In this document: positions 1 through 64,000 of the stretch, piece by piece
How the letters are laid out: each line of letters opens with the position of its first letter
Numbering within the stretch: the stretch's first letter is position 1
Origin: an uncultured Ruficoccus sp.
GTDB lineage: Bacteria > Verrucomicrobiota > Verrucomicrobiia > Opitutales > Cerasicoccaceae
DNA length: 64,000 bases
Direction of reading: 5' to 3'
NCBI GenBank assembly: GCA_965140785.1
Contig: OZ223510.1
Location: forward strand, 128,001-192,000
Program-made: the position numbers and the translations under genes
The notes under the pieces: generated by a model
What the model saw: only the letters and a program-made list of their open reading frames with translations
Databases searched by the model: none
Told to the model about the DNA's origin: nothing

Positions 1-125
1 GAGGCACTGGCCGCATTGATACCTTTCAAGTTACCGCCATTCCCGAGGCTTCTACCTATGTCCTGGTGTTGGCTATGGTGTCATTGCTTGCCTCGGCCGT
101 GCTTAAGCGCCGTCAAAATCGATGA
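1..125 (+). CDS. 3' end of a PEP-CTERM-type sorting-signal protein (partial, starts before window)
   Basis: Frame from nt 3 reads GTGRIDTFQVTAIPEASTYVLVLAMVSLLASAVLKRRQNR*: an IPEA variant motif, a hydrophobic helix and a basic tail. Confidence 0.8.
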   Translation, partial: GTGRIDTFQVTAIPEASTYVLVLAMVSLLASAVLKRRQNR

Positions 126-199
126 GCGGTTTTGACGAGAAACATCTTTTCTGTTAGCTTAGTAATTCAATTGTACTTATGGTCTGATTATTCGCTAGA

Positions 200-847
200 A
201 TGATGAACAACCTACGGATAGATCAGAATGTATGCCAGAATGGGCAGCGAGCATTCTCACTTGTGGAACTACTCGCTGCTCTGGCTATCGTCAGTATTCT
301 CTCGGTTCTCATTGTTCCAGTGGTCGGTCATATCCGTGCAAAAGCAAGCTGTGTGGAGTGTTTGTCCAACATGCGTCAAATCGCTGTAGGCATGAATCTT
401 TACGCCAACGATCACAATGATCGCTATCCGAGTTGCTATCCCGATGGGGGTGCGACATGGCGAATGAAATTGTTGCCCTACGTGAACATGCCTGAGGACT
501 CAATCGGGCTATCTCCTCTGCCGCTGGAAGCGGGTATTTTTGTCTGCCCCAGCTTTGAAAAGGAGTCGTTGGATTCGCGGCAGGCTTCTTATGTTATCAA
601 CGGACAAATGCGTCCCGAGTATCGCCTGGATTGGGACTACCGGCGTTCGGCTGTTGATCCGGTCACGACGTTCCTTCTGTTGGAATATGACCAGCATACG
701 TCTCAGTTTCTATATGCATGGGGGGATGAGGATGTGGCCCGCAGGCATCCCAATAATTCGGCCAACTACGCGTTTGTGGACGGCCACGTCGAAAACATTC
801 AGGAGTTTGTCCCGCGCGGTGATAAACGCTGGTTTTATTCAAACTAA
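200..847 (+). CDS. Prepilin-type N-terminal cleavage/methylation protein with H-X9-DG-like C-terminal motif (DUF1559-like)
   Basis: RAFSLVELLAALAIVSIL N-terminus, CLSNMRQI segment, C-terminal RHPNNSANYAFVDGHV. Confidence 0.9.
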   Translation: MMNNLRIDQNVCQNGQRAFSLVELLAALAIVSILSVLIVPVVGHIRAKASCVECLSNMRQIAVGMNLYANDHNDRYPSCYPDGGATWRMKLLPYVNMPEDSIGLSPLPLEAGIFVCPSFEKESLDSRQASYVINGQMRPEYRLDWDYRRSAVDPVTTFLLLEYDQHTSQFLYAWGDEDVARRHPNNSANYAFVDGHVENIQEFVPRGDKRWFYSN

Positions 848-1066
848 TGATGCTATTGGCTATAAGTTTCAGCTCAGCCATCGAACCGAGTGCCTGGCCC
901 AACACTCAATGGATGCACAATCGCGCTCACGTGGCCTAATCGAAGTACCCAGAGTGGCCTCAGGGAGTTGATTTTAATATTATCGCTAAAACGCCGTTAA
1001 GATTACTTCCAAGGGGTAATGCATGAGGGTTGTTATCCGAGTTTTAAAAAATAATTTAATTAAAAA

Positions 1067-4000
1067 ATGATAATCTACATGTCTATGGGTTCGGTCTTGT
1101 ATATGTTCAATGCCGTTTGTCGTTGGGTGCCGATGGCTCGCGCTTCAACGGGTAAGTGTCTAGGGCCAGTCATCATCACCGTTTTTCTGATGGCAATTTC
1201 CACGGGCCTACGGGGCGAGTCGCTCAGGCCCATGCCTGGCGATGTTTATAATTTTTTCCCTGCCCCGGATTCGCCGGATACAGTTGTGTTCAATGTTGAA
1301 GGATTAACAGATGGGGTATCTGTCGCCTACCGTATCTATAATTACACACAGGAACTAGTCGATGAGGGGCGCACCGAGGTTGTCGATGGGCGTATCGATA
1401 TCTCTATCGAAGTGCCACAGGGATATTATGAGGTTCACTTTCCTGCCTTCAATCAGTCCTTCGGGTTGATCGCGTTGCCGGATTATCCTGTCGGGCACGA
1501 GGGGTATTGGTGCATTGACACAGGGTTGACCTGGAGTAAATGGAGCCCCGAAATGAAAGTGGAGATGATCCGCCTTTTGAATAACAAAGGCATTCGCGGG
1601 TTTCGGGAGCGTTTATCATGGCCTGAGTTGGACGGAAAGGGCAGGTTGAATCTTGAACATGCGAACACTTCACAGGTGCGCGATGAGGTCTACTGCGACA
1701 ATATTGGAGAGCGGCGGGTGTTGGAATTATTTCAGGATTCCCCACTGTATCTGAGACGTGACGCTAGCAATCCATTTTCTATAGATTTGGGCAGAAGCTA
1801 CTCGTCATGGCAGGCGATTGAGGAGCGCTATGGTGCTAGCTGGTCGGCGTTGGAACTGTGGAATGAGCCCTTTTATGTAAAAGGTCTTCCGGCGGATCAA
1901 TATGTGCCAGTGGCGAAGATGGCGGCAGCGGCGGCTTCACGTTCCACCGTGGCGGGTGGGTGCTTCTCTCCAAGCATTTCAGTCGCCTACCTGGATGATT
2001 GCGCTGAGGGAGGATTACTGGATGTGATTGATGCCTTGACGTTGCACCTGTATGGGTCTCCTGAATCCATGCCCAAGCTCATGAGGTTCTACCAGGAGTA
2101 TCTTCAGCGCTATGGGTATCAATCGCTGCCCGTGTGGGTGTCGGAATCCGGTGACCCCGAGTCCATGGGGGAATTTGGACGCGTTTCGTTCGCAAGCGAC
2201 AGGGCGGGCTCAATGAAAACGGTCATGCGAGCGATTGAGTGCAAAGTATACGGTGTAAAGCGATTCTACACCTTCTATCTTCAAAAGCATATCGAGGGGG
2301 TGATTTCGTGGGGAATGACGGATGCCTGGGCGAGTCCTCAGCGTAAGCTGGCTGCCGTTTTGTACGCGGCCCAGAGCGTGGAAGACCGTCCATATCTCGG
2401 GGATCTTAATCCAATGCCCGCAGGGGTGGTTTTCGGTCATGTCTTTGGCGATGAGGAAGAGGCGGTGGTGGTTATTTATGCCCCGGGCCTCGATGCGGTG
2501 AAGCTGCCGTTTCCCGCAGAAAGTCTTGCCGGTGTTGACGGACGGGCGCTGACGGTCAATGCGAATCAGTCGATTCCGGTTCCCGACGGGATTGTGTATG
2601 TGAGACTTCCCCGGGAGAGAATAGAGCCCTTCATCGACCGGGAATGTGACGGCATGAAAGCGCGGCCGGAGTTGGCGCAAGAGCCTCATTCACGTAAAAT
2701 TCATACGCTAGTGCTCCAGCCGGAGTATATCCGCAATCAGACCGAGCAAGTGTCAAACCTGGGGTACTTTCTGGATTCAGAGTCCGCCAGGCATTACACG
2801 GCGGCGACCTACGTGAGCAATCTTTCGGATGAGGTGCAGCAAGTCCGTGTGAGTGTGGACGTGCCGGGCATTGAAAGTGAAGTGCGAGAGGTTTCTTTGG
2901 CTCCGCTCCAGTCGGAGCGAGTCGAGTGGAAGCTTGATCTGAGTCCTGTGATGACGATGCATGAGCGCACCCCGGTGACTTATCATGCCCGCAGCGACAC
3001 GGATGTGGACACGATCACGGTTTATGTGCAGCCTCAGCCTGCCACGCGTATTTACCAAGTTCAGCGTTGTGAGGATGCGCCGAGAATTGACGGAAATCCC
3101 TCGGATGCCTGTTGGGAGCTTGCGGAGAAAACGAAACGTTTGGATTGTCTCGATAATGCGCCCGGCGGTGCTGCGGCTGAGCGAAAGGGGCTGGATGGGG
3201 TTGCGCGTTTCCTGTGGGGGGACATTGGCTTGTACTTCCTGATCGAAGTGGAGGATGAGAAACAGGAATGTCCCGAAAACGCGTCGCTGTCCTGGCAAAG
3301 CGACAGCGTGCAGATCGCTTTTTATCAGGAGAATAGCCCGCAGGACATCAACAGTTTCGAGTGGGGCTTTTTTCGAGATCGAAACGGTGGCTCACGTCGG
3401 GTGCTTTTTCGCAGTTCTCTCGGTGAACCGCTCTCCGAGTCCACGCGCGTCTCAGTTGTACGCGATGAGGCTGAGAAGCGGACCATTTATGAGGGAGTCA
3501 TTGCATGGCTCGACTTGGGCTCCATGAAAGCCATCAATGAGAGGGTTGCCTCGCGTTTTCGACTGAGCTTCATTATCAACGACGCCAATGGCGGCAGCCG
3601 TCGTTGGCTGGAGTGGTCTCCCGGCATCGCCAAGGGTAAAAATCCCTCGGATTATCCAGAATTAATCCTTGTTGATGATGAAGGACATGCAGGGGGGGCG
3701 CAGGCATTGTTGTCGCCTGATGAGGATTGGGAGATTAATATCGAGGGGAGCGTGGAGGTTGTGGAATTCAATCGCGTTCGGGCTTTTAGCATTGACGATA
3801 AAAAGGGGGCCGGGGTTAGTCGGACGGTTCAGCCTGTGGATATGACGCGCCCGCTAAGCTTGACCTTTCGACTTGGGGTGATGGACTTCTCGGAAAATAA
3901 CCGTACCAGCTTTTGCTTTAAAGCTATACTCTGGGGCGAGAAAGATGACGAAGGTTACGAGTGCTGGCTTTCTCCTGATGGCAAACTGTTCGGCGGTAAA

Positions 4001-4276
4001 ACTGGTTTCGTGTTGGCCGATCATGACGGCATGTTGATCAGTCTCGGCAACGAGGATGCTGCTCTTCCTCCGGATGGAAGACTACATAAGATTACGCTGT
4101 GGGTAGATCCGGTCACTCGGATTTTGAAACTTTATGTGGAGGTTAATGGAGTGAATAAACTAATGGCTGAAGGTGTGTCCAAGCGGAATATTGATGATAT
4201 CAACCGATTGGCCTTCACGACTTCCGGATGGGGGTCAGGAGATATCATCCTGGCGGATGTATCCTTGTCCCAATAG
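1067..4276 (+). CDS. Large secreted clan GH-A (GH39-like) glycoside hydrolase with CBM9-like sugar-binding domain; start uncertain
   Basis: ELWNEP acid/base motif, VWVSESG nucleophile motif, APRIDG...W...LYFLIEVED...WQSDSVQIAF CBM9-like segment. Confidence 0.75.
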   Translation: MIIYMSMGSVLYMFNAVCRWVPMARASTGKCLGPVIITVFLMAISTGLRGESLRPMPGDVYNFFPAPDSPDTVVFNVEGLTDGVSVAYRIYNYTQELVDEGRTEVVDGRIDISIEVPQGYYEVHFPAFNQSFGLIALPDYPVGHEGYWCIDTGLTWSKWSPEMKVEMIRLLNNKGIRGFRERLSWPELDGKGRLNLEHANTSQVRDEVYCDNIGERRVLELFQDSPLYLRRDASNPFSIDLGRSYSSWQAIEERYGASWSALELWNEPFYVKGLPADQYVPVAKMAAAAASRSTVAGGCFSPSISVAYLDDCAEGGLLDVIDALTLHLYGSPESMPKLMRFYQEYLQRYGYQSLPVWVSESGDPESMGEFGRVSFASDRAGSMKTVMRAIECKVYGVKRFYTFYLQKHIEGVISWGMTDAWASPQRKLAAVLYAAQSVEDRPYLGDLNPMPAGVVFGHVFGDEEEAVVVIYAPGLDAVKLPFPAESLAGVDGRALTVNANQSIPVPDGIVYVRLPRERIEPFIDRECDGMKARPELAQEPHSRKIHTLVLQPEYIRNQTEQVSNLGYFLDSESARHYTAATYVSNLSDEVQQVRVSVDVPGIESEVREVSLAPLQSERVEWKLDLSPVMTMHERTPVTYHARSDTDVDTITVYVQPQPATRIYQVQRCEDAPRIDGNPSDACWELAEKTKRLDCLDNAPGGAAAERKGLDGVARFLWGDIGLYFLIEVEDEKQECPENASLSWQSDSVQIAFYQENSPQDINSFEWGFFRDRNGGSRRVLFRSSLGEPLSESTRVSVVRDEAEKRTIYEGVIAWLDLGSMKAINERVASRFRLSFIINDANGGSRRWLEWSPGIAKGKNPSDYPELILVDDEGHAGGAQALLSPDEDWEINIEGSVEVVEFNRVRAFSIDDKKGAGVSRTVQPVDMTRPLSLTFRLGVMDFSENNRTSFCFKAILWGEKDDEGYECWLSPDGKLFGGKTGFVLADHDGMLISLGNEDAALPPDGRLHKITLWVDPVTRILKLYVEVNGVNKLMAEGVSKRNIDDINRLAFTTSGWGSGDIILADVSLSQ

Positions 4277-4648
4277 TAAGGTTTTTCTCTTCCCCCATGC
4301 CTGATTAGCCGGCATCGCGTTCGGATTGACGGTGTTTTGAGTCATTGGATTACGGGGGATGATTACCTGGTTCGAGGCAGGAATTTATGAAAATGCAACA
4401 GTTGTTTTATGGAGGGGTTGTGTGCTCCAGTTGATGATCTATATTGATCGTCATAAATATCTATGAACAAAATTAAAAATATTTTTAGGGTCTCATATTG
4501 TTTAATGCTTAGCTGGTTCGGTATTCCGATGGAGGTGGTAAGTGTTAATTGTCGTTTTGTTTATTATTAAGGATGATGTGAATAGAGTTGGATGTTTGTT
4601 GTTAGTGGTAGTTTTAAGTGTGCATTTTTTGTATTTTAAGATTTCTGT

Positions 4649-5548
4649 ATGATGGATCATTTAAAAGGATGTTTGACGGGGGCGGCACAACACCTCCTTG
4701 ACGTGGGTGCGAATCTGTCGGAGGGACCGTTGTGGGACGAGCGCGAGGATGTGCTCTACTGGGTGGATATCGAGGGGAGGTGCCTGCATCGCTACGATCC
4801 CGCCGCCGACCGGGATGAGGCGTTTGTTATGCCTTCACGGATCGGGATGGTCTGTCTGGGCAAGGATGGGCGCGTAATCGTAGCTCTGGAAAAGGGCATC
4901 TACACGGTGCGGGATGCAAAAACGGTTGAGCTGCTTTACGGCGATGTAGAGCGGATGTTGCGGCGAAACCGCTTCAATGACGGCAAGTGCGACGCGGTCG
5001 GACGGCTCTGGGCCGGCACCATGAACATGGATGGGGAGCGGAACCGTGGGGCGCTTTACCGGATCACGCCCGGCGGGGAATGCGTGAAGATGTTTGATGC
5101 GGTGACAGTTTCTAACGGCATCGAGTGGAGCCCGGACAATCGTTATATGTATTTCATCGACTCGCCTTCCGGTTTTTTGTGGCGTTTCGATTTTGATCTG
5201 GAAACCGGCCGGATCAAACACCCCGTGCAACTGATCGATTACCGCGCAGAGGCGGGCAATTTCGATGGCATGACGATGGACGCCGAAGGGTGTCTGTGGA
5301 TTGCCCAATGGGGAGGGTTTCAGGTTAGCCGTTGGGACCCGCTCAGTGGCAAAAAAATGCTCTCGGTCAAGCTTCCTGTGCCTAACGCTTCCAGCTGCGT
5401 TTTCGGCGGGGAAAATCTGGACAAGCTTTATATCACCACGGCGGTGGGCAAGGACGAGACCGTCAAGCGCGACTACCCGGCTTCGGGGAGTTTGTACGTT
5501 TACGAGGACGGGACGCGGGGCCTGCCCGCCCGGCGTTTTGGCATATGA
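4649..5548 (+). CDS. SMP-30/gluconolactonase/LRE family sugar lactonase
   Basis: LSEGPLWD, RFNDGKCD, SNGIEWSPD and DGMTMDAEG motifs. Confidence 0.92.
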   Translation: MMDHLKGCLTGAAQHLLDVGANLSEGPLWDEREDVLYWVDIEGRCLHRYDPAADRDEAFVMPSRIGMVCLGKDGRVIVALEKGIYTVRDAKTVELLYGDVERMLRRNRFNDGKCDAVGRLWAGTMNMDGERNRGALYRITPGGECVKMFDAVTVSNGIEWSPDNRYMYFIDSPSGFLWRFDFDLETGRIKHPVQLIDYRAEAGNFDGMTMDAEGCLWIAQWGGFQVSRWDPLSGKKMLSVKLPVPNASSCVFGGENLDKLYITTAVGKDETVKRDYPASGSLYVYEDGTRGLPARRFGI

Positions 5549-6324
5549 GGAACTTTATTATGGATACAAGTTTTGATCTATCGGGACGGAAAGCGTTGGT
5601 GACCGGTTCGAGCCGCGGCATCGGGCGGGCCATTGCGCTCGGGCTGGCCCGGCAAGGTGCGGATGTTGGCGTGCATTACGTCGGGCATTCCCGGGAGGCC
5701 GAAGGCGTAGTCCGGGAAATCCGATCTATGGGGCGGGCGTCTTTTTGCGTCAGGGCTGATCTCGGCACGGAGGATTGCGCGGAGGTGATTTGGTACGCTG
5801 TGGAACGTGACTTTGGGCACTTGGACATTCTGGTCCTGAACGCGTCCATCCAGATCCGAAAACCCTGGGACGAAATCACGGTCACGGACTTTGAGGCCCA
5901 GATGGGGGTCAATGTGCGCGCCTCGCTGCTGTTGATGCAGAAAGTGGTACCGGGGATGAAAGCACACCGTTGGGGCCGCATCCTGACGGTCGGAAGCACG
6001 CAGGAGTTCAAACCCCACCCGGAGATGCTGATTTACGCTTCCTCGAAGGCGGCGCAGACCTTGATGGCCCGTTCGCTGGCTCTGCAACTGGCTCCGCGCG
6101 GGATCACTGTGAACAACCTGGCCCCCGGCACGATTCACACGGACCGCAACTCCGAGGTCTTGGCGGACGAAAGCTATCGCCGGGAAGTGGTCGCGGGCAT
6201 CCCCGCGCAATATATCGGCGAGGCTGAGGACTGCGTGGGGGCGGCCCTGCTGCTGTGTTCCGAAGCCGGGCGTTACATCACCGGAGACAACCTCGTTGTC
6301 GATGGTGGAAAGGCATTTTCCTGA
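5545..6324 (+). CDS. SDR family oxidoreductase
   Basis: TGSSRGIG Rossmann motif, YASSK catalytic motif, YITGDNLVVDGG. Confidence 0.92.
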   Translation: MRNFIMDTSFDLSGRKALVTGSSRGIGRAIALGLARQGADVGVHYVGHSREAEGVVREIRSMGRASFCVRADLGTEDCAEVIWYAVERDFGHLDILVLNASIQIRKPWDEITVTDFEAQMGVNVRASLLLMQKVVPGMKAHRWGRILTVGSTQEFKPHPEMLIYASSKAAQTLMARSLALQLAPRGITVNNLAPGTIHTDRNSEVLADESYRREVVAGIPAQYIGEAEDCVGAALLLCSEAGRYITGDNLVVDGGKAFS

Positions 6325-6338
6325 ACCGAGAAATTCCT

Positions 6339-7280
6339 ATGAAGACGGTCGGCCTGATTACACTAAATCCTTGTGTGGATAAGACGCTCTTCCTCGACGA
6401 GCTTCCTGCGGAGGGTATTCATACCGCCCGTGAGGTCACCTTTCTGGCGGGGGGAAAGGGTAACAATGTCTCGCGGGTCATGGGACGTTTCGGCCTGAGC
6501 CGAAAATCGCTGGTTATGATCGCGGGCCCGTCTGGCCAACATGTGCGCGAATTGCTGAGCGCAGAGGGGATCCCGGCAGAGTATCTCGAAGTCACGGGCC
6601 TGAGCCGTACGATTACCACGTTGGTAGGCCGTGACTGGCGGCAACTTGCGGTCAAAGAGCGGGGGCCGCAGGTTTCCCCTGCCGATGTGGAGCGGATCAA
6701 GACGCGCTTTCTGGATTTGCTCGCGGGCATTGATTTTCTCTGCTTGTCCGGAACAGTTCCATCTGAGTCTCTGTGGGACTTTCCGGCTTGGGCCATTGGC
6801 GAGGCGAAGAAGCGCGGCTGTCCCGTTTCTTTCGACAGCGACGGCGAAGCCCTTCGCCGTGGGCTGGATGCAGTCCCAGATATTGTCAAGCCCAACGGAG
6901 AGGAAATCCGCGAGGCATGGGGAGTGCCGGTGGACGGACCGGACGACTGGGTGGCCGTGATGCGGCGGATGCTCGCGCTGGGGATTCGCCATCCGATTCT
7001 GAGTCTGGGGGAACACGGAGCCGTGTCCACTTGGGACGGCAACGTTTATCACGTTATCTCGCCGCGGATTCGCTTGGTAAACTCCGTTGGTAGCGGAGAC
7101 AGCTTCGTGGCGGCTTTACTGTATGCCCACATGAACGGGATGGTCTGGAGCGAATGCCTGCGTTGGGCCTCGGCGGCGGGTGCGGCCAATGCCGCCCGCT
7201 GGGAGGCTGCGGGCGTTGGCCCTGAAGACATCCAGTCACTTTTGAACCAGGTGCGTTTCACCCGATTGGGTGAGGTGTGA
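6339..7280 (+). CDS. 1-phosphofructokinase-family (PfkB) sugar-phosphate kinase
   Basis: TLNPCVD, AGGKGNNVSR, VKPNGEE and NSVGSGDSF motifs; start taken at MKTV. Confidence 0.88.
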   Translation: MKTVGLITLNPCVDKTLFLDELPAEGIHTAREVTFLAGGKGNNVSRVMGRFGLSRKSLVMIAGPSGQHVRELLSAEGIPAEYLEVTGLSRTITTLVGRDWRQLAVKERGPQVSPADVERIKTRFLDLLAGIDFLCLSGTVPSESLWDFPAWAIGEAKKRGCPVSFDSDGEALRRGLDAVPDIVKPNGEEIREAWGVPVDGPDDWVAVMRRMLALGIRHPILSLGEHGAVSTWDGNVYHVISPRIRLVNSVGSGDSFVAALLYAHMNGMVWSECLRWASAAGAANAARWEAAGVGPEDIQSLLNQVRFTRLGEV

Positions 7281-7300
7281 ACCGACAGCTTTTCTTTGTC

Positions 7301-8275
7301 ATGAAAATTGCCGATTATTTATTGGATCAGCCGGATATTCAGTGGAAGTACGCCGCGCAGATGGGCATCAAGTACGCGGTCGGGCGTATGCCCGATGCGC
7401 AGGTCGTGGAAACAGCCCGGAGCTTTCCGTTACTGGAGGCGATGAAGAAGCGCTACGAGGATGGCGGCTTTAAACTCGTCGTGCTCGAACCGGCCCCTCC
7501 CAACCAAAAAATCAAGATGAACCTCCCCGGGCGCGACGAGGAAATCGAGACCATGCGGCGGTTGATCCGTCATATGGGGCAGTTGGAAATCCCGGTGCTG
7601 TGTTTCAACTTTGTCGCGCACTTTAATTGGGTGCGCACGCACTTGGGCTTGGCAGACCGGGGTGGGGCGCTGGTTTCCGGCTACGACCACAAGACCATGC
7701 AGAGCGGAGAGCTGACCGAGTGCGGCGTGATCGACGAAGCGAAAATGTGGGCGAATCTGGAGTATCTGCTCCGGGCTATCGTCCCGGTGGCGGAGGAGGC
7801 CGGGGTCAAGCTTGCGCTGCACCCTGACGACCCCCCGGTCCCGTCCATCCGCGGCATTGCGCGCATCATCATCAGCGCGGACGCGGCTGAAAAGGCGATC
7901 AATCTTGTGCCCAGTCCGGCCTTGGGTATCACGCTGTGCCAGGGGACATATGCGGCGATGGGCGAAGACATTCCCGCCGTGATCCGGCGTTTCGGCGCTC
8001 TGGAAAAGTTGCACTACGTGCATTTCAGGGACATCCGCGGAGATAAGTACCATTTCAGGGAGAGCTTCCACGACGACGGTATCACGGATATGGCGGCCTG
8101 CATCCGTGCCTACCTCGAAGTTGGCTACGGCGGTTACGCCCGCGTGGATCATGTGCCGACCATGGCTGGCGAAGAAAACAACCGCCCGGGTTACGAATCA
8201 TTGGGGCGGCTTTTCGCCATCGGCTATTTCAAGGGCATGCTGGAGATGTCCCGCTCTAGTCTCGATCCTGTCTGA
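7301..8275 (+). CDS. uxuA: Mannonate dehydratase (UxuA) family
   Basis: LALHPDDPP, GITLCQG, VHFRD and RVDHVPTM motifs; true substrate unverified. Confidence 0.85.
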   Translation: MKIADYLLDQPDIQWKYAAQMGIKYAVGRMPDAQVVETARSFPLLEAMKKRYEDGGFKLVVLEPAPPNQKIKMNLPGRDEEIETMRRLIRHMGQLEIPVLCFNFVAHFNWVRTHLGLADRGGALVSGYDHKTMQSGELTECGVIDEAKMWANLEYLLRAIVPVAEEAGVKLALHPDDPPVPSIRGIARIIISADAAEKAINLVPSPALGITLCQGTYAAMGEDIPAVIRRFGALEKLHYVHFRDIRGDKYHFRESFHDDGITDMAACIRAYLEVGYGGYARVDHVPTMAGEENNRPGYESLGRLFAIGYFKGMLEMSRSSLDPV

Positions 8276-8351
8276 ACGTTTTTTCATTTCCAGCCTCAGG
8301 CAATCGGCCAGTGGCTATTCCTACTCACTAAACAAATAAGTAAGATTCATT

Positions 8352-9068
8352 ATGAGTGATAAAATAACCGATACCTACGAGCTTAAGAAGCTCGTCGTTG
8401 ATTACGATGTGAACGCCGTCAGAGCGCGTTACTTGAAGCTATACACGGCGCTGGTTTATGACGCAATGGAGGCGCTTGGGATGTCTGGCCGTTCCATGGA
8501 AAGCGGTGTGTACCCGTTGACCCAGGATATGAAAGTGGCCGGACCGGCCTTTCCCATCCAGCGCTCTTCGACGCCGGTTTGCGATGAATATACGCACAAC
8601 ATTCGGCTGGGCCTGATCAAGAGCATGAGCGATGGTTGTATCCTCATCGCGGATGTTCAAGGCAACAAGAACTGCGGTCAGTTCGGTGAGATCACGGCTA
8701 CCGCCATGCGAGCCCAAGGTTGCGCCGGGGCGGTTATCGACGGGTCCACGCGTGACTCCAGCTTGCTTATCCGCATGGACTTCCCGACCTTCTGCCGATT
8801 CCGTAATCCCGTGGAAGGACTCGGTCGCTCAATGGTCACCCAGTACATGGAGCCCATCTTCATTAACGGTATTGACGGGCAGTTACTGGTTAGCCCCGGC
8901 GACTTCGTCTTCGGCGACTTCGACGGTGTCGTTATCGTCCCCAAGGACATGACCCTGAAGGTGCTCGAACAGGCCGAAGAGTGGTTCAACGGCGAGTCGA
9001 AAAGCCGTCAGGCGATGGCAGAGGGGATGGATCCCTTTGAAGTTTATAACACATACGGAAGATTCTAA
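8352..9068 (+). CDS. RraA / HMG-CHA aldolase family protein
   Basis: FGEITATA...GAVIDGSTRD and PGDFVFGDFDGVVIVP motifs. Confidence 0.88.
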   Translation: MSDKITDTYELKKLVVDYDVNAVRARYLKLYTALVYDAMEALGMSGRSMESGVYPLTQDMKVAGPAFPIQRSSTPVCDEYTHNIRLGLIKSMSDGCILIADVQGNKNCGQFGEITATAMRAQGCAGAVIDGSTRDSSLLIRMDFPTFCRFRNPVEGLGRSMVTQYMEPIFINGIDGQLLVSPGDFVFGDFDGVVIVPKDMTLKVLEQAEEWFNGESKSRQAMAEGMDPFEVYNTYGRF

Positions 9069-9069
9069 A

Positions 9070-9717
9070 ATGGACAAGGAAACGGTCATTTCCTCGATTA
9101 TCGGGAGCGGTGTTATCGCCGTCGTGCGCGCCGATAGCGGCGATACCGCTCGGCGGATCGCCGAGGCGTGCCTGGAGGGTGGCGTGTCGGCCATCGAAAT
9201 CACCTTCACCGTTCCCCGGGCGCACCGGGTAATCGAAGAACTGGCGGCTACGTTTTCTCCCGACGAAATTGTGCTGGGCGCCGGGACTGTGCTCGATCCT
9301 GAAACGGCCAGGATCGCTTTGCTCAGCGGCGCTCAGTACATCGTCAGTCCGTATTTTGACCCGGAAACCATTCGCTTGTGCAACCGCTACCGGACGGTGG
9401 CGATGCCCGGAGTCATGAGTGTGCGCGAAGCCGTCCTGGCCATGGAGGCCGGGGCGGACATCCTCAAGGTGTTTCCGGGCGATCTCTTCGGACCGCAGGT
9501 CATTCGTGACTTCCGAGGCCCGCTGCCTCATGCAAAGATGATTCCGACCGGCAACGTCAACACGGCTAATATCGGGGAGTGGATCCGTGCCGGGGCCGTC
9601 GCCGCCGGGGTCGGCTCGGACCTGGTCGGCGGAGCCAAGTCCGGCGACTACGCCGCCGTCACTCGGGCCGCTGGCAACTTCCGCGATTTGGTGGAACAGG
9701 CGCGGGCCGATCTGTAA
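9070..9717 (+). CDS. eda: KDPG/KHG aldolase
   Basis: IAVVR, IEITFTVP, GAGTVLD, LKVFPG and IPTG motifs. Confidence 0.9.
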   Translation: MDKETVISSIIGSGVIAVVRADSGDTARRIAEACLEGGVSAIEITFTVPRAHRVIEELAATFSPDEIVLGAGTVLDPETARIALLSGAQYIVSPYFDPETIRLCNRYRTVAMPGVMSVREAVLAMEAGADILKVFPGDLFGPQVIRDFRGPLPHAKMIPTGNVNTANIGEWIRAGAVAAGVGSDLVGGAKSGDYAAVTRAAGNFRDLVEQARADL

Positions 9718-9858
9718 AACGTTGGAGTAGGACCCCCTGAGTGGATAGAAGCATGCAAGGGGGGGCGGGTTCTGACATCGAAGTGCCCCTGGGGCATGCG
9801 TCCAAGCTCGTATGCGGACAAGAGAAGGGAAAACCATGTCAGGGACATTGGGGTTATT

Positions 9859-10815
9859 ATGATCGATTACGGAACGATCTTTTCGGCGGTGCTGCCGGTT
9901 TTTCTATTGATCGGGATCGGCTGGTTCATGCGGGCGCGTGGGTGGTTCTCCGCCCAGGCGGAAAAGGATGTCATGCGCTTGTTCGTGTGCGTGCTCTATC
10001 CCTGTCTCATCCTGCGTTTCGTACTTGGAAACGAAGTTCTCAGGGACGGGGGACTTGTGACCGAGGCGCTCGGCACTGGCTACCTGAGTGTTGTCGCGGG
10101 TGTGCTGGTAGCGGCTTCTCTGGCCCCTTGCTTTGGGATACGGAACGCCCGCGAGCGGGGAAGTTTCGCTGTTGCCGTCGCCGTGTACAATTACGGCAAT
10201 ATTGCCATTCCTGTGGCCGCATTGTTTTTTCCAGATTCGACCGTCGGCGTCATGCTCGTGGTCAATGTCGGTATCGACTTGGCTATATGGACGCTTGGGC
10301 TAGCAGTGATGGCGGGACGGTTCAGCCGCCGGAACTCGAGGTATGCCCTTTCGCCGCCGGCTTTGGCGGTGTTTGTCGGGCTTCTGCTCAACGACGTGGG
10401 TGGCCAAGCGTTCATCCCCTCGCCTGTGCTCGGGGTGGTCGAGATGTTGGCGGCTTGCGCCATTCCGATCAGTATTTTTGTCATCGGTTCGGCTTTTTGC
10501 GAGCTGGCTCGAGAGAGCGGGATTCGATTGCGTCTCAACATTGCCCTTGGGGCCATATTTATGCGGCACTTGCTGCTACCCGTATTGATGCTAGGAACCG
10601 CATGCTTGATTCCGTTTTCTCCCGCCATCCGATGTGTGATCTTGGTGCACGCCGCCATGCCCTGCGGGATATTTCCCGTTGTATTGGCCAAACACTACGG
10701 TGGTTCGGGGAAACTTGTTTTTCAGGCGGTCATGACCAGCGGTGGACTAAGTATGCTGACCATTCCGCTGTGGATACAAATCGGATTCCGGGTGCTTGGT
10801 GTGCCTGTGCGATGA
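9859..10815 (+). CDS. AEC (auxin efflux carrier) family transporter
   Basis: Polytopic hydrophobic protein with NYGNIAIP and AAMPCG motifs. Confidence 0.85.
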   Translation: MIDYGTIFSAVLPVFLLIGIGWFMRARGWFSAQAEKDVMRLFVCVLYPCLILRFVLGNEVLRDGGLVTEALGTGYLSVVAGVLVAASLAPCFGIRNARERGSFAVAVAVYNYGNIAIPVAALFFPDSTVGVMLVVNVGIDLAIWTLGLAVMAGRFSRRNSRYALSPPALAVFVGLLLNDVGGQAFIPSPVLGVVEMLAACAIPISIFVIGSAFCELARESGIRLRLNIALGAIFMRHLLLPVLMLGTACLIPFSPAIRCVILVHAAMPCGIFPVVLAKHYGGSGKLVFQAVMTSGGLSMLTIPLWIQIGFRVLGVPVR

Positions 10816-11024
10816 GCGTCCGTTGTGTCTACTTCGACTTATTCGTTTTCGATATGAAGCCGAATTGGGCTTGTTCACGCAACATAACGTAAACTCCGTC
10901 TCTATATTTATGATTCAGTTTCTAATAATTATCGGTAAGGGCTTTGTGTCCTGTTGTCTGTGGAGGATCGCTTCCCTCGGCAACAGACCGGGACCCCTCG
11001 TTCGAAATATTGGAAAGCGGGCTT

Positions 11025-11159
11025 ATGCACACAATTGACTGGTTATTGATCGTGGTGCCGCTCTTGGCGGTGTTTGGGATCGGAGTATTCACGCATCGGT
11101 ACATGCGCAGCGTGGCGGTGGGGTGGCAAGCGAGACCGTTTACGGAGGAATTCACGCGT
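11025..11159 (+). pseudogene. Truncated sodium:solute symporter-like gene
   Basis: MHTIDWLLIVVPLLAVFGIGVFTHRYMRSVA resembles an SSS-family N-terminus; the frame ends at an IS3 left end. Confidence 0.6.
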
Positions 11160-11470
11160 TGACCGTGTCCACGTAAACTGGGCCGCTTGCAAAGTTAGTC
11201 TGAGTGCTTAGAAAGGACTCAGAGTATGAAAGGTAAGCGATACAGTACCGAACAGAAGATCCGTATTTTACGAGCCGCTGATGCTGGCGGAGCGATCGTT
11301 GATGTTTGCCGCGAGGCAGGAATCAGCGAGCAGGCTTTTCACCGCTGGAAGCGGGTACCGACCCTGTGCCGCTAGGTACGGCGACACTCAAGCGAAGCGA
11401 AGACAGCCTCAACCGCGAGTTGTTTTACACACTCACCGAGGCCCGCGTGGTCATCGAGGACTGGCGGCGG
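11160..11470 (+). mobile_element. IS3-family remnant (left end plus orfA start joined to an orfB C-terminal piece)
   Basis: Near-identical to 12866 onward (TGACCGTGTCCAC...MKGKRYSTEQKIR), then jumps to LNRELFYTLTEARVVIEDWR. Confidence 0.9.
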
Positions 11471-11477
11471 TCAGTCG

Positions 11478-11556
11478 AAGGGATCATGTCAAAGATTTAA
11501 ATGCTGATTGCTCCCTGGACTTGTGTAGTTTTCCTAAACTATTGACATGACCCCTT
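11478..11556. repeat. 79-bp hairpin repeat, copy 1 (diverged)
   Basis: AAGGGATCATGTCAAAGATTTA...TAAACTATTGACATGACCCCTT; about 7 substitutions versus copy 3. Confidence 0.92.
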
Positions 11557-11597
11557 GGTCTGACCCTTTAGGTACATTCGATTTACTTTAATCTAGA

Positions 11598-12689
11598 ATG
11601 AAAAAAAAATATTTAGGATTACTTTTGATTGTAGCGGCACTAGGCGTTTCTATGCCTTTTTTAAGGCATAAAGAGATTGAATCGAAAGTTGATTCTCGGC
11701 CATCTCCGGATGTTCAAAGAAATGAAAATTTTGTATCTAAAATCGATCCAAAAGATAGCAAATCGATAGAGTCAGTAGCGGCAAGTTCCGATGGCGAATT
11801 AATTGATGTTGAAAAACCAATGAACATGAGTGCCTCGGATTGGAGCTTTATGGTGAACAACCACAAGAGGTTTGCTGCTGATAATATGCCTATTAATTTT
11901 TATGGTGTTATTGTTGATCAGCAAGATATCCCAGTTGAAGGAGCAAAAGTACAAATTAAGATATCTGCCTATGATCCATCATTTTCAGCTCAATTAACCT
12001 CAGAGGGAATGAAAACTTTAGAGACAGTCATCGAGGTCGAAAGTGACAAGAATGGCATGTTTTCAATCCGAAATGAATATGGGCGTACGCTGAGGGTCTT
12101 ATCTATATCAAAATCGGGCTATGAGGCTTTGAAGTCTTTTAGATCAGGGTACTCTTATGGAAAAAGTATCGGGGACAAACATCAAGCGAATGAAAGTGAT
12201 CCTGTTCGCTTCAAGCTATGGAAAGCCTCTGAGCCTGCTGAATTAATCAAGATTGATATGGAGATAGACATTTCTGAGAGTTCCGGGCCTGTTTATCTGG
12301 ACTTGAAATCTGGAGATACATTCAGTGTTCAAAACGGGTCATCCGATCTTGAGTTGAGGATGAACTTTATCGAAAAACAGCAGTCGAATCGTTATGGTTG
12401 GGGAATCGTTATCAAGGTGTTGGATGGTGGGATTGCGCTTAGTGATGGCTTTCTTTTTGAGGCGCCAGAAGATGGTTATCTTTCAAGTATTGATTTTTTG
12501 TTTGAGCCAGAAAGCAAACAATGGACTCAACGAATCAATAAAAGGATGTTTGTAAGGAGTAGAGAAGGGAAGCTCTACGCTGGTTTAGTTTTTACTTTTT
12601 ATGCTTACCATACGGGTAACGGGAAGGCTATGTTAAAAGGTTTTTTTAATCCTAATGGTTCGAGAAATTTACAACCGCAAAAACAATAG
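11598..12689 (+). CDS. AT-rich secreted or membrane-anchored protein with carboxypeptidase-regulatory-like beta domain (cassette cargo)
   Basis: N-terminal hydrophobic helix, FYGVIVDQQDIPVEGAKVQI segment, C-terminal NPNGSRNL; visibly AT-richer than the flanks. Confidence 0.75.
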   Translation: MKKKYLGLLLIVAALGVSMPFLRHKEIESKVDSRPSPDVQRNENFVSKIDPKDSKSIESVAASSDGELIDVEKPMNMSASDWSFMVNNHKRFAADNMPINFYGVIVDQQDIPVEGAKVQIKISAYDPSFSAQLTSEGMKTLETVIEVESDKNGMFSIRNEYGRTLRVLSISKSGYEALKSFRSGYSYGKSIGDKHQANESDPVRFKLWKASEPAELIKIDMEIDISESSGPVYLDLKSGDTFSVQNGSSDLELRMNFIEKQQSNRYGWGIVIKVLDGGIALSDGFLFEAPEDGYLSSIDFLFEPESKQWTQRINKRMFVRSREGKLYAGLVFTFYAYHTGNGKAMLKGFFNPNGSRNLQPQKQ

Positions 12690-12781
12690 GCCACTTCGAT
12701 CAAGGTAGTGATTTAGATCGAGCCTTCCAGATGTGCTATTTCATATGCCCGCGAAGCGGCGTGAGAGGTCATTGAAGGGCC

Positions 12782-12851
12782 TGACCCGTTAACTTTTTAG
12801 AATAGTTGTTCATTGACAGGGACTTACAGGCGGGAAGCATTTTCGTGGTGC
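12782..12851 (+). repeat. Cassette-closing repeat, copy A
   Basis: TGACCCGTTAACTTTTTAGAATAGTTGTTCATTGAC...GTGGTGC, also found at 14393 and partly at 15153. Confidence 0.85.
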
Positions 12852-12931
12852 TGGCTGAGTCCCACTGACCGTGTCCACTTAAACTGAGCCGCTTGCAAAG
12901 TTAGTCTGAGTGCTTAGAAAGGACTCAGACG

Positions 12932-13198
12932 ATGAAAGGCAAGCGATACAGTACAGAGCAAAAAATCCGCATTTTACGCGCCGCTGATGCTGGCAGAGCG
13001 ATCGTGGATGTCTGCCGCGAGGCAGGGATCAGCGAGCAGACGTTCCACCGCTGGAAGCGGGAGCTTGGGATGCTGGAAGTCGATCAGGCCAAGCAACTGA
13101 AGGAACTGCAAAAGGAGAACGCTCGGCTGAAGCGTATGCTGGCGGACGAGATACTTGGTAAGGAGCTGCTGAAGGAGGCGCTCGAAAAAAAATGGTAA
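12932..13198 (+). CDS. IS3 transposase OrfA (HTH)
   Basis: VCREAGISEQTFHRWK HTH and LKELQKENARLKR zipper. Confidence 0.93.
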   Translation: MKGKRYSTEQKIRILRAADAGRAIVDVCREAGISEQTFHRWKRELGMLEVDQAKQLKELQKENARLKRMLADEILGKELLKEALEKKW

Positions 13199-14171
13199 GC
13201 CCTGCACACAAGCGCGAGATGGCGCAAACTCTGGTGTCGCAGGGCAGATGTTCAGCGCGGGCGGCCTGCCGTCACTTTGGGTTGCATCGCAGTACCTTCG
13301 GCTATCAGGCGAAGGAGACTACGCCCTGGTTGGCAAAGTTACGTGGGGCTTTGCGTCGCAAGAGCGAAGCGCATCCCGAGCTGGGTTACCCGAAAATCAC
13401 TCATCTACTCAAGCGCGATGGTTGGGACGTAGGTAAGCGGCTGGTGCAGCGCCTGCGCCAGGAGATGGGGCTGAAGTGTCCGACTAAGAAGCCTCGTCAG
13501 CGTCGGCGCGGCCCCTCGACGGGCTTACCGACAAAGGCTACTCATCGCAACCACGTGTGGACCTGCGACTTCGTGGCCGACCGTACGGCTAAGGGCGGAT
13601 CAATCCGCATGCTCACGGTACTCGATGAGTACACCCGTGAGTGCCTGTGCATCCACGTCGATCGCCACCTCAACGCCGCCAAGGTGCGAGCCGTCATGAG
13701 CGAGTTGATCAGTGCCTACGGCAGCCCCGAGCACATCCGTAGCGACAACGGCAGCGAGTTTATCGAGAAGAGCCTGCGTAAATGGTACGCGGACGAGGAG
13801 ATCAAGACGCTCTACATTGAGCCGGGCAGTCCCTGGCAGAACGGCTACATAGAATCCTTCAACGGCAGACTCCGCGATGAGTGCCTCACCGCGAGTGGTT
13901 TTATACGCTCACCGAGGCACGCGTCGTCATCGAGGACTGGCGATGGAAGTACAACAACATCCGACCCCACCGTTCACTCGGACTGCTCACACCACTGGAG
14001 TTTGCAGCCAAAGAAACCGCACCAACCCCCTTCGACATCAACTTCCAAGGCATGGGCTACACTCGGGCTACGCCCTCCTTCCGCCCAAGCCTTGACACCC
14101 TCTACAACCTAACCCTAAATCACATCATTAACCCGCTCAGACTAACTCTCAATGCGGTACAGTTTGCGTAG
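13192..14171 (+). pseudogene. IS3 transposase OrfB (DDE), frameshift near 13887
   Basis: WTCDF, RSDNGSEF and NGYIESFN are present; ECL continues in another frame as REWFYTLTEARVVIEDWR...RPHRSLG. Confidence 0.88.
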
Positions 14172-14179
14172 GCAGGTCA

Positions 14180-14389
14180 TCCTCTTGGGCGAGTGCTTTT
14201 TCAGGTTTTGCATCTAAATACCATGAGAATCCTAAATTAACTGAAGGAGAGATTATTGCACTATATGGTGGAATGGGCTCATTTAATGATATTATTCTCT
14301 ATCGCGGGGGAAAGGTCGCTGTGACGGAAACTAATAATTTGGACGATATGCGTTCACGCTTATTTGCTCTTTGCCGACGAAATCAATGA
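14180..14389 (+). pseudogene. 5'-truncated small protein with YGGMGSFND motif (DUF6966-like, putative immunity protein)
   Basis: Frame immediately after the IS3 end reads SSWASAFSGFASKYHENPKLTEGEIIALYGGMGSFNDIILYRGG...RLFALCRRNQ*. Confidence 0.65.
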
Positions 14390-14392
14390 GCC

Positions 14393-14463
14393 TGACCCGT
14401 TAATTTTTTAGGAATAGTTGTTCATTGACGGTCATTTAGGGATGCGCAGGTTTTTTGTGGTGC
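14393..14463 (+). repeat. Cassette-closing repeat, copy B
   Basis: TGACCCGTTAATTTTTTAGGAATAGTTGTTCATTGAC...GTGGTGC, 3 nt after the cassette stop codon. Confidence 0.85.
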
Positions 14464-14496
14464 AACCCCAGTTTCAGCTTCTCTTGGTCAAAGCAC

Positions 14497-14575
14497 AAGG
14501 AGTCATGTCAATAATTTAAATGCTGATTGCTCCCTTGACTTGTGTAGTTGTTCTAAATTATTGACATGACCCCTT
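14497..14575. repeat. 79-bp hairpin repeat, copy 2
   Basis: One substitution versus copy 3. Confidence 0.95.
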
Positions 14576-14701
14576 CAGATTCTGCGTGACGTGCGGAATA
14601 TCTATCAACAGGATGGTCTGTATACTCCGTATATTAGGCAGCAGCTTCAAGAGATGACCCGCTTGAGCAAGGAACTGTATCCTACCATTTTTGCAAAATG
14701 A
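14576..14701 (+). pseudogene. Orphan C-terminal tip of a probable polymorphic toxin (no start codon)
   Basis: QILRDVRNIYQQDGLYTPYIRQQLQEMTRLSKELYPTIFAK*; the stop overlaps the next ATG (ATGA), as in toxin-immunity pairs. Confidence 0.6.
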
Positions 14702-15141
14702 GCAGTATTGAAGAGTTAGGACTTATTTTATCTCAAAGAAAACATGGGTATATACAAGCAGTTGAACAATGCTTGGGACAGTTGTGTACTTCTGTTGACG
14801 AAAATATTTTACTTGGCCTTTTCTCCTTGTTTGACGACAGCGCAGAAGATGAGGTTATGTTCTTAATTATTCATACGGTCGAGAGCGTTGATGACGATCT
14901 CTATTGTAAATGCCTGTTTGAATCCGTCGAGTCGCTGTGGAGCCATTCTCCTCGATGGACTCAAATATTGCATATTAGAGTAATGAACTCTTTAACCACA
15001 TTAAGTGTCTACTTGAAATTATATAAGCATGCACCTCAATCACAGTGTCGTGTTGTTGATGAGATCTATAGCTCGATTGAATCTGGATGGCCAAATATTG
15101 CCGCTAAAGCACGGGCGGTCCGTGATGCCATGACGAAATAA
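14698..15141 (+). CDS. Imm30-like immunity protein
   Basis: LFDDSAEDEVMFLIIHTVES...PRWTQILHIRVMNS pattern recalled for Imm30; small AT-rich gene coupled to the upstream tip. Confidence 0.7.
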   Translation: MSSIEELGLILSQRKHGYIQAVEQCLGQLCTSVDENILLGLFSLFDDSAEDEVMFLIIHTVESVDDDLYCKCLFESVESLWSHSPRWTQILHIRVMNSLTTLSVYLKLYKHAPQSQCRVVDEIYSSIESGWPNIAAKARAVRDAMTK

Positions 15142-15152
15142 ACACCGACGGG

Positions 15153-15173
15153 TGACCCGTTAATTTTTAGGAA
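15153..15173 (+). repeat. Cassette-closing repeat, copy C (short)
   Basis: TGACCCGTTAATTTTTAGGAA, 11 nt after the immunity gene stop. Confidence 0.8.
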
Positions 15174-15598
15174 CACCAACGGCAGAACCTAGCACGTGGA
15201 GTATGCGATTTCTGAAAATCAACCTACGCGCCAACCACGGCATGTCGGATGCCAGTCTGGGAATAAACGCAGTAAAGAGCTTCTCGACTACCAACCCTCC
15301 ATGTTATGTATTCAGGAGCAAATCTCGCCTACATCTAACTGAACAACGAAACACCTTGCCCGCCTCGTGATGCTGTCCCGGTTAACCCCGAAGGCCCATT
15401 GATATCTTTCAATCTGAACCTCAGTTCCTATTCGGTAATCGTGCGACCCTTTACGCTATGTCCTTTTATTCGATGGGTAGCTTTCGAAGGAAGCAATCAT
15501 CTAGGAAGGACAAGCTGGCTGAAAATGCTCTGGTTAACAGTTTCTGAGCCTTTTTGCTCCCCGGAGAAAAACAGAGAATTTTCCGAGGGAGGGAGCAC

Positions 15599-15677
15599 AA
15601 GGGGTCATGTCAATAATTTAAATGCTGATTGCTCCCTTGACTTGTGTAGTTGTTCTAAATTATTGACATGACCCCTT
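15599..15677. repeat. 79-bp hairpin repeat, copy 3 (perfect 22-bp arms, 35-nt loop)
   Basis: AAGGGGTCATGTCAATAATTTA-N35-TAAATTATTGACATGACCCCTT. Confidence 0.97.
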
Positions 15678-16140
15678 CAGGTTACACCAACTGGATTCCG
15701 GGAGGGAACTTTGCGTTGGGGGTAAGCATGTACTTCGGTAAGCCTTGGGCGCGTCAATATGCAGGTGAATATTCGTGGAAGGGTACTATCGACTTGGGAG
15801 TAGATGCCGCCACCGCAGGGATATTCGGCATGGCTGGGAAAGGATTGAGATCCCTCCGTTTTGCCGATGAGTTCGCAGAGGGAGTGTTTGGCAGTGAACG
15901 AGGACTGGGACGTGTTACAGGTTCTTTTGATGCAATCAATCCGGGGCCACTTTCAGATGATCTTGCTGGCACATTTGCTGGGGGAAGGTATAGTGAAATT
16001 ATATTGGAATCAGATACAATCCTATACCGTGCTGGGCAAACCAATAAGCCGTTGGGTGAGTTTTTTGATACAGTTCCAGCTGAGGGTGTATTGCAATCGA
16101 GAATTGACAAAGCTATATTGCCAATTTGGCCTGGCGGTGG
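15668..16140 (+). pseudogene. Orphan Rhs-type toxin C-terminal region, truncated
   Basis: Gly/Ala-rich pre-toxin helix followed by NPGPL...ATFAGGRY...DTILYRAG...RIDKAILPIWPGGG-type segment; similarity breaks after WPGGG. Confidence 0.6.
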
Positions 16141-16442
16141 CTGCGACTTTGGTCGGAGACTTCATCTATATCATCGGCGCACTCGGGTATCCTGATTCGC
16201 GGAAACACGATTTTACCCCAGTTTATCGACTTTCCCTCGAAGACTACAGTATTGAATGTGTCGAGACGTCAGGTTCGGCGCCGGGGTGGATTTATCGGCA
16301 CCGAGCAATACTCCAAGCAGACAATGTAATCCGTATTAGCGGAGGGTTGAAGGAGATCAAAGGTAAAGGCGAGGTGTTGCATATTGAGAATCAGCAGACA
16401 TACGAGTTGGACCTCATAAAACGCTTGTGGACAGCGGTTTGA
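16138..16442 (+). pseudogene. C-terminal fragment of an unrelated gene fused out of frame
   Basis: Second frame reads ATLVGDFIYIIGALGYP...TPVYRLSL...PGWIYRHRA with no start of its own. Confidence 0.5.
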
Positions 16443-16457
16443 TCGGCACCCACGGCC

Positions 16458-17462
16458 CTATGCTTGCGGATTGGGGGCGGGAGTGGCAGGAGTGGAGTGG
16501 ACATCCGTGATGGAGATGATATTTCGGCGGGTGTCGTCGGCGTAGTGGGCGTAGTCCTTGTCCATTTTCGGGGGGACTTTGGACTCGATGACAAAGGAGC
16601 CGGTGGCCTTCTCCTTAAACGTCTCCAGAATCTTCAATAGGCCCGGATCGACGGGGACGGCCCCGATGGAGGTTTCGGTTTTGACGGAAAAGAACGTATG
16701 CGGGGCGATGACGATTTCTCCCCTGACTGCATCGACAGATTCCCAGAGCAGTTCGCCGACATCGATTTGGCTACGGTAACGCATGGATGACGACTTTAGC
16801 ATCTCGACATCGGCAAAGGGCAGGGGGGTGGGGAGCTCCATTTCCTTGAGGAGTCCGGTAATCTTGGGGCTGAACAGCGAGCGTGCGTTGCGGACAATCG
16901 AATTCGCGGTGTGCTCTGCTTTACGAATCTTGACCGGGTCATGCTGGGCCTTGGCGATTTCCGATTTCTGCCACTAGCGGATGCGGTCGGCGGTCAGGTA
17001 GCCGAGCGGGGTCTTATCGACCGCTTCACGCCATTTGAGGTGGTGTTTGTGGAAGTGGTCGTACCGCTCCTTGGTTTGAGGGATACCCTTGATGTCTGCC
17101 ACGAGGGTGCGCAGCTTCCGGCAATAGGTGGTAAAGGTTTTGGGGTTGAGGTTGGCACGCTCCTCGACGGCTTTTAGGTATTCCCCGAGGGTGACTGCTT
17201 TGACTTTGACCGCCATCTCCCCCTTAAACTCGCGGATAGTTTTATCCCAGCCGTTCGCCTTCAGGCTGATGTAAATGGCCGCTGCCCGCTTCGCTGCCTT
17301 CACCTGGTTATTGCTCCCGAGCTGGAACCACTCCCTGCGGCCCCGGTGCTGGATGTACACCTGAAACTCTTCGACCGTGGTTGCAGAGCCATCGGTTGCC
17401 TTGTAGCTGCGCTTCTTGATGCGCGACATCCAGTAGTCTTGGTGGGTTTTGGAGATGGCCAT
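16458..17462 (-). pseudogene. Tyrosine recombinase/integrase pseudogene
   Basis: ORFs 16974-17462 and 16458-16841 share a frame, broken by one TAG; N-terminal arm-type and core-binding-like regions plus VKTETS...VPV; no catalytic R or HxxR box visible. Confidence 0.7.
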
Positions 17463-17892
17463 CGTTTTTGAGCTTGGGGTGGGTGAAACGTGGGGACTCG
17501 TTTCAGCGCAAAATCACTGTGCCATATTTCAAGCCCTTTAAACGGGCCTTTTGTGGCCAATCGAGGCCTGTCTGAACCGAGCCGGACCTTTCGATGCCCC
17601 TGCCGCGGAGTGCTGGGCCCGTGGCACATCGATCCGGTCACCACTGAAAATGAGAACGCTCAAGCTGAGTCGTCGAACGCAGCAGGTGCTCGTTACATTT
17701 TTCTGGTCAATGAGGATAATAATCTCTTAGTGGAAAATACACCCGGCTGCCCGGCCCGGCAGCGAATGTTCACCGTTTTCCGTTCCAGCCAATCTAAATT
17801 CAAGGCGAAAAATTCGCCGGTCTTGTTCTGACGCTCTGTCGGCCAGCCAAGGCTTAGCGAGGCAGAAAGACTCATACGGATCATTGATAAAA

Positions 17893-19950
17893 ATGCCCAA
17901 CCAAGAGACCAAAACCTGCAGCTCAGCGACTGTTTCGCGGGCTTCGAATCGTCCCGTCCGGCTTGTCGTCCATCCGCTTTTTTCCGACCACGCCGTCCTC
18001 CTGAGAACTGAAAGCGTTCCGATCTGGGGGCGTGCCATGCCCGATGAAACGGTCAAGGTGGAAATCGCCGGTGTCACCGGGCATGCCGTGGCCAACGACG
18101 CGGGAAACTGGAGAGTCACTCTTGATTTATCCGGTGTGGATTCGCAGCCTCACGAGATGACGATCTCCGCCGGGAGTGAGGTACGAGTCGTTTCCGATGT
18201 GCTGGTCGGGGAAGTGTGGATCGGTTCCGGACAGTCAAACATGGAGTGGCCGCTTGAGCTGACCACGGATGCCGAACAGGAACTTGCCCGCCCCGAAAAC
18301 CCCTTGCTGCGCTTCTTCACGGTGGCAAAAGTCACTGCGCCCCAGCCGCTGGATTCCGTGGAAGGAAAGTGGGTTTTAGCATCTCCTGCCGCATTGGCGA
18401 ACCTCAGCGCCACCGGCTACTACTTTTCCAGAAATATCCAGGTGGAGCTGGGGACGCCGGTCGGATTTATCAATGCAAGCTGGGGAGGCTCTCCAGTGGA
18501 GGCCTGGACGGGCATGGAGAGTCTGGTCAGGGATGAAGAGCTGGGACCACGTGCCGCATCGATAACACAGTACCACGCCGACTTTCCTGCCCTGACCGCG
18601 GCCTTCAAGGAATCCTTCGGAGCTTGGTGCCAGCGGTTGTCCCGCCAGGACATTCCTCAAGGTCAACCCGAGCACTACAACCGGGTGCACGCGTTCAAAG
18701 GGCCATGGGAAAAGGTCAAACTGCCGGGCCTGCTGACCGATTCCGGGGCACCGGATGCGGGTGCTTTCTGGCTGAAGAAAACGATTCAGATCCCCTATGA
18801 GATGGACGGACTCCAGCAATCCGTCCACTTGGGCAGGATCAGCGGTTTCTGCCAGATCTACTGGAACGGAGAGCTGATTCGGGAAGTTTCATCCGAGACC
18901 GGCGCGCAGCCGGATATCATCATCTATACGGACCCGAGCATTATCCACGAAGGCGAGGCCACGCTCGCCATCCGCATCTTCAATCCCGGTTCGGGGACGG
19001 GAATTTTCTGCAACGATTTTTGCGTGGGTGGTTCCATTCCGCTGAGCGGAGACTGGGACCTGTTCGTCGAGAAGGAGCTGGCTCCGCTGACCGCCCCGGA
19101 GCTGGAGGCCATGCCGGTGTTTCCGTTGGCACCCGTGGCGGACTACCACACGGCGACTTTCACCTATAACGGTATGATCGCCCCGATCATCCCTTATGCG
19201 ATCAGAGGCATTATCTGGTTCCAGGGGGAGACAAATGTCACGCGTGCCTGGCAATATCGGCGGGCATTCCCGCTGCTGATCGAAGACTGGCGGGCGAAGT
19301 GGCAACAGGGGGATTTACCGTTCTTTTTTTGCCAGTTGGCGAATTTCGAGGGCAAGGTCTCGGACCCGAATTTCCCCGAGGCGCTGCCCGAGCTTCGCGA
19401 AGCCCAGTCCTTAGCCTTGACGCTGCCCGAAACCGGACAGGCGGTTCTGATCGATGTGGGAGAGGAGGGCGATATTCACTTCCGCAACAAAACCGAGGTC
19501 GGCTACCGTCTGGCGCAGATCGCGCTGGCCAGGGTTTACGGTCGCGACCGGGAGTACTCGGGACCGGTGTATAAATCCCATCGGCAGGAGGGCAGGGCGA
19601 TCCGCCTGGCGTTTACCCATGCGGACAGTGGCCTGGTTGCCAAGCCACTCCCGAACGAGTACCTGTTGCGGTCCACAGGAGCCACCGTCAGGCAACTCAA
19701 GCGCAACCGCCCCGGGAGCGAGCTGGAGGGCTTTGCGATTTGCGGAGCCGACCGCAAGTGGTATTGGGCAGATGCCAGGGTCGAGGGAAACTCTGTCGTT
19801 GTGTCCTCGCCTGATGTCCCGGTCCCGCTGGCGGTTCGTTACGCATGGGCATCCAATCCGACCTGCAATCTCTACAACCAGGCCGGGTTCCCCGCTGCAC
19901 CGTTCCGGACGGACGATTTCGAGCTCAGTACGGTGCAGGCGAGATACTAA
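17893..19950 (+). CDS. Sialate O-acetylesterase (SGNH) family
   Basis: GEVWIGSGQSNMEW, SWGGSPVEAW, GIIWFQGE, DIH and AVRYAW motifs. Confidence 0.92.
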   Translation: MPNQETKTCSSATVSRASNRPVRLVVHPLFSDHAVLLRTESVPIWGRAMPDETVKVEIAGVTGHAVANDAGNWRVTLDLSGVDSQPHEMTISAGSEVRVVSDVLVGEVWIGSGQSNMEWPLELTTDAEQELARPENPLLRFFTVAKVTAPQPLDSVEGKWVLASPAALANLSATGYYFSRNIQVELGTPVGFINASWGGSPVEAWTGMESLVRDEELGPRAASITQYHADFPALTAAFKESFGAWCQRLSRQDIPQGQPEHYNRVHAFKGPWEKVKLPGLLTDSGAPDAGAFWLKKTIQIPYEMDGLQQSVHLGRISGFCQIYWNGELIREVSSETGAQPDIIIYTDPSIIHEGEATLAIRIFNPGSGTGIFCNDFCVGGSIPLSGDWDLFVEKELAPLTAPELEAMPVFPLAPVADYHTATFTYNGMIAPIIPYAIRGIIWFQGETNVTRAWQYRRAFPLLIEDWRAKWQQGDLPFFFCQLANFEGKVSDPNFPEALPELREAQSLALTLPETGQAVLIDVGEEGDIHFRNKTEVGYRLAQIALARVYGRDREYSGPVYKSHRQEGRAIRLAFTHADSGLVAKPLPNEYLLRSTGATVRQLKRNRPGSELEGFAICGADRKWYWADARVEGNSVVVSSPDVPVPLAVRYAWASNPTCNLYNQAGFPAAPFRTDDFELSTVQARY

Positions 19951-19983
19951 ACCCGCGCGTGCATCGCGGCCCCCTGGTGCGTG

Positions 19984-20000
19984 AGTTAACGGTTTAACTA
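19984..20000. promoter_or_regulatory. Putative LacI-type operator (motif 1)
   Basis: AGTTAACGGTTTAACTA, similar to 21792 and 31876. Confidence 0.6.
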
Positions 20001-20011
20001 TCTGGCTCCTT

Positions 20012-20254
20012 GTGAAGATGGAACGAGCGGGTAAGCCTCTCATCATGCCGTTGGAATCCGCCGGGCATATGTTTGTCCCCCAAACCCCAGGATCTATCAT
20101 GCAAAGATTTGAGCTGAGCAGAGCCTCTGGCCTGCCTCTCAAGCTGTGCCTGAGCGGAGCCGATATCTGGTACGATGTCATTGGCTCCTTCTATGTCGAA
20201 ACACCCGAATCGACCGCACCGGTTTACATCGACGAAATCATGCTGCGCAAATAA
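20012..20254 (+). pseudogene. Probable C-terminal gene remnant
   Basis: Short ORF ending APVYIDEIMLRK, directly after an operator and followed by a terminator. Confidence 0.35.
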
Positions 20255-20275
20255 CCCGCCATCTTGCTGAATCAG

Positions 20276-20309
20276 CCCCGCGGGTCTTGCGCTCGCCCGC
20301 GGGGTTTTT
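20276..20309 (+). terminator. Intrinsic terminator
   Basis: CCCCGCGGG-N11-CCCGCGGGG followed by TTTTT. Confidence 0.7.
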
Positions 20310-20348
20310 CCGCCATTCGCTCAAGCACATCGCCCAATTCGCCTTTTC

Positions 20349-21695
20349 ATGAACATCGTTTACCTTCACGCTCACGACGCGGGTCGCATCATCCAGCCGT
20401 ACGGCTACCCGGTTGAAACGCCCCACCTGATGAACTTCGCGCGGGAGTCTGTGCTGTTCCGCAAGGCCTTCTGTGTCTCTCCGACCTGCGGTCCCTCCCG
20501 GGCGGCCCTCCTCACCGGTCAATATCCGCACCAGATCGGGATGTATGGTCTGCCTGGTTTCCAGGGATGGGCCCTCGATGATCCCGCCAAGCACTGGGCC
20601 CGGCAATTGCGTGCGTGGGGCTACGAAACCATCCTGGCGGGGGTGCAGCACGAGGCCGACCATCACGATTTTTCCTCCCTCGGCTACGAGTGTATTCTTG
20701 AGAATCAGGCTCCCGCCCGTCCCCAGGCGGGAGAGTTTTATCCCGAGACCATTACCAAGGTCGAAAGCCTTCTGGCCACCCGTCCCAAGGGCCCTGACGT
20801 TCGTCCGTTTTTCCTCTCAGTCGGCATCGATGAGCCCCACCGTGACAACATTGCCCGGCCCGAGATGAATCTCCATGGCGAGGGCGACCGCTTCAGCAAA
20901 ACCCGTTACTACGATCCTGCCAAGCTCGACGCCCGCTACACCGCACCGCTGCCCTGGCTACCCGATCTCCCCGAGATTCGACAGGACATGGAAAGCTACC
21001 GTGTCGGCGTGAAAATCATGGATGAGTACATGGGCCGGGTTCTCGACGCGCTCCGCCACAACGGTTATGACGACAACACTCTCGTCATCGTGACAACGGA
21101 TCACGGCATCGAATTTCCCGGTGGCAAAAAGACTCTCTCCGACCAGGGGACCGAGGTAATGCTCATGGTGCGCGGCCCTCAATCCCACCCGTTGGCCTCA
21201 GCGTTCGGGGGAGGGCGGGTGATCGAGCCGCTTGTTACACACCTCGATCTGTATCCCACGCTTTGCGAGCTTCTTGGGCGCACGGTGGCCCATCCTCTCG
21301 AAGGCAAGAGTCTGCTTCCGCTTGTGCACGGACAGGTCTCCCACCTGCATGAAGCCGTTTTCGCCGAGCAGACTTACCACGGTAAATTCGAACCCCTCCG
21401 CAGCATTCGCACCGAGCGTTACAAATACATCCGCCGCCATTTTCCGAACGGCCCCCTCATGACTCACGACGGGCCGGCTTCGCCGCTTGTGCAAAAGTGC
21501 GGCTGGTATGACCGACCCACCGGACATGAAGAGCTTTTCGATCTTTACCTCGATCCCCTGGAGGCGTGTAACCGCATCGAGGATCCATCCATGGCTGAGG
21601 TCAGGGCCGATCTTGCCGCGCGGCTTGAGGAGCATCTGCTCGCCAGCGGCGATCCATTCCTGTCGGGAGAGTTTCCCTCTCCTTGTGTTGGCTAG
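20349..21695 (+). CDS. Formylglycine-dependent (S1) sulfatase
   Basis: CGPSRAALLTG signature, TTDHG, ELFDLYLDP. Confidence 0.93.
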   Translation: MNIVYLHAHDAGRIIQPYGYPVETPHLMNFARESVLFRKAFCVSPTCGPSRAALLTGQYPHQIGMYGLPGFQGWALDDPAKHWARQLRAWGYETILAGVQHEADHHDFSSLGYECILENQAPARPQAGEFYPETITKVESLLATRPKGPDVRPFFLSVGIDEPHRDNIARPEMNLHGEGDRFSKTRYYDPAKLDARYTAPLPWLPDLPEIRQDMESYRVGVKIMDEYMGRVLDALRHNGYDDNTLVIVTTDHGIEFPGGKKTLSDQGTEVMLMVRGPQSHPLASAFGGGRVIEPLVTHLDLYPTLCELLGRTVAHPLEGKSLLPLVHGQVSHLHEAVFAEQTYHGKFEPLRSIRTERYKYIRRHFPNGPLMTHDGPASPLVQKCGWYDRPTGHEELFDLYLDPLEACNRIEDPSMAEVRADLAARLEEHLLASGDPFLSGEFPSPCVG

Positions 21696-21791
21696 TGTCG
21701 CAGGAAGTCCGTTTTGCGCCTGCCATCCATAACAATTGCCTGTGTGTGAATTGGACTTTCTCTGGAAATTCTACTTAAGAGAACAATATTA

Positions 21792-21808
21792 AATTAACGA
21801 TTTAACTA
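21792..21808. promoter_or_regulatory. Putative LacI-type operator (motif 1)
   Basis: AATTAACGATTTAACTA upstream of the PEP-CTERM gene cluster. Confidence 0.6.
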
Positions 21809-21986
21809 TAGGACTTCTTGGCGCCGGAGTGTTCTTTGTCATACTTTATTTCATGCAAGCGACATGGGACCCGTCCGATACCAGTCTTTCCTCCGATATG
21901 CCTGATCTTTAACGCTCGTGACGGCGTGAGCTCGATACTTTTTCTCCACTCGAGATCGCATTAACCTAACCCCCAAACCTCCCCAT

Positions 21987-22850
21987 ATGAAGATATTCAC
22001 CTGTATGCTTGGATTGTCTTTCGCCGCCCTGACTTCGAGTCACGCGACCGTTCTTTTCTCCGAAAATTTCGATAGCTACACCTCGGGGGTGAGCATCGCC
22101 ACCGCCGGTCCTGCCAAATGGTCCAAGTCCAACAACCTCACGGGTATTTCCGCCGATATTGTGCAGACAGATACGAACGACTACTTCGGTGCCGGCAGCG
22201 GAAACAAGATGGGCCAGATTTCCCAGCTCTCTCCGAGCGGTAACCTCGCGGTTCTCAACAGTACGACCACGACCTCGTTTGGGCTCACCGGTCAGGTGTC
22301 CTTCGACTACGTGGTGCCTCCCTACGATACGGTTTCTCCCACCTCCGAGCCTTACGTCACGAACAACTACGCATCGGATGGCATTGTCTTCCGCATCGGC
22401 AGTGCCTCCGGCAATGGGAACTCGGCGTTTGGTCTGCTCTTTAAGGAGGGTAGCCTCTACGCTGTGAGCGGCGATGGCCTCGGCGCGCCTGTCCTGCTCG
22501 CTTCTACCTCGGTGTCCACCATGCACAGCCTGTCCATGGTCTATAACAACCAGTCCACCTCCTTCAACTACGACGGCGGCAGCCTGGCGGCCCAATCTAT
22601 GGACGTCTACCTCGACGGAGTACTTGTCGGCGATGACCTCACTCATGGCGCCCTCGCCGCCGATACCGCCATCGCCAGTCTGGGCTTTATCGCCAAGGGG
22701 ATCGGCAACAGCATGGTTCTCACGATGTACACGGATAATTTTGTCGTCTCCGACACCGTTGTGATCCCCGAGCCCGATACCCTGGCCTCTCTTGCTGGTC
22801 TCGGTGCGCTGCTGACCGCAGTGATGCTTCGCCGACGCAAGCGCGACTGA
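21987..22850 (+). CDS. PEP-CTERM sorting domain protein
   Basis: Signal peptide; C-terminal VIPEPDTLASLAGLGALLTAVMLRRRKRD. Confidence 0.92.
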   Translation: MKIFTCMLGLSFAALTSSHATVLFSENFDSYTSGVSIATAGPAKWSKSNNLTGISADIVQTDTNDYFGAGSGNKMGQISQLSPSGNLAVLNSTTTTSFGLTGQVSFDYVVPPYDTVSPTSEPYVTNNYASDGIVFRIGSASGNGNSAFGLLFKEGSLYAVSGDGLGAPVLLASTSVSTMHSLSMVYNNQSTSFNYDGGSLAAQSMDVYLDGVLVGDDLTHGALAADTAIASLGFIAKGIGNSMVLTMYTDNFVVSDTVVIPEPDTLASLAGLGALLTAVMLRRRKRD

Positions 22851-22973
22851 GTTTGCATCTTTTTTTTCTCGTTCTATATATTTTTTCCTGGGTTTTCGGC
22901 AGCAGCGCTGCTTAGCAGTCGTGTTGTGACCGGAGCCCGGGCCTGCCCTCCACATTAGCCATATTCCCACACC

Positions 22974-25900
22974 ATGTATCGAGCCAAAAACCGTCGCGGC
23001 TTTGCTCTGATCATCACGCTTACGCTGCTTGCTTTTGTCGTGTTGCTGATGGTTTCCTTTGCCTCGCTTACTCGGGTGGAAATGCAGGCGGCCACCTATT
23101 CGCAGTACCATGCGCAGGCCCGTCAGAACGCGATCATGGGCCTCTCGATTGCACTCGGACAACTGCAGAAGTTCACGGGCCCCGACCAGCGAGCGACTGC
23201 CACGGCCGATCTCAATGGGAGCGGACAGGCCGGGACGCACGCCTGGACCGGGGTGTGGGGCAATGCCAGCCCCTCTGATGACTATGTCAGTTCGCCTCAA
23301 TTGCTGGGCTGGCTGGTGAGTGGAAACGAGAGTGGGGATTTCGCGGTTGATTTGTCCGCGGCTTCTTTTGGGAGAATCCAGTCCGCCACGCCCCCGGTCT
23401 ACTCGCCGTCCGATACGGTACTCTTTGGTCACGCGGTTACCCAGGGCGCGCTGGCCACTGATGTCCAACTGCGCGATCAGCCTGCGCAACTCTTGGTCGG
23501 ACCCGGGAGTGTGGACGACGATCAGGACTATGTGGTTGCTCCTTTGGTTGACGTTGAGGCCACTGGAGATGGAGCGTCCTCCGTGCTTGGCCGCTATGCC
23601 TGGTGGGTGGGAGACGAGGGGGTAAAGGCCCGGTTCAACCTTACTGATTCGTGGGTATCCAGTGCTTCCAATCGTCAAGAGCGCTTTTACCGCCTCTTGT
23701 TGGCCCAGCGGTATGGGATCGAGCTTATGACCCGTGACGGCAGTACGGTTTTTGGCTCTGGGCTTTATGACGCCGCAGGAACCGATTCGGGCAGCATCCT
23801 GTTTCGTGATGATCTGGACCGTATCCAGTCCTACTCGCAGGTTCCCATGCTCACCGGCTTTGGCACCGGCGATATGCGTGCAGCCCTCAAGCACCGCTAT
23901 CATGACATTACCATGAACTCGCGGGGTGTGTTGGCCGATCAACTGCGTGCGGGGCTGCGGAAGGATCTTACGGTGTTGTTTGAGCAGGACCCCTCGTCCT
24001 GGACGGGAACGCTCAAGACGAGCCTGGACGAGGTGAGCTACACGTATGAGAGTGCTCGGCGTATTGCTGACTTTCAGGACACACGCCTGTACGACGCCAA
24101 CTACTCCATGGACTCGAGCCGAAGCCCGGATTCGCGTTCTCCTGCGGCCGCGACCTGGGAGCAGGTTCGCAGTTTCTATAACTATGGGGCGACTAACAAC
24201 TCGGGCACTGTCAACGTGACTCCGCAGACCGACACGCAGATGGGAGTCTTTCCTGTCGTGCTGCGCTGGGGGGTCTCGTTCGATGTGAGCGCCTCGGCCG
24301 GTGGCACGGGTAAGCTCCATATCTTCCCGCACGTGATTCTGTGGAATCCCTACAATGTCACTCTTCGCGGTAGCTACCGTGTGAGAATGGAGTTTGCCGA
24401 TACGGATAATTCCACGGCCAAGCGTCTCTACTTCGTCACGCCGCGTCTCGATACCGATGGGGTGACTCCTATCTATGCAGCGCCTTACAAGGTTTATCAT
24501 CAGGAGATTTTCGCTCCCGAGACGCCCGGTACGGGTAAGTACAGCCAGCGCACGATGGAGTTTGCTATCGAGTCGGTGGAGATACCGCCGGGCGAGGCTT
24601 ATGTTTTTACACCGGAATCGACTCAGGCCTATAATGCCTCCGGCGATAACATCCTCGCGAATACTTATAACACGGATACTTCCTTTACCCGCCCGATTGC
24701 GCACACCTTTACCGCCGAGGAAGTCGCATCCTCGGCGTTGGCACTGGCCAATATTGCGGGCGGAAGAGGAGGTACAATGTCCCTCCATCTGCTCGACGGG
24801 AATGGAAACAATCTCCAGTTGATTGATGCCACGGGGCTGGCTAACACCGTGAGGGTGGATAAAAACGACGGTACCTCAACGCTGGTTACGGCTGTTTCAG
24901 CGGGCGGTGCCCTTGGCGAATTCTGGGACGTTTCGGGTGGGGTGGTATCCGCGCGTAACCAGGTGGGCTTTTCTTTTCTCAATTCGCTTCAACGGACCGA
25001 TGCCCGCTACAATTGGCTGGCGAATTACAATCAGCGGGCTCCTTCGGTCGGACGCGCATGGTTTGAGTGGAGTAATGGGTTTGTCTCCACGGCCAACTGG
25101 TCAACCTGCCCGGGCCGTTCGGATAGACCGGCATGGAACATCGATCTGGTTTCCAGTGATCCGGCCCGGGCTTATACCGGGCCGAGCATGCTCGCCGCCT
25201 ATGGCGCCCCGCAGGCGATCTTGTTTAACCTGCCCACGACCGACACGCCGGTGCTGTCCCTCGGGCAGCTTCAGCACGCCGCGCTCACTTTCACCGCGTC
25301 GGGCCATGAGCCGACCTATCCGTTTGGCAACGCCTACGCCTCGCCGGAGATTCGCCAGGACCGCCTGCTTAATCCCAATGGCTACGGCTCCAGTTCTTCT
25401 CCTGGCTCCGAGCCCCACTTGACAGATGTTTCGTATCTGCTGAACCGTTCGCTCTGGGACCGTTTCTTTTTCTCCGGCATCCCCGATGTCTCCGATGTCG
25501 TGTTGCAGGCTCAGATCGATATGGGGGACCCGCTTCCCGACGGACGCCTGAGCTATGTCGAGGGTTCCAGGGCTGCCGATGTGCGGAACTTTGACACGGC
25601 AGCCGCTCACCTGATGGTGGACGGAGCCTTTAATGTAAACTCGACATCGGTCGAGGCGTGGACCGCGCTTTTCGCCAGTCTTCGCGATGTGGATGTGTCA
25701 CCCTCGAGCGGATCAACAACCACGGCGATAAACGGTACGCCCTACGTGCGGACTCCCTATGTGCCGGGCGGAGACGACACCAACTCCCGATCTGACCAGT
25801 GGTCCGGCTACCGTTCCCTGACCGATGCACAGGTGCGCTTGCTCGCCGAGTCCATGGTCACCGAGGTGCAGACCCGTGGGCCGTTTCTCTCGCTGGCTGA

Positions 25901-26474
25901 TTTCGTCAACCGCCGGCTTGTTGCCTATCCAGACCAAACCGGTCTCAATGGAACCTTACAGGCAGCAATGGATCGGGTCAACGACCTGAATACCCGGGTG
26001 TTGGAAATGGACCGCCCTGATCTTGGCAGCGGGGTTCAGGTTCCGTATCTTGCCACCGAGACCTGGAGTGTGAACGGCGCCGATTACTACCTGCATAACA
26101 TAAAGGCGCCGCGAAAGAACTTCGCCTATACCGGGCGGAGTAAGGGAGCGCTCGCCCCGGGATTCATCAGTCAGGCGGATATACTCCAGGCGCTTGGGCC
26201 TGGTCTGATGGCTCGCTCGGACACATTTGTTATCCGTGCATACGGAGAGACGATCAATCCCATGCTTACACGTGGCGACGCCGGTTACATCACCGGACGC
26301 GCATGGTGTGAGGCCGTCGTGCAGCGGCTGCCCGACTACGTGGACGCCAGCGGCAATGCCGCAGAAGACGTTCCGGTGACGGATGGGGCCGTCAATCTCA
26401 CCGCCGTCAACCAGCGTCTGGGCAGGCGCTATCAGATGGTGTCCTTCCGTTGGCTTTCACCCGAGGAGATATGA
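22974..26474 (+). CDS. Large PilX-like minor pseudopilin-type protein (Verrucomicrobia type)
   Basis: RRGFALIITLTLLAFVVLL prepilin-like N-terminus, ARQNA...ALGQLQ...GPDQRATATA, YAWWVGDEGVKA, RSDTFVIRAYG, FRWLSPEEI. Confidence 0.85.
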   Translation: MYRAKNRRGFALIITLTLLAFVVLLMVSFASLTRVEMQAATYSQYHAQARQNAIMGLSIALGQLQKFTGPDQRATATADLNGSGQAGTHAWTGVWGNASPSDDYVSSPQLLGWLVSGNESGDFAVDLSAASFGRIQSATPPVYSPSDTVLFGHAVTQGALATDVQLRDQPAQLLVGPGSVDDDQDYVVAPLVDVEATGDGASSVLGRYAWWVGDEGVKARFNLTDSWVSSASNRQERFYRLLLAQRYGIELMTRDGSTVFGSGLYDAAGTDSGSILFRDDLDRIQSYSQVPMLTGFGTGDMRAALKHRYHDITMNSRGVLADQLRAGLRKDLTVLFEQDPSSWTGTLKTSLDEVSYTYESARRIADFQDTRLYDANYSMDSSRSPDSRSPAAATWEQVRSFYNYGATNNSGTVNVTPQTDTQMGVFPVVLRWGVSFDVSASAGGTGKLHIFPHVILWNPYNVTLRGSYRVRMEFADTDNSTAKRLYFVTPRLDTDGVTPIYAAPYKVYHQEIFAPETPGTGKYSQRTMEFAIESVEIPPGEAYVFTPESTQAYNASGDNILANTYNTDTSFTRPIAHTFTAEEVASSALALANIAGGRGGTMSLHLLDGNGNNLQLIDATGLANTVRVDKNDGTSTLVTAVSAGGALGEFWDVSGGVVSARNQVGFSFLNSLQRTDARYNWLANYNQRAPSVGRAWFEWSNGFVSTANWSTCPGRSDRPAWNIDLVSSDPARAYTGPSMLAAYGAPQAILFNLPTTDTPVLSLGQLQHAALTFTASGHEPTYPFGNAYASPEIRQDRLLNPNGYGSSSSPGSEPHLTDVSYLLNRSLWDRFFFSGIPDVSDVVLQAQIDMGDPLPDGRLSYVEGSRAADVRNFDTAAAHLMVDGAFNVNSTSVEAWTALFASLRDVDVSPSSGSTTTAINGTPYVRTPYVPGGDDTNSRSDQWSGYRSLTDAQVRLLAESMVTEVQTRGPFLSLADFVNRRLVAYPDQTGLNGTLQAAMDRVNDLNTRVLEMDRPDLGSGVQVPYLATETWSVNGADYYLHNIKAPRKNFAYTGRSKGALAPGFISQADILQALGPGLMARSDTFVIRAYGETINPMLTRGDAGYITGRAWCEAVVQRLPDYVDASGNAAEDVPVTDGAVNLTAVNQRLGRRYQMVSFRWLSPEEI

Positions 26475-26476
26475 TC

Positions 26477-27260
26477 ATGCGTGCCTTTACATTATTTTTC
26501 GCATCCGCGCTTTGCGGGTTAATCGTTCCAGTTCTTCACGGCCAGTCGGTCGAGCCTCCCCGTCCAGTCTCGATGCGGGTGTTATCCTTTGAGGGCATTG
26601 TTACCGATCTTGCGGTGCGCACGCCTGATGGGCTGACCCGTATCCTTGCTCGGGCCAACGCTTTCAGCCCGGAAATCACTGCCCTGTCCTCTGGGGGTGG
26701 TGTCGATTTCTACCGCGATGCTCCATCTTCGGAGAACTCCTCGAAGGGTGGAACCGGTAACGCCCAGCGCGCGCCGGTAGCCCGTATTGCCGTGCAGCCG
26801 GGTGTGAACCGTTACCTCGTGATTGTGGTGGCGCGGGGGAGCTCCGACGACCGTGTTTACAGCGCGTATTCCATTCCTGACGCCGATGGGGCATTGCCCG
26901 TGGGTTCTGCCCGGGTGGTCAACTTCACCGACGCTCCGCTGGCGGTTCAACTCGGGAATAATTCGGCCATCGTTCGTACCGCCGAATCATCCGTATTGGC
27001 CTGCCCATCTGATAGTGGTGGGGCACGTTAACCTGCAACTTGCCCGACCCGATAGCGAACAGAATTGGGAATTGGTTACGCGGACGCGCCTGAGTGTGCC
27101 GGAAGGCCGTCGCCTGCTGCTGCTGGTTAGTCCTTCTCGGTCACCGGAGCAAGCGGAGGACGGTGTGGTCATGGCCGAGGCCGGCGCATTCAGTTTAAAA
27201 ATACTCTACGACGCGATGCCATCTCCGTCGGCTTCCCTCAGCGCTTTACCTTCTCGTTAA
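26477..27260 (+). pseudogene. Secreted protein split by a single-base frameshift near 27020
   Basis: Removing one G from GGTGGGGCAC joins ...CPSDSGG to HVNLQLARPD... Confidence 0.6.
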
Positions 27261-27265
27261 ACATT

Positions 27266-27962
27266 ATGAACAACCATCATTGCTCCCTCTTTGCCTGTAT
27301 CGGACTCGTTCTGGGGCTGGCGGGGAACCGTATCAGCCGCGCCAGTTGCCTCGCCCGACGTGGATACGCTTCAACTGCGACCCAACGGGACGTTTACCTT
27401 CGACGAGGTGGATGTCTTCGCGGGCCATTTCTCCCCACATTTTTCGAAGCGTCTGGACCAGGGGTCCCAGCAAGTAACCCCGGGTTATCCGAAGCAGGAC
27501 GGTTCGTCCTGGCAGACCTGTCTCGATTTCTATCTGCCGGATGTTTCCGAGCCCATTACGCTGACCGAAAGTGTGGACAAGCTGGATGCCACCTCCTTCA
27601 GCGTGAGTTACGACGCGCGCCATCCGACGGGTGTTCCTTCTCAGGAGATGTTCGTGCGGTTGGAGATCCCCATCTCGATAGCCTCGGGGCAGTCCATTCT
27701 GCTCGATGGCAAGCCCATCGACCTCCCCGTCGAGCAGGCCACCGGTCAATTGTTTATGGACTACGACCTCATGCCCCACGTGCTGGTGCTTCCATCGGCA
27801 TCGGGCACCGTGACCGTGAAGGGCACGTTCCGGGTGATCGTGCAGGACCAGCGTCAATGGGGCAAAGATGTTTACTCCGTCCGCCTGCCCTTCGAGCCGA
27901 TGGGGAAGGTGCTCACCCACGAGGAAATGAAGGTGACCCTGAGTCATACTCCGCGAAGCTGA
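27266..27962 (+). pseudogene. Secreted protein, frameshifted after the signal peptide and probably truncated
   Basis: MNNHHCSLFACIGLVLGLAG joins TVSAAPVASPD if one base is removed near 27323; N-terminus is paralogous to 28075. Confidence 0.6.
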
Positions 27963-28074
27963 ACCCATACCCGGTCAGGCGGGGGATAATGCGTACCGAT
28001 GTCGTGGCGTTATCGCGTTCCCGACTTCGTTGAGCGCGCCCTGATACTGCCAACCCATACACGATTTCCGTCTC

Positions 28075-28770
28075 ATGAATACCGTATCGCGCCTTTTGCT
28101 GCCTCCATTCTTCGCCGTCGGCCTGTCTGTTCTCGCGCAGGCGGCTTCGGTGTCTCCTCCTGAGATCACCGCTCTGAGAGTGCAGCCGAGTGGAGAGTTC
28201 AATTTCGATCAGATCTCGGTGTTCGCCGGGCATTTTGCTCCGGGCTGGAGCCGCACGGATCAGGGGTCGTCTGCTCTGGAGGCCGGTTATCCGAAGCGGG
28301 CGGATGCGCGCTGGGAGACGATGGTGCCCGCCCAGACGGAATTGAACGGTGTCTTCGCCTCCGTGCGCAACGGCGATACGTTTTGCTCCGTCGCCATCGT
28401 GGCGGTGGATGATCAGCCGCTGGCGGAGAGCTCCCTCCTGCTGATCACGCATCTGACTGATGTGCTGCCAACCGGCGTCCTCTTTGATAGCTCCGATCGC
28501 AAGATACAGGAGTCCGTCGGACGTCTTCCTCTTCTGGTGCGACGCGGCTCGTCCGAGCTGACCTTGAAACTGGAGCCTGACGGTGACTACCGGGCGTGGG
28601 CGGTTTCCTCAACGGGTGCGCGACTGCATGAGGTTTCGCTCTCCCGGACGGATGCGGGCTGGGTCTTGCAGGCCAGTACAGTCACCCCCGAGGGCACTCA
28701 GCTCGCCTACGAAATTCAACGCAACCAATTTCAGGGCATCAATGTTCTGGAGAGTTTTCCGGCACCTTGA
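28075..28770 (+). CDS. Secreted protein, probably an internally deleted paralog of the preceding gene
   Basis: Shares the VFAGHF...DQGS...GYPK...W segment with 27266, then switches to a C-terminal-like segment (VDDQPLAESS...LPLLVRRG). Confidence 0.55.
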   Translation: MNTVSRLLLPPFFAVGLSVLAQAASVSPPEITALRVQPSGEFNFDQISVFAGHFAPGWSRTDQGSSALEAGYPKRADARWETMVPAQTELNGVFASVRNGDTFCSVAIVAVDDQPLAESSLLLITHLTDVLPTGVLFDSSDRKIQESVGRLPLLVRRGSSELTLKLEPDGDYRAWAVSSTGARLHEVSLSRTDAGWVLQASTVTPEGTQLAYEIQRNQFQGINVLESFPAP

Positions 28771-28829
28771 GCCAGTCCTGCTTCCACCATCCTGTACTAT
28801 CTGCGGTCGTCTGACCGCGTTTCCTCCAC

Positions 28830-30344
28830 ATGTCCCACTCCCATCCAATCGCTGCGTCCGATCGCATCCCTTTTCTGCAAAAAATCAGCTTCGCCGCCGG
28901 TGTGAACATGGACTATGCGGCGACCGGGCTGATGTACATGCTGTGGATGCCGGTCTTCAATATCGGCTTTGGAATCAGCCCGGTCGTGCTGGGGGGCATC
29001 CTCATGATCTTTCGGGGCTGGGATGCCCTGACCGATCCGGTCATGGGGACGATTTCGGACAACACCCACACGCGATGGGGACGCCGCAGGCCCTTTATGT
29101 TCGTGGGGGCGATCCTCACGGCGTCGATCTACCCATTTTTCTGGTACATGCCGATGGAGTGGGGCGATCACGCCAAGCAGATTTACCTGACCTGCGTGGG
29201 GCTTGTCTTCTTCACAATGTTCACGACCTGGTCGATGCCCTACTACGGGATGCAGATGGAGCTGACTCCGAATTACGACGAGCGGTCCCGTCTCACCGTC
29301 TGGATGGCCTTTTTTGGCAAGCTGTTCTTTCTTGGAATAAGTTGGTTTATGCCGTTCGTCCTGGTGCTGGGGGCGTTGGCGCTCGGGGAGTCGGGTGAGA
29401 TCACGGACGAAGGGGCGTTTCTGGCCAAGGTGCTTCAGCCGCTTCAGTCGTGGTTGTCCACGCTGCCCGGTGTGAATGCCGGGGAAAAGCCGATCGTGGT
29501 CGGTATGCGGATCGCCTGCTGGCTCGTGGTCGTGGCGATACTTGTCTTTGGCCTGCTGCCCGCACTGCTGGTCAAGGAACGCTATTACAAGAAAGCCACC
29601 GCGAAGCAGCCGAAGGAACGGTTCTGGAAGAGCATCGGGGAATCCCTGCGCTGCAAACCCCTTTGGGTGCTCATCGGCGTCTCCTTTTTTCTCTCCCTCG
29701 GCACGCATGCGGTGAAAAGCCTCGGCCTGTATGTGAATATCTATTACGTCAATTACGGCGACCTGACCAAGGCCACTGTCATTAACGGATGGCGCGAGAC
29801 GGTCAGCATTTTTGTGGGCCTTGCGACTCTCCCGATCCTTATCAAAACCGCCGAAATCTTCGACAAGCGTCTGCTCACGATTACGGTGCTGGGGATTGCC
29901 ACCGCCGGCCACGCGCTCAACTATGTCTGCATGACGCCGGATCATCCGTACTTGGTGATTTTGCCGGGAGTGTTCGAATCCTGCGCGCTGAGTGCGTTCT
30001 GGATGTTTCTCCCGTCGATGAAGGCGGACGTCGCCGATTACGACGAACTCTACACCGAGCGTCGCCGTGAGGGCTCGATCAATGCGTTCTACTCCTGGTT
30101 CGTGAAGGTCGCCGGCACCCTCGCGCTTGGCCTGGGTGGCCTGGTGCTCCAGTTCAGCGGCTTTGATGTTGAGGTGGGGCCCCATCAACCTGACGTGGTT
30201 CAGAACCGAATGTTCTTTATATATCTGCTGATTCCCCTGTTCACCTGGGGAGTGGCCATTGCCCTGCTGTGGCATTACCCGCTTGGCCGGGCACGCGCCG
30301 AGGAAATCCGCGCCACCTTGGAAGCCCGGCGCGGGAAGCTCTGA
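28830..30344 (+). CDS. MFS transporter, GPH (sugar:cation symporter) family
   Basis: WDALTDPVMGTISDNTHTRWGRRRPF, ELTPNYDER, ADVADYDELYTERRREG. Confidence 0.93.
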   Translation: MSHSHPIAASDRIPFLQKISFAAGVNMDYAATGLMYMLWMPVFNIGFGISPVVLGGILMIFRGWDALTDPVMGTISDNTHTRWGRRRPFMFVGAILTASIYPFFWYMPMEWGDHAKQIYLTCVGLVFFTMFTTWSMPYYGMQMELTPNYDERSRLTVWMAFFGKLFFLGISWFMPFVLVLGALALGESGEITDEGAFLAKVLQPLQSWLSTLPGVNAGEKPIVVGMRIACWLVVVAILVFGLLPALLVKERYYKKATAKQPKERFWKSIGESLRCKPLWVLIGVSFFLSLGTHAVKSLGLYVNIYYVNYGDLTKATVINGWRETVSIFVGLATLPILIKTAEIFDKRLLTITVLGIATAGHALNYVCMTPDHPYLVILPGVFESCALSAFWMFLPSMKADVADYDELYTERRREGSINAFYSWFVKVAGTLALGLGGLVLQFSGFDVEVGPHQPDVVQNRMFFIYLLIPLFTWGVAIALLWHYPLGRARAEEIRATLEARRGKL

Positions 30345-30349
30345 CCTCA

Positions 30350-30688
30350 TTCCCCCATTTCATAGCGAATCGACCTACTTCACACGGGGTAAAGCCGCCT
30401 TCATGCTGATCGAGCTTCTGGGGGTGATTGCCATCATCGGTGTCCTTGCGGGGATCATCGTCTCCATCACGGGAAAGGCCCGCTGTTCGGCTCAGGATGT
30501 AGCCTGCGCCAGCAACCTGCGTCAGATCGGACTGGCCGTTCAGCTCTATGTGGGCGAACACGGAAGGCGATGACTCCTGGTTTAGCTACCGTCACAACTG
30601 CCACATGAACGTCGCATTTGCGGACGGCCATGTCGGTTCCTTCCAGAAGGGCGAGGTGCTCAGACGTAACGTGCAGGTGAATTATTGA
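30350..30688 (+). pseudogene. Prepilin / H-X9-DG gene with its middle deleted
   Basis: AFMLIELLGVIAIIGVLAGI...CASNLRQIG followed out of frame by YRHNCHMNVAFADGHV. Confidence 0.8.
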
Positions 30689-30748
30689 GCGGCATCGGCC
30701 CTCTTGCCCCGTCCGAGAGCACGTTCCGCCCCCAAGCCCAGGCAAATG

Positions 30749-31864
30749 CTACTGGCCGGAAGGTGGGGCGGATCGCAGAAATGACGGCATCCCCAGTCTC
30801 CAGTCCTTCGCGGAATCATCGTTGTCTGTTGGGCTTGGCCGCGTCGTTTTTCCGGGTTTCCACAGACCGGGAATCGTGATAAGGCGGGGGATGGTGGGTA
30901 GCCCGATCTCGTTGCTCTCAATCTGCTCCACGACCAAGTCCACAGAGATCGCTCCGAGGCGTTCGGGCATCGGATCGACTCCCGACATCTCCGGTGCGCT
31001 CGGGCAGCGGTTCAGTACTGCCACGCTCACGTCCTTGGGGATGCGGATCCCGGCCGCTCGGAGCCATTCCAGGATCGTCCAGTCGAAAGTCAGCACTGCG
31101 TCTGGTTTGACGCGCCGAAACCACTTCATGAAGAACTGCTCGTCCCACTGCCGCGAATCCTCGGGGATACACACCGCCGGGATGTCGGAGAACGTCCCGC
31201 GTGCCCTCAACATGAATTCGTGGTAGGCCGCCGAGCTTTCGAGTCGGGCGCTGCGCGCATGCTGGTGGTTGTGCGCCATGCCAATCCGGCGGCACCCGCT
31301 TTGCCACAGGTGGGTCATCGCCTGGATGACGTTTCCGAAGTAGTCTTCCTTGATCCGGTGGATCAGTGGCCCGAGAATGAAATCACTCTGGGTGGCCACG
31401 GCGAATTTGTCCCAGGCGAGGTCGATGCCTGTCTCGTACTCACGAAACAGCGATAGCACCAGGCCGCGTATGCCCCGGGCCTCCAGAATGCGCCCAAGCC
31501 GTTCGGGAGAACACTCCGGATCGTTGTACCAGAATGTTTGCGCGCGGTAGCCTCTCTCCGCCAAGCGAGTTTTCATGCCCTGGAAGCGTCGCTCGATAAA
31601 GACATACCGCTTGCGCGCGTCGCGCTCCGGGTGGGCAAACACCAGTGCGACCGGGGAAGGGCGGGGCAGGTTTTTCCGTCCCTGACGGATATGCCGCATG
31701 AGGGAAGATACGTGAGCGTTACGGCGATAGCCGAGCGAATTGGCGATCCTGAGAATCTCCTCTTTTTTTGCCGTTGAGACGTTGGGGGCACCGCGTAAAG
31801 CCAGCGAAACCGTCGCAATCGTTGTGCCCGCTTCACGGGCGATATCCTTGAGAGTCGTGGCCAT
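30749..31864 (-). CDS. LacI family transcriptional regulator
   Basis: TLKDIAREAGTTIATVSLAL HTH, LGYRRN hinge, GIRIPKDVSV. Confidence 0.93.
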   Translation of the reverse strand: MATTLKDIAREAGTTIATVSLALRGAPNVSTAKKEEILRIANSLGYRRNAHVSSLMRHIRQGRKNLPRPSPVALVFAHPERDARKRYVFIERRFQGMKTRLAERGYRAQTFWYNDPECSPERLGRILEARGIRGLVLSLFREYETGIDLAWDKFAVATQSDFILGPLIHRIKEDYFGNVIQAMTHLWQSGCRRIGMAHNHQHARSARLESSAAYHEFMLRARGTFSDIPAVCIPEDSRQWDEQFFMKWFRRVKPDAVLTFDWTILEWLRAAGIRIPKDVSVAVLNRCPSAPEMSGVDPMPERLGAISVDLVVEQIESNEIGLPTIPRLITIPGLWKPGKTTRPSPTDNDDSAKDWRLGMPSFLRSAPPSGQ

Positions 31865-31875
31865 GCTCGCACTTA

Positions 31876-31892
31876 AGTTAACGATTCAATTA
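31876..31892. promoter_or_regulatory. Putative LacI-type operator (motif 1, autoregulatory)
   Basis: AGTTAACGATTCAATTA, 11 nt before the regulator start. Confidence 0.55.
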
Positions 31893-32214
31893 ACGAACAT
31901 ATAGACAAGCCGCTGAGGTAATCAATACTTGTTTGAAGTTTGACCAAAGTCCCTTGGGCAAACCGCATTTTCAGGCCCCGGACAAGCATTGTACAGGGTA
32001 CCCTCCTGCCACCTCTTTTTCCACCTTCATGAATACTCGTCTGCCAATCGAAATCCGGTATCCGTACCGCTCGATAACATTTTCTTACACGACTCCGGTT
32101 CGAAAAACGGCAGCATCCCGTCGCCCCTGAACTTCCAGTAGTAACGCTTACCGTCTGGTGTATCTGGCAAACACACTGAACCACTAGGCGATCAACTCGG
32201 CTTCGCATCACCTC

Positions 32215-34059
32215 ATGGTTGCAAATTCTCCTCTGCTTATACGTAGTCTCGACCCCGGATTCGATTTCGATCTGGAATGCGAGCGGTTGCCCGCCGAGCC
32301 TGGCGTGGATCTTGAGCGCCTGACCTTGCGCTTTCCCTCGAAAGTCATACCGGCACGCTTTGAAATCGAGTGGGGGGTGCCCATTGTCGATATCGCTGGC
32401 AAGTGGCACCCGGCTATTGGTTCCGACCGCTCCCTCACCGCTGACTGGGGGCGCTGGCTGGAAAGCTATGCTACGATGAACGCTCCTGTCATCAGCCTGT
32501 TTTCCGCGACGGACCGTAATCGCCTTACCTTTGCTCTTTCCGACGCTATATCCCCGATCAAGCTCCAGGCGATGGTTAACGAAGAAAGTGCCGAGATGCG
32601 CTGCCGTGTCCTGCTGTTCGATGCGCCTACGCCTGCGGTTGAGGAATACAGCCTCATCATACGGCGCGATTGGCGAAACATCGGGTATGCGCGGGCGCTG
32701 AGCGAGGTCTCAGACTGGTGGGCGGCTATGCCCGACTATCGGCCGGTTGCTGTCCCTTCCGCTGGCCTGGCACCGGTCTATTCTACCTGGTACGGTTTTC
32801 ACCAAAAGCTCGCCCCGGAAACCATCGAGGACGAATGTCGCTGGGCGCGTGACCTCGGCTGCGAGACTGTGATCGTAGATGACGGCTGGCAATGCGACGA
32901 CAGTAACAAGGGTTACGACTACTGTGGTGACTGGGAGGTGGCAGCGTCTAAATTTCCCGATTTCCCCGAGCACGTGCGACGTATCCAAGGGCTGGGGATG
33001 AAATACCTTTTGTGGTTTTCCGTGCCATATGCCGGAGTGAAAAGCCAGGCCTGGAGACGCTTTCAAAACCGTTTGCTGGCGAAGCCCCGGACATGGGCAG
33101 ACTGCCTCGATCCCCGTTTCAAAGAGGTCCGCGACTATCTGGTAGAGTGCTATCGGCGAGCGGTTGAGGACTGGGGGGTAGATGGACTGAAACTCGATTT
33201 TGTGGACCGGTTTACCGCCGAGATTATGAGCGACGATTGTGCCGGGCAAGCCGACCTAGTGTCCGTCCCTGCTGCGGCTGACCGACTCTTGGGCGACGTC
33301 AACCGTGTCCTCTCCTCAATCAACCCCGACGTCATCATTGAGTTTCGTCAAAAATATATCGGTCCCGCCATGCGCAAGTATGGCCACCTTTTTCGTGCCA
33401 ACGATTGTCCGGCGGATGCTCTGAGCAATCGCGTCCGCACCATCGATATGCGTCTTCTGGCTGGCGATACTGCTGTCCACTCCGATATGATCATGTGGCA
33501 TTCCTGCGAGACGCCTGAGCAGGTCGCGATTCAGCTCTGGTCTACGCTTTTTTCGGTGCCGCAAATCTCGGTGCGGCGTGACGCTATCACTCGTGACCAT
33601 GAACGTGTGCTCCGGTCCTATCTGGATTTCTGGCGCTCTCATCGTGACCTGCTGCTGTCAGGTCGATTCCGTCCCGGTTCTCCCGCGGCGTTGTATCCAG
33701 TTGTAAATACAGATGATGGCAAGGAGACTCTGCTCATCGCCGTTTACGTTGGGAGTATTGTTTCAATCGATTCCTCATTCTATCGCCGGATTATCCTCGT
33801 CAACGCAACTGACCGTCCCTCGCTTGCGGTAGAGTTCGCATGCGTATCCATTCTGGAGGCTGCCCATGGACGTGATTGCATGGGAGAGCCTGTCAGTATG
33901 GATATTGCGAAGGGCCCCGCTGGATTATATCTTATTTCCGTGCCTGTTGGAGGTGTTTGCGAATTGTTGTTTCAACACGAGGACGTAGCCCCGGTCTATT
34001 CGCCAAATGAAAATGCTGCAGAAGGCTGCGAACAACCGACGATACGGGCTAATCGCTAA
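32215..34059 (+). CDS. GH36-like alpha-galactosidase
   Basis: PVYSTWY, VIVDDGWQ, GDWEVAASKFPD and DGLKLDF motifs. Confidence 0.88.
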   Translation: MVANSPLLIRSLDPGFDFDLECERLPAEPGVDLERLTLRFPSKVIPARFEIEWGVPIVDIAGKWHPAIGSDRSLTADWGRWLESYATMNAPVISLFSATDRNRLTFALSDAISPIKLQAMVNEESAEMRCRVLLFDAPTPAVEEYSLIIRRDWRNIGYARALSEVSDWWAAMPDYRPVAVPSAGLAPVYSTWYGFHQKLAPETIEDECRWARDLGCETVIVDDGWQCDDSNKGYDYCGDWEVAASKFPDFPEHVRRIQGLGMKYLLWFSVPYAGVKSQAWRRFQNRLLAKPRTWADCLDPRFKEVRDYLVECYRRAVEDWGVDGLKLDFVDRFTAEIMSDDCAGQADLVSVPAAADRLLGDVNRVLSSINPDVIIEFRQKYIGPAMRKYGHLFRANDCPADALSNRVRTIDMRLLAGDTAVHSDMIMWHSCETPEQVAIQLWSTLFSVPQISVRRDAITRDHERVLRSYLDFWRSHRDLLLSGRFRPGSPAALYPVVNTDDGKETLLIAVYVGSIVSIDSSFYRRIILVNATDRPSLAVEFACVSILEAAHGRDCMGEPVSMDIAKGPAGLYLISVPVGGVCELLFQHEDVAPVYSPNENAAEGCEQPTIRANR

Positions 34060-34216
34060 AATGCGACTACCCTTACTCTGGTCTGCGTAGAACAAGTGCT
34101 CTAAATGGCTTACGACCGAACTTTTCAAGTAGGTAAAAAATGGATATGCGTTGGTTGCAGGAGATTCCTCTTCCGAATAAGCAACTGAGTGCGGTTTAAG
34201 CGAAGACTTCTACACT

Positions 34217-35260
34217 TCAGGTCGTTTTTCCTGCATGCCAGATACCCTCAATGAGGGATACCATCCGTGCTCGCGGAACGCCTCGAGAATTTTGGCAGAT
34301 GCGACGAACCAGAATATCAATGACGCCCTCTCCGATGCTGCTGATTGGCTCCTGAACGCCGCTGAAGTCATGCTTTGAGATCTTCTCTGTGATGTTCACG
34401 AGCGCAATGGCAATATCATCCGGGATTTTATAGCCCAGCTTTGCAAGAGTTTCTGCACGCAGAATATGCTCCGTTCCATCCGTTTCGGATGCGGTGATGA
34501 TGCTGTCCGGTTTCCAATCGGAAAGCCATTTTGCCAGCACCTTCGAATTATCCGCTTTGCAATCCAAAATCGGTATAAGTGGGGAAGCCTGCTTAATCGT
34601 TTGCTCCATCAAATAGCCTGCATGCCATTGTCCCAATGAGCGCTCGTTATATTCCTTGGATATGGCCAAGCCGATTCTTCGGTAGCCCTTGCGGTGAAGT
34701 TCCTGATAACTTGTGGTGACCGAATGAAAATGATCCGGGGAAATTTGGTCAATTTTAGGTGCGTGAAGAGTTCTACCGATAGCGACCGCTGAATAGCGGC
34801 TCATTATTAAGTGACTATGGCTGTAGGTATTCTTTTGTGCATCCAGTACAACACCCAGTACGTTACGGGCGACGAGGATCTGCTCCAGCCTTTGGAGCGG
34901 CAACTGCGGATCGTTCAACCAAAAATAATCCACTTTGTATCCGAGTTCCTCGCCTCGAGTCTGGGCGGCATTGAAGACTTCTGTCGCCCAAGGAATTTCT
35001 GCTACTTTACTGGGGGCATGACGACCTAACCACGCGATGACGTTTCCTTTGGATATCGGACGTTTGGCATGAAGGTAGGAGTTCAAACTTGCTAGAGCGG
35101 GATCTGGGCGGTAGCCGATTTTTTTCGCTTCCTCATAAACCCGATTAATAGTTTTTCCCGATAGCAACGGGCTCTTGGCCAAGGCCCTGGACACGGTGGC
35201 CTGACTAAGCTTTAACCTTTCGGCGAGTTCCTTTTGCGTAATCCGGGTCGCGTCATTCAT
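34217..35260 (-). CDS. LacI family transcriptional regulator
   Basis: TQKELAERLKLSQATVSRAL HTH, IGYRPDP, GYRRIGL, KIPDDIA. Confidence 0.92.
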   Translation of the reverse strand: MNDATRITQKELAERLKLSQATVSRALAKSPLLSGKTINRVYEEAKKIGYRPDPALASLNSYLHAKRPISKGNVIAWLGRHAPSKVAEIPWATEVFNAAQTRGEELGYKVDYFWLNDPQLPLQRLEQILVARNVLGVVLDAQKNTYSHSHLIMSRYSAVAIGRTLHAPKIDQISPDHFHSVTTSYQELHRKGYRRIGLAISKEYNERSLGQWHAGYLMEQTIKQASPLIPILDCKADNSKVLAKWLSDWKPDSIITASETDGTEHILRAETLAKLGYKIPDDIAIALVNITEKISKHDFSGVQEPISSIGEGVIDILVRRICQNSRGVPRARMVSLIEGIWHAGKTT

Positions 35261-35427
35261 GAGATAAAGCTGAGGGTATCACTCATCGCTAACAAGCTTC
35301 GTGTCAGCGAATCAAGGCTTAATAGCCAATTCACGCATTCAGAAGCAGATCTCGGCTGTACACTACACACACTGCGTCTTGCTTATCCATGAGTCAAAAG
35401 GCCATATGCGAGCATTCTCATGAACAA

Positions 35428-35438
35428 TGCATTAGCAT
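35428..35438. promoter_or_regulatory. Putative operator (motif 2)
   Basis: TGCATTAGCAT, identical to copies at 37228-37253 and 42618. Confidence 0.55.
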
Positions 35439-35483
35439 TCATTGAAGGAGGGTTGTTCAGGACAAGTATTGGGCATTAGGCTT

Positions 35484-35985
35484 GGCCACTTCGATTAACC
35501 TCTGCGTTTACTACAACAAACAGCGAAAATTGGATATGCGCGTAAAGACCGGCAGTGAGCAGACCCATATCTTCGCTATTTTAAAGCATGCGGACAGTGC
35601 TTCGCATCTTAAGAGCTTGAATCGGCTTGAGGTGATCGACTGGGAGACCTTCACCGTGAAGCACGCCGCCGTGCATGACTTCCAACCCCGGTCGAACTGC
35701 TGTGTGAACGCGCCCGCGAGACCATCCTGTGACCCGACAGCGCCTATGTTGGGCCCGTTCCTGCCGCGCTGCTCAAACGCTTCGCCATGCTGGTCAGCAT
35801 CTGAGAAAAAGGCATCTCTGCCCGCCCGTTGCAGGGTGACCAGAAACGCCGAAACAAGTAAAAAAGCCGCATCCGCTCCCGCGTTGAACACGCCTGCGGG
35901 CGCATCGCCCAGTTCGGCGGCGACCGCTTCCGGCTCATCGGCCAGCGACGATGTCGCTTCTAGATGGCCTTAAGCAATCTCACGC
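35484..35985 (+). mobile_element. IS5-family transposase remnant (internal deletion, several stops)
   Basis: GGCCACTTCGATTAACCTC end, IDWETF, AAVHD, then a shifted frame DSAY...EKG...KSRIRSRVEH...LSNL. Confidence 0.85.
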
Positions 35986-36007
35986 TCATCAAAATCTGAA
36001 CCGCACC

Positions 36008-37042
36008 ATGAATACGCATACTGAAAAACCCTTGATCCTGTTCGACCCATATCCGCGGCCGATGGATTTGATTTTCGACACCGCATCCAAAAAGCGTCTG
36101 GAAGCGCTCGGTCACGTCCTATGGCACGATGGTAAGCCTGCGCCCGCCGAGCATATTGATAAGCACCTTCCAGAAGCGGTGGTTTTGATCGGGCAGTCGG
36201 ACTTACCCAAGGAACGTCTCGACCGTGCCCCCAAGCTTAAGGCCGTGTTTAACGTCGAGAGCAATTTCCTTCCGAACATCGATTATCAGGAATGTCACCG
36301 CCGTGGCATTCACGTGCTCTCCACCGCACCTGTCTTTGCCCGTCCCGTAGCCGAAATGGCTCTCGCAATGGCATTGTCACTAGCTCGGCGCATCCACGAG
36401 GCTGATGCTGCGATTCGTCGTGGAGAGGAGACGCTCTATGGTGAAGGAGATAATTACGATTCCATACTGTTGTCCGGCCGAACTCTCGCGGTCGTTGGCT
36501 GCGGTAACGTAGGCCGTGCGTTACTTCCCCTGCTGAAGCCTTTCGGCGGGGAAATATTGGTGCATGACCCCTGGATTCATCCCAGTACGTTGCGTGAGTT
36601 GGGGGTTCGGCCAGCTAGCCTCGACACCTGCTTTGAACAAGGTGCGGCGGTCTTTCTCTGTGGCGCAGTTACTACTGAAAACGAGGGCGTCATTGGCAAA
36701 CGATACTTCGATAAAATGCGCTCAGGAAGCCTCCTGCTATTGATAAGCCGCGCCGGTATGGTTAACTTCGACGAATTAGTTGCAGCTGCCGTTTCCGGCC
36801 ATATTCGGGTCGGTATTGATGTCTGGCCGGATGAACCTATCCCGGTGAATCATCCGGCACGCATAGCCCCTAATACGCTTTTACAGGCGCATCGTGCCGG
36901 TAACATTCCAGAGATATGGCCAGAGATGGGCTACCGGGTGGTTGACGATCTGGAGCAGATTCTCAGAGGATTGCCCCCGCAACGTTGCCAGCGCGCGCAA
37001 TGGGAAACTGTAGCCAAACTACGCAGCAAGCCGATATCCTAA
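36008..37042 (+). CDS. D-isomer-specific 2-hydroxyacid dehydrogenase family
   Basis: VVGCGNVG, HDPW, ISRAG, DVWPDEP and HRAG motifs. Confidence 0.9.
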   Translation: MNTHTEKPLILFDPYPRPMDLIFDTASKKRLEALGHVLWHDGKPAPAEHIDKHLPEAVVLIGQSDLPKERLDRAPKLKAVFNVESNFLPNIDYQECHRRGIHVLSTAPVFARPVAEMALAMALSLARRIHEADAAIRRGEETLYGEGDNYDSILLSGRTLAVVGCGNVGRALLPLLKPFGGEILVHDPWIHPSTLRELGVRPASLDTCFEQGAAVFLCGAVTTENEGVIGKRYFDKMRSGSLLLLISRAGMVNFDELVAAAVSGHIRVGIDVWPDEPIPVNHPARIAPNTLLQAHRAGNIPEIWPEMGYRVVDDLEQILRGLPPQRCQRAQWETVAKLRSKPIS

Positions 37043-37227
37043 GCGATCGTCACGACTTTTTGGTTACTTAGGCTAATAGAACTATAGACCCGGTTGGCCA
37101 TGCCGGGGGGCGAGAGTGCATTTCCCATGTGATGTAACTATTAAATCAGCGCGTGAGCGAAGCGGGGATTCCGGCGGGGAACTTTGAGGCGGTGCGCCTG
37201 CGGGCGCAGGCGGTAGAGCGCTGGTGT

Positions 37228-37256
37228 ATGCTAATGCAATGATGCATTAGCATGCA
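37228..37256. promoter_or_regulatory. Putative double operator (motif 2)
   Basis: ATGCTAATGCA-ATGA-TGCATTAGCAT perfect inverted repeat upstream of the GH9 gene. Confidence 0.65.
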
Positions 37257-37511
37257 TATAGCAGAACTTGCCGTGCTTTCGAGTCGTCTGCTACAAAATA
37301 CAGACACTGAACTTCCCCTATTCCAATCATTTATTCCATGCATACGTACACTCTCGATTTCCAAGCCATTACACGAAAGCTCCGGTCTGTGATGGTTTGT
37401 GGCACCCTGCTTGTCATCTTGCTTCCACTTGTTGCATTGGGTCAGGCTGCCCCCGCGTGGGAACTGCAGATTAGCTGAGACTCCTCGCGCTGTCTCTTTG
37501 CCTCCACGGAT

Positions 37512-40463
37512 ATGCAAGCCGAACCTATCAACGACTCGCCGTCGCGCTTAAGACGGGTACACCCCATAGATCCTGTGATAAACCGAATAACGACATCCAT
37601 TCTGTTGCTTGCTATCTGTCTGGCAACCTATTCACAGGCCGAGCCCATCGAATTGCTCGGGCCGATCGAGTCGGCAAACGTTGTCCCGCCCACCATAAGT
37701 GAGAAAGGCGGCACCGGCCAAGACGGCCTGAGAGTTAAGGTGGAGAAAGCCGCAAATAGTCAGGATGCACAGGTGCTGCTCAAAACGGTAAAGAAATGGG
37801 AGGCAGGGGATGATCTGGTGCTAACTGTGGAAGCCCGAGCAGTGGGGTCTTCAGCCGATTCTGGGGAAGGGTGGGTTGATGTTGGCCTCCAGCATTCTCG
37901 GCCACCACACACCCTATTTTTCCGCGGCAGTGGTGCCATCGGCAAAGAATGGACCACTCTGGAGTTTTTGATCAAGGGCATGCCCGAAATGGAGCCCGGC
38001 GCATGCATGGTCTTCCTCGATTTTGGTCAGTGCGCACAAGAGATTGAATTGCGGCGTGTGGCCCTGACGTGGGATCCCGCCGAGAGTAAACAACGGCAGG
38101 CGCGTCATCAGGAGCCTCTGGCCAGCCCCTACGCTCGTCGGAGCGAACGGTTGCCGAAGGTAACCCACGTTTCGCTGGTGGCACCGAATATATTGGCATT
38201 GGAAGTTGAGGCGCAGGAGGTCGAGCGGGTTTCGCTTGTGCGTTACGAGCCCGAGCCGGGAGACCAGCTGCAGCCACAGAAGCGTCCCGACGGCACTGTG
38301 AAATGGAGTTGGGTGATCCGTGAGGGCAAGCAGTTTGGACGTCTGCATGCCCAGCAGTGGTTAACCACCCCCGAACGCCTGTTGGGCGATCCGCTTCTGA
38401 CGGATTACGCTGACGATGCGGCCAACTTCACGATCACTTCTACCGACGATCCAGCCTTTGAGAATGGCATCAACCCGCTGGCCACTTACCGCAAGAGTAA
38501 GCCTTCGAACATTGTCCTACCCGGAAAGGGGTACACCGTTACCCATCGCATCTACCTTGAACTCCCTGAGGCTATCCAGGCGGACAAGCACTATAAGATA
38601 TCCATCGACAAACTCAATGTGCAGAACCCCGAGTTGAACTTCATAGCCGACCTGCCTCAAGTCCGTAGCGAGGCGGTTCATGTGAACCAGGTCGGCTATC
38701 GTCCGGACGACCCGGTAAAGCGGGCATTCTTGTCCGTCTGGCTCGGCAGCGGCGGTGGTTATACCTTCCCCGAGGGCCTGAGCTTTTCTCTCGTCGACGA
38801 CGCGTCGGGCCGAGCCGTCTATAAGGGGAAGGTCGAGCCGGTCATGGCTGAAAACGGTACGGAGAAGTTGTGGAACAAGCCCCCGAAAAACTACTCGCAA
38901 ACCGCTATTTATCAGATGGACTTCAGCGGCTTCAACGAGCCCGGACGCTACCGGGTCTATGTCGAGGGCGTCGGTTGCAGCTACCCGTTTGAAATCCAAG
39001 ACAATGTCTGGCAGCTCGCATTTCTCACGCAAATGAAGGGACTGTATAATCAGCGCAGTGGCGTGGAGTTGGGCCCTCCCTACACCTCATTCAAACGCCC
39101 TCCTGATTTCCACCCGAACCATGGCGCGGTCGTCACCCGCTCGACTTATGACGCCTTAGCAGATGGCCAGTATGGCAGAGCCTTCTACAAAGCCGTCGCC
39201 GAGGCCGATACCCGCGAGCCCGTCCCCGAGGCTTGGGGCGGCTACCATGACGCCGGTGACTGGAACCCGCGCCGCGTCACGCACATGTATACGACGCTCG
39301 CGCAACTCGAACTCGTTGAGCTATTTCCCGACTATTTCAATACCCTTAAACTGAACATCCCCTCCATGGAGGGCGTTCCGGATATCATCACCGAAGCGTT
39401 GTTTGAAATCGATTGCTTCCGCCGCATTCAGCACGAAGATGGCGCCGTGCCCTTTGGCATTGAGACGAGCGGAGACCCGTTGTTCGGTGAATTGAGCTGG
39501 CTGTCAAACCAGCATGCCTACGTGCTCGCACCCAACATTCGTGACTCATGGCTATACGCCGCCGCTGCGGCGCGGGCCGCGAAAGTTTTACAGCCAATCA
39601 ATGCGGAACTGGCGGAGGTTTATCTTAAAAGTGCAACCCGTGCCTTCGATTGGGCCGAACGAACCTACGCGGACATGCGAGCGAGCGAGGGACAGCTTAA
39701 CAAGGGGAAATACTGGCAGGCAATTGATGCTCGCAACCTGTCCTCGCTCATCCTCTATGACATTACCGACGACCAGCGATACCACGCCGTATTCAAGGAG
39801 ACAACCTGCCTGACAAACCCCAATGCTGAAGCCGTGCAGTGGGGACTGCGGATCCAAAGCGACGCGATGTTTCTCTATACACGAATGGATGAAGCCAAGG
39901 TTGACGGGGAGCTGCTCAAGAACGCCCGCAAGGGCATTCGCAAGCTCGCTGAGCGCTCGTTGGACTACGCCAGGCACAACACGTTCAACATCACCCAGCG
40001 GGAGCCGGGCAGGCCGATGTTCGCCGGGTTCTTCAGTACCTCTGGCGGCATGGAATTGGTGCGTGCGCATTACATGACTGGGGAGGAAAGGTACCTCGCC
40101 GGAGCCGTGCAGTCCTGTCAGTTCCAGTTAGGCTGCAATCCCAGCAATCTTGTCTATACCACCGGCCTGGGTTCAAACCCGGTAAGAAACCCGTTGGAAG
40201 TCGACGCCCGCGGCAGCGGCCAGGACGTCCCCGTCGGGCTTACTGTCTTCGGCAACACCGACTACTTCAACTGGCCCAACAGCTTCTGGGACATGAACCT
40301 CAAGTTTGTCAACCAGCGAGAGTTCCTCTGGCCCAACGCTTACGAATGGCCGTTGACCGAAGCCTATTTCGATGTCTGGATCCTCGTCTCCGCCAACGAG
40401 TACGTCATCGACACGTGGGCACCCAACGTGCTGGTCTGGGGCTATCTGGCGGCTCGGAGGTAA
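37512..40463 (+). CDS. GH9 glycoside hydrolase with Ig-like domain and N-terminal CBM-like module
   Basis: VHVNQVGYRP, YNQRSG, GGYHDAGDW, YTTGLG and NEY motifs; signal peptide. Confidence 0.9.
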   Translation: MQAEPINDSPSRLRRVHPIDPVINRITTSILLLAICLATYSQAEPIELLGPIESANVVPPTISEKGGTGQDGLRVKVEKAANSQDAQVLLKTVKKWEAGDDLVLTVEARAVGSSADSGEGWVDVGLQHSRPPHTLFFRGSGAIGKEWTTLEFLIKGMPEMEPGACMVFLDFGQCAQEIELRRVALTWDPAESKQRQARHQEPLASPYARRSERLPKVTHVSLVAPNILALEVEAQEVERVSLVRYEPEPGDQLQPQKRPDGTVKWSWVIREGKQFGRLHAQQWLTTPERLLGDPLLTDYADDAANFTITSTDDPAFENGINPLATYRKSKPSNIVLPGKGYTVTHRIYLELPEAIQADKHYKISIDKLNVQNPELNFIADLPQVRSEAVHVNQVGYRPDDPVKRAFLSVWLGSGGGYTFPEGLSFSLVDDASGRAVYKGKVEPVMAENGTEKLWNKPPKNYSQTAIYQMDFSGFNEPGRYRVYVEGVGCSYPFEIQDNVWQLAFLTQMKGLYNQRSGVELGPPYTSFKRPPDFHPNHGAVVTRSTYDALADGQYGRAFYKAVAEADTREPVPEAWGGYHDAGDWNPRRVTHMYTTLAQLELVELFPDYFNTLKLNIPSMEGVPDIITEALFEIDCFRRIQHEDGAVPFGIETSGDPLFGELSWLSNQHAYVLAPNIRDSWLYAAAAARAAKVLQPINAELAEVYLKSATRAFDWAERTYADMRASEGQLNKGKYWQAIDARNLSSLILYDITDDQRYHAVFKETTCLTNPNAEAVQWGLRIQSDAMFLYTRMDEAKVDGELLKNARKGIRKLAERSLDYARHNTFNITQREPGRPMFAGFFSTSGGMELVRAHYMTGEERYLAGAVQSCQFQLGCNPSNLVYTTGLGSNPVRNPLEVDARGSGQDVPVGLTVFGNTDYFNWPNSFWDMNLKFVNQREFLWPNAYEWPLTEAYFDVWILVSANEYVIDTWAPNVLVWGYLAARR

Positions 40464-40465
40464 AG

Positions 40466-41623
40466 GTGTTAGCCCATTGGCGTGAAAAGGCGTACGGGCA
40501 GGTGAACGGGCCTGTGTGGGCCCGATGCCGTGGTACGACTTTTGCATTTCCCGTGGTGAGGAGATGGGGACTTGCCGTATTTCATGGCTTGAGCCCTACG
40601 TCCAAGGCGCTCGTCCTAACAGGACCGAAGATCGACCTGTCCGGTCATCTGGCCAAGGCGGTTCTAGTCCTTTTGTCACTGATGGCTTCCTGTCGGGCCC
40701 CGTTGTATGGCGAGGCGAGACACACGACTTCAGACTCGAAAGTGATCCTGCCGGATACCGTCTACCTGGCAAACGACAAGGTGCGTGTGGGGGTATCGCC
40801 CCACACGGGACGCATTGTCGACTTCGGGCTGGCGGAGGGAGGCCGCAATCTGATTTGGCTGGACGCGAGGGAGATTGATGCCTTGCGGATGGCTGACGGG
40901 GGCGAGCGGTACTACAACCTCGGAGGTGACAAATTGTGGCCCGCCCCTCAGCTCATGTGGGAGGAGGTCACGGGCCATGACAGTTGGCCCCCCGATGAGG
41001 TGATCGATGGACAGCCTTGGGCTTTGTTAGCGTGCGATGCCACAAGCCTCATCATTGAAAGCCGGCCGAGTCCTAGTTATGACATCGTCGTGCGCCGGCG
41101 TATTGATCTCATGGCCGACGACGCTCAGATCCGCATCACGAACACGTTTCGGCGGATCGCCGTCAACCCTTTCCCTGTCTGCATCTGGAGCGTGACTCAG
41201 GTTCAACAACCCCGCTGGATTATTCTCGACATTGCTGAAGATAGGCCGCTCCCCAGCGAAACCGTACGCCCCCTCGGCGTATTCTCGAACGAACGGACCG
41301 CCGGCTTTTTCGAGACGCACGATGGTAGGGCCGTGGTGTGGCGGCCCCATGGTCAGCCGGATGCCAAACTCGGCACTTTCGGTCGATCGATTGCAGCCGT
41401 TTACGACGATGTCATCTTTCTACAACAGAGCCAGTTCGATCCGCACGGGGCCTATTTGGAAGCATCGTCCATCCAAGCTTATCACACGGTCGATTACTGT
41501 GAGCTTGAAGTACTGAGTCCGCTCGTTCAATTGGCCCCGGGCGAAGAGCTTCAAAATACGGTGATGTGGACACTTATTCCAGTATCCCCCAGCCCCGTCG
41601 TTCGTATCCTCAAATATTATTAA
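40466..41623 (+). CDS. DUF4380-like hypothetical protein; start uncertain
   Basis: GRIVDFG...NLIW...NLGGDKLWPAPQ...ELEVLSP pattern. Confidence 0.65.
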   Translation: MLAHWREKAYGQVNGPVWARCRGTTFAFPVVRRWGLAVFHGLSPTSKALVLTGPKIDLSGHLAKAVLVLLSLMASCRAPLYGEARHTTSDSKVILPDTVYLANDKVRVGVSPHTGRIVDFGLAEGGRNLIWLDAREIDALRMADGGERYYNLGGDKLWPAPQLMWEEVTGHDSWPPDEVIDGQPWALLACDATSLIIESRPSPSYDIVVRRRIDLMADDAQIRITNTFRRIAVNPFPVCIWSVTQVQQPRWIILDIAEDRPLPSETVRPLGVFSNERTAGFFETHDGRAVVWRPHGQPDAKLGTFGRSIAAVYDDVIFLQQSQFDPHGAYLEASSIQAYHTVDYCELEVLSPLVQLAPGEELQNTVMWTLIPVSPSPVVRILKYY

Positions 41624-41717
41624 CTAATCGCGCACCTGACTGACCTGACCCAAATAGGCCAGGTACGATGAGAGTCTGGGGATTATTATGCCCCGCATAG
41701 GCGCAAAAGCTCATACA

Positions 41718-42566
41718 TCAGCGATCAGAATGACCGCGTGATTTGCGCTTATACGCCATTGCACCGAAGGCAAGTACACCCAGAAAGCACAAGGCCGAAG
41801 GCTCAGGAATCGCCGTCACCTCAAGGTTGTCACCACCCGTGAAATAGACATCAGAGTTGGCTCTAAAGCCGATATAAGCTGAATCGTCGGCCAACAACAC
41901 AGCATTCTGGATCGATGAGTTGCGAGAGGCGATGAGACTCGGTGTAGTTGTGCCATCCGCACCCAAGTCATACAGGGAGTAAGTCAGGTCGTAAGTGGCG
42001 GTTTCCGCATCGGTTAGGACCAAGTCCATCGATATTCGATACCAATTGGTGCTTGAATCCGACAAGGTAAAGGACGACCCCAATGCGGTGAACGGCACGG
42101 GAGCCCAAGGGGCTGGTTCGGTCGCGAAGGCGTTGGCCAGATTGAAGTAATAGGTATCCGCCGAACTCCGGCTCACCGAGGCGAATAGGCGGGCGATGGG
42201 CGTCGAACTATTACCACCATTGATCCCACGCGAAAGATCGCCGGTCAATCCGAAGTAGAAAATGTCGCCAGTCGTCGCTCCCTTGTGAAAGTCCATGCTC
42301 GCGGAAAACGAGGTGGTCGATGTGAAATCAAAGCTTGTGGCATTGTACAGGGCACTGGTTGGCGCGCTCGTGGACAAGATCGCTCCACCCGTTCCGTTGA
42401 CACCGGCTGCGGCAGAGTAGGCAAAGTTGCTCGATGCCCCGTTGCTTCCATTGAGTTGGGTAAAAGAACCCATTACCGTGGGCGAATCAAAGTCTACTGA
42501 GACAGTTTGCCCAAATGCCGGCGAGATGATCAGAGGTAACAAGATAAGAATTCGAATTTTCATCAT
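41718..42566 (-). CDS. PEP-CTERM sorting domain protein
   Basis: Signal peptide; AIPEPSALCFLGVLAFGAMAYKRK tail. Confidence 0.92.
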   Translation of the reverse strand: MMKIRILILLPLIISPAFGQTVSVDFDSPTVMGSFTQLNGSNGASSNFAYSAAAGVNGTGGAILSTSAPTSALYNATSFDFTSTTSFSASMDFHKGATTGDIFYFGLTGDLSRGINGGNSSTPIARLFASVSRSSADTYYFNLANAFATEPAPWAPVPFTALGSSFTLSDSSTNWYRISMDLVLTDAETATYDLTYSLYDLGADGTTTPSLIASRNSSIQNAVLLADDSAYIGFRANSDVYFTGGDNLEVTAIPEPSALCFLGVLAFGAMAYKRKSRGHSDR

Positions 42567-42614
42567 AGTTGCCCTTATACATAATTCATTATTTTGTAGT
42601 CAACGAAAGATGAT

Positions 42615-42628
42615 TGCATGCTAATGCA
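42615..42628. promoter_or_regulatory. Putative operator (motif 2)
   Basis: TGCATGCTAATGCA, the reverse complement of 37243-37256. Confidence 0.6.
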
Positions 42629-42666
42629 CCCCGTGGAGTGCATCACTGATGTCCAGTTAAGAGCAA

Positions 42667-43060
42667 GGCCACTTCTATTGACCTCGCAGATTTTAAGACA
42701 AATAACTATAATTTTCTATGCGCGTAAAGAGTGGCAGTGGACAGAGTAACATTTTCGATATTTTAAAACACGCGAAGAGTGCTTCGCAGCGTAAGAGCAG
42801 CCTGGATCGGCTTGCTGTGATCGACTGGGATTCGTTTCGTCCGCTGCTTGAGGAACGCCTGGCCTACGGCGACCAGAGTAAAGGTTGTCGCATCCCTTGG
42901 TGTCCTGTTTTGATGCTCATGGTGCTGGTGCTGCAACCGTGGCCAAGACTGGCATCCGCGCCGAGCCGATTTGCGGGATTCTTGTGGGCTTGGATACCGA
43001 CCGGAGGCCAGCCAAGGCGATGCGATGGAGTCTTGGGAAAAACTGTCTGGCATACTGCAT
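42667..43060 (+). mobile_element. IS5-family remnant (5' part)
   Basis: GGCCACTTCTATTGACCTC end; IDWDSFRPLL...DQSKGCRIP...LMLMVLVLQ; homologous to 35484. Confidence 0.85.
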
Positions 43061-43225
43061 AGAAAATTTGCTTCTAGCGGTATCTTCCCTGTCGGCGGGA
43101 CTCATCGTAATCTTGACCAGCGACCGTCCAAACAACATACTCACTGAACACAAGTTAAGTTGTCCAAGCCGCCTCATCACCCCGATGGGTGAGCTCATTT
43201 GCCGCCATCTCTATAAATAAAAGTC

Positions 43226-45175
43226 ATGCGCTTACCCCAGCTTCTTCGAAGTCTCGTTCTATCACTGTTTCTCGTCCAACTTGCCTTATCCGTATCCGCG
43301 GCTGAGGAACAGACCGATCCCGCCTCGTCTTGCGAGGAACTGATCCTGAAGATCAAGCAACGGCAGGTAGAGCTGCCTCAAGGAGATAGCCGGGAATTTT
43401 ATCGAGAATTTGAAACGCTCCGCCGGATTCAGTCCTACATCGACACCAACCTGCTACCGCGCATTCAAAAGGAAGAGTGGAGCGGCGCCGCGCAAGCCCT
43501 TCAGGCGATGCTGAGCATGCAACCGCCCCCACAGATCAGCGAGCAGATCGACAAGCTCTTGGAGTCGGTGCAGGCTGAGCAGCAGGCTGAACAAGACCGC
43601 GTGGTTGAAGAGCTTGAAACTTTTAAAAAAAATCTGACTGAGCATCTGCTGGAGTGCAAAACGGCCAGTGAATTGGATGCCCCGATCAAGGAACTCAATC
43701 AGATCGCGGGACAGATTTCTAAAATTACGAGTTGGGACCGTGGAACGCGTCCCGAAACCAATTCTATTTTGGAACTCCTTGTGAACTGGCAGGATTTTCT
43801 TTATTTAAAAAGTCAGGGAAAAAACAAGGAAGCACAGAGGCACCTCGATCAAATTGAAAGGCAGGTCAGCCGGGTCCCGCTCGTTCCCCGCTCCCAGGTA
43901 CTTCAGCTTGGGATCGGACTGAGCAACGAAGTCGCCGAGAACAACATCAGTGAAGAATTGGACACGATTCTGGATACGATGGATGGTCCGGAGTCGTATG
44001 AGCGAATTTTCAAACAACTGCAGGACCTCTTTGATCGGAGTAACCAAAACTACACCGTATCCAGGTACCGGGATCTGGTCGAATCTTTCATGTTGGCCCG
44101 GAACTACATCAATGAGGACAATCCCTACGCAGCCTTCAATCGTATCAATTGGGTGGGAAGGTCATCCGGGACAGAGGCGGACCCGCGCATGTCCGCCGAG
44201 CGTGAAAGATTGATCCTTGAGGCTTTGTCCCTGGGGCAGCCCGAGGAGCTTCAGCCCTTAGAGGACGAGTCCGTCATTGTTTACGTGGATCGGGTTGCCG
44301 CCGCGCTGGGCAAGGCAGAACAGTGGCAAGAGCAGTGGGAATTTCTCGATCGCGCGAGGGCATCGCAAGTCATTCAGAATAACCCGAGTACCTACGAGGA
44401 ATTGCGCAACAGCTCCAAGCTTATTGCAGGGACACGCTACGAGCAGATCGGGGAAGACGAGACCGCCTACATGTTCTACAGTGACGTTATTGATTCGCCC
44501 TCCCGGTTTAATCAGGGGATCGGAGCGCAGGCTGGCATCAAACGACTGCTCGAGAAGGACCCGGGAATTGCGCAACGTGCAAGGATCAAGCAAGCGGAGC
44601 AGAATGCCTATCGGAGATACTTTCAAGAAAGCCTCAGCCGGGACGGGGGAAGGATGCCGGCTCACATGTTAAGCGAAAAAGCTCTGAGTTCCGTGATCGA
44701 TGAGAAGGTCAAAGAGACGGTTGCCACCCAAGTTCAGCAGATGCAGGGCAGCAGGGACCCCTTTGCGCCATCCTCAGGGGATCGTCAAAAAAAACCGAAT
44801 ACGAAGCCCGGCCAGCGGTTCGAGGTCACCTATCTGGACGATCAGGAAAACCAGGTTACTCAGATTTTCGACCATTTCTCTCAAAGCGGGCAGCATTTTC
44901 TACGCACCATTGATCACCACGAGCTGACGGTGGATATGGTTCAGTCGATCGAGATCAAAGATCCACTGCCCCTGAAAACGATCAAGCAGTGGCCCTCGAA
45001 GTTTGAGAACAAAAAGGACATCCCCATCACGAAGCTGAAGATCACGTTGCTCTCGGGCGAAGAGTTTGAAGACCAGATGTACAGCACGCTATTTCTGACC
45101 TTCACGAATGAAGCTGAACATCAGCGGCTATCGGAACATCCTCCACGAATCTTATCCATTAAGCGAGTTCCTTGA
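43226..45175 (+). CDS. Secreted helical hypothetical protein
   Basis: 649-aa ORF with signal peptide; no family recognised. Confidence 0.75.
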   Translation: MRLPQLLRSLVLSLFLVQLALSVSAAEEQTDPASSCEELILKIKQRQVELPQGDSREFYREFETLRRIQSYIDTNLLPRIQKEEWSGAAQALQAMLSMQPPPQISEQIDKLLESVQAEQQAEQDRVVEELETFKKNLTEHLLECKTASELDAPIKELNQIAGQISKITSWDRGTRPETNSILELLVNWQDFLYLKSQGKNKEAQRHLDQIERQVSRVPLVPRSQVLQLGIGLSNEVAENNISEELDTILDTMDGPESYERIFKQLQDLFDRSNQNYTVSRYRDLVESFMLARNYINEDNPYAAFNRINWVGRSSGTEADPRMSAERERLILEALSLGQPEELQPLEDESVIVYVDRVAAALGKAEQWQEQWEFLDRARASQVIQNNPSTYEELRNSSKLIAGTRYEQIGEDETAYMFYSDVIDSPSRFNQGIGAQAGIKRLLEKDPGIAQRARIKQAEQNAYRRYFQESLSRDGGRMPAHMLSEKALSSVIDEKVKETVATQVQQMQGSRDPFAPSSGDRQKKPNTKPGQRFEVTYLDDQENQVTQIFDHFSQSGQHFLRTIDHHELTVDMVQSIEIKDPLPLKTIKQWPSKFENKKDIPITKLKITLLSGEEFEDQMYSTLFLTFTNEAEHQRLSEHPPRILSIKRVP

Positions 45176-45329
45176 GTCGTCGTGCGGGAGACAGGTGGGA
45201 ATCGGTATTTACCGAGAGCCCAGCTCGTTTTCCAGTTTGGCGGCCAGGGTGCGTGTGGGCGGGGGGGCGATACGCCCAATGCGGATTGGGAGTCTTTGTG
45301 TTTCTCGTCCACCTGACGGGGGATACGAT

Positions 45330-45362
45330 AAAGCCTGTCGGCTTATACGCCGACAGGCTTTT
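45330..45362. terminator. Bidirectional intrinsic terminator
   Basis: AAAGCCTGTCGGC-TTATAC-GCCGACAGGCTTT between convergent genes. Confidence 0.75.
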
Positions 45363-45488
45363 CATTTATAAATCAGTCACGCGGGCAAGACACCATCTGT
45401 CTTCACCCTGAAGTCCCAAGTGCGATGCTCGCTCAGCCTGAGACGGAAAGTCTTCGGCGGGAATGAATCGCTTGCTTGGTCAGCGATT

Positions 45489-45791
45489 TTAGAACCAGCC
45501 TTTTTTGCCGTTGATATAGGTGGCGGCAAACTCGTCGTCACTGCGGGTCAGGTAAATGATGCCTTCGATCAGTCCGATGATCCCGACCACAGTGGCGGCC
45601 AGGCCAAAAGTCAGGAATCCGCCGATCAGCGTGACCAGCAGCATGATCAGGCCCTCCTTGGTGTAGCCGAGGATGAATTTGTGAATACCGAGGAAGCCCA
45701 AGAGAATACCGCAGATACCGGCAGCGATTTTTTTGCCGGCCACGTCGGAGGAGGGAGGAGGTGTCGCAGGCGCTTCAGGTGTTTCGGTCAT
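45489..45791 (-). CDS. TM2 domain protein
   Basis: KKIAAGICGILLGFLGIHKFILG...IEGIIYLT. Confidence 0.9.
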   Translation of the reverse strand: MTETPEAPATPPPSSDVAGKKIAAGICGILLGFLGIHKFILGYTKEGLIMLLVTLIGGFLTFGLAATVVGIIGLIEGIIYLTRSDDEFAATYINGKKGWF

Positions 45792-45884
45792 AAGAGTACA
45801 GATTCAGTGGTTTGCAGTTTCAGGGCGCTTCGATCGACCGGCCGTCGATGGAGGAGCCCGAGGTGAGAGTTGTGCGAGAGGAAA

Positions 45885-46574
45885 TCAGTACCGGCCCTGC
45901 TGGAGCTGTTGCAACTGGTCCATGAAGCCAGGAGCCGAGGCGCCAACGATCATCGTGAAAATAAAGAACCCGATGATGGCCACCAAATAAAGCAGGGTTA
46001 AGACGCCCATAATGACGATCAGCAGCTTGATTTTGTTCTGGGCACTGAGGGCCAGATCGAAGTCGCCGCTCATGCTGGCTTCGCGCGCCCGGTTGGCAGC
46101 CTGCCACATGAGGACGCCCATCCAGATCGGCAACCAGGCCCACAGGATCCCGACGATGGTCAGGACCGAAAACGCCCCGCTGACGATTTGCAGGATGGCC
46201 ATCAACTTGAGCCAGAAACCTGCTCCGGCCAAGGGCTCGCTCAGGGCCACCACGACTTGGTCGTTGCCGGTCCCGGTGCTTGTACCGGAGGCGGGGAACC
46301 CTGAAGGCTCGGGGAGGGGGGCGGACGTCGCCGTCGCCGGGGCCATGGGCGTACCCAGCCGGACGGGGCCGGATGACCGCGCGGGTGAGTTTTTCTTGTT
46401 TTCGAACAAGTCGGAGAATTCCGGCAATTCGCCCAGCGGGCGGGGGCTTTCCTCGCCGCGCCGGATGATGGTTTGCGTATTGGCCCGGCCTTGCTGGACC
46501 CATTCGCGGATGGTGGTTGCCGGGACGGGGCCGTACTCTTTGCCGTCGCCTCCAGTGATCGTATAATTTTCCAC
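45885..46574 (-). CDS. GYF_2-like N-terminal domain plus DUF5362-like membrane domain
   Basis: GGDGKEYGPV...WVQQGR and WLKL...TIVGILWAWLPIWMGVL. Confidence 0.75.
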   Translation of the reverse strand: MENYTITGGDGKEYGPVPATTIREWVQQGRANTQTIIRRGEESPRPLGELPEFSDLFENKKNSPARSSGPVRLGTPMAPATATSAPLPEPSGFPASGTSTGTGNDQVVVALSEPLAGAGFWLKLMAILQIVSGAFSVLTIVGILWAWLPIWMGVLMWQAANRAREASMSGDFDLALSAQNKIKLLIVIMGVLTLLYLVAIIGFFIFTMIVGASAPGFMDQLQQLQQGRY

Positions 46575-46731
46575 AGCGGTAGTAAGTAAGAGGGGATTGT
46601 CGTGCTTAGCGTAAGAAAGGCTAACGGGTTGTCAGTCGTGCAGGCAAGTCTCTTTCCTCAATGGACACCGGACCGCTATTTTTTGATTTTTACTTAACGG
46701 CGAATCGCCTATGGTGCCTTTCGATCATCCC

Positions 46732-47403
46732 ATGAGCGTATTTAAGCCAGCAACCCTTTCCGACCAGATCTACCGCGAGCTGCAACGGCGCATCCTGCGC
46801 TGCGAGCTGGCTCCGGGGGAACGCCTGGTGGAGAAGGCCCTGTGCGAGGAGCTGGCGATCTCCCGGGCCAGCCTGCGGGAGGTGCTCGCCCGCCTGGCCC
46901 AGGACAAGCTCGTCACCCTCAAGCCCAATTGCGGCTTTAGCGTGACGCCGATCACGATCGAGAGCTTCCGTAATGTGTGCGAACTGCGCCGCGTGGTGGA
47001 GTCCCAGGTTGCCGCACTGGCCGCCGAGCGTGCCACCCCTGCCGACATCGCCCAGATGCGTCAGACAGCTGTGGTCGATTGCGCCTTTGACGATAAGGAC
47101 GCTTTTGCCGTGTACTGCGAGAGCAACCGCGCCTTTCACCAGAGCATCGCCGAATGCATCGACAATATACTCCTGGAAGACATCGTGCTGGCCGCTCTCG
47201 ACAAGGACCAGCAGCCGATTTACTACGGGATCGACATCTCAGTGTGCACGCGGCCCCTTGATGTCACCGCCGAGCACCTCGCCATCGTCGATGCGATCGA
47301 GGCGCGCGATCCGGAGCGGGCACGCCACCTCATGGCCCAGCACATCGGCAAGAAAGAGGACCGCATCCTCGAAGCTCTCAAGGACAAGGACATCCCGGCA
47401 TGA
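46732..47403 (+). CDS. GntR (FCD) family regulator
   Basis: LAPGERLVE...LAISRASLRE, NRAFH, EHLAIVDAI. Confidence 0.92.
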   Translation: MSVFKPATLSDQIYRELQRRILRCELAPGERLVEKALCEELAISRASLREVLARLAQDKLVTLKPNCGFSVTPITIESFRNVCELRRVVESQVAALAAERATPADIAQMRQTAVVDCAFDDKDAFAVYCESNRAFHQSIAECIDNILLEDIVLAALDKDQQPIYYGIDISVCTRPLDVTAEHLAIVDAIEARDPERARHLMAQHIGKKEDRILEALKDKDIPA

Positions 47404-48053
47404 CCAAACGCGAACGTGCCGAATGGATCGCCGGTGAGCTGCAACGGCTCTTTCCGAATCCCAAAATCCCCCTCGACCACAAGGACCCCTATACGCTGTT
47501 GGTCGCGGTGTTACTCTCGGCCCAGTGCACGGATACGCGCGTCAATCTGGTCACGCCTATTCTCTTTGAACGGGCGGACAATCCGGCGGACATGGCCCAG
47601 GTGCCGGTAGAGGAAATCCAGGCCATTATCCGCCCCTGCGGACTGGCCCCGGCCAAGGCCAAGGGCATCTGCGGCCTGTCGAAGATTATTATGGAGAAGC
47701 ACGGGGGCGAAGTCCCCCGGACGATGGAGGAGCTGGAGGAGCTGCCGGGGGTGGGGCACAAGACCGCCTCAGTCGTCATGGTCCAGGCGTTCGAGGAGCC
47801 GGCCTTTCCGGTCGATACGCACATTCACCGTCTGGCCCAGCGCTGGGAGCTGACCAGCGGCAAGAATGTGGTCCAGACCGAGCGGGACCTGAAGCGGCTT
47901 TTCCCGGCCTCCAGTTGGCACGACCTGCACCTGCAAATCATCTACTATGGTCGCGAAATTTGTCCGGCCCGTGGCTGCGATGGGCTGCGCTGTGAAATTT
48001 GCCGCACCTGTTTCCCGGAGCGCAAACGTCCCCGTAAGCGCAAGCCGGCTTGA
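47400..48053 (+). CDS. nth: Endonuclease III
   Basis: LLSAQCTD, LPGVGHKTA HhH motif, VDTHIHR, C-terminal Cys cluster. Confidence 0.95.
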   Translation: MTKRERAEWIAGELQRLFPNPKIPLDHKDPYTLLVAVLLSAQCTDTRVNLVTPILFERADNPADMAQVPVEEIQAIIRPCGLAPAKAKGICGLSKIIMEKHGGEVPRTMEELEELPGVGHKTASVVMVQAFEEPAFPVDTHIHRLAQRWELTSGKNVVQTERDLKRLFPASSWHDLHLQIIYYGREICPARGCDGLRCEICRTCFPERKRPRKRKPA

Positions 48054-48075
48054 AGTCGGGCGGCAGTACGGCGGG

Positions 48076-48480
48076 TTATTCCTCAGTTCCGGCTTCGGGA
48101 GAAGATGTTTCGGCGGCGGGCTCGGCTTTTTGGCCAGTCTCAGACGGCTGGGCCGGCTCGGAAGCCTCTTTGGGCTGGATGAAGCGGATTTCGCCATCCA
48201 CAAGGAAATAATTGCGCCCTTGGGCCTGGTCGGTTTGAAGCTTGCTGGTTTCCCCTTCTGCAATGGAATAGTGCAGGTTGCGGATCTGGCTCGCCGTCAT
48301 CTTCTTCGAACTGAGCTCAAAAAGACTTTGGCTGAGCCAGTTGTCCCCTATGGTGTGGTCGCGGGAGGCGATGTCGAACAGCAGGCAGGAGTTGTCAAAG
48401 AGTGCATGCGTCGCGCTCAGGGGAAGCGCCGCCAGGCAAGCGGCGGTCAGCCATTGACGAAGGGGCGTGCGGGGGAACAT
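48076..48480 (-). CDS. Small secreted hypothetical protein
   Basis: MFPRTPLRQWLTAACLAALPLSATHA signal peptide and acidic tail. Confidence 0.55.
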   Translation of the reverse strand: MFPRTPLRQWLTAACLAALPLSATHALFDNSCLLFDIASRDHTIGDNWLSQSLFELSSKKMTASQIRNLHYSIAEGETSKLQTDQAQGRNYFLVDGEIRFIQPKEASEPAQPSETGQKAEPAAETSSPEAGTEE

Positions 48481-48701
48481 CGGCAAACAGGCTACGGTGC
48501 CGGAGCCGGCGTGACAACCCAAATCGAGTTTCGCCGGGGGGCTCACCCCCGCTTGCCCAATTAGTTCAGGCTTGCCGGTTGCCGGCGTTAAGACTAGGAC
48601 AAACGCTGTGAAATTATGGCGCATGTGGGGTAATTTTGTCACAATTCCCGGCTCGCCTGAATTTGGCGGACGATGAAGGTTTTAGACTTTATCATGTTTT
48701 A

Positions 48702-48768
48702 AATCAATAGCTTATCGTTCAGGTTGGTCCACCGTAAACACTTCTACAGAGATGGAACATTTTGTGCA
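48702..48768 (+). promoter_or_regulatory. Putative sigma54 (-24/-12) promoter of clpB with upstream IHF site
   Basis: TGGAACATTTTGTGCA (GG-N10-GC) at 48753-48768; AATCAATAGCTTA at 48702-48714 matches WATCAANNNNTTR. Confidence 0.55.
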
Positions 48769-48780
48769 ATTTCGTTCACC

Positions 48781-51384
<2,604 letters not shown>

Positions 51385-51447
51385 CCCCGCCGGACATAAA
51401 AGGGCTGCGCCCTTATGCGTCTCAAGCCCTTTCATGCAAAGTATCGC

Positions 51448-51478
51448 AATGTCTCCGGTTTTACCGGAGGCATTTTTT
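51448..51478 (+). terminator. Intrinsic terminator of clpB
   Basis: AATGTCTCCGGT-TTT-ACCGGAGGCATT followed by a T run. Confidence 0.8.
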
Positions 51479-51547
51479 ATCGCTCAAGCACGGTTGTAGT
51501 TGGGGGTGGGGCTTGCCACGGGGTAGTTATTTGTTACTATAAAAACT

Positions 51548-51925
51548 GTGAAAGTCGCCATCCGTTTTATTGTGATCACCGCCTGCCTGTGTCTGGCTGC
51601 CAGCATGATGGCCGGTGCAGGCTGTTGGCTTGGGCAGAAGATTACGATCTCTCAGGCTAGCCGTGAGGCCTCTGGAGTGTTGCGCGATTTGCGGGCGTAT
51701 CCGGCTGGAAACGATCGGTATTATCTAATCAAAACAGACGAACGCTTCTTTTCTGTGATCTGGCTGAGGCCCGAGACGACAGAGTTGAAATACGCCTCGG
51801 ATGTCCCATCAGCACGCAAAGCGGTGGCGGCGCTAAAGGTCATTCAGGGACGGAATTTATACGTCGTTCTTTACGATGATGGTGCGATCGAGGAATACAC
51901 TGGACCGTTGAATCAGTTGCCATAA
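51548..51925 (+). CDS. Hypothetical membrane-anchored protein
   Basis: 125-aa ORF with N-terminal hydrophobic helix. Confidence 0.5.
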   Translation: MKVAIRFIVITACLCLAASMMAGAGCWLGQKITISQASREASGVLRDLRAYPAGNDRYYLIKTDERFFSVIWLRPETTELKYASDVPSARKAVAALKVIQGRNLYVVLYDDGAIEEYTGPLNQLP

Positions 51926-52020
51926 TGAAAGCTTGCTGGGAGGGTTCTTATACTCGCCCAATGAATCAGCGAAATACTGGCAAAGACTGTATTGATACCG
52001 CCTATCTCGCGCTCGCGGCA

Positions 52021-52518
52021 CTAGTGATGATGATGCCCCGTCGGTACGCCCCAGGCCCAGCGTTTGCCGGACCAGAGGACCTCGCCGTCGGGCTGGGCCA
52101 GGGTGACGCGGACCTTGTGGTGGGTGTAGGGGTCGATCTCGGCCTCGGTGGGGCCGAAGAGCTGATACTCCGCGTCCCAGGCTAAGGTCTCCTTACCAAA
52201 GTCCCCGCCGATGGTGACGACGCTGTCCGGTGGCAGGGTGGGGGCAGTCACGACAGCCAGGTGCGGCCCCGCCCAACCCAGTTCGAGTTGGGTCGGCTGC
52301 CCATCGATCATGATCTCGTAAACGGCCCCCTGGAAGCGCCCCCGCTCGATATGGGCGGCTTTCTCCGTCTGCCAGTTCTGGTAGAGCGGGATGGCGACGA
52401 TCAGTCCGATGATGGCCAGCGCGGCGATGACGGTCGCTATCAGCCGCCAGTTCAGGCCGCTGGGCGGAATCAGGTTGGGATTCTCGGAGGGGGTGTAAGG
52501 GGGTTGCGGCTGAGACAT
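52021..52518 (-). CDS. Single-TM hypothetical protein with C-terminal HHHH
   Basis: TM helix, host-like codon usage, ends PTGHHHH. Confidence 0.7.
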   Translation of the reverse strand: MSQPQPPYTPSENPNLIPPSGLNWRLIATVIAALAIIGLIVAIPLYQNWQTEKAAHIERGRFQGAVYEIMIDGQPTQLELGWAGPHLAVVTAPTLPPDSVVTIGGDFGKETLAWDAEYQLFGPTEAEIDPYTHHKVRVTLAQPDGEVLWSGKRWAWGVPTGHHHH

Positions 52519-52656
52519 GAGTGAGGGGAAGAAAGAGTTTCAGATGCAATTTTATTGCGATAATAGCCCTTGTGACCGAAGGCTGTCAAGTTCCCGGCAG
52601 TGCCTGCGTTTCCCGCTTGCGGCAGGCGGGGTTTGCGAAAAAGCTGACCGCTTCCC

Positions 52657-53562
52657 ATGAGTGAGAAAACAGGCCCCGAGTATTTCAACCGCATCACCGG
52701 CAAGATCGAATACGAGTCGGTTTATGGCGAGGCGTGGCTGGACTGGGCTTACAACCATCCGCTGGGGCGGCTGACTGTCGAGCTGGCTGTGAAGCGGGCG
52801 TGGTTCTCGCGGTGGTACGGCTGGCGCATGAGCCGCCGCTCGAGTGCCAAGAAGGTCGTCCCGTTCATCGAAAAGTACGGCCTCGATATTGCCGAAATGG
52901 CCCGCCCGCCCGACCATTTCGAGAGCTTTAACGACTTCTTCAGCCGTCGCCTCAAGCCCGAGGCCCGGCCTATCGACCCGGACCCGCAGTCGGTGGTCTT
53001 CCCCGCCGACGGGCGGCATTTGGGGTTCGCCGATGTGAGCGCGTCGGACCAGTTTTACGCGAAAGGCCAGCGCATGAACCTCGAAGCGCTGCTCGGTGAC
53101 CGTGAACTGGCCGCCCGCTACCACGGCGGTTCGATGGTCATCTCGCGTCTGTGCCCGGTGGACTACCACCGCTTCCATTATCCGGCGGAGGGCGTGCCGG
53201 GTGAGACGCTCGCCATCAACGGCGACCTCTATTCGGTCAACCCCGTCTGCCTGCGCCAGCGGCTCTCCGTGCTGTGGGAAAACAAGCGCACCCTGACCGG
53301 CCTTCAGACTGAGCACTTCGGCCAAATCCTGTGCCTGGAAATCGGCGCGACCTGCGTGGGGTCGATCGTGCAGACACATGTGCCCGGCCAGCACACGGCC
53401 AAGGGCGGCGAGAAGGGCTTTTTCCAGTTTGGTGGCTCGATGTGCATCACGCTCTTCGAGCCCGGACGCGTTTCCCTGGCCGACGACCTGCTGGAGCACA
53501 CAGCCGCCGGTCGCGAGCTGTACGCCCGCATGGGCGACGTGATGGGAAGAGGCCGCGCCTAG
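52657..53562 (+). CDS. psd: Phosphatidylserine decarboxylase proenzyme
   Basis: SFNDFFSR, RLCPVDYHRFH, GATCVGSI and FGGS cleavage motif. Confidence 0.93.
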   Translation: MSEKTGPEYFNRITGKIEYESVYGEAWLDWAYNHPLGRLTVELAVKRAWFSRWYGWRMSRRSSAKKVVPFIEKYGLDIAEMARPPDHFESFNDFFSRRLKPEARPIDPDPQSVVFPADGRHLGFADVSASDQFYAKGQRMNLEALLGDRELAARYHGGSMVISRLCPVDYHRFHYPAEGVPGETLAINGDLYSVNPVCLRQRLSVLWENKRTLTGLQTEHFGQILCLEIGATCVGSIVQTHVPGQHTAKGGEKGFFQFGGSMCITLFEPGRVSLADDLLEHTAAGRELYARMGDVMGRGRA

Positions 53563-53698
53563 CACAGGGCAAAGCCCTGCACCCTAGATGCTGCGCATCT
53601 GGATGGCATTTCTTGAGGAAATGCCATGGGGGTAAGTCTCCCGAGCTAACGACCGTTTCAGCTTAGGGGTTCAGTGTTGGGAAGCTTCCTCCACCCAT

Positions 53699-53730
53699 AA
53701 AAAAGCGCCCCCATGGCCGAGGGCGCTTTG
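53699..53730. terminator. Bidirectional intrinsic terminator
   Basis: AAAGCGCCC-N10-GGGCGCTTT between convergent psd and mscS. Confidence 0.75.
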
Positions 53731-53769
53731 TCGTTAAAAGATGAATAAAGGCTTGGTCCCGTAAACAGC

Positions 53770-54614
53770 CTACGCTTGGGCCGGGGCGTTTTCCTCGGCG
53801 GGCTTGGGATCGACCTTGTGCAGATAGACGTCCTGCTGCGGGTAGGGGATGGATATCCCTTCCTCGTCGAAGCGCAGCTTGATCGTCATGTTGAGCCGGA
53901 AAAAAGTCGGCCAGTAGTCCGAGCTCTTAACCCAGGGCCGGACGGCGAAGTTGATGCTGCTGTCAGCCATTTCCAGGACGCCAACGGTGTAGGCCGGGTC
54001 ATCAAGGACGGCCTCGTCGTTGGTGAGGATGTCTTCGAGCACGGCCTGAACCTTGCGCAGGTCGTCGTCGTAGCTGCACCCCACCACCAGGTCCATGCGG
54101 CGGGTGTCGTGAGCGGAGAAGTTTGTGATCGGTCCGCCGGTGATCTGTCCGTTGGGCACGATAATCTTCTTGTTGTCGGGGGTCTTGAACTCGGTTTCGA
54201 AGATGCTCAGCTCGACCACGCTGCCCATGATGCCGGCGGCCTGGATGAAGTCGCCCACGCGGAAGGGCTTGAAGACGAGGATCATGACCCCGGCGGCGAA
54301 GTTGCCCAGCGAGCTCTGCAAGGCGAAACCGATGGCCACGGTACAAGCACCGACGATGGCCACGGCTGAGGTTGTGTTGACCCCGACTTCCTCGAGGGCG
54401 GCGATGATGACAATGGCCACCAAAATGAAGTACAGGACGTTGCTGCAGAACGAAACCACGGCGGCCTCGACCTTGCGGGCGGTCAGTACCCGTCGGAGGA
54501 CCTTGCATACGAACTTGGCCAGGATACGGCCAACGATCAGGATAATAATGGCGTATAACGCCGGAAGGCGTACGTTTCCACCAAGTGCATGATGGTGCTA
54601 GTTTCTTCGTCCAT
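53770..54614 (-). CDS. mscS: Small-conductance mechanosensitive channel, one-base frameshift near 54565
   Basis: GFALQSSLGNFAAG, KPFRVGD, VPNG and ISIPYPQ motifs; MDEETST...YA joins PALYAIIILIVGR only if one base is added. Confidence 0.88.
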
Positions 54615-54707
54615 GGATTTTTATAGAGCGTTAGTGATTAGGAAGACCGGGCAGGTCATTTTTTGCTCGGACCTGCCAACAATCGGCTCATAGAATGGAC
54701 GCTTTAC

Positions 54708-56642
54708 ATGAAAACGTCGAGTATCTCCCTGCGCGTAGCCGATTTTCTTAAGCAACACCCGCCGTTTGAATTTTTCGGCCTGCAGGACCTCGTCAAACTG
54801 GCCGGTTCGGGCCGGGTCAAATTCCACGAGGAGGGGGAGCATGTTTTTGACGAAGGCGAGCCGCGCAACCGCCATTTCTACGTCATCCAGCAGGGGACGG
54901 TGAACATTTATTCGCGCTCGGCCAAGGGCGGCGAAGACCTGATCGATGTCCGGGTCGAGGGCGACCTGCTGGGCATTTTCTGGCTCATGGGCGAGCAGCC
55001 CTACCGCTACACGGCCATCACCGCCAGTGACACCCTGCTGTATGCGCTGCCGTTCGAGGATTTTCTCCCGCTGGTGGCCCGCTACCCAGCGGCGACGCGC
55101 TACCTGGTCGATTACTTTTCCGAAGTGCCCGCCAGCAAGGGCGAGGACGGCGAGGGTACAGATGCCGGCACGGACCACGGCCTGTGGCTCGAAAAGACCG
55201 GGGTGCACCACACCTTCGAACCGGAGGAGTTCCTCAAGTGCGCTCCCGGCGAGTTGATCAAGGATGTGGCGGCCAAGCTCTCGGCCCATCAGCAGCAGGC
55301 GGTCATCGTGGCCGATGCCGAGGGGCTCCCGCTGGGTATCGTGACCGAGGCCGACCTCTGTGGCCGGGTTGCCACCGGGGAGGTCTCCCCCGAGGCCCCG
55401 GTGGAGACGCTGATGACTTCGCCCGTGCGCACCGTCGGCCCCGACCTGAACGCCGGGGAACTGTTGTTGCGCATGCTGCGCCACCGCCTCCGGCACCTGT
55501 GTGTGACGCAGGACGGGACGCCTGCTTCGCCCGTCATGGGACTTATTTCCGAGCGCGAGCTCCAGCTCAACTACGGACGCCTGCCCAATGCTCTGGGGCG
55601 CCAGATCCTGGCCGCGCCCGATGTCCGGGCGCTCTCGAAGCTTCGGGACCGCGCCGACGAGCTGCTGGTCGAGTACCTGGAAAACGAGGCCAACATGGGC
55701 TTCCTCGTCGATTTCGTGGCCGAGATTGACGGGCTGGTGCTGACGCGGGCCCTCCGCATGGGGGAACAGAATCTCCTTAATCGTGGCCTGGAAAAACCCG
55801 AGATCGACTTCTGCTGGATGGCCATGCACAGCGAGGGCCGTAAGGAGCGGCTTATCCGCTCAGCCCAGCGGACGGCTCTGGTCTATGAAGACCCGCCCCC
55901 GGAGATTTTCCGCTACTGCCGCCGCTGGTTTCTGCATCTGGCCGAGGAGGTCAGCCACATCCTGGTCGGGTGCGGTTTTCCCTTCGACACCAACGGTCGC
56001 ATGGCCAGCAACACCGAATGGTGCCAGCCCTTCACCACCTGGAAGGCCTACTACAGCCGCTGGATTCACGAGCCGATCGAAAGCAACATCGTTTCGCTGA
56101 CCTCGCTCTTCGACCTGCGGGCAGTCGGAACAAGTCCCAAGCTGGTCGAGGACCTGGATAGGCACATCCGGGAGGAGATCAAGGAGAGCCCGAACTTCAT
56201 CCCGCTGCTGGCCAACGACGCGATGGCCAACCTGCCGCCGGTCACGATCTTCCGTGACTCGGTCATGGATAAAGCCGGTATCCTCTGGAGCTGCATTGAC
56301 ACCAAAATGCACGCCCTGTACCCGCTGGTGGACGTGGCCCGCGTCTTCGCACTGGAGTATGAGCTGGAGGACTGCACGCACACAGTGGAGCGCTTCGAGC
56401 GAATGGCGGAAGTCCTGCCCGCCGAGCGTGACCTGTTCCGGGCCGCCGCTGACGCCGCCCGCGCCAGCCTGGCCCTCCAGTCGCTGATCGGCCTGCGCCG
56501 GGGCGATAACGGCCAATTTATCCGCCCGCACGAACTGAGCAAATCCGACCAGGAGCACCTCAAAGGCGTTTTTCGTACCATTGTCCGCCTCTTGGACTTC
56601 GCGGCGGCACACTTTAAGCTACAACCGGACGAATCCCGATGA
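54708..56642 (+). CDS. cNMP-binding + CBS + DUF294 nucleotidyltransferase-like protein
   Basis: FLKQHPPF cNMP domain, GIVTEADL CBS segment, SEGRKE, MASN and FDLR motifs. Confidence 0.9.
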   Translation: MKTSSISLRVADFLKQHPPFEFFGLQDLVKLAGSGRVKFHEEGEHVFDEGEPRNRHFYVIQQGTVNIYSRSAKGGEDLIDVRVEGDLLGIFWLMGEQPYRYTAITASDTLLYALPFEDFLPLVARYPAATRYLVDYFSEVPASKGEDGEGTDAGTDHGLWLEKTGVHHTFEPEEFLKCAPGELIKDVAAKLSAHQQQAVIVADAEGLPLGIVTEADLCGRVATGEVSPEAPVETLMTSPVRTVGPDLNAGELLLRMLRHRLRHLCVTQDGTPASPVMGLISERELQLNYGRLPNALGRQILAAPDVRALSKLRDRADELLVEYLENEANMGFLVDFVAEIDGLVLTRALRMGEQNLLNRGLEKPEIDFCWMAMHSEGRKERLIRSAQRTALVYEDPPPEIFRYCRRWFLHLAEEVSHILVGCGFPFDTNGRMASNTEWCQPFTTWKAYYSRWIHEPIESNIVSLTSLFDLRAVGTSPKLVEDLDRHIREEIKESPNFIPLLANDAMANLPPVTIFRDSVMDKAGILWSCIDTKMHALYPLVDVARVFALEYELEDCTHTVERFERMAEVLPAERDLFRAAADAARASLALQSLIGLRRGDNGQFIRPHELSKSDQEHLKGVFRTIVRLLDFAAAHFKLQPDESR

Positions 56643-57322
56643 ATCTCTTTGGCGATACCGACAGTATCCAGCTCTACCACGAGTCTTTTGGTGAGACCTG
56701 GAACGATTCCGATCCGCTCGATCATGTGCGCTTCGTTGTGCTGGACACGGAAACGACCGGCCTCGACGTGCGCAAGGACTGCATCGTGACCATCGGAGCG
56801 GTGGCCGTCCGGCGCAACCAGATCATGCTCGACGACCAGTATGAGTCCATGATCAAGTTCGCCTTCAATACCTCGGCGGTAGTGGTGCACGGCATCACTC
56901 GGGAAACTGCCCAGGAGGAAGGGGTTGAGGAGCCGGTCGCGCTACGCGAATTTCTCGCCTACCTACGCGACGGGGTCATCGTCGGCCACCACATCGGCTT
57001 CGATGTGGATATGCTCAGCGAGCGTTGCCGCAAGCGTTTCGGCCTGGAAATCCAGAACCGCTGGCTCGACACGATGGAGCTGACCCTGAGGCTGGAGGAG
57101 ATGGGAGCCTTTCCCGGCGACCAGAACGCCCGCAAGGACTTCAGTCTGGACGGGTTGTGTCGGCTTTTCGGCATCCCGCCACATGACCGGCATACCGCCC
57201 CCGGGGACGCTTTTATCACCGCGCAGGTTTTTCTGAAACTTTTACGCCTCGCCCGGCGTTATAACCTGATAAGCCTGGCCGACATCACCCAGCGCTGGCA
57301 GCCGCCCGAAGAGCGAGAGTAG
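56639..57322 (+). CDS. DEDDh 3'-5' exonuclease (Pol III epsilon-like)
   Basis: VLDTETTGLD, GHHIGFD, HTAPGDA. Confidence 0.92.
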   Translation: MNLFGDTDSIQLYHESFGETWNDSDPLDHVRFVVLDTETTGLDVRKDCIVTIGAVAVRRNQIMLDDQYESMIKFAFNTSAVVVHGITRETAQEEGVEEPVALREFLAYLRDGVIVGHHIGFDVDMLSERCRKRFGLEIQNRWLDTMELTLRLEEMGAFPGDQNARKDFSLDGLCRLFGIPPHDRHTAPGDAFITAQVFLKLLRLARRYNLISLADITQRWQPPEERE

Positions 57323-57382
57323 GGGGCTCGCATCAGGCGTGGAGGGAGTGGCGGCTCGTAGCTGTCAACATCTCTACTCCTG

Positions 57383-57835
57383 ATGCCGATGAAAAAACTC
57401 CTCCTTCGCCGCGTGCTAAACCTGCTGTTGTGGCTCAGCGTGTGCTTCCTTGCCGCCACGGGCTTTGTTATCCACTGGAAGCTGCCACACGGACTCCATG
57501 GGGTGCGCGGGGGAGGCGGCTCGACGCTCCTCGGCCTCAGCCGCCACGACTGGGGCGAATGGCACTTTTGGGTCGGGGTGGGCTTCATTGTCCTCGTGCT
57601 GGCGCACCTCGTCATGGCCTGGCCTTGGCTCAGGAACGCCGCCGCCGGCAGGAAACGCCTTTGGGCCGTGGTGGCCGGGCTTGTCCTTGGGCTGGCCATC
57701 CCAGCCACGCTACTGCTCTATCCGGTAGAAATCGGGAGCGGTGGCAGCGGCGACGGGGCCTCCGTCCAGAGTGGAACGGGCGTGAGCGGCGGACAGGGCA
57801 ACGGTTATCGCGGAGGCCGATCCGACGGCGAGTAG
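57383..57835 (+). CDS. DUF4405 family membrane protein
   Basis: LLGLSRHDWGEWHFW...HLVMAWPW. Confidence 0.8.
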   Translation: MPMKKLLLRRVLNLLLWLSVCFLAATGFVIHWKLPHGLHGVRGGGGSTLLGLSRHDWGEWHFWVGVGFIVLVLAHLVMAWPWLRNAAAGRKRLWAVVAGLVLGLAIPATLLLYPVEIGSGGSGDGASVQSGTGVSGGQGNGYRGGRSDGE

Positions 57836-57976
57836 TGCCTCGTTCCACCGGCTTTGATAAAGAAAGCGAAGATTTAACAGGAAGATCGGGAGCCTTATCC
57901 GGTCTATCTAAAGCGGTGTCATCCGCTGCTTAAGCTTTCCAAAGCTGGATGCATGCTTATCATTGGTCGGCCTGGG

Positions 57977-58942
57977 ATGAGTAACATTTATCCATGGGGC
58001 CATGACGGGCGCTATAACGACTTTTCGACGGCTTTCCGCCGTCGCTTCTCTGGGCGCGTGCAAAAGGTCTCTGTGGACGGCGGTTTCACCTGCCCGAATC
58101 GTGACGGAACGCTGGCCGTCAGCGGCTGCACCTACTGCAACAACAGCAGCTTCAATCCCGGCTATTGCCGTGAGCATGGGAGCATCGCCGAGCAGTTGGG
58201 AGAAGGCGTGCGGTTCTTTTCACGCAAGTATCCCTCGATGGGCTTTCTGGCCTACTTCCAGGCCTATTCCAACACCTACGCACCGCTTGATGTGCTGCGG
58301 GAGCGCTACGAGGAAGCTCTCGCCCAGCCAAGCATCGTCGGGCTGGTCCTGGGGACACGCCCGGACTGCGTCACGGCCGACGTCCTCGACTACCTCGCGG
58401 AGTTGGCCCAACGCTGCACGGTGATGGTCGAGTACGGCGTGGAATCCGTCAATGACGCGACGCTTCAACGCATCCGGCGCGGACACACTTTCGAGGATGC
58501 CCGCCGCGCTATCTGCGAAACCGCCCGCCGGGGTATTTCCACCGGCGCGCACCTCATGCTCGGGCTCCCTGGAGAAGACCGTGAGGACTGGCTGGCGCAG
58601 GCCCGGACGATTTCGGCGCTGCCGGTCGATCACCTGAAACTCCACCAGCTCCAGATCGTACGCGGCACGGCCATGGCCCGCGAATACCGGGAGCACCCGG
58701 AGCGCTTCCCGCTCTTCAGCCCGGAGACGTACCTGGAGTTGGTCGTCGATTATCTGGAACAACTGAATCCCCGAATCGTCATCGAGCGCTTTACCAGTGA
58801 GGCCCCCGCCGAGCTACTGATCGCGCCGGATTGGGGCAAGCTGCGCAACTACCAGTTTGCCATGCGGGTAGAGAAACGCCTCCGCGAACGCGACACCTGG
58901 CAGGGGCGGCTTTACTCACCGGTGGCGGCGGTGGCGGAGTAG
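57977..58942 (+). CDS. TIGR01212/YhcC-family radical SAM protein
   Basis: GFTCPNRDG...GCTYC, YFQAYSNTY, GTRPDC, KLHQL. Confidence 0.93.
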   Translation: MSNIYPWGHDGRYNDFSTAFRRRFSGRVQKVSVDGGFTCPNRDGTLAVSGCTYCNNSSFNPGYCREHGSIAEQLGEGVRFFSRKYPSMGFLAYFQAYSNTYAPLDVLRERYEEALAQPSIVGLVLGTRPDCVTADVLDYLAELAQRCTVMVEYGVESVNDATLQRIRRGHTFEDARRAICETARRGISTGAHLMLGLPGEDREDWLAQARTISALPVDHLKLHQLQIVRGTAMAREYREHPERFPLFSPETYLELVVDYLEQLNPRIVIERFTSEAPAELLIAPDWGKLRNYQFAMRVEKRLRERDTWQGRLYSPVAAVAE

Positions 58943-59020
58943 GAGCATACTTATCCCATTCTGTTTTCTTCGCGCCTTTCGTGTCTTCTTTGTGTTCTTC
59001 GTGACCGTTCTTTTCACCCT

Positions 59021-59914
59021 TCACTCTTGCCGGAAACGCGCGGGAGTGGTTCCGGTATGGCGTTTGAATAAGCGGGAGAAATAGACCGTGTCTTGGTAGC
59101 CGACCTTCCCGGCCACGGCGGCAACCTTGAGGTCGCTGTGGCGCAGCAGGGTCTTGGCGCGCTCGATCCGCATGCCGTGCAGGTAACCGACCGGGCTGAC
59201 CCCGTACTGCTGCCGGAAGACGCGGGCCAGATGTTCGTAGCTGTAGCCCATGCGGCCCAATTCGGCGCACACGGCACTGTCCTCACGGGGGGTGGAGATG
59301 AGCCGGTCGAGGGTCATGCGCACGCGGTAGGCGAGCTCCTCGCGGTGGTGGCCGGTGCGAACGGGGTCCGGGCGCGGGTCGAGCAACCGGATGAGCAGCT
59401 CCAGCAGCACACCGCGGGCGGCGCAGTGCTCATGCGGGTGGGGGCCGCCCAGCATCAGCTCCAGCCGGTCCATCAGGGCGTACACCTGAGCGGGTGCATG
59501 AATGCTGCCGCTCAGGATGCCCGCGGGCACGACTTTAGGCGCCGGACGGAAGAACTCACGGCGCGGGGCGGCGGGGTAAAAGGTCATGACCGGGGTTTCG
59601 TCCGGGATCGGCCAGTGCTCCCAGTCAAAGTGCGCGTAGTAGCGCTTACCGGGGCGCAGGCAGTTGGTCGTGTGCCAGCGACCCGGTGGTATGATCAGGT
59701 AGCTGTTATCCGTGCAGGTGTGGGCGGTGCCGTCGATCTCGATTTCAAAGGCCCCGCTGTGTACGAGAATCACCTCATGGTCATAAATCAAGCGCCGGGG
59801 CTCGACCCAGCCGGCCTCAAGCTGCATGTGGCCGCACAGGCTCCGCACCGCAAAGCCCGAGGGCCGCAGGCTGGGGCAGGGGGAGATGAGCGAAAGCCAG
59901 TCGTCCATTTTCAT
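59021..59914 (-). CDS. AraC family transcriptional regulator
   Basis: Cupin-like N-terminus; RIERAKTLL...VGYQDTVYFSRLFKRHTGTTP. Confidence 0.93.
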   Translation of the reverse strand: MKMDDWLSLISPCPSLRPSGFAVRSLCGHMQLEAGWVEPRRLIYDHEVILVHSGAFEIEIDGTAHTCTDNSYLIIPPGRWHTTNCLRPGKRYYAHFDWEHWPIPDETPVMTFYPAAPRREFFRPAPKVVPAGILSGSIHAPAQVYALMDRLELMLGGPHPHEHCAARGVLLELLIRLLDPRPDPVRTGHHREELAYRVRMTLDRLISTPREDSAVCAELGRMGYSYEHLARVFRQQYGVSPVGYLHGMRIERAKTLLRHSDLKVAAVAGKVGYQDTVYFSRLFKRHTGTTPARFRQE

Positions 59915-60019
59915 AAAATATCATATTAGACCTGTAAATGGTCACTTAAGGCCCTTCATATTCGAATATTTTTCTGATAGTATGTCATAAAAGCAAACCT
60001 TAACCCCACTCGATTTACC

Positions 60020-61024
60020 ATGAAAGCAACCGCACTTGTCACCGACGAAAAACAAAATTTCTCCCTCCGGAGCGTTACCCTGCCCGAACCGGGCGAGGGC
60101 GAAGTCTTGGTCAAAACCCTTTATTCCGGTGTGAGCATCGGCACCGAGTTTGCGCTCATCCGCAACAAGATCAACTGGGGCCCGTACCCGCTGGTCACCG
60201 GCTACATGGGCACCGGCGTGGTAGAAAAGTCCGGCCCCGGCGTCACCGAGGTCAAGGAAGGCGACAAGGTCTTCTTCCGCCATAATGTGGGCAAGACGCT
60301 GCTGGATGACGGCACCGCGATCAGTCCGGTGGCGGGCACGCACAGCTCGCACGTGATCAGCACAATCGGCGGGACGCACGGCCTGGGCAAGCTGCCCGAG
60401 GGCTGCGACCCGGCCACGGCCAGCATGTTCGTCATGCCAGCCGTCGGCTACAAGGCGGTGGATACCTCAGAGCCGAAAATGGGTGAAAACGTCGTGGTCG
60501 TCGGTTGCGGCCTGATCGGCCTCGGCGTCATCGCCGCCTGCGCGATGCGCGGCTGCCGTGTCATTGCCATCGACCTGGAACCCGGCCAGCTCGAGCTGGC
60601 CCGCGCCTTCGGGGCGGACGTTCTCATCAACAGCCGCGAGCGCAACATGGCCGAAGCGGTCAAGGAGGTTTGCCCGGAGGGGGCCGACGTCGTTTACGAA
60701 TCCACCGGCATCCCCGCCCTGGTCAACCCCGCGATCGAGCTGGCCCGCGTGGACGGCAAGTTCATCTGGCAGGGCAACTACGGCGACGCGCCCCTGAGCT
60801 TCTCCTTCATCCCGGCCCACATCCGCCGCCTGAAGATGTACTTCCCCTGCGACGACGGCTACATGCCCTGCCGCCTGACCGTGCTCAAGCACCTGGCCGC
60901 CGGTATCCTGCCCTGGGAAAAGGTCATCACGCACCGCCTCAAGGCCGCCGAAGCGCCCGCCGTATTCAAAAAGATTAATCAGGGTGATAAAACCTACCAG
61001 GGCGTTGTCATCGATTGGTCCTGA
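60020..61024 (+). CDS. Medium-chain (alcohol dehydrogenase-like) oxidoreductase
   Basis: SGVSIGTE, YPLVTGY, VVGCGLIG, GADVVYESTG. Confidence 0.88.
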   Translation: MKATALVTDEKQNFSLRSVTLPEPGEGEVLVKTLYSGVSIGTEFALIRNKINWGPYPLVTGYMGTGVVEKSGPGVTEVKEGDKVFFRHNVGKTLLDDGTAISPVAGTHSSHVISTIGGTHGLGKLPEGCDPATASMFVMPAVGYKAVDTSEPKMGENVVVVGCGLIGLGVIAACAMRGCRVIAIDLEPGQLELARAFGADVLINSRERNMAEAVKEVCPEGADVVYESTGIPALVNPAIELARVDGKFIWQGNYGDAPLSFSFIPAHIRRLKMYFPCDDGYMPCRLTVLKHLAAGILPWEKVITHRLKAAEAPAVFKKINQGDKTYQGVVIDWS

Positions 61025-61066
61025 GTGTAAAAACAACCTCTTCCCGAACCACCAACCCGCTTTATT

Positions 61067-61897
61067 ATGTCCACCATACTTCTGACCGGCGCCAGCGGCT
61101 TTGTCGGCAAAGCCCTCCTGGCCGAGCTCTCCCCGCGCCACCACATGATCACGCTCACCCGCAGCGGTCTCTCCGGCGGTGAGAACCAGACCCACTACCG
61201 CGGTGATTTTGCCAACTTCGAGGATCTGCGCCAGCTCGACACCCACCAGATCGATGGGGTGGTGCACCTGGCCGCCGTTACCGGCGGCTGCCTGGAGCGC
61301 GAGGGCATCCTCGTTAATGTCGAGGGCACCCGCTGCCTCATGCGCTACCTCATCGACCGGGGCTGCAAGAAATTCGTCAACGCCAGCTCGATTGCAGCGG
61401 TGGGCTTCCAGCATGTAAAATTCCGCCCCGAGCAGCTGCCGATCCCCGACGGTCATCCCTGCCTCGACCGCGACGGCTACGGCGTCTCCAAGTACCTGAT
61501 GGAGGAGATCACGCGCTACCTGTGCCTGCAGAACCCGGAGATTGACGTGATCAACCTCCGCCTGGCCTCCATCTATCCCGATGAAGCGCCCGGCGAGAAG
61601 GTAAAGCCCGGTCCCCTGCTGGAGTGGAGCCTCGGCCACCTCACTCAGATGTGCCGCTCGAAGGCGGTGGAAGCGTTCGCGCGCGCCGTCGAGTCCCCGC
61701 ACAAACCCGGCCTACGCATCCTCAATGCCGTCAGCCGCAACTCATGGACAGCCGGCCCCGTGGCTGACGTGCTCCGCGCTTGGTGGGGGAAGGATTACGA
61801 CCTTGGAAGATTCACGGAGGCGGCAGAAAACGGCAATCCATCGGTTTACGACTCCACGGCTATCGAGCGCGAGCTCGGCTTTGTTGCCGAAGCCTAG
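61067..61897 (+). CDS. NAD-dependent epimerase/dehydratase
   Basis: TGASGFVG, VHLAA, NVEGT and YGVSK motifs. Confidence 0.9.
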   Translation: MSTILLTGASGFVGKALLAELSPRHHMITLTRSGLSGGENQTHYRGDFANFEDLRQLDTHQIDGVVHLAAVTGGCLEREGILVNVEGTRCLMRYLIDRGCKKFVNASSIAAVGFQHVKFRPEQLPIPDGHPCLDRDGYGVSKYLMEEITRYLCLQNPEIDVINLRLASIYPDEAPGEKVKPGPLLEWSLGHLTQMCRSKAVEAFARAVESPHKPGLRILNAVSRNSWTAGPVADVLRAWWGKDYDLGRFTEAAENGNPSVYDSTAIERELGFVAEA

Positions 61898-62377
61898 GAG
61901 TTTTTTTGCCCCAAAAGTTTTTGAGCCTAACACACCGTCGGAACTCAGCCTCCGTCGTTTAGGCTCATAATCGGGAACGATTACAAGGTAAGAGCACTGG
62001 TCCCGGGAGGCGGTGCTCTTCTTGTATGTCGTCAGGTCTTATGGAAGGGCAGCCCTTCTCCATGCGTGTGAAGCTACATCGCTAGATTCGTTGTTGAAAT
62101 AGGTTTAATAAGGTTTGTTTATAATAAAACCTAGGTGTATTAGTACATTGACCTAAGTGCCTAATTTGAAATTGAATCTCAACATCAAGAGCCAATGGGG
62201 GCGGTGTTCCAAACGGCACCGGTTTTGGCTCATAGTTGAAATTAACGTATTGATCTGAAATAAAAAATGACCACTGGTTGAGACGAGGACTCATTTGCGA
62301 ATCTAGCGGGCGCGTTTCAGAGCAATTCTGCTAGTGAGCCTTTCTCAATCTTACCACTCAATCGCGAACCAAGAACC

Positions 62378-63190
62378 ATGAACGCTATCAGTAAAATCCT
62401 ATTCGCTTCGATGACCATCGCCGCCGCCGGGGCTTCTGCCCAGACCGAGGTTTTCCAGGGGGTCTCCCCGGAGGCCGAGGCTCAGGCCCGGGAGGAAGCC
62501 GTCATCGATGGGGTGGAAACCGAAGAGTTTCACGCCTTCGCCAACATCGGTTACGAGTCCATGTACGTGACCTCCGGCGCGCAGGGCGCGTACCAGTCGC
62601 TTCAGCCGAATCTCGAGCTGGCCTACTACGGCGTCTATGCTGGCATCTGGGCGAACCTGCCTCTGGATTCCAACCCTGGCGGCAACTGGACCGGCAGCGA
62701 GTTCTCCGACGAGTACAACATCTACGCCGGGTACGGGATGGGCTTTCTGGATGACCTGCTCACCGCAAGCGCTGGCGCGACTTATTACTGGTATCCGGAT
62801 TTCGGCGTGACCCCGAACCATACCTGGGAACTGAACTTCGCCCTTTCCGCCGACGTCCTGCTGAGCCCCGGCGTGGAAGTCAACTACGACCTGAATCTCA
62901 ACCAGCTCGAAGTCATCATCGTCAGCAGCTATGACTACGACCTGAGTGAATACACCGTAGACGGCCTGGGCTTGGCCGCGGGCGCCGCCTTCGGCTACCT
63001 TCAAAATGAAGACACGCCCGTCTCCTACTTCTATGTGGAAATGGCCGTGGACCTGACCTACGTCTACAATGAAAACTTCTCGGTCTACGCTGGGCCGCGT
63101 TTCTCGACCAATGACGCGGGCAAGGACCAGAATATCGGCGAGCGCGCCACCAACTTCTGGTGGGGCATCGGCGCGACCTTCCAGTTCTAG
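62378..63190 (+). CDS. Outer-membrane beta-barrel protein (TorF/TIGR02001-like putative porin)
   Basis: Signal peptide, alternating beta strands, YAGIWAN and EYNIYAGY segments, terminal Phe. Confidence 0.75.
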   Translation: MNAISKILFASMTIAAAGASAQTEVFQGVSPEAEAQAREEAVIDGVETEEFHAFANIGYESMYVTSGAQGAYQSLQPNLELAYYGVYAGIWANLPLDSNPGGNWTGSEFSDEYNIYAGYGMGFLDDLLTASAGATYYWYPDFGVTPNHTWELNFALSADVLLSPGVEVNYDLNLNQLEVIIVSSYDYDLSEYTVDGLGLAAGAAFGYLQNEDTPVSYFYVEMAVDLTYVYNENFSVYAGPRFSTNDAGKDQNIGERATNFWWGIGATFQF

Positions 63191-63245
63191 ACTTGCCGTC
63201 TGACGCAGCCGTCTCAGTCCATTAGGGATGTGACGGGTTAGACGC

Positions 63246-63280
63246 GCCCCTCCACGCTCCAGGCGAGGAGGGGTTTTTTA
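63246..63280 (+). terminator. Intrinsic terminator
   Basis: CCCCTCC...GGAGGGG followed by TTTTTT. Confidence 0.75.
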
Positions 63281-63751
63281 TGTCTGGACCGAATATGGAT
63301 GCTGGAGGATATGGCGTATCGATTTATTGATACATAAAAGAAGCAACTCCACGTAATCCGTTGTTGATCGAGGGCGGTCTATGCTCGCGGCTTACTTCTT
63401 GGGTTTGAGAGCTGATGTGCTTGTTTTTATTCTATACAGGTTCGTTCGGGTAAGCATAAGTTTAAAGGTTTATTAGCGGGCGTTCGTAACATCGTTTCCG
63501 AACTGATACATGGCGTCAATTGGGTGACGTCCGTAGCGAACCTTTTACAGTGCCGTCGTTGACGTGGCTAAGGCTCTGGCCTTTTCTCACCCATGCACGA
63601 ATCGCGCTCTGTTGTATTGCTTTTTGGACTCGATCGAGGATGCCGGCTTAACTGCCGGCCATGGGTCCGGCTTGTTATGCTGTCAGGGTGGGGAAGTGCG
63701 TCCGGCTACGACTCCTAGGCTTAGTTATAATTCAATCATCACTTCGGCATA

Positions 63752-64000
63752 ATGAAACTAAAAGCACTTTCACTGGCTTGCGCATACATGGGTGCGCTGA
63801 CGGTCCCGGCTCAGGCGGATCTGGTTGCGCATTGGGATTTCAACGAGGGCAGCGGAACAACCGTTGCCGATTCGGTCGCATCTATCGGCGGCGAACTTCA
63901 GGGGAATGCAACGTGGGTCCCGGGGCTGGACGGCTACGCGATCCAGATCGAGGAAGACGAGACCTCGCAGGTCTATGTCGGCACGCCGGAAGCTCTGGAC
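63752..64000 (+). CDS. Secreted LamG-like jellyroll protein (5' partial, runs off window)
   Basis: MKLKALSLACAYMGALTVPAQADLVAHWDFNEGSGTTVADS. Confidence 0.75.
   Translation, partial: MKLKALSLACAYMGALTVPAQADLVAHWDFNEGSGTTVADSVASIGGELQGNATWVPGLDGYAIQIEEDETSQVYVGTPEALD

Follow-up and report, generated by a model that had tools for sequence, protein, structure and literature searches.

Hairpins and Cargo Genes of the Window

Three related hairpins, each followed directly by different AT-rich DNA, raise the question of whether this locus is an array in which toxin and immunity genes are actively joined or a site where mobile repeats have settled passively. The locus occupies positions 11,478–16,442 of the window, a 64,000-nucleotide stretch of DNA from an uncultured Ruficoccus sp. 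The 79-bp hairpins begin at 11478, 14497 and 15599, and a repeat search returned them as a 90-nt family with three copies in the window at 11473, 14492 and 15594. Each consists of a 35-nt loop between inverted 22-nt arms, with an arm complementarity of 100% for hairpin 3 (I6), 95% for hairpin 2 (I8) and 81% over 31 nt for hairpin 1 (I5). By comparison with copy 2, copies 3 and 1 are 98 and 82% identical, respectively; hairpin 1 is the most diverged of the three, and its palindrome reaches out to GGTCAG...CTGACC. As single-stranded DNA, the hairpins gave predicted folding energies of −21.4, −16.1 and −18.0 kcal/mol (z = −5.3, −4.1 and −4.9), which were equaled by none of 200 shuffled sequences. 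The GC content 3′ of each hairpin is 0.37–0.42 versus 0.55–0.65 in the flanks. Repeat search, folding and base composition therefore confirmed the observation behind the original prediction, namely three such hairpins with different AT-rich cargo; its interpretation, an integron-like library of toxin and immunity genes, was partly supported. The features of the locus are as follows.

11160–11466 (+), IS3-family remnant with an internal deletion (repeats D1, D4)
11477–11557 (+), hairpin 1, read as a dimer of TIRtron arms (repeats D2, I5, folding)
11598–12689 (+), complete 363-aa ORF, cargo of hairpin 1, GC about 0.39
12782–12865 (+), second repeat, copy a (TGACCCGTTAAC...) (D5, D6)
12866–14179 (+), IS3-family insertion sequence with terminal inverted repeats (I4); orfA 12932–13198, orfB 13192–14112; HTH_Tnp_1 1.9e-22, rve 7.5e-21
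14180–14389 (+), remaining 3′ portion of a low-GC gene interrupted by the IS3 element; frame open over 14132–14389
14393–14486 (+), second repeat, copy b; 79% identity over 94 nt to the C50 copy
14496–14576 (+), hairpin 2 (repeats D2, I8, folding)
14570–14701 (+), 43-aa open frame starting at the hairpin 2 foot, TGA directly upstream
14698–15141 (+), Imm30-family immunity protein gene
15153–15215 (+), second repeat, copy c, first ~20 nt only
15598–15678 (+), hairpin 3, perfect 22-nt arms (I6, folding)
15668–16147 (+), toxin remnant, open from an ATG within the right arm of hairpin 3
16140–16442 (+), 3′ portion of a Kelch-like gene, read in a different frame and forming the end of ORF 15861–16442

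The gene following hairpin 1 starts 41 nt past the foot. A Pfam search of its 363-aa product returned no family. Homologs at 25–31% identity were found in 7 of 60 other genomes, none of them within its own bacterial family, and the nearest Atlas clusters are annotated “hypothetical protein.” On similarity, the protein is assigned to a Verrucomicrobiota family without an assigned function; it belongs to neither a toxin nor an immunity family and could have been brought in between two copies of IS3. The second cargo opens with the 43-aa frame, read from its position as the putative 3′ end of a toxin gene, the stop codon of which overlaps the start of the next gene (ATGA). That gene matched PF15565 at 2e-14 (53.9 bits, cut-off 27), in agreement with the Imm30 assignment made originally. 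In the third cargo, ORF 15668–16195 shares 73% identity, over its residues 79–159 (81 residues), with the toxin domain at the C terminus of an RHS protein, a domain known also from Hcp, PAAR-like and hemagglutinin-repeat carriers. It breaks off after WPGGG, whereas full-length relatives run about 55 residues longer. What had been described as an Rhs-like toxin region thus holds an RHS-type toxin domain, but RHS repeats are absent from this cargo. The Kelch-like ORF matched PF24681 at 3.9e-6 with 26.8 bits, under the cut-off of 50, and its 3′ part is probably a remnant of the toxin's partner gene. Given that the hairpin 1 cargo is complete and starts 41 nt past the foot, the claim that cargo begins mid-gene at the foot holds for two of the three hairpins, 2 and 3.

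A second repeat, TGACCCGTTAA (D6), is indeed present at 12782, 14393 and 15153, where it had been taken for the end of each cassette. The same repeat lies 3′ of two ordinary genes on hairpin-free contigs and runs on into an IS-like leader present in at least 10 copies. Copy a is read as the remnant of an IS-like element end, and the left end of another IS-like repeat begins at 15197, after copy c. From these alignments, TGACCCGTTAA is classed as the terminal part of a separate, unrelated IS-like repeat outside the hairpin system; the copy at 14393 ends not the hairpin 1 cargo but another cargo remnant, truncated by the IS3 copy at 12866–14179. Segments D1 (11160–11355) and D4 (11412–11466) of the upstream IS3 remnant correspond to 12866–13061 and 13888–13942 of that full copy (91% identity each), and the remnant breaks off 3 nt short of the extended arm of hairpin 1. 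Islands of this kind also contain much other mobile debris, including IS3, the ends of two types of IS and a 3-kb element present in multiple copies.

Strong predicted hairpins might instead serve as terminators, insulators or 3′ stabilizers between co-oriented immunity genes, a role that would parallel one proposed for REP sequences. In most cassettes the left arm lies 0–110 nt past the stop codon of the preceding gene, and palindromes of a GC-rich metagenome lineage abut gene ends. However, no T-run follows the hairpins, a terminator scan does not detect them and an Rfam search matched no family; truncated genes and RHS linkage would also be left unexplained. A role in transcription or RNA stability is accordingly rated as quite improbable.

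Hairpin Arms Match the Ends of a TIRtron

A 1006-bp element, present in two 99.0% identical copies elsewhere in the genome, has terminal inverted repeats with the tip GGGGTCA, and the hairpin arms correspond to these repeats; each copy encodes a 308-aa protein. The repeat is ~26 nt long (GAAGGGGTCATGTCAATAATTTAAAT), and the arm tip GGGGTCA(G/T) agrees with the TIRYT repeat motif, published as GGGGWSAS in the available text of PMC3733652 and PMC6006769. The protein matched Pfam Y1_Tnp at 4.4e-9 (36.9 bits, cut-off 23), and its top NCBIfam match was REP_Tyr_transpos (1e-17, 64.3 bits), with IS200 at 18.6 bits. An HUH motif is found at H62-Y63-H64, and NYVHLNP aligned with DYIYINP of TnpA_REP (PDB 4ER8). 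By these features, the element is a TIRtron and its predicted product a TIRYT, a RAYT-like HUH/Y1 single-strand DNA transposase. The hairpin loop is similar to the inner left end of the 1006-bp element, and in a 190-bp version carried by a related genome (G003), ~20 codons from the start of the enzyme gene and ~15 from its end are still present. Comparison at the sequence level identifies the 79-bp hairpins as paired TIRtron arms, evidently internal-deletion relics of TIRtrons. As derivatives of an HUH element, they bear out the prediction of an HUH/RAYT-type enzyme acting in trans, and the two genomic copies encode one with exactly these arms. One of the two TIRtrons lies in an unrelated island, adjoined by an integrase fragment, an AbiEii-like ATPase and a methylase.

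The integron-like reading supposes that a tyrosine recombinase inserts cassettes at an attC-like hairpin with TGACCC as the core site. A structured repeat does separate co-oriented single or paired small genes, and GC is skewed as described, in the available part of the report, for Bacteroidales rAID-1 arrays (10.1101/471110). Against this, the best match to an integron integrase, some 29 kb away from the closest arm locus, scored 84 bits versus a family cut-off of 265. The arrays examined and their immediate surroundings yielded no recombinase gene; Phage_integrase was matched only by a fragment adjoining the second TIRtron, which lies in an unrelated island. The arms are perfect 22–26-nt repeats without a GTTRRRY core, and the TGACCC-bearing second repeat is part of the unrelated IS-like element. 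This reading is largely refuted, and we give it hardly any credence.

Arms Mark Low-GC Islands

Counting sequences with 4 or fewer mismatches, 29 arms were found in the genome, spread over seven loci with low-GC DNA. GC is below 0.45 in the 300 nt on the foot side of 21 of the 29, compared with 5.1% of genome windows. The loci outside the window also adjoin low-GC DNA with many small genes, several of toxin/immunity type: the cargo at arm loci includes Imm30, a weak AHH-like end with DUF4274, Sel1, HEPN and DUF3997, although a named toxin or immunity family was assigned to only a minority of cargo ORFs. The library envisaged originally is supported by several cargo genes and by a layout that recurs in related genomes, but not by the 363-aa protein.

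These islands could also have been colonized passively, an account that we regard as possible but doubtful. The hairpins would be selfish TIRtron copies, comparable to REPINs or MITEs, which insert behind genes without any movement of cargo and survive in this genus only in dispensable, AT-rich, horizontally acquired islands, and the toxin/immunity arrays would stem from ordinary Rhs-type end displacement and decay. The abundance of other mobile debris in the islands favors this account, as does the description, in the available text of PMC3733652, of TIRtron repeats as singles, dimers and clusters. It leaves unexplained the orientation of lone arms at island edges, the feet of which point toward the low-GC cargo in all five cases in this genome (G000) and likewise in G001–G003 and G007.

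Association with RHS Toxin Loci

The single RHS gene of the genome is followed by a hairpin 58 nt past its putative immunity ORF; no RHS gene lies upstream at five of the six island loci. In G003, G008, G009 and G013, which represent three genera, a TIRYT gene or fragment stands directly behind an RHS gene and a small putative immunity ORF, and it is the only one found in each genome among roughly 4000 genes, an arrangement for which passive colonization does not account. In G014, TIRYT follows a PT-HINT toxin end and a SUKH immunity gene, and in G007 a lone arm occupies the corresponding position without TIRYT. The arm begins 35–110 nt past the stop of the putative immunity ORF at five of six RHS loci, and enzyme and toxin genes share one orientation at all four loci compared. 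In other families of the order, none of 14 TIRYT loci (about 16 copies) had RHS neighbors. A metagenome lineage with a GC content of ~0.68 carries near-identical arms (24 of 26 nt), a TIRYT with 55% identity and 58–71-bp perfect palindromes between ordinary genes. The element does not, then, require toxin cargo: every arm locus of this genome lies beside low-GC DNA, but the palindromes of that lineage lie beside normal genes. Arms in ordinary intergenic DNA at normal gene ends again favor passive colonization.

Between genomes, RHS genes are alignable only at the core end (about 400–560 nt, 73–79% identity). The TIRtron regions of G009 and G013 are 74% identical, and the module between RHS core and TIRtron differs. 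Such a pattern would be expected if arms were short conserved 3′ sequences of modules on which no enzyme acts, and modules were swapped between strains, following DNA uptake, by homologous recombination with the conserved RHS core as left-hand and the arm or TIRtron as right-hand homology. The conserved position of the left arm upstream of gltB in G000 and G002, despite different cargo, points the same way. Arms of 26 nt are, however, short for homologous recombination, and foot duplications, foot truncations and arrays far from RHS genes would go unexplained; we judge this explanation unlikely.

Break Points and Turnover

Toxin ends are joined to arm feet at hairpin 2, hairpin 3 and C10a, as is, within a few bases, the IS3 remnant. 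At the C10 locus, 5′-truncated toxin ends with their own immunity genes lie downstream of a full RHS gene, and an orphan toxin end begins at a noncoding arm with stops in all three frames. In G002, a tandem copy of an arm and the first 38 TIRYT codons is joined at the arm foot. A second GACCC occurs within 35 nt outside the foot of 10 of the 29 arms versus a background of 2.7%, and tandem foot duplications are seen in other genera as well. Passive colonization offers no reason for toxin genes, an IS3 copy and the enzyme gene itself to stop at a foot or a few bases from one. A junction fixed at the foot, as had been proposed, was not upheld: both elements at the C48 locus retain the left arm and loop and have lost the right arm after TCTAAA, so the cargo there is joined within the hairpin rather than at its foot.

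In keeping with the original interpretation, one chromosomal site, upstream of gltB, holds different cargo in two species: three cassettes in G000 and a single, different one in G002. The site is without cassettes in G003 and G004 and has a probable remnant of an arm in G001. The left arm hardly differs in position between G000 and G002, lying 11–24 nt past the neighbor's stop. The C48 cassette is likewise absent from G003 and G004. Other expected signs of cassette movement were not seen: no foot-to-foot empty site occurs among the arm positions listed in five genomes; the runs kept as contigs showed no circular form, excision scar or population variant, and joints in contig-type runs holding the region were accounted for by other genomic copies; and none of 21 cargo ORFs recurred in the arrays fetched from relatives. 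Arrays with no cassette in common are also compatible with passive colonization.

Proposed Mechanism

Active cassette capture is plausible. In our estimation the evidence is evenly poised for the proposal that the arms and TIRYT together act as a joiner of toxin/immunity modules, the window island being one such array. In this Verrucomicrobiota family, a TIRtron would stand directly behind RHS toxin/immunity pairs in the same reading direction. TIRYT, supplied in trans, would nick a single strand at the GGGGTCA/TGACCCC foot of an arm, and the nicked strand would be joined to other DNA. Adjoining genes would thereby be severed exactly at the foot, short tandem foot duplications would be left behind, new modules would be set beside existing arms with older ones shifted downstream, and arm-bounded blocks could be carried to new chromosomal sites. 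Arms would then form the joints between successive modules of truncated toxin end and immunity gene. The window array may later have been disrupted by an IS3-family element and the ends of other IS-like repeats.

Comparison with Known Systems

Orphan toxin-end/immunity arrays behind rhs and cdiA, attributed to “C-terminal displacement,” were reportedly described by Jackson (2009), Poole (2011) and Koskiniemi (2014). The truncated toxin ends and immunity genes at C10 are similar, as are the AT-rich modules in a GC-rich genome. Classical orphans retain a piece of core-encoding DNA that permits homologous switching; here, by contrast, the orphan starts at a noncoding arm, and most arrays are distant from any RHS gene. 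Integrons and CALINs share hairpin-forming repeats between co-oriented gene cassettes, but neither IntI, an imperfect attC-type site with a GTTRRRY core nor an attI/Pc platform was found here. The rAID-1 arrays of Bacteroidales, according to the available part of Ross et al. 2019 (10.1101/471110), are likewise low-GC orphan immunity arrays with repeated intergenic sequences, the gene content of which turns over between strains. They differ in having an XerD-family tyrosine recombinase at one end, none being found here; the present repeats are HUH transposase element ends, the arrays are short (1–4 modules) and toxin-gene remnants accompany the immunity genes.

REPINs and RAYTs of Pseudomonas and enterobacteria, as far as described in the accessible portions of PMC5581495 and PMC8049555, also comprise hairpin-forming inverted doublets derived from repeats flanking a Y1 gene and presumably mobilized in trans by the Y1 transposase. 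Unlike theirs, the present arms are not small palindromes and lack the GTAG tag, number only 29 per genome and accompany two enzyme genes that are 99% identical rather than one inherited vertically.

The closest likeness is to the TIRtrons and TIRYT of Di Nocera et al. 2013 (PMC3733652), TIRYT having been placed in subclass 2.1 of TnpA_REP (Quentin et al. 2018, PMC6006769) and corresponding to the Group 1 RAYTs of Bertels et al. 2017 (PMC5581495). According to the parts of these papers available, both have a Y1/HUH enzyme of about 300 aa related to TnpA_REP, its gene lying between terminal inverted repeats with a GGGGWSAS tip, and further repeats elsewhere as singles, dimers and clusters. By contrast, most arms here finish in GGGGTCAT, the last letter of which departs from the motif, and Pfam (E ≤ 0.01) found no C-terminal HTH in the 308-aa protein. 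Here, moreover, the repeats occur only in low-GC islands, and in several genera the gene stands behind RHS toxin/immunity pairs, whereas the same parts of the three papers report no toxin/immunity link. The element is of a known kind, and its link to toxin/immunity modules is apparently lineage-specific and unreported; its recurrence beside such genes hints at an undescribed way of collecting them.

Hairpins and cargo of the window

The original prediction had placed three hairpins in the window, and their positions were borne out by a repeat search, which returned a 90-nt repeat family at 11473, 14492 and 15594, with copies 1 and 3 being 82 and 98% identical, respectively, to copy 2. All three hairpins have arms of 22 nt and a loop of 35 nt. 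When folded as single-stranded DNA, they outperformed shuffled sequences (z of −4.1 to −5.3, with 0 of 200 shuffles equally good). The GC content fell from 0.55–0.65 to 0.37–0.42 behind each hairpin. The features of the island (11478–16442) and its edges that are referred to below are as follows, the foot being the GGGGTCA end of an arm.

11160–14179: a deleted and a full IS3-family copy in direct orientation, flanking hairpin 1 and the gene behind it
11478: hairpin 1, followed by a complete 363-aa gene without a Pfam family
14497: hairpin 2, followed by a 43-aa open frame that opens at the foot and runs into the beginning of an Imm30 gene
15599: hairpin 3, followed by an ORF that opens at an ATG within the right arm
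16458–17644, minus strand: a gene at the right edge of the island, split into ORFs of 127, 162 and 114 aa

The cargo, i.e. the low-GC DNA on the foot side of the arms, does differ from hairpin to hairpin as had been claimed, with the qualification that hairpin 1 precedes an entire gene. The toxin domain of the ORF behind hairpin 3 is 73% identical over 81 residues to one RHS protein and is also found at the C termini of RHS, Hcp, PAAR-like and haemagglutinin-repeat proteins; it breaks off after WPGGG, where the ORF continues into a fused Kelch-like remnant. The IS3-family elements within the island, one full and one deleted, have a composite-transposon-like layout that could explain the arrival of the non-toxin 363-aa gene. 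Given that a single 430-aa ORF occupies the position of the split gene in two compared genomes, G003 and G002 (in the latter, by size and position only), this gene may be a pseudogene in G000, the genome that carries the window.

The cargo had also been proposed to be bracketed by direct TGACCC hexamers, its far end being marked by a second repeat, TGACCCGTTAA(Y)TTTTTAG. This repeat has five copies in the genome, three of which lie in the window island; the other two lie 0–5 nt past the stop codons of ordinary genes on arm-free contigs. Its conserved part is ∼75–100 nt long, its leader is present in at least 10 copies, and the copy on contig C50 is followed, ∼110 nt on, by a short transposase-like OrfA fragment. 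We infer that the second repeat is the end of an IS-like element, which makes coincidence the most likely origin of the TGACCC bracket. Past the Imm30 gene lies the left end of one more IS-like repeat. Elsewhere in G000 (C26:178680, C4:167417 and other copies), a short hairpin insert rich in GC (GGTACCGAACTGAGGC...) breaks the OrfA of a multi-copy IS-like element after ∼20 codons.

The arms bound a TIRYT gene

A search of the whole G000 genome located the arm at 29 places (at most 4 mismatches), in seven loci on five contigs. At C43:224653–225658 and C10:480k, inverted arms lie ∼1 kb apart around a 308-aa gene. Both copies of this gene are flanked by inverted arms of at least 26 nt, and the two elements, with 99.0% identity across 1006 nt, have the arms as their exact limits. 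The encoded protein matched Pfam Y1_Tnp (E = 4.4e-9, 36.9 bits, above the cut-off of 23) and NCBIfam REP_Tyr_transpos (E = 1e-17, 64.3 bits, below the model cut-off of 80), the latter score being higher than that obtained with IS200 (18.6 bits). Residues H62-Y63-H64 and the motif NYVHLNP aligned, weakly (E = 0.19), to E. coli TnpA_REP (4ER8). Judged by its sequence, the 308-aa protein is a Y1/HUH transposase; the ∼175 residues beyond the Y1 core matched no Pfam family at E ≤ 0.01. The two gene copies (C43:224708–225634 and C10:480129–481055) differ at residue 103, Cys versus Arg (QG(R/C)YKAL), and at one other position.

RAYT-like genes with terminal inverted repeats are termed TIRYTs, and the whole unit a TIRtron with the tip GGGGWSAS, by Di Nocera et al. 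(PMC3733652), according to whom TIRtron repeats can form small families of singles, dimers and clusters. In Quentin et al. (PMC6006769), TIRYTs belong to subclass 2.1, which equals Bertels' RAYT Group 1. A TIRYT would also be expected to carry a C-terminal helix-turn-helix extension of the Bac_DnaA_C, HTH_23 or HTH_28 type, which corresponds to the stretch beyond the Y1 core that matched no Pfam family. The tip GGGGTCAG, which fits GGGGWSAS, occurs in the C10:480076 copy as well as in numerous arms from G000 and related genomes; the last letter of GGGGTCAT, the tip of most other G000 arms, departs from the motif. With the arms set in one orientation, the sequence at the foot is ...TGACCCCTTC(G/A)G in every case, and 10 full arm dimers are present among the 29 arms. 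Because the loop of the 79-mer starts with sequence that matches the TIRtron at its inner left end, and because an intermediate of 190 bp in G003 keeps ∼20 codons from the beginning and ∼15 from the end of the enzyme gene, the hairpins are internal-deletion relics of TIRtrons.

At E ≤ 1e-10, the TIRYT family numbers at least 6949 proteins, labelled "transposase" or "RayT" at source; homologues occur in 17 of 61 genomes. In seven of eight loci tested, inverted repeats of 28–35 nt flank TIRYT homologues of 40–50% identity (10 repeats, of 14–35 nt, were returned), and most of these repeats begin AAGGGGTCAG.

Arms lie beside low-GC cargo

The 300 nt on the foot side had a GC content below 0.45 for 21 of the 29 G000 arms, compared with 5.1% of genome windows; the arms are grouped in seven loci and so are not independent one by one, and low-GC DNA was present in every one of the seven. 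The G000 cargo, which is annotated only in part, includes Imm30, DUF3997, a Sel1-repeat and a HEPN protein, DUF4274 together with a weakly matching AHH-like end (E = 0.005), and many small ORFs without any family. DUF4274, Sel1, HEPN and SUKH are taken here to be immunity or toxin families of polymorphic-toxin systems.

The arm was found in 4 of 60 other genomes, the relatives among them being few and akin to one another; these were three of the four congeners and one other genus of the family (Cerasicoccaceae). Among reference genomes, the exact arm occurs in just one other, at three loci on two contigs. In all fetched loci, genes were called as greedy ORF picks. In the four relatives with the arm, either low-GC genes lie between two arms with their feet inward, or a giant protein and a small ORF are succeeded by an arm. 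A multi-copy element of ∼3 kb coding for DUF932-like and PD-(D/E)XK proteins adjoins one cassette locus (L004:9331–12189), and a related stretch of ∼0.7 kb adjoins another (L001:11792–12616); this element has at least five copies in G001 and lies at many contig ends in G003.

TIRtrons are linked to RHS toxin loci within one family

The only RHS gene of G000 (2203 aa) is located on contig C10, with none in the window. A hairpin lies 58 nt behind the 68-aa ORF downstream of this gene and is followed by a pair of 65 and 105 aa and then by a second hairpin, inverted. RHS proteins also account for the giant proteins that precede a small ORF and arm in G003 (2525 aa) and G007 (1814 aa); another such giant protein in G003, of 1796 aa, had no RHS match. 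Within the family, a TIRYT gene or fragment was observed directly behind an RHS gene and small ORF in four genomes (G003, G008, G009 and G013), behind a PT-HINT toxin end and SUKH-1 immunity gene in G014, and in or beside cassette arrays in G000 (C43) and G002; G009 has a further arm behind a haemagglutinin-repeat protein. The arm starts 35–110 nt past the stop codon of the small ORF in five of six RHS loci, and the enzyme gene is co-oriented with the toxin gene in all four loci. When RHS loci from different genomes are compared, alignment is limited to the core end and the TIRtron, and on sequence grounds the RHS loci of the family are not simply orthologous. In G001, the ∼240-nt spacers between arms at L013:8930–9170 and 9700–9950 hold a near-identical RHS YD-repeat fragment (FIYDADGNLKLDGRW...WDAENRLIAM).

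Outside the family, none of 14 loci in 8 genomes linked TIRYT to an RHS gene. Genome G052, from the same order, has 45 TIRYT matches and a single RHS gene, which suggests a proliferating TIRYT branch that is not tied to RHS genes; many of these matches are clustered within 135–170 kb. The toxin link is specific to the family of the window.

The element does not require toxin cargo

Scanning metagenomes for the arm yielded 27 loci, mostly from organisms with a GC content of ∼0.68, and a few contigs of ∼0.45. In the ∼0.68 lineage, a near-identical arm makes perfect palindromes of 58–71 bp that abut normal gene ends, and arms of this kind also enclose a TIRYT of 55% identity. Because these palindromes sit in ordinary intergenic DNA, the TIRtron element is itself REPIN-like and toxin cargo is not required. 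The central 12–25 nt of the palindromes in loci L060–L083 vary between copies yet are always palindromic (e.g. GTGCGGCGCGCCGCAC and GTCCGCCCGGGCGGAC), and both halves therefore change together. The main rival to an active role for the enzyme has its place here: a selfish hairpin repeat may have colonized dispensable islands passively. This explanation, which we consider rather unlikely, is to be weighed against the structure of the joints between arms and cargo.

Joints are concentrated at the foot

Toxin ends are broken off at, or a few bases from, the foot twice in the window and once at C10, and the deleted IS3 copy ends 3 nt short of the hairpin 1 arm in its extended form. In G002, the left arm and the first 38 enzyme codons recur as a tandem copy, which is joined to the foot of the next arm. 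A second GACCC was present within 35 nt outside the foot of 10 of the 29 arms, compared with a background of 2.7%. These duplications are tandem units of 13–19 nt, consisting of the foot and a few flanking bases; they also occur in other genera, with up to five units in G009, and the number of units differs between two paralogous G003 copies.

Lone arms at island edges share one orientation: all five in G000 face the low-GC cargo with the foot and the chromosome with the ATTTAAAT end, and edge arms in relatives are oriented likewise. Contig C48 is an exception, as both of its elements keep the left arm and loop, with the right arm lost after TCTAAA, and it is after TCTAAA that the AHH-like end begins. 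At the same locus, an intergenic segment of ∼140 nt (L006:8617–8757) is inverted relative to G003 and found on the opposite side of the cassette. The right edge of the C48 cassette carries another GC-rich hairpin repeat of 90–120 nt (L006:9735–9856), which also has copies in G001 and G002.

Several other properties of the arm were considered. The foot resembles RHS core-end DNA (GAC CCC TTC GGG TT, encoding DPFGL); this sequence is present in only one of five RHS genes (G007), the feet of other genera depart from the pattern and toxin ends open in another frame, and the resemblance is probably a coincidence. A role for the arm ATG as a start for captured toxin ends was not convincing, with an ORF of at least 50 codons in the ATG frame at 13 of 57 feet versus 8 of 57 in the other open frame. 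A promoter scan gave no outward promoter (TTGACA) at the arms, the region having 7 sites against a mean of 6.7 in shuffled sequence, and no RNA family was matched at the hairpins other than a chance lncRNA match (E = 0.32).

Cassettes differ between related genomes

Upstream of gltB, G000 has three cassettes bounded by two lone arms, one right and one left, and G002 has one different cassette (weakly Imm74-like). The left arm at this site lies 11–24 nt past the stop codon of the neighbouring gene, at nearly the same spot in both genomes. The corresponding site holds nothing in G004, an unrelated gene in G003 and an apparent degraded arm, TTAAAATTATTG...CCCC, in G001. The C48 cassette is missing from G003 and G004, which have gaps of 226 and 403 bp, respectively. 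Apart from distant homologues of the 363-aa protein, 0 of 21 G000 cargo ORFs matched the loci fetched from other genomes, and DNA searches of the four congeners detected none of the cargo of the window, C12, C43 and C48 islands. Of eight sequencing runs, two covered the region, both as contigs. Candidate circle or deletion variants, from joints such as 15191 to 15599 and 15678 to 15599, were explained by other genomic copies of the arm.

Discussion

The analysis establishes what the arms are, which enzyme gene belongs to them and that the hairpins derive from TIRtrons; the arms are confined to low-GC islands and linked to RHS loci, and break points and duplications are concentrated at the foot. 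We put the chance that TIRYT is actively involved in making the joints at about even. HUH/Y1 enzymes act at the base of hairpins, as is established for IS608 TnpA and TnpA_REP, and TIRYT would likewise cut and rejoin a single strand at its arm feet. Neighbouring hairpins in single-stranded DNA could pair with each other, right arm to left arm, and such pairing would set a foot at either end of the cargo; the chemistry that excises a hairpin could then excise or join the cargo segment. In a related reading, a module consisting of a toxin end, an immunity gene and a TIRtron would enter by homologous recombination in the RHS core, and its far end would be joined at the right-arm foot, leaving the old toxin end truncated there. 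As a tentative proposal, the TIRtron may be the working part of a gene-end acquisition system in which an HUH enzyme cuts single-stranded DNA at the foot, joins incoming toxin-end/immunity modules behind RHS-type genes, displaces older ones downstream and exports arm-bounded modules to further sites on the chromosome.

If this proposal is true, such a capture system would functionally parallel integrons and rAID-1 arrays with a wholly different enzyme at its base, and it would give a role to the very large RAYT Group 1/subclass 2.1 family, for which the literature consulted on TIRYTs and RAYT Group 1 establishes no biological role. A literature search, confined to a searchable library, found no paper tying RAYT or TIRYT to polymorphic toxins, Rhs or orphan immunity, and REP and rhs are treated separately in an E. 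coli mobilome study. The repeatable physical link of a single-stranded DNA transposase element with RHS modules in several genera provides a concrete and testable candidate mechanism. To our knowledge, renewal of orphan immunity genes and spare toxin ends has so far been tied only to homologous recombination and to a Bacteroidales tyrosine recombinase. The arm is also a simple sequence handle for locating toxin/immunity islands. Were the link passive, the islands would still be a clear example of TIRtron decay into hairpin repeats.

Comparison with known systems

The integron integrase model TIGR02249 gave a best match of 84.4 bits against a cut-off of 265, and this match does not adjoin any arm locus; attC sites are imperfect (R''-L''/L'-R'), with extrahelical bases and the core GTTRRRY, whereas the arms are, by eye, near-perfect repeats ending TGACCCCTTC. 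A XerD-family recombinase is located at rAID-1 arrays, but Pfam scans found none among the neighbours of all G000 arrays, the sole Phage_integrase match near G000 arms being a fragment beside the second TIRtron. Rhs orphan arrays keep core homology, whereas the orphan ends described here begin at the arm without YD or core sequence; a full rhs gene upstream, as in those arrays, is present at the C10 locus but not in the window. The deletion-derivative relation of MITEs to their parent elements does hold, but no direct target duplication was seen at the arms; their flanks continue the inverted repeat or carry one-sided tandem copies of the foot. REP sequences are short imperfect palindromes with GTAG, whereas the arm lacks GTAG and is self-complementary only at ATTTAAAT. 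Finally, REPIN/RAYT systems combine one RAYT gene copy, inherited vertically, with tens to hundreds of REPINs, whereas the present genome combines two enzyme copies, 99.0% identical, with 29 arms.
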